Shown: in pieces, positions 1-27,291 of the stretch | How positions within the stretch are numbered: the first letter of the stretch is position 1 | Layout of the letters: every line of letters starts with the position of its first letter | From: Hyphomicrobiales bacterium | Lineage (GTDB): Bacteria; Pseudomonadota; Alphaproteobacteria; Rhizobiales; Xanthobacteraceae | Direction: 5' to 3' | DNA: 27,291 nucleotides | Assembly: GCA_034669125.1 (NCBI GenBank) | Contig: JAXDOA010000018.1 | Span: 1-27,291 of the forward strand | The notes under the pieces: generated by a model | What the model saw: the letters and a program-made list of their open reading frames with translations, nothing else | Databases searched by the model: none | Told to the model about the DNA's origin: nothing | Program-made: the position numbers and the translations under genes

Positions 1-861
<861 letters not shown>

Positions 862-873
862 CTTTCTTTCTTA

Positions 874-997
874 CCCTCCCCCTTGTGGGGAGGGTCGGAC
901 CGCCGCAGGCGGTCCGGGGTGGGGGTCCGCATGTGACGCGCTGCTGCGTCACACAACAACCACCCCCCTCCCCACCCTCCCCCACAAGGGGGGAGGG
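874..997. repeat. Nested palindromic REP/RIME-like element between atpD and atpC
   Basis: Outer imperfect inverted repeat CCCTCCCCCTTGTGGGGAGGGT (874-895) / ACCCTCCCCCACAAGGGGGGAGGG (974-997). Inner hairpins GGACCGCC-gca-GGCGGTCC (897-915) and TGTGACGC-6nt-GCGTCACA (932-953). Confidence 0.9.
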
Positions 998-1021
998 AGT
1001 GAGAGACCGGAGCAAGACATC

Positions 1022-1432
1022 ATGGCCACCTTCCACTTCGATCTCGTCTCTCCCGAAAAGCTCCTGTTCTCCGGCGCGGTCGATCAGGTCGACGTGCCGG
1101 GCACCGAGGGCGATTTCGGCGTGCTCGCCGGCCACGCGCCGACGGTGTCGGCGCTGCGGCCCGGCATCATGACGGTGTTCGTCGGCGGCAACGCGCAGCG
1201 CATGGTCGTGCTCGGCGGCTTCGCCGAGGTTTCGGCCGACGGCAAGCTGACCGTGCTCGCCGATCTCGCGGACTCGGTGGAAGACTTCGACCGCGCCGTG
1301 CTCTCCGAGCGCATCGCCGCGCAGGAAGAGAAGGTCAAGGAGCTCACAGGCTCCGCGCTCGACAAGGCGATCGAGCGGCTCGATCAGTTCCGGCAGGTCG
1401 ACAGCCACCTGCAGGGCACGGCGCTGCATTGA
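1022..1432 (+). CDS. atpC: F1 ATP synthase epsilon subunit
   Basis: [13 protein letters not shown]...[16 protein letters not shown]-terminal domain plus C-terminal helical hairpin. GGAG upstream of the ATG; follows atpD. Confidence 0.98.
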
Positions 1433-1444
1433 GGCGGTTGGCTG

Positions 1445-1516
1445 CGTAGCCCGGATGAAGCGAAGCGAAATCCGGGAAACCGGCCCCGCATTGCGCTGCG
1501 CTCCATGCGGGCTACG
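1445..1516. repeat. REP-like palindrome downstream of atpC
   Basis: Terminal inverted repeat CGTAGCCCG / CGGGCTACG. Internal CCGGAT..GCGAAGC..ATCCGG and CCGCAT..GCTGCGC..ATGCGG hairpin halves. Confidence 0.85.
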
Positions 1517-1591
1517 CGCCGTCCCCTCCGCAACCAGCGATTAACCGTTTGGGCCGACTCTGTCGCCACGCACCAAAGGTGAGCGGCGATC

Positions 1592-2509
1592 ATGCGTCGG
1601 CTACGGTCCATATGCTTCGCCGCGCTCTCGTGCGCGACTCTCGCTACCGGTTCGGCGGCGGCCGCTGATTGCCGGCAGAGCGCGGTCGAAAGATTGCGCG
1701 CCTCGGCGCCTGAGGGCTTCGCCGTCTACCAGAAGATCGCGGACAAGACGTTCTTTCTCAACTGGATCAGCTGCGACGAGGCGCAGCTCGGCCTGCCGAC
1801 GGCGGTGCACGAATCCGTGCACTACCTCACGGCCGAGACCGATGCGTTTCCGCTCCTCAACGGCGGCCAGTTGAAGCGGCCTAATGAAGTCTCGGCATTC
1901 TTTGCGCCGTCGCTCATCGCAGGAAAATTCAAGGCGAACGATTTCGTGACGACGTACCTGCGGCCGGGCCGTGCCAGCTCATCGGCCGATTTCCTCTATC
2001 TGCTCGACGAGCTCAATGCCTACACGCACGATCTCAACACCGCCGTTGCGTTGAACCGTGCGCCCGGCCCCGCCGAACAGGGCGATGAGGTCGACCATCG
2101 CGATGGGCTCGCGGCGCTGATGGCGTTCGTCGCGCTCTATGCCGAGCGGGCGGAGGAGAGCGAACCCGCGACCTGGAGCGGCTTGCTTGCGCCGCGCGTC
2201 GCAAAGACCGTCTCGGAGCTGTGGGGACGCGCCGAAACCGTGATGGCGTCCTCGTGCGGCATTTCGAATTTCGGCACTCAGGATAAAAGGTTCATCCGGC
2301 AGTTCTGCCAGCGCGGGCCGCAGGCGAGCTTGCAGAAAATCCTCGGGCGCGCGCCGGTCTGCCCGGCCGCGTGTCTGACGTCCACGCCGGTTGCGCGCGA
2401 TGGCAGGCCGCCGGTGGACACGATGCCGACCGGCAGCGTGCGTGAGCCCCCGCTTCGTCCGTTCTGGAGCCGCGGCGTCAGCCGCAACCCGCCGTCAGAG
2501 CATCAGTAG
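1592..2509 (+). CDS. Secreted hypothetical protein with HExxH motif (putative zinc metallopeptidase-like)
   Basis: 305 aa with a signal-peptide-like N-terminus (MRRLRSICFAALSCATLATGSAAA-A). HESVH at residues 73-77, a downstream LDELNAY helix and several Cys. GGTGAG upstream of the ATG. Confidence 0.8.
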   Translation: MRRLRSICFAALSCATLATGSAAAADCRQSAVERLRASAPEGFAVYQKIADKTFFLNWISCDEAQLGLPTAVHESVHYLTAETDAFPLLNGGQLKRPNEVSAFFAPSLIAGKFKANDFVTTYLRPGRASSSADFLYLLDELNAYTHDLNTAVALNRAPGPAEQGDEVDHRDGLAALMAFVALYAERAEESEPATWSGLLAPRVAKTVSELWGRAETVMASSCGISNFGTQDKRFIRQFCQRGPQASLQKILGRAPVCPAACLTSTPVARDGRPPVDTMPTGSVREPPLRPFWSRGVSRNPPSEHQ

Positions 2510-2901
2510 CCGCAACCGCACTGCGGCCGCAGATAGACGACGCTGCTGGTCACGTGCTTCACGGGTGGCAGCCATTGCGTCACGTGGCGATGCACCGGGT
2601 AGGGCACGCCGACGAGCCGGGTGTGCACGCGCGTCACCTTGTGAACATGGACCACCGGCTGGATCCGGGTCACATGGATGATCGGCTTGATGCGCTTCAC
2701 GTATTTGGTGCGATGCACGTCACGATACTTCGTGATGTGCTTGTGTACCGTCTTGGTCTTATGCGTGTACGACGGCGGGAACGGGCCGCAATTCGCGCAA
2801 CCGTGGCCGCGACGATGACCCGCGTTTGCGTCGGTCGCGGAGCCGACAAGAGCCGACGCCGCGATCAGGGCTCCGGACAGCGCAGTGACAAGTTTCAACA
2901 T
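2503..2901 (-). CDS. Secreted His/Val/Thr/Lys-rich hypothetical protein (132 aa)
   Basis: The ATG at 2901 is preceded by GGGGAAG. Signal peptide ends ANA-G. The mature region carries CxxC and CxC at its ends and 13 His. Confidence 0.8.
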   Translation of the reverse strand: MLKLVTALSGALIAASALVGSATDANAGHRRGHGCANCGPFPPSYTHKTKTVHKHITKYRDVHRTKYVKRIKPIIHVTRIQPVVHVHKVTRVHTRLVGVPYPVHRHVTQWLPPVKHVTSSVVYLRPQCGCGY

Positions 2902-3013
2902 GGTACTTCCCCACTTACTCGGGTGCCGCAACTTATGCTGGAAGCTGGTATTTCGAGAAGCAACACCGTCGAGTGCGGTTAATGCCCGGTGTGATATTTT
3001 TGCAGCAATGCGC

Positions 3014-3139
3014 GGTCCTCATCCTGAGGAGGCCGCCAACGGGTCCGCGCAAAGCGCGGCCCGATGATAAACTCCGCGGGCCATAAGCGCGGTTACGCGC
3101 GTCTTCGACGCGCTATGGGCCCTCCTCAGGATGAGGACC
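3014..3139. repeat. Composite palindromic element with perfect 19-bp terminal inverted repeats
   Basis: GGTCCTCATCCTGAGGAGG (3014-3032) / CCTCCTCAGGATGAGGACC (3121-3139). Two internal hairpin modules (3041-3075 and 3082-3117). Confidence 0.92.
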
Positions 3140-3638
3140 TGTTAGTAAACCTCGCAAATTCCCGCGCCACGGCGGCATAGACCTCGCGCCGGAAGGGCAC
3201 CACGAGTTCGGGCACGCGCGCGAGCTTCTCCCAGCGCCATGCGTCGAACTCGGGCTCCTGGCCGTTGCGCGTGTCCGCCACCACGATTTCGCGTTCGTCG
3301 CCGGTGAAGCGATAGGCGAACCACTTCTGGCGCTGGCCGCGAAACACGGCGAGCCGATGCGGCGGGCCGTCGTAGGGGGGAAACTCGTACGTGAGCCAGT
3401 CCGGCGTCTCGCCGAGATAGTCCACGCTCGTCACGCCGGTCTCTTCGTAAAGCTCGCGCACCGCGGCCGGGCGCGGGTCCTCGTCGGCGTCGATGCCGCC
3501 CTGCGGCATCTGCCACTCGAAACCGGGCAGGATGATTTCCGGCCCGTCGTCCTTGAAGCGCTTGGCGATCAGCACGCGGCCCGCCGCATTGAACAACGCG
3601 ACGCCGACGTTGGGGCGGTAGGGTTTGTCGGTGCCCAT
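3126..3638 (-). CDS. RNA pyrophosphohydrolase RppH-like Nudix hydrolase, second paralog (170 aa)
   Basis: [16 protein letters not shown], intact Nudix box GIDADEDPRPAAVRELYEETGV, GQRQKW, EFDAWRW, VVPFRR. The ATG at 3638 overlaps the GNAT stop (TGATG). Confidence 0.93.
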   Translation of the reverse strand: MGTDKPYRPNVGVALFNAAGRVLIAKRFKDDGPEIILPGFEWQMPQGGIDADEDPRPAAVRELYEETGVTSVDYLGETPDWLTYEFPPYDGPPHRLAVFRGQRQKWFAYRFTGDEREIVVADTRNGQEPEFDAWRWEKLARVPELVVPFRREVYAAVAREFARFTNRSSS

Positions 3639-4147
3639 CAAAGCCCGTTCCCGAGATCGAGCGCCATCAACTCGTCGTCGTGATCGACACCTTGATGACG
3701 CAGCGCGCGCTTCTCGATTCCATACGAGACGAAACCGAAGCGGCTGTAGAGCGCCTTGGCGGCGCTGTTCGCCCGCAGCAGGGTGAGCTGCACCACGGCG
3801 ACGCGCGTGCGCGCATGCTCGATCACGGCGCTCAGCAGTGCACAGCCGACACCACGCCGATGCAGCGACGGTGCGACATACATTCCCCAAAGCTCTGACT
3901 TGTGTCGTTGCTTTATCCCGGGCCACACGTGCAGCCCCGCGCTCCCTGACAGCGTGCCGCCCGCAAACGCGCCAAACAGGACGCTCGGGCCGTCCGGCGG
4001 CGGAATGCGTGCCGACAGGTCCTGCTCCAGCGCCTCCTCGTAGGCACTCGCGAACGCCGTCGGATACCTGCGCAGCGCTTCAAGCCGCAACTCGCGCCAT
4101 TGCGCGGCGTCCGCGAAGCTCAGCGGGCGAATGATAATGTCCGTCAT
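3638..4147 (-). CDS. GNAT family N-acetyltransferase (169 aa)
   Basis: [18 protein letters not shown] acetyl-CoA motif A and [13 protein letters not shown] motif B. The ATG at 4147 overlaps the rppH stop (ATGA). Confidence 0.93.
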
Positions 4148-4644
4148 TTCACCAGATGCGCAAACGCATCCACGACACGCTGGTACACCTCGCGCTTGAA
4201 CGGAATCACCAGATCGGGAAGGTTGCGCATCGGCTCCCAGCGCCACTCGACGAATTCGGGCTCATGGCCGCCGGCAGGCTCCAGAATATTGATCTCGCTC
4301 TCCTCGCCGGTGAAGGCGAGCGCGTACCACTTCTGCGTCTGCCCGCGATAACGCCCCTTCCAGGCGTGCTTCGCCACGTCCGGCGGCAGGTCGTAATCGA
4401 GCCACTCGGGAATTTCGGCGAGCTTCTTCACCGACGTGATGCTGGTCTCTTCGGCCAGCTCGCGCAGCGCCGCCGGCCACGGGTCCTCGCCCGGATCGAT
4501 GCCCCCCTGCGGCATCTGCCACACATGGGTGAGATCGACGTGCTCCGGCCCCTCGGTGCGCCGGCCGATGAACACAAGCCCCTCGCGGTTGAGCACCATG
4601 GTGCCGACGCAAGGACGATAGGGGAGGGAGGCGTGTTTGGACAT
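4144..4644 (-). CDS. rppH: RNA pyrophosphohydrolase (Nudix)
   Basis: [50 protein letters not shown]. Usual position after the divergent polysaccharide deacetylase gene. GGAG lies 7 nt before the ATG at 4644. Confidence 0.95.
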
Positions 4645-4654
4645 GCTCAAACTC

Positions 4655-4745
4655 CGTCATGCCCGGGCTTGACCCGCGCATCCACGTCTTTCTTGTCACA
4701 TTGCTTCTAAAGACGTGGATGGCCGGGACAAGCCCGGCCATGACG
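4655..4745. repeat. REP-like palindrome (CGTCATG...GGCTTG..CCC...ATCCACGTC type)
   Basis: Imperfect inverted repeat CGTCATGCCCGGGCTTGACCCGCGCATCCACGTCTT / AAGACGTGGATGGCCGGGACAAGCCCGGCCATGACG around an AT-rich loop. It translates to the familiar spurious MAGLVPAIHVF peptide. Confidence 0.92.
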
Positions 4746-4763
4746 AAAATTGCGACCAGCGCC

Positions 4764-6005
4764 TTAGCTGCCCGTCTTCGCCCTGTTCGCCACCATGCTC
4801 ACCGGCACCAGCATGACGCCGCGTGCTTCCGCGGCCTTGGCCCATTGCGCGATGCGCTCGATCGTCACGGGAAGCGCGCTCGCGGCGCCGATTGCCAGCC
4901 CACGGCTGCGTGCGGTCGCCTCAAGGCGTGCGAGAGCGTTGTCGATCTCGGCGGCCGTGGGCACGGCGTCGAGCACCGCATCGGCCTTGGCGAACGAAAC
5001 GTTCGCAGCGCCGGAAATCTGCCCGGCGACACTGCGCGGCGAGGTGCCGTCGTCGAACCAGATCAGCCCGCGCTTGCCGGCTTCGCGGATGACGGGGCTG
5101 AGCGCGGAATCGGTCGCGGTGAAACGCGCGCCCATCAGGCTGGTGACGCCGACGTAGCCCTGAAAGCGCGACAGGAACCAGTGCAGACGGTCGATGTTCT
5201 GCTCAGGCGTCAGCGATGCGAGCAGCGTCTGCGGACCGGGATCGTTGTCGGGATAATCGAACGGCTCCATGCCGATCTGGAGCAGCACCTCGTGCCCTTC
5301 GCCGCGCGCACGCGCGACCCAGCGCTCCAGATCGGTGCCGTAGGGCGCGAACGCAAACGTCACAGGGGCGGGAAGTTTCGCGAGCGCTTCGGCCGTGCCG
5401 GTCGCCCCGATGCCGAGCCCTTCGATCACGATGGCGACGCGCGGCGCGTCGGCGCGGCCGGCCTGCGGCTTGACGGGGCGCGCATAGATGTCCGCGGGGC
5501 GTGCGCCGTCGGGCGCGATCTTCGGGATCGCACCGTGACGCGAGGTGTCGAGCAGACGCTGATCGATGGAGGCGTCCGGTTTCGCCTCGGGCTTTGCCTC
5601 AGGCCGCGCTTCGGTCTTCAGTTCAGTTTTTTTTTGCGCGGTGGGAATGCCCGGCTGGTCGACACTGACTTCCTGACGTTTTCCGGTCGAGCCATCGATG
5701 ATGGTCACGGTCTTGGCGGCCGGCTTGTCGGCATCGGCAAGTGCGGAGGGCGCGGCATCCGGGTTCGCGGACGGCGCCGCGCGCTCGGCCGTCTTGTTTG
5801 GCTGGGCGCTCACCACCGCCATCGGCTCGCCGCCGAACGGGTCGTTGACGAAGGCAATCCACCCGGCCAGCACGGTGACGCACAGTCCGAGCGCAGCGAC
5901 GATCGCCCGCGTCACCACGGGGACCGGAAGCACGAACGGCTTCTTCTTTTTCGGGCTCTGTCCGAGCGGCTTCTGCAAGTCGTCGGTCGGATCGTCGGTG
6001 GACAC
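4764..6005 (-). CDS. Divergent polysaccharide deacetylase family protein (YibQ/DUF610-like), membrane-anchored
   Basis: N-terminal TM segment and linker, then PVTFAFAPYG, GHEVLLQIGMEPFDYPDNDPGP and GYVGV..MGARF. GTG start with GGAG upstream; follows ctpA as usual. Confidence 0.93.
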   Translation of the reverse strand: MSTDDPTDDLQKPLGQSPKKKKPFVLPVPVVTRAIVAALGLCVTVLAGWIAFVNDPFGGEPMAVVSAQPNKTAERAAPSANPDAAPSALADADKPAAKTVTIIDGSTGKRQEVSVDQPGIPTAQKKTELKTEARPEAKPEAKPDASIDQRLLDTSRHGAIPKIAPDGARPADIYARPVKPQAGRADAPRVAIVIEGLGIGATGTAEALAKLPAPVTFAFAPYGTDLERWVARARGEGHEVLLQIGMEPFDYPDNDPGPQTLLASLTPEQNIDRLHWFLSRFQGYVGVTSLMGARFTATDSALSPVIREAGKRGLIWFDDGTSPRSVAGQISGAANVSFAKADAVLDAVPTAAEIDNALARLEATARSRGLAIGAASALPVTIERIAQWAKAAEARGVMLVPVSMVANRAKTGS

Positions 6006-6033
6006 GAACGGCTCCGCGGCTGCTGATCCGCAA

Positions 6034-6065
6034 ACCTTAAGCCGCAGGCGTTAACCGAACGTTTA
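6034..6065 (-). promoter_or_regulatory. Candidate CtrA-type box and -10 element for the polysaccharide deacetylase gene
   Basis: Minus strand TAAA-cgttcgg-TTAA (6065-6051), a 7/8 match to TTAA-N7-TTAA. TAAGGT (6039-6034) fits TAnnnT. Confidence 0.5.
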
Positions 6066-6083
6066 CCGTGTTCAACGCGCCGC

Positions 6084-6116
6084 AAAACAAACGGGGCGGC
6101 CCGAAGGCCGCCCCGT
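6084..6116 (-). terminator. Intrinsic terminator after ctpA
   Basis: Stem ACGGGGCGGC / GCCGCCCCGT with a 6-nt loop, followed on the minus strand by TTGTTTT. It begins 23 nt after the ctpA stop. Confidence 0.85.
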
Positions 6117-6139
6117 CAATCGATGCAGCGGTTGCTATT

Positions 6140-7483
6140 TTACTGCTGCGGCGCCTGCGCCGCCTTGGTGTTCGGCGGGAAGGCCGGATTGGTCTTGGTG
6201 CCGCGCAGAAGCTCCAGCGCCATGTTGAGCGCCTTGTCGTTCTTCACATCCGTCGGAATGTAGGACTGCGAGCCGGTCTGCTCCTCGCCTTCCTGCGCCT
6301 TCAAGTGTCCGCGCAGCGAGGACTCGCCCTTGGTGTCGGAACGCGCCTTGAGGTCATCCGGCACGTCCTGGAGCACCTCGATGTCCGGAACGATGCCCTT
6401 GGCCTGGATCGACTTGCCCGACGGCGTGTAATAGCGCGCCGTGGTCAGCCGCAGCGCGCCGTTGTTGTTGCCGAGCGGGATGATGGTCTGCACCGATCCC
6501 TTGCCGAACGAGCGCGTGCCGAGCACGGCCGAGCGCTTGTGGTCCTGCAGCGCGCCGGCGACGATCTCGGACGCCGAGGCCGAGCCGCCGTTGATCAGCA
6601 CGATCACGGGCTTGCCCTTGGTGAGGTCGCCCGCGCGCGCCGAATAGCGCTGGGTCTCTTCCGCGTTGCGGCCGCGCGTCGAGACGATCTCGCCGCGCTC
6701 CAGGAACGCATCGGACACGGAGATCGCCTGATCGAGCAAGCCGCCCGGATTGTTGCGCAGGTCGAGCACGTAGCCCTTGAGCTTGTCGTTCGGCACTTGC
6801 GCGATGATGTCGCTGATTGCCTTCTTCAGGCCTTCCGACGTCTGCTCGTTGAACTGGCTGATACGCAGGAAGCCGACATCGTCGCCTTCGATGCGCGAGC
6901 GCACCGAGCGTACGCGAATGACGTCGCGCGTGATCGAGACTTCGATCGGCTTGTCCTGGCCCTTGCGCATGATCTTGAGCCGGATCTTGGTGTTGACCGG
7001 CCCGCGCATCTTCTCGACCGCCTGGTTCAGGGTCAGGCCCTGAACCTGCTCGTCGTCGAGATGGGTGATGACGTCGTTCGCCATCACGCCGGCCTTGGCG
7101 GCGGGCGTGTCGTCGATCGGGGTGACGACCTTCACGAGGCCGTCTTCCATCGTGACCTCGATGCCGAGACCGCCGAATTCGCCGCGCGTCTGCACCTGCA
7201 TGTCGCGGAAGCTTTTCGGGTCCATGTAGCTCGAATGCGGGTCGAGCCCGTTGAGCATGCCGTTGATCGCCTGCTCCACCAGCTTGGCGTCGTCCGGCTT
7301 CTCGACGTAGTCGGCGCGCACGCGCTCGAACACGTCGCCGAACAGATTGAGCTGCCGGTAGGTATCGGCGGCTGCCGCCTTGGCGCTGGCACCGAGGAGG
7401 GCGAGGCGCGGCTGGGTGGCGGCGAGCGTGATGGCCACACCGGCTGCCGCTCCGAGGAGGACCAGAGAAGTCTTGCGTATCAT
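6140..7483 (-). CDS. ctpA: Carboxy-terminal processing protease, S41 family with PDZ domain
   Basis: LDPHSSY, GEFGGLGIEV (PDZ), LDLRNNPGGLL, GSASASEIVAGALQDH (catalytic Ser), SFGKGSVQ (Lys). The ATG at 7483 overlaps the envC stop. Confidence 0.97.
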   Translation of the reverse strand: MIRKTSLVLLGAAAGVAITLAATQPRLALLGASAKAAAADTYRQLNLFGDVFERVRADYVEKPDDAKLVEQAINGMLNGLDPHSSYMDPKSFRDMQVQTRGEFGGLGIEVTMEDGLVKVVTPIDDTPAAKAGVMANDVITHLDDEQVQGLTLNQAVEKMRGPVNTKIRLKIMRKGQDKPIEVSITRDVIRVRSVRSRIEGDDVGFLRISQFNEQTSEGLKKAISDIIAQVPNDKLKGYVLDLRNNPGGLLDQAISVSDAFLERGEIVSTRGRNAEETQRYSARAGDLTKGKPVIVLINGGSASASEIVAGALQDHKRSAVLGTRSFGKGSVQTIIPLGNNNGALRLTTARYYTPSGKSIQAKGIVPDIEVLQDVPDDLKARSDTKGESSLRGHLKAQEGEEQTGSQSYIPTDVKNDKALNMALELLRGTKTNPAFPPNTKAAQAPQQ

Positions 7484-8835
7484 CCGCGAACCTTTTCGCT
7501 GTCGGATGCCCACCATGGGCTGGGATCGACGGGACTGCCGTCTTTTCGGAATTCGATGTACAGGACCGGTTGGCTGGAACCCGTCGCTACGGCCGCGGCC
7601 GATTGTGGCCCACCCCCCATGATCGCCACTGGTTCCCCGGTCAGCACAAACTGGCCAAGATCGACCGAGATTCGCTCCATCCCCGCTAGCAACACATGAT
7701 ACCCGCCGCCGGCGTTCAGGATCAAGAGTTGTCCGTAGGAACGGAATGGTCCCGCGTACACGACCCAGCCGTCGCAGGGCGCCGTGACCTGCGCGCCGGC
7801 CCGGCTCGCGATCGACAGGCCTTTTTCGGTTCCACCCAAGCCGTCCGGTACGCCGAATTCGCGGATTCTGATGCCGTTTAGCGGCAGCGGCAGCGATTTC
7901 CGGGCCGACGCAAAGGCAATCGCCGGAGACAGCCGGCCCGGGTCCTGAAGCGCCGCGAGGCTGTTTTTCGGATCGGTGGCGGGTTTGTCGGCTCGCGCCG
8001 CGGCTGCCGCACGGGCAGCGGAGGCGATCTCCTGCTCGATCTTGCCGATCAGGTCCTTGAGATTGTCGGCCTGCCGGGCCAGTTGCACCGAGCGGGTACG
8101 CTCGGCGTCGAGCGCCTTCTCGGTCTCGGATTGTTTGCGCTGGCGCTCCTGGACGAGCCCGGTCATGCGCGATCTTTCCTGCGTAACTGCGGCGAGATCA
8201 CGGCCGAGCACCTCCCGTTCGGCCGCTATTTCGGTACGTACTTTCACGAGTTCGGCAAGATCGGCGACGAGCGTGTCGACCTCGATCTTCATGTCGGGCA
8301 GCACCGCCCCGAGCAGGATCGCGGTGCGCACCGATTGCAGCGCATCTTCCGGGCTTACCAGCAGCGCGGGCGGGGGATGGCGGCCGACCCGCTGCAGGGC
8401 CGCGAGCACCTCGCCGATCACCGCCTTGCGGCTGGCGAGCGAGCGGCGCACGGTATTCTCATTGTTCCCCAGCGCGTTGAGCCGGGCCTCGGCGGCGGCG
8501 ACGCTCTCCTCGAGCGCGCGGATGTTGGCGGCCGAGCCGATCAGCAGCGCATTGAGCTTGCGGCGGTCCTCGCCGATCGAATCAAGCTCGGCCTTGAGCC
8601 TGGCGGCGAGATCGGCCGCGCGCTTCTGCTCGGCCTGAACTTTCTCCAGTTCCTCCAGCCGTGCGCCCTTGGCGGCTTCCGGCGCAACCGCGGTCGCGGC
8701 AGATGAGGTTGTTGTAGGTGTTGTGGGCGTCGGGGTGATCTGGAGCGGCTGTTGGGCACGTCCCGGCGCTGCGAGCAAAAACAGGCTCGCGCAAAGCGCG
8801 CCGGCACAAAGCCGGCCTGCGGCGGACGGGGTCAT
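7480..8835 (-). CDS. envC: Murein hydrolase activator EnvC family (coiled coil plus degenerate M23/LytM domain)
   Basis: Signal peptide, long coiled coil, then APCDGWVVYAGPFRSYGQLLILNAGGGYHVLLAG and LYIEFRKDG.PVDP. Start chosen at ATG 8835; the track offers TTG 8844. Confidence 0.92.
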   Translation of the reverse strand: MTPSAAGRLCAGALCASLFLLAAPGRAQQPLQITPTPTTPTTTSSAATAVAPEAAKGARLEELEKVQAEQKRAADLAARLKAELDSIGEDRRKLNALLIGSAANIRALEESVAAAEARLNALGNNENTVRRSLASRKAVIGEVLAALQRVGRHPPPALLVSPEDALQSVRTAILLGAVLPDMKIEVDTLVADLAELVKVRTEIAAEREVLGRDLAAVTQERSRMTGLVQERQRKQSETEKALDAERTRSVQLARQADNLKDLIGKIEQEIASAARAAAAARADKPATDPKNSLAALQDPGRLSPAIAFASARKSLPLPLNGIRIREFGVPDGLGGTEKGLSIASRAGAQVTAPCDGWVVYAGPFRSYGQLLILNAGGGYHVLLAGMERISVDLGQFVLTGEPVAIMGGGPQSAAAVATGSSQPVLYIEFRKDGSPVDPSPWWASDSEKVRG

Positions 8836-8860
8836 CGGCCCCAAATAGGCATCAAGTTCA

Positions 8861-8879
8861 TTGACGAAGCATTAACCAT
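8861..8879. promoter_or_regulatory. Candidate CtrA box in the envC / TPR-methyltransferase divergent intergenic region
   Basis: TTGA-cgaagca-TTAACCAT: a 7/8 match to TTAA-N7-TTAA that includes a perfect TTAACCAT half-site. Confidence 0.6.
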
Positions 8880-8971
8880 TCGGATCGCGGCGGGATTGGG
8901 TCGGAAGGGACGAAAAGGCGTCTATTTCGAGCCGGATTGATTTCACCGGCGGTCCGCGCTTCGGTGCCGGC

Positions 8972-11170
8972 ATGCAATCCGACGCATTCGTTGCCGCCGT
9001 CCGCCACCATCAGGCCGGCCAGTTCGCCGAAGCCGACCGCCTGTATCGCCAGGTGCTCGCCGCCGAGCCGCAGCACGTGCATGCGCTGCATCTCTCCGGT
9101 GCGCTCGCTCAAGCGACCGGGCGCAACGAGGAGGCGGTTGCGCTGATCGGGCGCGCCATCGCGCTCAACGGCGAGGTTCCGGATTTTCACTACAATCTCG
9201 GGCTTGCCCTTTGGGCGCTCAATCGCCGCGAGGAGGCGTGCCGTCACTGGACGCGTGCCGTCAAGCTCAATCCGAACTTCGCGCAGGCGCGGCTCAATCT
9301 CGGCAATGCGTTGCGCAAGGAGCGCCGCTTCATCGAAGCGATCGCGCAACACAGCGCGCTGGTGCAGCTTCAGCCGCAGTCGGCGGCGGCGCACAACAGC
9401 CTCGGTCTGTCGCTCGCGAAGGCCGGACGCGACGAGGACGCGATCCACCATTACGGCCGCGCGCTCGCGCTGCAGCCGGATTTCATCGACGCCACCCTCA
9501 ACCTCGCGATCTCGCATTCGAACCGCGGCAACACCGGCGAGGCGCTCGCGCTCACGATGCGCAGCATCGATATTCGCGAGACCCCGGAGAACAAGACCTT
9601 GTTCGCGGGACTTGTCATCGGAATCGCGGTCGAGCGCGACGAGCCTGAACTGCGCCGTTTCCTGCTGCGTGCGCTGGAGCAGGGCTGGAGTGCACCGAGT
9701 GCCTTTGCGCCCGCCTGCATCGGGCTGATCCGTAACGGCCCAATGCGTTCGCTCATCGCGCGCGCCGCGCAGGCGTGGCCCGCGCGGTTGCCGGGTGCCG
9801 AGTTGTTCGGAGCGGTGGGCCCCGCACTGAACGATTCCCTGCTGCAAGCCTTGATGACGAGGACCGCGATCGCCGACTCCGACCTCGAGAAGTTCCTCGC
9901 GGCCTGCCGTTTTGCACTGCTGGAAGCCGCCGAGGCCGCGCCGTCCGATGATGCCGCCCTGCTGGATGTTGCGTGCGCGCTCGCGCGCCAGTGTTTCATC
10001 AATGAGTATGTCTACGCGACGGCCGCTGACGAGGAGGCGCGGGCAGGGCGCTTGCGCGAACGTCTGGAAGCCGCGCTGGCGGCGGGCGAGGCCTTGCCGC
10101 CGCTGTGGGTCGCGACGGTTGCGGCGTATTTTCCGTTGCACGAGCTTGCCGGCGCACCGTCGCTGCTGGCGCGATCCTGGCCGGCTCCCATCGCGGCGCT
10201 CCTCGTCCAGCAGATCCGCGAGCCGCAAGAGCAGGCCGCGCTGCGCGACAGCATCGGGCAACTCACACCCATCGAAGGCGAGGTATCGCAAGCCGTGCAG
10301 GCGCAGTACGAGGCCAATCCGTATCCGCGATGGATCAGCACGGCCGCGCCGAAGAAATATGCGAGCGTCGATGCGTATTTGCACGAGCGGTTTCCGTCCG
10401 CGACGCTCCGCGCGCCCGGCAAAACCGGCGGCCTCGACATTCTCATCGCGGGTTGCGGCACCGGCCAGCAAGCGATCCTGACGGCGCAGCAATATGAAAG
10501 CGCGCGCATGCTTGCGATCGATCTCAGCCGCGCGAGCCTTGCCTACGCGGCGGGCAAGACGCGCGCGCTCGGGCTCGATATCGAATATGCGCAGGCCGAC
10601 ATCATGCGGCTCGGCGCGCTGCAGCGCCGCTTCGACCTGATCGAGTCGGGCGGCGTGCTGCATCATCTCGCCGAGCCGTATGCGGGCTGGCGCGTGCTGC
10701 TGCCGCTGCTACGTCCCGGCGGTTTCATGCGCATCGGTCTCTACAGCGAGATCGCCCGGCGCGGTGTCGTGGCCGCCCGCGCGCTGGTCGCCGGGAAGGG
10801 CTACGGCGCGACGCCCGCCGAGATCCGCCGCTTCCGGCTGGAGTTGATGCAAGCAGGCGATGGACCGGCGCGCGACATCTTGCGGTTCAACGACTTCTAC
10901 AGCATGAGCGAGTGCCGCGATCTCGTGTTCCACACCCAGGAACACCGCATGACCCTCCCGGCGATCAAGAGTTTTCTGGCTGAGGAGCGCCTGCAACTCC
11001 TCGGGCTGGAAATCGACCGGACGACGGCGCGGCAATATGCGGCGCGATTTCCCGCCGACGCGGCGATGACCGATCTCGACGGCTGGCATGCCTTCGAGCA
11101 GGACAACCCGCACACATTCCAGAGCATGTACGTGTTCTGGGTGCAGAAGCCGGCCGATCACGCGCGATGA
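8972..11170 (+). CDS. TPR-repeat protein fused to a class I SAM-dependent methyltransferase
   Basis: About six N-terminal TPR helix pairs (e.g. AIALNGEVPDFHYNLGLAL). The C-terminal part has QYEANPYPRW, ILIAGCGTGQ (motif I) and FDLIESGGVLHH. Confidence 0.9.
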   Translation: MQSDAFVAAVRHHQAGQFAEADRLYRQVLAAEPQHVHALHLSGALAQATGRNEEAVALIGRAIALNGEVPDFHYNLGLALWALNRREEACRHWTRAVKLNPNFAQARLNLGNALRKERRFIEAIAQHSALVQLQPQSAAAHNSLGLSLAKAGRDEDAIHHYGRALALQPDFIDATLNLAISHSNRGNTGEALALTMRSIDIRETPENKTLFAGLVIGIAVERDEPELRRFLLRALEQGWSAPSAFAPACIGLIRNGPMRSLIARAAQAWPARLPGAELFGAVGPALNDSLLQALMTRTAIADSDLEKFLAACRFALLEAAEAAPSDDAALLDVACALARQCFINEYVYATAADEEARAGRLRERLEAALAAGEALPPLWVATVAAYFPLHELAGAPSLLARSWPAPIAALLVQQIREPQEQAALRDSIGQLTPIEGEVSQAVQAQYEANPYPRWISTAAPKKYASVDAYLHERFPSATLRAPGKTGGLDILIAGCGTGQQAILTAQQYESARMLAIDLSRASLAYAAGKTRALGLDIEYAQADIMRLGALQRRFDLIESGGVLHHLAEPYAGWRVLLPLLRPGGFMRIGLYSEIARRGVVAARALVAGKGYGATPAEIRRFRLELMQAGDGPARDILRFNDFYSMSECRDLVFHTQEHRMTLPAIKSFLAEERLQLLGLEIDRTTARQYAARFPADAAMTDLDGWHAFEQDNPHTFQSMYVFWVQKPADHAR

Positions 11171-11268
11171 TTCTGTTCCCGACGGGCATCCTTCTGTAGG
11201 CTGTCCCTGACTTCATGTGAGGTCACCTCGGCCGCTGCGCCGGCCGAGGTGGATACCGGGGGGCATCC

Positions 11269-12516
11269 ATGAACCGCGACCGCACGCATTTCCTGTTCCT
11301 GAATATCGGGCACTTCCTCGATCACCTGTTCACGCTGATCTTCGCGACGGTCGCGGCGCTGGCGCTGACGCGCGAATGGAACCTGAGCTACGGGGAGTTG
11401 CTCAAGTACGCCACGCCCGGTTTCTTCGCATTCGGGGTGTTCTCCTATCCGGCCGGCTGGCTCGCCGACAAATGGAGCCGCGAGGGGATGATGGTGCTGT
11501 TCTTCGCCGGCATCGGGCTTGCCTCCATGGCGACGGGGTTTGCGCAAACGCCGCTGCAGGTCGGCATCGGGCTGTTTGCGATCGGCGTATTCGCGGCGAT
11601 CTACCATCCGGTCGGCCTCGCGATGGTGACGGCGAGATGGAAGAACACCGGCATGCGGCTCGCCGTGAACGGCGTGTGGGGCAATCTCGGCGTCGCCAGC
11701 GCCGCGCTGATCACCGGTTACCTGATCGACAACGGCGGCTGGCGCATGGCGTTCATCATTCCGGGCGTGCTCTCGATCGCGGTGGGGCTCGCGTACTGGC
11801 TCGCGCGGCGCGAGGAGATTTCCACTGAGCGCGCCACGTCGAAGGCCGCGTCCGGCGGCGTTTCGCAAGGGATGGATCGTAACGCGCTGCTGCTGCGCGT
11901 GTCGTTGATCGTGTTCATGACAACGGCCGTTTCCAGCATCATCTTCCAGGCGACGACCTTCGCGCTGCCGAAGATTTTCGACGAGCGGCTTCAGGGGCTC
12001 GCGTCGTCTGCTGCCGCATGGCTCAAGAGCTTCGGCTTTGCGGGCAACACCGACGTCGCCACGATGGTCGGCATGTTCGCCTTCGCGGTGTTCGCGATCG
12101 CCTCGCTGGCGCAGCTTGTGGTCGGCAGCCTGCTCGATCGGCTCGGCGCGCGTCCGGTGTTCATGGGTGCGGCCGTGGTTCAGCTTGTGTTCTTCGCTCT
12201 TATGGCCGGTTCGCGCGAGGGCTGGGCACTCGTGCTCGCGCTCGGCTTCATGCTGGGTGCGTTCGGCCAGATACCCATCAACGATTTCATGATCGGCAAG
12301 ATGGCGAGCGGGGCTGCGCGCGCACGCGTCTATGGCATCCGCTACGTGGTGAGCTTCACGGCGCTCGCCGCCGCACTGCCGCTGATTGCGTTCGTGTACG
12401 AGCGCTGGGGCTTCGACACGCTGTTCTATGTGTTGGCGGGTGCCGCCACTGTGATCCTTGCGCTCGTCACGTGCCTGCCGCGCAAGATGCCGGTGGCGAC
12501 CGCGGCGGTGGCATGA
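11269..12516 (+). CDS. MFS transporter (Fsr-like)
   Basis: About 12 hydrophobic segments. GWLADKWSR and GSLLDRLGAR MFS motif-A loops; GHFLDH and AAIYHP motifs. Confidence 0.92.
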   Translation: MNRDRTHFLFLNIGHFLDHLFTLIFATVAALALTREWNLSYGELLKYATPGFFAFGVFSYPAGWLADKWSREGMMVLFFAGIGLASMATGFAQTPLQVGIGLFAIGVFAAIYHPVGLAMVTARWKNTGMRLAVNGVWGNLGVASAALITGYLIDNGGWRMAFIIPGVLSIAVGLAYWLARREEISTERATSKAASGGVSQGMDRNALLLRVSLIVFMTTAVSSIIFQATTFALPKIFDERLQGLASSAAAWLKSFGFAGNTDVATMVGMFAFAVFAIASLAQLVVGSLLDRLGARPVFMGAAVVQLVFFALMAGSREGWALVLALGFMLGAFGQIPINDFMIGKMASGAARARVYGIRYVVSFTALAAALPLIAFVYERWGFDTLFYVLAGAATVILALVTCLPRKMPVATAAVA

Positions 12517-12532
12517 ATTCTCCGCTGGCGCG

Positions 12533-13006
12533 CTAATCCTTCTGCCCCAGCATGCGAGTGAGATACGCTTCCGCGTCACCGGGCAGCGCGAATTCCGGGG
12601 TCGTGTCCGGTACCCCAAGATAGAACACTGTGAGCTTCGGCCGGTTGGCGGCGGCATCCTCGGCGCTCGCGAAGAAATGAAACTCGGTGCTTGGGTGATC
12701 GGCGAAACTCGCGCGCGGGATGGAAAGATCCGTCTCGCGTTCGAGCGGACGCGCGGCGAACACCTTGTGGTCCTTGGTGAAAGGATCGACGCCGTCGACA
12801 CGGATGAAGCGATGGCTCGCGTCCGCCACAATCCGGATGACGACCAGCGTATCGGCCTCAGCTGTGCCGCGCTTCACCGCCCAACTCAGTTTGACGCTTG
12901 GCGAAACGAAGGTCGAATTCTCGCCATGCACCCGCGTGTCCTGTGCGGCGAGCGGGGAGCCAAGCAGAATGCCGAACAAGGCGGCGGCAAGAAGCCGGTG
13001 CATCAT
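12533..13006 (-). CDS. Secreted hypothetical protein, translationally coupled to the ABC ATPase
   Basis: Signal peptide ends PLAA-Q. The start overlaps the ATPase stop (ATGA), and the composition is that of a globular protein. Confidence 0.8.
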   Translation of the reverse strand: MMHRLLAAALFGILLGSPLAAQDTRVHGENSTFVSPSVKLSWAVKRGTAEADTLVVIRIVADASHRFIRVDGVDPFTKDHKVFAARPLERETDLSIPRASFADHPSTEFHFFASAEDAAANRPKLTVFYLGVPDTTPEFALPGDAEAYLTRMLGQKD

Positions 13007-14085
13007 GTTCCTTCTTTCGCCAGCAATTGCACGCCTTCGTGCGGAAGACGGACGCTGACCGCATCGCCGGGCGCGAACCGCTCCGACGGCGGCGGGTTGA
13101 AGCGCACGATCTGCACGGTCTGGCCCGCCACCTCGACCTCGTACTCCATCTTCTCGCCCAGATAAGTGCGGGATTTGACCCTCCCGGCGAGGCCGTTGCC
13201 GGGCGCGCCAATCGCAATCGCTTCGGGACGCACATTGGCGAGCACCGTCTGCCCGGTATTCACGTTCGCGCCCGCGCCTTCGACCGCATGCGGCTGTCCC
13301 GCGATGGTGAGATCGACGCGATCCGGGCTAACAGCCGTCACCAAAGCCTCGACCAGGTTCGAGCGTCCGATAAAGCGAGCGACGAACACCGAGGCCGGAA
13401 GGCGATAAAGCTCCTCAGCCGTGCCGAGCTGCTCGATCAGGCCCCTGTTCATGACCGCAATGCGGTCGGATATCGCCATCGCCTCTTCCTGATCGTGCGT
13501 CACGTACACCGTCGTGATGCCGAGACGGCGCTGCAGGTCGCGGATCTCGCCGCGCATTTGGGTGCGCAGCTTGGCGTCGAGGTTGGAGAGCGGCTCATCG
13601 AACAGGAGCACGCGTGGCTTGATGACGATCGCACGCGCGAGCGCGACGCGCTGCTGCTCGCCGCCGGAAAGCTGATGCGGCATCTGCCGCTCGTAGGAGG
13701 CGAGCCCGACCAGCGCCAGCACATCGGTGACGGCGCGGGCGATGTCGCCGCCGTCCATTCGTTTGACCGTTAACCCGTAGGCGACGTTCTCGAACACCGA
13801 GAGATGCGGAAACAGCGCGTAATTCTGGAACACAAAGCCGATGTTGCGCTCGTTCGCCTCGGTTTGCGTGACGTCGCGATCGCCGATGAAAATCTCGCCG
13901 CCGCTCGGTTCCTGGAAGCCCGCGATCATGCGCAAGGTCGTGGTCTTGCCGCAGCCCGAGGGCCCGAGCAGCGTCATCAGTTCGCCTGGCGCAACATCGA
14001 GGCTCACGTCGCGCACCGCTGCGATGTCACCTTTCACCTGATGGCGGAAGCGCGCGGACACCGATTTGAGGCGAATCCCGTCCAT
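13003..14085 (-). CDS. ABC transporter ATP-binding protein, FbpC/PotA type with TOBE domain
   Basis: Walker A GPSGCGKT, signature LSGGEQQR, Walker B LLFDEP, H-loop VTHDQEEA. Confidence 0.97.
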   Translation of the reverse strand: MDGIRLKSVSARFRHQVKGDIAAVRDVSLDVAPGELMTLLGPSGCGKTTTLRMIAGFQEPSGGEIFIGDRDVTQTEANERNIGFVFQNYALFPHLSVFENVAYGLTVKRMDGGDIARAVTDVLALVGLASYERQMPHQLSGGEQQRVALARAIVIKPRVLLFDEPLSNLDAKLRTQMRGEIRDLQRRLGITTVYVTHDQEEAMAISDRIAVMNRGLIEQLGTAEELYRLPASVFVARFIGRSNLVEALVTAVSPDRVDLTIAGQPHAVEGAGANVNTGQTVLANVRPEAIAIGAPGNGLAGRVKSRTYLGEKMEYEVEVAGQTVQIVRFNPPPSERFAPGDAVSVRLPHEGVQLLAKEGT

Positions 14086-14086
14086 G

Positions 14087-15778
14087 TCAGCCGCCTCCGA
14101 CGCCCCATTGCGCCTGTTCGGCGGCCGCGGCCGGAAGCCGGCGCAGCAGTGCGTTCACGCAGGTCGTCACCGCCATGACGATCACGATGACGAACACGGA
14201 GAATGCGGCAGCAGGCCCAAGCGAAAGCTCGGTCATGTTTTCCAGAATGCGCACCGTGATCAGCGTCCAGCCGATCGAGACGAGGAAGATGGTCGCGCTG
14301 ATCGCCGTCATGGAGCGGATGAACACCACGCCGACGCCGGCGAAGAAGGCTGGCATCACCAGCGGCAGCGTGATGCGACGGAACGTCGTCACGCTGCGGG
14401 CGCCGAGGCTTTTGGAGGCTTCCTCCAACGATTTGTCGATCTGATGCAGCAGCGCGACCGTGGTGCGGATGCCGGTCGGCGAATAACGGAACACGTAGCA
14501 GGCGATAATGATCAGCGCCGTGCCGGTGAGCGCGATCGGCGGGTCGTTGAAGGCGATCAGATAGGCGATGCCGACGATGGTGCCGGGCAGCGCGTAGTTG
14601 ATCATGGAAACGACTTCCATGGTGCGCCGGCCGGCGAACTCCTTGCGCGCCACCAGATAGCCGGTGAGCACTCCGTAGAAGCCGCCGAGCGGCATCCCGA
14701 TCAGTGCGATGGTCATCGTGTCGACGATCGCCTTGCGGCCTTCGGTGAAGATGACGTGGTAGTGCGCGAGCGTCCACGTGTGGTTGGCGCCGAAGGCGAC
14801 GACGAGTGAGGCGTGCAGCAGCAGCGCGTACAGATAGGCGATGAACAACGCGACCGCGAGACAAACCAGGATCAGCGCCCAGCGCATGGCCGGCGTCACG
14901 CTGCGGATGGTCGATTGCGGTCCGGCCTTGCCGCTGATCGTCACATAGTGCCCGCGCTCCACCCAAGTGCGCTGCACGAAATAGACGAGCGCGGCCGGCA
15001 CAAGGAGGAGCAGCGACATCGCGGCGCCGCCCTTGAGATCGAACAGGCCGGTGATCTGCAGATAGGCTTCGGTCGGCAGCACCGGGAATGAGTTTCCGGC
15101 GAGGATCAGCGGCGTCGCGAAATCCGCGAGCGAAGCTGCGAACAGCAGCAGGAATGCGTTGGCCAATCCGGGCAACGCCAGCCGCAAGGTCACCGTTTTG
15201 AACACGTTGAAGCGCGACGAGCCGAGGCTGAACGCCATCTCTTCCAGATTGCCGCCGATCGCGGCGAGCACCGGCCGCAGCGCCAGATAGGCGATCGGGA
15301 AATAGGTGAGCACTTCGGCGGCGAGCGTGCTCGGCAGGCCATACACGTTCGTTCCACGCATGCCGAAGAGCTCGTAAGTGATCAGCCCGCGCGGCCCGAA
15401 CGAGAAGATAAACGCAATCGAGGTGGTGAACGGCGGCGAGATCAGCGGCAGCAGGGTCATCGCATCGATCACGCGCACCCAGCCAGACGGCAGGTTCGCG
15501 CGGCTGACCGTGAAGGCGAACAGGAATCCGAGCGCCGTGCCGATTGTGCCGACCAGTGTGCCGAGCAGCAGCGAGTTGACGAAGGCGCGCTGCGTCCCCG
15601 GCTTCTGCAACACGCCGAGCAGCGGGCCGAGCGCCGGCCGTCCTTCCTCGAAGAAGGCGGTACCCCCGAGCATCAGCAATGGGTAGATGACGAACAGCGC
15701 CAGCAGGACCCATAGCACCGTGACGGTGACGAGCAGCGCCGGGTCGCGCACCAGGCGTGGGCGAGCCGCCCCTGTCAT
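14087..15778 (-). CDS. ABC transporter permease, fused two-domain FbpB/AfuB type (563 aa)
   Basis: Two EAA loops (LEEMAFSLG; LEEASKSLGA) and about 12 TM segments. Start moved to ATG 15778 because the longer ORF overlaps the binding-protein gene. Confidence 0.95.
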   Translation of the reverse strand: MTGAARPRLVRDPALLVTVTVLWVLLALFVIYPLLMLGGTAFFEEGRPALGPLLGVLQKPGTQRAFVNSLLLGTLVGTIGTALGFLFAFTVSRANLPSGWVRVIDAMTLLPLISPPFTTSIAFIFSFGPRGLITYELFGMRGTNVYGLPSTLAAEVLTYFPIAYLALRPVLAAIGGNLEEMAFSLGSSRFNVFKTVTLRLALPGLANAFLLLFAASLADFATPLILAGNSFPVLPTEAYLQITGLFDLKGGAAMSLLLLVPAALVYFVQRTWVERGHYVTISGKAGPQSTIRSVTPAMRWALILVCLAVALFIAYLYALLLHASLVVAFGANHTWTLAHYHVIFTEGRKAIVDTMTIALIGMPLGGFYGVLTGYLVARKEFAGRRTMEVVSMINYALPGTIVGIAYLIAFNDPPIALTGTALIIIACYVFRYSPTGIRTTVALLHQIDKSLEEASKSLGARSVTTFRRITLPLVMPAFFAGVGVVFIRSMTAISATIFLVSIGWTLITVRILENMTELSLGPAAAFSVFVIVIVMAVTTCVNALLRRLPAAAAEQAQWGVGGG

Positions 15779-15794
15779 CGCGCGTGCGTCATGC

Positions 15795-16829
15795 TCACGG
15801 CAAAATCTCGGCGACCCAGCGGTCCACGATCCGCTTGCGGTTCGCGCCCGCATAGGCGTCGTCGATCGCAAAGATCTTCGCATCCTTCAGGATTGCCGCC
15901 AACGAAGGCTCGGTCTGCACGTCCGGGTGCGCCGGCACGAAATTGATCTTGTGCTTGGCGTAGAGATTTTGCATCGCCGGGCTGGTGGCCCAGTCGATCA
16001 GCTTCTTGCCGGCGGCCGGATTCTTCGCGCCCTTCAAGAGCGCGATGCCTTCCGCGGCCGTACCGATGCCCTCCTTCGGAAAGCTGATCACCACGTCGTA
16101 GCCCTTGGCCTTGGTGTCGAGCGCATCGACGATGAAGAAGATGCCGCCGCCGGCCTGCCCGAGGCCGACCGGCAGCGTGCCGCCGCCGCCGCTCTTGGTG
16201 TAAAGCTGGATGTTGGCGCGTAGCTTTTTCATGAAGGCGAAGGCCTTCTCCTCGTCGCGCCCGTTGACTTCCAGCACGGAGAAAATGCGCGTCACCGCCG
16301 TGCCCGACGTGCGCGCATCGGCCATCTGCAACATGCCCTTGTAGGCGGGATTGAGCAGATCGTCCCACGACGCCGGCGCATTCAGTCTGTGCTCGGCCAG
16401 GAATTTCCCGCTGGTCATGAACACCAGCGGATCGTCCGCGATCGCGGTCCATTGGCCGTCGGCTTGCTTGAAGCGCGCGGGCAGTGCGGCCGCCGATGGC
16501 GGCTTGTAGGATTCGAACACGTTCTCCTTGATGCCGGCCGCGAAGGTTTCGACCGGGCCGCCGAACAGCACATCGACGCGCGGATTATTCTTCTCGGCGA
16601 TGATGCGGGCGAGTGCTTCGCCCGAGGAGAAGCGCAGGAAATTCACCTTGATGCCGCTCGCGGCCTCGAACTCCTGCAGCATCGGCCGCGCCCAGTTCTC
16701 CGGCCAGATCGAATAGACGTTGAGCGTCTCCTGCGCCGTGGCGGCTTGCGGCAGCGCGAGGCCAAGGAGGGCGGTCAGGAATGCTTTGGACGCGAACCGG
16801 CGCGTTGCAGGGGTGATCCAAGCGTTCAC
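15795..16829 (-). CDS. ABC transporter substrate-binding protein, FbpA/AfuA-like (344 aa)
   Basis: GTG at 16829 with GGGAGG upstream and a signal peptide. Motifs [28 protein letters not shown] and FPKEG. Confidence 0.93.
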
Positions 16830-16943
16830 GATGTCCTCCCCGGAATCCCGATAGACTTTTCTTGTGGCGGGGCCGAGCGCCGCGCCTCGCACAATGATGC
16901 GACGCTGCGCGTGCAAACACAATGCGATCCGGCGGCCGTGAAC

Positions 16944-17071
16944 CTACTCCCGGTGATACGGGGCCCCGACAGGATCGTGGTCGCGCGGTAGATTTGCTCC
17001 AGCAGCATGATGCGCACCAATTGGTGCGGCCAGGTCAGCTCCCCGAAAGCGAGATGCAGGTCGGCCTGGTC
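16944..17071 (-). pseudogene. rlmH: Duplicated 3' fragment of rlmH (last 42 codons) with a 1-nt deletion
   Basis: Aligns by eye to 17937-18065 with 6 substitutions in sense codons, a different stop (TAG vs TGA) and one missing base near 16962. It has no 5' part of the gene. Confidence 0.95.
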
Positions 17072-17079
17072 GCCGCCGG

Positions 17080-17817
17080 CTAGTCGACGAGCCAAATATT
17101 TTCCTCGGGCATCAGCGCAACACAGCCGGTCACACCACCCACCGGCGGCCGGGCGCTTGCAGCCGGCGGCAACGGAGCGCCTGGCGGACGGCTAAGGTAT
17201 GTGGGCAGATCCTGCGGAGGTCGTATCATCTGCTCAAGGTAATCCAGTTCATGCAGGCGGTCGAAGTGGACGGCAAACCCTTCATTGAATCGCCTGACGA
17301 CATGACCAACGGCACGGCCGACAGAGAGACGCGTTCCAATTTCCGGGTCGACATCGGCGGATACCGCAACGCCGGAAGGCGAGACATCGATCACGAAGCA
17401 GCTGAGCGTGGTCCCGTCCGCGAAGATCAGATTGGTGTGCGGGTTTTCGGGGATTAGCCGCTGCTGACGTCGCAGGTCGACAACGGCATTGCGCTGCTTT
17501 TTTTCTAGCCAGCTGAGCTTGCCCGCGAGGCTTTCGCGTTCCTTTCGCGTCACCGCGATATCGACCAGGAAGCCGCCCTCGACGACGTCCGTGATCCAGC
17601 CGTCGAGCTTGCCGAGCTCACCGAAAAACGAGATGACGCGCTCGCCTTGCGGCCCGAGCACCGGCGCGGCGACCAGCATCTGGAATGGAGAAATACGCGT
17701 CGTGCGGCACGCGAACTCGCGACGGTTGCCTTGCATGTCGCGGCGATTGGAAAGGCTGTAGCGTCCGCCGGTGCGGAGTTCGACAGCGTGCCGCTGCATG
17801 AATTCATTGAAGGACAA
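17080..17817 (-). CDS. Tandem PilZ-domain protein (245 aa)
   Basis: [10 protein letters not shown] in the first domain; RRQQR (RxxxR) and IDVSPSG (DxSxxG) in the second. TTG start at 17817 with GGAGG 6 nt upstream. The track's start at 17940 overlaps the rlmH stop and is rejected. Confidence 0.85.
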
Positions 17818-17889
17818 GGGACGCCTCCGACGAACGTGCGCCAGATTAGGGCGGGAAGCCTCTACGAAATATTGCGGTCCGCAAGTTCC

Positions 17890-17904
17890 ATAAAATTGAG
17901 TTAA
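17890..17904 (-). promoter_or_regulatory. Candidate CtrA box upstream of the PilZ gene
   Basis: Minus strand TTAA-ctcaatt-TTAT, a 7/8 match, in an AT-rich patch. A GANTC site lies at 17913-17917. Confidence 0.45.
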
Positions 17905-17936
17905 GTTTGGCCGAATCGGCCTGCAGAAAGTCGAGC

Positions 17937-18416
17937 TCATTCCCGGTGATACGGGTGCCCCGACAGGATCGTGGTCGCGCGGTAGATCTGCTCCAGCAGC
18001 ATGATGCGCACCAATTGATGCGGCCAGGTGAGCGCCCCGAAGGCGAGATGCAGGTCGGCCTGGTCCGACAGCGTCGGCGCGAGACCGTCCGGGCCGCCGA
18101 TCACGAACGCCACGTCGCGGCCGCCGTCGTTCCAGCCGCGCAGGCGCTTGGTGAAAGCGTTGGAGTCGACGGTCTCGCCGCGCGGGTCGAGCAGCACGGT
18201 CGCGGCGTCCTTCGGGATCACGTTGGCGAGCGCGATCGATTCTTCCAGCATGCGCCGCTGCGGCTCGCGCGCGCGGCTCTCGGCGATTTCGACGACTTCG
18301 AGCGAGCGCAGGCCGATCCCGCGTCCCGATTTGACGGCGCGCTCCCGATAGCGTTCGCTGAGATCGCTCTCAGGGCCACGCTTGAGCCGGCCGACTGCCG
18401 CGATGACGATGCGCAT
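17937..18416 (-). CDS. rlmH: 23S rRNA (pseudouridine1915-N3)-methyltransferase
   Basis: [55 protein letters not shown] signature; follows rsfS. Confidence 0.98.
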   Translation of the reverse strand: MRIVIAAVGRLKRGPESDLSERYRERAVKSGRGIGLRSLEVVEIAESRAREPQRRMLEESIALANVIPKDAATVLLDPRGETVDSNAFTKRLRGWNDGGRDVAFVIGGPDGLAPTLSDQADLHLAFGALTWPHQLVRIMLLEQIYRATTILSGHPYHRE

Positions 18417-18448
18417 CGCCGCAGACTAGCAGAGGCGAGCCCCGAAAC

Positions 18449-18856
18449 TCAGCTCGCGCGTTTGCCGCGGGTGCTGCCCGGCTCCCACATCTTTTCGAGG
18501 TTGTAGAAGTCGCGAACCTCGGGCCGGAAGACGTGGACGATCACGTCGCCTGCGTCGATCAGCACCCAGTCGCAATGCGGCATGCCCTCGACCCGCAGGT
18601 TCCGTAAGCCGGCCTTGCGCAGGTCTTCGAGCACGCGATCGGCGACCGCGCCGACGTGACGATTGGACCGTCCGGAGGTCACAACCATGGTGTCGGCGAT
18701 GGTGGTTTTGCCGCGCAGATCGATGGAGGTGGTGTCCTCGGCCTTCATGTCGTCGAGGCTGACGAGGACGTGGCGAAGGGTTTCCTCGGGGCTTGGCGCC
18801 TTGGAAACCGGTTCGGGCTTGTAACGGGCTGCCCGAGGGAGCGCAGTGATGGACAG
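18449..18856 (-). CDS. rsfS: Ribosome silencing factor (Iojap family)
   Basis: LDDMKAED, IADTMVVTSGRSNRHV, DWVLIDAGDVIVHVF..EVRDFYNLEKMW. The start is uncertain; CTG at 18856 follows a GAAAGGA SD. Confidence 0.95.
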   Translation of the reverse strand: MSITALPRAARYKPEPVSKAPSPEETLRHVLVSLDDMKAEDTTSIDLRGKTTIADTMVVTSGRSNRHVGAVADRVLEDLRKAGLRNLRVEGMPHCDWVLIDAGDVIVHVFRPEVRDFYNLEKMWEPGSTRGKRAS

Positions 18857-18987
18857 GGGCTGTGATCCTTTCGGTTCATAGCCCCGGACACCCTGCCCGG
18901 GGCCTACAACCAGCATATGCGTGCCCGGTTAATGGATTCAACCCGGCCCATGGTCCGCAACGCCACTTTCCGGGGTTTGCGCGACCT

Positions 18988-19596
18988 TTATGTGACACTT
19001 TTCGGCTTGCGCAGCGCTCGCAGGGCTGTCGACGACAATGGCGACTTCAGCCCATGCAGGAACACCCAGGCGGGCGGGCGGCGAAGCGGCAACGACTTCG
19101 CGGCCGATTCGCCAATGCGGAACCGGGCGAGCGCCTGGCCGGCGGTTCCGGCGGTGGCGTAAAGGCTCGGGCCGACGCGGTCGACCACCGCGATGGGCAC
19201 AATGTGCGCGATGTCGCGCCATTTCTGCCAGCGGTGGAAGCTGCGCAGGTTGTCCGCGCCCATGATCCAGACGAAATGCACGCCGGGGCAGCGTGCGATG
19301 AGCGTGCGGACGGTGTCGTGCGTGTAGCGCGTGTGCATCTCCGCCTCGACCCCGGTGACGACGATGCGCGGATGCGCGGCGAGGGCTTGCGCGGCGGCGA
19401 TGCGCTCTGCAAGGGGGCTCAGGCCGCGCGTGTCCTTGAGCGGATTGCCGGGCGTCACCAGCCACCAGATGCGGTCGAGATTAAGCCGCCGCATGGCGAG
19501 CAGGCAGGCCGCGCGATGCGCCGCGTGCGGCGGATCGAACGTGCCGCCGAACAGGCCGATGCGAAGGCCGCGCGGATGCGGCGGCAGGCGAATCAC
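18988..19596 (-). CDS. nadD: Nicotinate-nucleotide adenylyltransferase
   Basis: [38 protein letters not shown]. The GTG start overlaps the proA stop (GTGA). Confidence 0.97.
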
Positions 19597-20882
19597 GGCC
19601 TGATCTGCCCCGTTCCGCGGATGCGATACTTGAACGTGGTGAGCTGCTCGACGCCGACGGGCCCGCGCGCGTGCATGCGCCCGGTCGCGATGCCGATCTC
19701 GGCGCCGAAGCCGAACTCGCCGCCGTCGGCGAACTGCGTTGAGGCATTGTGCAGCACGATCGCCGAGTCGACTTCGCTGAGGAATTTCTCGGCGGCCTTT
19801 TGATCCGCGGTGACGATCGCGTCGGTGTGGTGCGAACCGTAGCGCTCGATGTGGGCGATCGCGGCATCGACGCCGTCGACGACATTCGCCGCGATGATGG
19901 CGTCGAGATATTCGGCCGGCCAGTCCTCTTCGGTTGCGGGCTTCACGCGCGTATCGGATTTCTGCACGTCGGCATCGCCGCGCACCTCGCAGCCGGCATC
20001 GAGCAGCATCGCGACCAGGGATTTAAGCATCGTCGGCGCGGCGGCGCGATCGACCAGCAGCGTCTCGGCCGCACCGCACACGCCGGTGCGGCGCATCTTG
20101 GCGTTGAGCACGATTGTTCTCGCCATCTCCAGATCGGCGGCCTTGTCGACATAGACATGCACGACGCCTTCCAGATGCGCGAACACCGGCACGCGCGCCT
20201 CGACCTGCACGCGCGCGACCAGACCTTTGCCGCCGCGCGGCACGATCACATCGAGATTGCCATCGAGCCCGGCGAGCATCAGCCCGACCGCTGCACGGTC
20301 GCGCGTCGGCACAAGCTGGATCGAATCCTCGGGGAGATCGGCGGCGCGCAAACCCTCAAGCAGCGCCGCATGGATCGCGCGCGCGGAGCGGAAGCTTTCC
20401 GAGCCGCCGCGCAGGATCGCAGCGTTTCCGGCTTTCAGGCAAAGCACGGCCGCGTCCGCCGTCACGTTCGGGCGGCTCTCGTAAATCACGCCGATCACGC
20501 CGAGCGGCACGCGCACGCGTTCGATGGTCATGCCGTTCGGCCGCGTCCAGCTCGCCATCACGGCGCCGATGGGGTCCTTCAGATCGCGCACCATCTCGAT
20601 GCCCGACGCCATACCGGCGACGATCTTCGGCGTCAGCGTAAGCCGGTCGAGAAATGCCGCGTTCGTCCCGGCGGCTTTGACCTCGGCGACATCCTCGGCA
20701 TTCGCCGCAAGGATCGCGGCTTCGCTGGCGCGGATCGCCCGCGCCATCGCGGCGAGGGCGGCATCGCGCTGCTTAGCCGGCGAGAGCGCGAGTTTGCGCG
20801 CGGCGCTTCTAGCACGGCGGCCGATGTCGGCCATCGCGGCGGCGATGCCGGTGCCCTCGATGGATTTCAGCGGCGCGGTCAT
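19593..20882 (-). CDS. proA: Gamma-glutamyl phosphate reductase
   Basis: [59 protein letters not shown]. Start is ATG 20882 or 20888. Confidence 0.98.
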
Positions 20883-20888
20883 GCGCAT

Positions 20889-20917
20889 GATTTAGCATGG
20901 AGGAACCAGCCGGGCGA
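20889..20917 (-). promoter_or_regulatory. Candidate sigma70 promoter for proA, leaderless geometry
   Basis: TCGCCC-17nt-TAAATC, in a GCTAAATC context matching the Caulobacter-type GCTANAWC -10. It ends 6 nt before ATG 20882, and there is no SD. Confidence 0.45.
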
Positions 20918-20925
20918 GACGCAGC

Positions 20926-20953
20926 AAAAAAGGGCGCCGCGCTGGCGCCCTTT
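20926..20953 (-). terminator. Intrinsic terminator after the small hypothetical gene, just upstream of proA
   Basis: Stem GGGCGCC-5nt-GGCGCCC, extended by A/T pairs and followed on the minus strand by a T6 tract. Confidence 0.75.
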
Positions 20954-20974
20954 GGGAGTTGTATGCGGGTGCTG

Positions 20975-21202
20975 TCAGATGCCGGCGATCACGATGCCGT
21001 TTTCGGGAACCAGATCGCCGAGCATTCCGGCCAAATAGGCCTTCACGGTATCGTCGTTCCAGTCCGCCGAGCGCCAGACGGTCACTTCGGGCGCGAGATT
21101 CTCGCGTGGGCCGTGCCACGCCACCAGATAGTCGGAGAGCCAGCCGGCCAGTTTCCCGGCTTCCAGCCTTCCGGCGATCGCTTGATGCAAGTCGATATCC
21201 AT
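20975..21202 (-). CDS. Small hypothetical protein (75 aa)
   Basis: MDIDLHQAIAGRLEAGKLAGWLSDYLVAW... has natural composition, fills the intergenic gap and is followed by a terminator. Confidence 0.65.
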   Translation of the reverse strand: MDIDLHQAIAGRLEAGKLAGWLSDYLVAWHGPRENLAPEVTVWRSADWNDDTVKAYLAGMLGDLVPENGIVIAGI

Positions 21203-21271
21203 GGCGGCGCTCCAAGCCAATGCCCGGGATAACGCCGCACTGCGGTCTATGTTCCGCAGTGCAACAAGTAT

Positions 21272-21298
21272 CTGAAGGAAAAGAGTATTTTCCCTCAG
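21272..21298 (-). terminator. Hairpin right after the Gly-rich gene (terminator or stabiliser)
   Basis: Minus-strand CTGAGGGAAAA-tactc-TTTTCCTTCAG: an 11-bp stem whose single mismatch is G-U only on the minus-strand RNA. Confidence 0.55.
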
Positions 21299-21301
21299 GA
21301 C

Positions 21302-21628
21302 TTAGTAATAGCAGACGTTGACCAGGCGGACGCGCCAACCATACGGCGTCCAGATACGGCGCGGCTGCACGCAGCCGTCATAGCCGTAGCCATATCCGTA
21401 CCCGCCATACCCTAGCCCATAGGCACCGGCCAGCCCGAGGCCGAGACCGATCCCTAGCCCGGGTCCAAAGCGGCGGAAGCCACCCCCACGGAAGCCGCCG
21501 CCGTGAAAACCACCGCCGTGGAATCCACCACCGCGGAAGCCGCCTCCGCCCGGACGGGCTGAAGCTTCGGTCGCAGCGAAGGCGAGGCTGATGAAAGCCG
21601 CCGCCAGGATCGCGATGAACGTACGCAT
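21302..21628 (-). CDS. Secreted glycine-rich protein (GGGF[RH] repeats, C-terminal Cys pair)
   Basis: Signal peptide ending ASA-R, five GGGF[R/H] units, a GYG-rich linker and C..WTPYGWR...VNVC. GAGGAG SD upstream. Confidence 0.88.
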   Translation of the reverse strand: MRTFIAILAAAFISLAFAATEASARPGGGGFRGGGFHGGGFHGGGFRGGGFRRFGPGLGIGLGLGLAGAYGLGYGGYGYGYGYDGCVQPRRIWTPYGWRVRLVNVCYY

Positions 21629-21780
21629 GGGAACTGCTCCTCTCCGGCAATCGCCCCTCTAGACACCATAACACCGCAGGCCGCGGTTCGTTGTCACGAT
21701 TCTGCTAGAAAAAATGAACGGCCGTATAGCTGGCATGCAGGCGGCACGGCATTGCCAGACGGCCGCGCCGCACTAGAACA

Positions 21781-22710
21781 GTGGTGGCGGCCATTCCGGC
21801 GCGCTCTCAGACATTGGCCGTGCCAGTTCCACAACAGCAAACCGCCGACACGACCGCGAAACTGATGCTGGTCGCGCTCAGCTTCGCCTGGGGCCTCACG
21901 TGGCCGGCGATGCGCATCGCGCTCGACGAGATTCCGCCGTTCAGCATGCGTGTGGTGACGCTCGCGCTGGGCGCCGGCGCGCTGTTCGCCGTCGCCAGAT
22001 TGCAGGGACGCTCCTTCGCGCTCGGCAGCGCGAAGAATTGCGCGCATCTGATCGTCTCGGGCATCCTCAACGTGCTGTCGTTCTCGCTGTTCAGCGTGAT
22101 CGCGATGATGTTCGCCAGCACCGGCCGGGTCGCGATGCTGTCCTACACGATGCCGATCTGGGCGGCGGTGTTCGCCTGGTTCGTGCTCGGCGAACGGCTC
22201 ACGCGCGCGCGCGTCATCGCGCTGGCGCTGTGTGCCGCCGGGATGGCGATCCTGATCACTCCGCTGCTGCAAACCGGCAGGGTCATCGGCCTCGCGATCG
22301 CGATCGGCATCGCGGTGAGCTGGGCGGCGGGCACCGTGTATGTGAAATGGGCGCGCATGACCGGCGATCCGATCGCCAACGCGGCGTGGCAGATCCTTGC
22401 GGCCTTCGTCATCGTCACCGCGTGCCTGCCGTTCGCCGAAGGATCTCTGCACCTGACGCAAGCCAGCGCGCTCGCGGCGTTCGCGACGGTTTTCGCCGGG
22501 CTTGTCGGCTCCGGGCTCGCCTATTTCCTCTGGTTCGGGATCATCGGCCGGGTGCCGGCGATGACGGCGTCGCTCGGCGTATTGAGCGCGCCGGTGATCG
22601 GCGTCCTCTCCACCGCGCTGTTGCTTGGCGAAATTCCCACCGCGGCGGATATCGTCGGTTACGTGCTGATCTTCGCGGCGTCGGTGTGCGTGCTGCTGCC
22701 GGGGCGCTAG
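21781..22710 (+). CDS. DMT/EamA family transporter
   Basis: About 10 TM segments in two repeats. WGLTWPAMR, YTMPIWA...FVLGERLT and GLAYFLWF motifs. The exact start is uncertain. Confidence 0.92.
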   Translation: MVAAIPARSQTLAVPVPQQQTADTTAKLMLVALSFAWGLTWPAMRIALDEIPPFSMRVVTLALGAGALFAVARLQGRSFALGSAKNCAHLIVSGILNVLSFSLFSVIAMMFASTGRVAMLSYTMPIWAAVFAWFVLGERLTRARVIALALCAAGMAILITPLLQTGRVIGLAIAIGIAVSWAAGTVYVKWARMTGDPIANAAWQILAAFVIVTACLPFAEGSLHLTQASALAAFATVFAGLVGSGLAYFLWFGIIGRVPAMTASLGVLSAPVIGVLSTALLLGEIPTAADIVGYVLIFAASVCVLLPGR

Positions 22711-22713
22711 CCC

Positions 22714-22839
22714 GTGTCCCGGGCGCATCGCAGCATGAAATGATGCGATGCAGACCCGGGACCGCCAAGAGCACCACGTTTTGGGCGGTCCCGCATCTGC
22801 GATGCACCGCTAAGCGGCGCTGCATCGCGTGCGGGACAC
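22714..22839. repeat. REP-like nested palindrome between convergent EamA and priA
   Basis: Terminal inverted repeat GTGTCCCG / CGGGACAC, with internal GCATCGCA..TGCGATGC, GGGACCGCC..GGCGGTCCC and GATGCA..TGCATC stems. Confidence 0.88.
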
Positions 22840-22845
22840 AGCAAG

Positions 22846-25017
22846 TTACAAAAAACTCTGCGGATCGACATCGACATCGAGCTTGATGTCGCCCTTGCGC
22901 TTCGGCGCCTGCACGAGCCAGTCGCGCAGATAGCCGGGCAGATCGAAATTGCGCGCCGACTTCACCATCAGGCGAAAGCGATGCCGCCCGCGCACCACCG
23001 CGAGCGGCGCCTCGGCGGGGCCGAGCACGCGCACGTCTTCGGTCGCGGGAGCGGATGCTGCGAGTTTGCGGGCGAAACCTTCCGTGGCGTGCTTGTCGGT
23101 GCCGGTGACCAGCAGGCTCGCGAGCCGCCCGAACGGCGGATAGCCGGTACGCTCGCGCGCGGCGATTTCGGAATCGTAGAACGCCTCGCGGTCCTGCGCG
23201 ATCAGCGCCTTCATCACCGGATGCTCGGGCTGGTGCGTCTGCAGATAGCCGATGCCGTGCCCCTCGTCGCGGCCGGCGCGGCCGATCACCTGATGCAGCA
23301 GCTGGAACGTGCGCTCGGCGGCGCGTGGATCGCCCGAGCCTAAGCCCAGATCGGCATCGACCACGCCGACCAGATTGAGTTTGGGAAAATGGTGCCCCTT
23401 GGCGACGAGCTGCGTGCCGATGACGATATCGACGCGGCCCTGCTCGATGTCGCGGAATTCCTCGCGCATGCGCTCGATCGAGGCGATCAGATCGCTCGAG
23501 AGCACCATGATGCGCTTGTCGGGAAACAGGGCGGCTGCTTCCTCTTCGAGCCGCTCGACGCCGGGTCCGCAGGCCACAAAGGAGTCCGTGGCCTTGCACT
23601 TCGGGCAGGCGGCGGGCGGCGGCGCGGTGAAGCCGCAGTGGTGGCAGACGAGCTGGCGCTTGAAGCGGTGATCGACCAGCCAGGCATCGCAGTTCGGACA
23701 GTTGAGGCGGAAGCCGCAGGCGCGGCACAGCGTCAGCGGCGCGTAGCCGCGGCGGTTCAAGAACAGCAGCGCCTGTTCGCCGCGCTCCAGCGCGGTCTTG
23801 ACGATGCCGGCGAGGCGCGGCGCGATGAAACGCCCACGCGGCGGGCCCTCGCGCTTCAAGTCAATCGCCTCGATGGCGGGCTCGCGCTGCCCGCCGAAGC
23901 GCTGGGCGAGTGCGAGCCGCCGGTAGCGCCCGCGCCGCGCGTTCACGACGGTCTCGACCGAGGGCGTTGCCGACGACAGCACGATCGGAATGTCGGCGAT
24001 GCGCGCGCGCACCACCGCCATGTCGCGCGCGTGGTAGTGCACGCCGTCTTCCTGCTTGTAGACGGCGTCATGCTCCTCATCGACGACGATCAGGCCGAGA
24101 TCGGCGTAGGGCAGAAACAGCGCCGAGCGCGCGCCCACGATGACATTCACTTCTCCGGCCGCGACCGCGTTCCAGGTGCGTGCGCGCTTGCGTGCGCCAA
24201 GCTCCGAATGCCATTCGGCCGGGCGCGTGCCGAAACGCTGCGCGAAGCGGTCGAGGAATTGCGCCGTGAGCGCGATCTCGGGCATCAGGACCAGCGCCTG
24301 GCGGCGTTTGCGGATCGTTTCGGCGATCGCCTCGAAATAGACCTCGGTTTTTCCAGAGCCGGTGACGCCGTCGAGTAGGTCGACCATGAAACCGCCGTTC
24401 TTCACGGCGGCACGCAGGATGTCGGCGGCCATACGCTGCGGGGCGGTCAGTTCCGGATTGCGATAATCCGGATCGGGTTGACGCGCGACCGGCTCCGCCG
24501 GCAGCGCAACGACTTCCAGCGTGCCTTCATCGACCAGTCCGTCGATGACGCCGGCCGAGACACCGGCATCCTTGGCGGCTTCGGACTTGGTGCGCAACAG
24601 GCCGTCGGCGAGCGCGTCGAGGACGCGCCGGCGCGCCGGCGTGAGGCGCTGCGGCGCAGGGCCGGCAAGCCGCACCGCGACGCGCTCGCGCTCGGGGCCG
24701 AGTTCGCCCATGCGCAAGGCCATGCGCAGCACCATGCCTTTGGGGCTGAGCGTGTAGTTCGCGACCCAATCGACGAATTTGCGCAGTTCTTCGCGCAGCG
24801 GCGGATAGTCGAGCTTGCCCTCAACGTCCTTGAGGCGATTGTGCAGGCCGGGGCGAAGCGGAACGTTGTCGGCCCACACCACGCCGAGCGCCTCGCGCGC
24901 CCCCAGCGGCACCGCCACGAGATCGCCGACGTGCAGGTCCAGTTCCGGCGGCGCGCGGTACGAATAGGCGTGGTCGAGCGCGACCGGCACCAGAACGTCG
25001 ACGATGCGCTGTGCCAT
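22846..25017 (-). CDS. priA: Primosomal protein N'
   Basis: DGVTGSGKTEVY, LMPEIALT, VVDEEHD..YKQE, LSSATPS, two Cys-knuckle pairs (CRAC/CPNC/CHHC/CPKC), IGTQLVAKGHHFP, QVIGRAGR. Alternative start at ATG 25041. Confidence 0.98.
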   Translation of the reverse strand: MAQRIVDVLVPVALDHAYSYRAPPELDLHVGDLVAVPLGAREALGVVWADNVPLRPGLHNRLKDVEGKLDYPPLREELRKFVDWVANYTLSPKGMVLRMALRMGELGPERERVAVRLAGPAPQRLTPARRRVLDALADGLLRTKSEAAKDAGVSAGVIDGLVDEGTLEVVALPAEPVARQPDPDYRNPELTAPQRMAADILRAAVKNGGFMVDLLDGVTGSGKTEVYFEAIAETIRKRRQALVLMPEIALTAQFLDRFAQRFGTRPAEWHSELGARKRARTWNAVAAGEVNVIVGARSALFLPYADLGLIVVDEEHDAVYKQEDGVHYHARDMAVVRARIADIPIVLSSATPSVETVVNARRGRYRRLALAQRFGGQREPAIEAIDLKREGPPRGRFIAPRLAGIVKTALERGEQALLFLNRRGYAPLTLCRACGFRLNCPNCDAWLVDHRFKRQLVCHHCGFTAPPPAACPKCKATDSFVACGPGVERLEEEAAALFPDKRIMVLSSDLIASIERMREEFRDIEQGRVDIVIGTQLVAKGHHFPKLNLVGVVDADLGLGSGDPRAAERTFQLLHQVIGRAGRDEGHGIGYLQTHQPEHPVMKALIAQDREAFYDSEIAARERTGYPPFGRLASLLVTGTDKHATEGFARKLAASAPATEDVRVLGPAEAPLAVVRGRHRFRLMVKSARNFDLPGYLRDWLVQAPKRKGDIKLDVDVDPQSFL

Positions 25018-25114
25018 GCCGGGCCGACTCGGATAGAGCATTCTTTAAGGGAACGCAGGGGATTATAGCGGGGGTGTCAAGCGACGCCCCTCAGGGTGAG
25101 GGCGACAGAGAGAT

Positions 25115-26077
25115 ATGACGTCGGCAGACGAAAGCAACGCGCTCCACTTCGCCTCCGCCGATGTGGCGGCCGAGCTGCGGCGCTGGCTGTCGCATCTGGG
25201 CGCCGAGCGGCGCATGTCGCCGAAAACCGTCGAGGCTTATGAGCGCGACGCGCGGCAGTTCCTGCAATTCCTGACCGGGCACACCGGGGAGCAGGTTTCG
25301 CTGAAAGGCCTTGCGGCAATCGAGCCGCGCGACGTACGCGCCTTCATGGCGTCGCGGCGTTCGGACGGGATCGGCTCGCGCTCGCTGATGAGGTCGCTCG
25401 CCGGCGTGCGCTCGTTTGCGCGTTTCCTCGAACGCAACGGCAAGGGCAAGGTCGGCGCGCTCGCCGCCGTGCGGGCGCCGAAGGTGCCGAAGACGTTGCC
25501 GAAGCCGATTTCGATCGCTTCCGCCAGGCGCCTGACCGACATCGATTTGCGCGCCGGCGAGGAGCGCGAGCCGTGGGTTCTGGCGCGCGATGCCGCGATC
25601 CTCGCGCTGCTGTACGGCTCCGGGCTGCGCATCTCGGAGGCGCTCGGGCTGACCCGCGAGGCCATGCCGGCACCCGGCAAGGGCGACTCGATCACGGTGC
25701 GCGGCAAGGGCAACAAGGCGCGCATGGTGCCGGTGTTGCCGGCGGTGCTGCAACTGATCGCCGACTATGCGGCGCTGTGTCCATACGATCTGCCGGACGG
25801 CAGCCCGATCTTCCTCGGCGCCAAAGGCGGACCGCTCTCGCCCCGCATCGTGCAGCTCACCATGGCGCGGCTGCGCGGCGCTTTGGGCCTGGCCGAGACC
25901 GCGACGCCGCATGCGCTGCGCCATTCCTTCGCAACGCATCTCTTGGCGCGCGGCGGTGATTTGCGCGCGATCCAGGAATTGCTCGGCCACGCCTCGCTCT
26001 CGACCACGCAAATCTATACGGCGGTTGACAGCGAGCAATTGCTGCAGGTTTACCGCAGCGCGCATCCGCGCGCGTGA
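25115..26077 (+). CDS. xerC: Tyrosine recombinase XerC
   Basis: SPKTVEAYERD, LLYGSGLRISE, RGKGNKAR, TPHALRHSFATHLL, IQELLGHASLSTTQIY. Divergent from priA, as in related chromosomes. Confidence 0.93.
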   Translation: MTSADESNALHFASADVAAELRRWLSHLGAERRMSPKTVEAYERDARQFLQFLTGHTGEQVSLKGLAAIEPRDVRAFMASRRSDGIGSRSLMRSLAGVRSFARFLERNGKGKVGALAAVRAPKVPKTLPKPISIASARRLTDIDLRAGEEREPWVLARDAAILALLYGSGLRISEALGLTREAMPAPGKGDSITVRGKGNKARMVPVLPAVLQLIADYAALCPYDLPDGSPIFLGAKGGPLSPRIVQLTMARLRGALGLAETATPHALRHSFATHLLARGGDLRAIQELLGHASLSTTQIYTAVDSEQLLQVYRSAHPRA

Positions 26078-26078
26078 C

Positions 26079-26101
26079 ATTTCGGCGACAAACGCCGAAA
26101 T
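26079..26101 (+). terminator. Hairpin immediately after xerC
   Basis: ATTTCGGCG-acaaa-CGCCGAAAT, a 9-bp stem with no clear U tract. Confidence 0.35.
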
Positions 26102-26162
26102 CCCCTTGCGGCGCAGCGTCTGTTGGCCCAACGTCCCGGCCGGTCAACCTGGGGAGGCCACG

Positions 26163-26822
26163 ATGGCTGGGCCGCACGAAAGTCTTGAGCACGCCGAGCA
26201 CGCGGAGCACGCCGCGCACGAGGGTGGAAACAACAAGAAGATCGCGCTGATCATCTCGGTGCTGGCGCTGTTTCTTGCCTTCTCGGAAACCTTCGGCAAG
26301 AGCGCGCAAACGGCCGCGCTGAATGCCCAGATCGAAGCCTCGAACCTGTGGAATTTTTTCCAGGCCAAGAACATCCGCCGCACGATGACGATCGTGGCGA
26401 CCGAAATGGCCAAGGTCGACGCGGTTGCGGCAGGCACGGACCAGCATAAGGCCGCGCTCGCCAAGCAGATCGACGAGTGGACCAAGACGGCGGCGCGCTA
26501 TCAGTCGGAACCGGAAGCCGGTGGCGGCAAGGGCGAGGGGACGCGGGAGCTCTCGAAGCGCGCGATCGAGATGCAGAAGGATCGCGACCTTCAACTCAAC
26601 AAGTACCACAATTTCGAGTTTGCTTCGGCGGCGTTCCAGATCGGCATCGTGCTCGCGTCAGCCGCCGTCATCACCAGCATGATTGGACTGGCCTATGCGG
26701 CGATTGCTGTCGGACTGCTCGGCGCGGTGCTGACCGGCACGGGCCTGTTCATGCCGGATTTGCTGCACGACATTCTGCACTGGTTTGAAACGCTATTCGC
26801 CGGCGGCGGCGGGCATCACTAG
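26163..26822 (+). CDS. DUF4337-like membrane protein (219 aa)
   Basis: ATG 26163 with a GGGGAGG SD. EHAEHA N-terminus, W.FFQAKNIR and FQIGIVLASAAVIT motifs, with N- and C-terminal TM segments. Confidence 0.85.
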   Translation: MAGPHESLEHAEHAEHAAHEGGNNKKIALIISVLALFLAFSETFGKSAQTAALNAQIEASNLWNFFQAKNIRRTMTIVATEMAKVDAVAAGTDQHKAALAKQIDEWTKTAARYQSEPEAGGGKGEGTRELSKRAIEMQKDRDLQLNKYHNFEFASAAFQIGIVLASAAVITSMIGLAYAAIAVGLLGAVLTGTGLFMPDLLHDILHWFETLFAGGGGHH

Positions 26823-26824
26823 AG

Positions 26825-27291
26825 TCACTCCGCCGGCTGCGCGTAGGCGCGGCGGCGCAGCCGCGCGAGGCGGCGGAAGAAACGCCCCGGGCGGCCGGGT
26901 TTCATCAGCCAGCGCCAGCGGCGCATCGCGCGCTTGATGCGCGCCTTGATCGGATCGATCAGCGCATGCGCACGCCCGAGCCAGCGGAGCGCCAGTTCGT
27001 AGAGCCAGCGGAACCAGGCCATCTGCAGCAGCTTCGGCCGCGTCACCTCGAAGATGAACGCGGTCACGCCGAGGCCAAGCAGCTTTGCCAGCACGAGCAC
27101 GAGGATCGCGGCGATCCATTGGCGGTGGACGAGCAGGTAGACTTCAAGGAACTTGAGCGGCAACAGAACCAGAAACGGAACCACGAATACGATCAACACC
27201 GCCCAAGGCGGCAGCAATTCGACGAGCCGCGCGAGGCGCGCCTTAAGCTTGTCCCAGGCGATGAGATTGACGACCCACGCGACCAGCGGGC
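26825..27291 (-). CDS. Hypothetical membrane protein, 5' end outside the window
   Basis: The frame stays open to the window edge (..PLVAWVVNLIAWDKLKARLARLVELLPPW..). Hydrophobic core LAKLLGLGVTAFIFEVTRPKLLQMAWF and an Arg-rich tail. Confidence 0.8.
   Translation of the reverse strand, partial: PLVAWVVNLIAWDKLKARLARLVELLPPWAVLIVFVVPFLVLLPLKFLEVYLLVHRQWIAAILVLVLAKLLGLGVTAFIFEVTRPKLLQMAWFRWLYELALRWLGRAHALIDPIKARIKRAMRRWRWLMKPGRPGRFFRRLARLRRRAYAQPAE

Follow-up and report, generated by a model that had tools for sequence, protein, structure and literature searches.

In staphylococci and macrococci, SCC and SCCmec elements are targeted to the 3' end of rlmH (orfX) by Ccr large serine recombinases, which act on a fixed core just ~15 bp long, and direct repeats of the gene end then bracket the cargo with the gene left intact. 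The E. coli elements e14 and phage 21 integrate in icd and carry a replacement 3' end for it; such prophages and elements come with an integrase gene and a defined attP, and at icd one sees a long, mostly synonymous duplicate of the 3' end, the displaced native end being a pseudogene fragment. For the orphan 3' ends of Rhs, CDI and T6SS effector-immunity loci a model of homology-facilitated illegitimate recombination (HFIR, or "displacement") has been described (PMC5361080, which cites de Vries & Wackernagel 2002, Prudhomme et al. 2002 and Meier & Wackernagel 2003): the homologous anchor is a conserved gene, a new 3' end is brought in together with the downstream gene or genes, and the old 3' end is pushed downstream, where it decays, the far joint being non-homologous and no dedicated recombinase taking part. 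The locus considered here, in which a second rlmH 3' end lies beyond a single PilZ-domain gene, is best read along the lines of this last model. Our main reading, which we hold at a probability of about 0.68, is that the repeat is the scar of a homology-anchored recombination with one illegitimate end, which would have struck the interval between rlmH and envC without an integrase of its own.

The window, by which we mean the whole stretch of 27,291 nucleotides analysed, is the entire contig C18 of a Hyphomicrobiales MAG (here G000) that comprises 735 contigs and is 75% complete. Its minus strand carries, in order, priA ... proA, nadD, rsfS (18449-18916; the conserved upstream neighbour of rlmH), rlmH (17937-18416), a spacer (17800-17936), the PilZ gene (17080-17817), the orphan rlmH end (16944-17071) and an ABC importer operon (12533-16922) made up of an SBP gene (15795-16922), a fused permease gene (14087-15883), an ATPase gene (13003-14085) and a 157-aa ORF. 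Beyond the importer lie an MFS transporter gene (Y; 11269-12516) and a TPR-methyltransferase gene (X; 8972-11170), both on the plus strand, which form the rest of the variable interval (8972-12516); then come the gene for an envC-like M23 peptidase (7480-8844, minus strand), the conserved far border of that interval, and ctpA. A Pfam scan of the 18 window ORFs of at least 150 aa, and of one of 148 aa, found no integrase, transposase or resolvase, in agreement with the preliminary description, which had seen no integrase between the two rlmH ends. Elsewhere in the window, a direct repeat with 70% identity (3178-3516 and 4184-4522) represents two diverged Nudix (RppH-like) paralogues.

Repeat search, MAFFT alignment and translation all bear out that the rlmH 3' end occurs twice around one PilZ gene, as had been noticed from the sequence at the outset: 16944-17071 (128 nt) duplicates 17937-18065 (129 nt), the last 129 nt of the intact gene, on the minus strand and with 95% identity, and the 128-mer matches at these two places only when the whole assembly is searched (E = 8e-62 and 5.5e-51). 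The 5'-most 23 nt are the same in both copies, the longest exact run they have in common is 31 nt, and, with the stop region excluded, they differ by 5 substitutions and one 1-nt deletion. The codons affected are GCC/GCT, GCG/GAG, CTC/CTG, CAT/CAC, CAG/CAA and GAA/GAG, and in the stop region the orphan has GAG TAG where the copy still attached to the gene has GAA TGA. The preliminary description proved accurate in all of these details (five synonymous changes, one Ala/Glu change, TGA vs. TAG, the 1-nt deletion and the 23 identical bp), as it did in placing the start of the orphan copy 9 nt past the PilZ stop, 8 nt (17072-17079) intervening. The gene-attached copy belongs to an intact frame of 159 aa, the product of which matches PF02590 (SPOUT_MTase) over its full length (145.4 bits, residues 1-157); the orphan is frameshifted after ...ILSG. 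Five of the six substitutions between the copies are synonymous, where about 27% would be expected (P ~0.007), which bears out the synonymous bias noted at the outset; three of the substitutions and the 1-nt deletion, however, are confined to the orphan, and these look like decay that followed the event.

The other species of the genus, 16 in number, are all represented by soil MAGs. Whole-locus comparisons show two constant borders, rsfS-rlmH and envC, with content between them that varies. There is nothing (~450 nt) between rlmH and envC in G012; an MFS gene only in G013, G016 and G015 (with the far side visible in G013 alone, the contigs of G016 and G015 being short); an MFS gene with LysR/TctC, with DUF885, or with a 2157-aa cadherin-like adhesin accompanied by DUF2332 and acyl-CoA dehydrogenase genes in G001 (two loci), G006 and G010; PilZ and X in G009, G005 and nine soil metagenome contigs, an arrangement that we call type II; the MFS gene and the ABC operon, the latter abutting rlmH, in G003; and LysR, ABC, MFS, PilZ and X in G014. 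Pfam scans of the cargo ORFs of G014, G010, G001 (two loci), G006, G005 and G003, and of the window itself, detected no integrase, transposase or other recombinase, and none turned up in any of the roughly ten versions of the interval. Because the cargo varies and no recombinase travels with it, the rlmH-envC interval is seen to be a plasticity zone of ordinary genes. Variable cargo downstream of rlmH had been anticipated in the preliminary description, and the survey does reveal a hotspot in the genus, with LysR, TctC, adhesin and transporter genes among its contents. The two loci of G001 (C4 and C6; L032 and L031) are both full envC-MFS-cargo-rlmH-rsfS loci with different cargo, and two strains have probably been mixed in that MAG. 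One relative, G005, is interrupted on the other side of rlmH as well, since a 1.8-kb insertion with a MIP-family channel gene (L026:7094-8922) there parts rlmH from rsfS.

G003 aligns without a break with window positions 12520-17071 and takes up again at 17941, so that the orphan end and its 22-nt flank to the SBP gene correspond to the ABC/rlmH junction of G003. The point at which the last 84 nt of X meet the MFS gene is likewise common to the two genomes. Judged by this alignment, G003, which has ABC next to rlmH and no PilZ between them, is the empty site whose existence had been surmised, and G000 has a G003-like order plus an insertion of 994 nt consisting of an rlmH end, a spacer and PilZ. 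The same three elements stand in the same succession in the type II loci, where the order is rsfS-rlmH-spacer-PilZ-X-envC (11 instances in total, X again being the TPR/methyltransferase gene); the spacer of G000 is homologous to those of the genomes with the rlmH-PilZ order and is 81% identical to that of G014. As far as gene order goes, PilZ and its upstream spacer are thus an ordinary chromosomal neighbour of rlmH rather than a roaming cassette, and the 994-nt insertion is a piece of normal type II chromosome. Were the polarity the opposite one, recombination between the repeats could have deleted PilZ from G003. In G003 itself, X has been replaced by a different ORF of 794 aa with a weak RTX-repeat match (L027:2853-5237), which retains the last ~84 nt of X (window 11087-11170) as its own 3' end; on the alignment this is a second example of a gene end shared at the edge of a cargo.

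To see which piece is foreign, four-fold degenerate sites were compared gene by gene between G000 and G014, its nearest relative. The flanking genes (X, MFS, four ABC genes and nadD) differ at 192 of 1635 sites (11.7%), and X, Y and ABC are concordant at about 11%. The PilZ gene differs at 39 of 128 sites (30.5%; Fisher p = 7e-8 vs. the flanks), a divergence as large as that from the distant G009, and this segment coalesces much deeper than its flanks. Given 30.5% vs. 11.7%, the PilZ genes of G000 and G014 did not descend vertically from their common ancestor, and an origin in another lineage is called for. No PilZ allele closer than that of G014 (86% nt identity) was found among the species-representative genomes and JGI metagenomes scanned. 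The rlmH gene differs at 15 of 95 sites (15.8%), not significantly different from the flanks, and rsfS at 3 of 94 (3.2%; p = 0.007 vs. the flanks). The near identity of rsfS (18449-18916) in G000 and G014, with a shift in divergence near the start of rlmH, suggests a recent homologous exchange that would have ended at the rsfS/rlmH border.

As to the alleles of the two rlmH ends, the orphan has T27, C51, the AGTAG stop and its flank in common with G003, and the rlmH ends of both G003 and G014 read AGTAG. The gene-attached copy ends AATGA; G005, a type II genome, has the identical ending, and TGA is the stop in most type II contigs as well. In a maximum-likelihood tree of rlmH 3' ends (129 columns) the two copies part, the orphan falling with G003 (89/75) and the attached end with the type II contig L051 (93/81). 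These few sites give moderate support to the view that the orphan is the native end and that the end now on the gene arrived with PilZ. The earlier proposal that one of the two ends came from another genome is upheld by these affinities together with the PilZ divergence.

The inserted gene encodes a protein of 239-245 aa, the shorter form being encoded at 17080-17799 and the stop lying at 17080-17082. It scores 26.3 bits against PilZ PF07238 (cut-off 22.5), and the 239-aa form has RRQQR at residue 110 and DVSPSG at residue 138, matching the RxxxR and D/NxSxxG motifs; by domain and motifs, then, the predicted product is a PilZ protein of the c-di-GMP type. An exact look-up of the 239-aa form returned no record; the 245-aa form and RlmH did yield contigs. 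A simple scan found no sigma-70-like promoter for PilZ or for the ABC operon. In the spacer, the minus strand of 17872-17884 forms a weak terminator-like hairpin, TTGCGGACCGCAA, followed by TATTTCG. The homology of G000 to type II extends from rlmH across the spacer and PilZ to a point 6-8 nt beyond the PilZ stop codon, after which come a 2-nt filler (or 1-2 nt of microhomology) and then rlmH position -128. This joint (17072-17079), where the PilZ segment meets the orphan, is novel and non-homologous; its minus strand reads TAG-CCGGCG-GC-GACCAGG, and the homology on either side amounts to at most 1-2 nt.

These observations favour a displacement of the HFIR kind, in which the ancestor had its ABC operon directly behind rlmH, as G003 still has, and received DNA from a related bacterium with the order rsfS-rlmH-spacer-PilZ. 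One end of a linear incoming fragment would have recombined homologously inside rlmH or rsfS, the conserved anchor (and rsfS could be part of it), and the far end, which lies 6-8 nt beyond PilZ, would have been joined without homology to the recipient chromosome 128 nt before the rlmH stop. The donor piece would then have supplied the working rlmH end, the spacer and PilZ, and the native 128-nt end, still attached to the ABC operon, would have been displaced distally and left to decay. One border of the insertion does lie in a conserved homologous anchor and the other is a joint without homology, and the inserted DNA appears to come from another lineage that shares the anchor (the 30.5% vs. 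11.7% divergence of PilZ, and the rlmH-PilZ order common among the relatives). The same topology could have been produced by a Campbell-type single crossover, within the 128 nt, of a circularised rlmH3'-spacer-PilZ molecule of about 1 kb, and this version would be the better fit if donor sequence in the attached copy were confined to its stop region, with a crossover in the last ~40 nt. The body of the attached copy is as near to G003 and G014 as the orphan is, and the mismatch profiles along rlmH have too few informative sites to place the crossover, for which reason the linear and circular versions are not separable. Unlike the Rhs, CDI and T6SS loci, the anchor at this locus is a housekeeping rRNA methyltransferase gene, both ends encode the same protein and nothing is diversified, and the cargo is a PilZ gene instead of a toxin-immunity pair; the mechanism proposed here is also one that we read from the scars in the sequence.

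The alternative that survives best runs in the reverse direction. A type II recipient with the order X-PilZ-rlmH would have had its X/PilZ spacer of ~38 nt replaced by a block of ~5.9 kb, comprising MFS-ABC and 128 nt of rlmH, with the orphan end as a passenger on the incoming block. It can draw on the fact that the type II order is the commonest context for PilZ and on the physical linkage of the orphan to the ABC operon. That operon has moved before, too: with 79-87% identity its sequence (window 12517-16743) is found at unrelated loci in G013 (C3), G001 (C18), G006 (C417) and G007 (C1), and its presence elsewhere in the genus implies that it was translocated to the rlmH locus in the clade of G000, G003 and G014. 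In G014, moreover, a type II locus has received an insertion of this very sort, made up of Y-ABC-LysR. The junctions tell otherwise, however. Since G003 and G000 have both the X-3'-end/MFS and the ABC/rlmH junctions in common, the block order X-Y-ABC-rlmH must predate G000; moreover it is PilZ, not the ABC block, that is discordant in divergence, and the reverse event would need two illegitimate joints at once. For the first two of these reasons we regard the reverse polarity as the less likely one, and rate both the block replacement and the passenger status of the orphan as doubtful.

Site-specific integration, the reading initially favoured for this locus, seems improbable by comparison. 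It would make the 994-bp segment a mini-cassette with a replacement rlmH end, mobilised by a recombinase acting in trans at an att core within the 23 identical nt, and the direct repeats of 128 and 129 nt around a single gene, those identical 23 nt, the empty site in G003 and the fame of rlmH as the SCC target are all as such a cassette would have them. A large serine recombinase does exist elsewhere in the MAG, the sole PF07508 match being at C660:1558-1848, on a contig unlinked to the rlmH locus; as nothing ties C660 to that locus, we rejected it as the agent. The supposed cassette is, however, ordinary chromosome in 11 related genomes and contigs, no version of the interval encodes a recombinase, and the joint 8 nt past the stop codon has no repeat or inverted-repeat signature.

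Other rlmH-end scars in the genus also bear on a fixed att core. When a profile of rlmH ends was run with nhmmer over all fetched loci, G010 gave the one significant match, a decayed remnant of 54 nt (L030:12129-12182, E = 5e-5) lying 1.5 kb downstream of rlmH, past the acyl-CoA dehydrogenase-like gene and at the start of the DUF2332 gene; its alignment score of 64 compares with a shuffle maximum of 42, and it shares G010-specific bases with the rlmH end of the same genome. A match in G013 (E = 0.17) was set aside as unproven. In G014 (L023:10102-10194), ~22 nt of an rlmH end with a mutated stop (CACCCAATATCACCGGGAGGAG) are contiguous with the PilZ spacer, a score that 2 of 300 shuffles reached; this remnant lies between the MFS gene and the PilZ spacer, is followed by an inserted GC-rich hairpin (GGGGCGGCCGAGCGCTGTCCGCGACGCCCC), and is separated from the intact rlmH by the MFS-ABC-LysR block. 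The 5' limits of the three scars are thus ~-128 (G000), ~-65 (G010) and ~-22 (G014), a pattern that speaks against a fixed att core and suggests that chance determined the breakpoints. Nor did the idea that duplicated rlmH ends might be a feature of the whole family hold up: a query with the last 50 residues of RlmH, which is blind to decayed remnants, matched a duplicated C-terminus in 1 of the 195 family genomes with a hit, namely G000, with no second instance among them. The notion of an attL/attR-bounded mobilised cassette is accordingly not supported, the segment being a normal piece of type II chromosome. The locus is like SCC in its target, in the gene-end repeats that bracket the cargo and in the intact gene, and unlike it in the length of the repeat (128 bp), in having no recombinase and in the differing breakpoints of its independent scars. 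Its likeness to e14 in icd lies in the long and mostly synonymous duplicate and in the displaced native end, now a pseudogene fragment, and the difference in a unit of 994 bp that has neither integrase nor defined attP and is found as normal chromosome in related lineages. One might still imagine that, in this genus of uncultured soil Alphaproteobacteria, short integrase-less cassettes enter preferentially at the 3' end of rlmH, moved by a recombinase in trans or by a dedicated break-and-copy process, as a Gram-negative counterpart of SCC; we give this idea very little credence, and just as little to its corollary that the three scar lengths reflect later erosion rather than different breakpoints.

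It is quite unlikely that the arrangement is an assembly artefact, a chimera of two co-occurring strains with rlmH-PilZ and rlmH-ABC respectively, even though the MAG is fragmented and incomplete and both arrangements occur in the genus. A switch of strain inside the common rlmH sequence would yield a single arrangement rather than the two in succession, and the PilZ/orphan joint has no common sequence to mis-join on, the two copies themselves sharing no exact run longer than 31 nt. The JGI metagenome contig Ga0467080_0000951, which is 18.9 kb long and whose ends are different, matches at 100% identity from rsfS to MFS, and a third assembly, a 1-kb Logan contig from run SRR24887270, carries PilZ exactly and, after it, an ORF whose offset is that of the orphan ORF, and so appears to hold the same arrangement. 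A purely local duplication of the rlmH end in G000 with subsequent decay of one copy, already doubted in the preliminary description and suggested by the three substitutions and frameshift confined to the orphan, is scarcely credible and largely refuted by the comparison with G003, the allele classes and the PilZ divergence, for a tandem event gives A-B-A-B, whereas the locus is A-B-A and has a flank of the G003 type, the three changes between the stop regions fit two different allele classes, PilZ is xenologous and 5 of the 6 changes are synonymous.

The event in G000 is, on the displacement reading, a recombination scar of an already known kind at a local hotspot, and as such it offers a clean natural example, from an uncultured soil member of the Hyphomicrobiales, of gene order being reshuffled without the machinery of mobile elements: a conserved housekeeping gene anchors the incoming DNA, and the displaced gene end remains as the record of the event. 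It is also a warning to annotators not to take the duplication of a gene end on either side of one gene as sufficient evidence of an integrative element. For the genus, the interval between rlmH and envC is a zone of plasticity. For the organism itself, repeats of 128 nt with 95% identity make PilZ deletable by simple recombination, which could yield subpopulations with and without PilZ.
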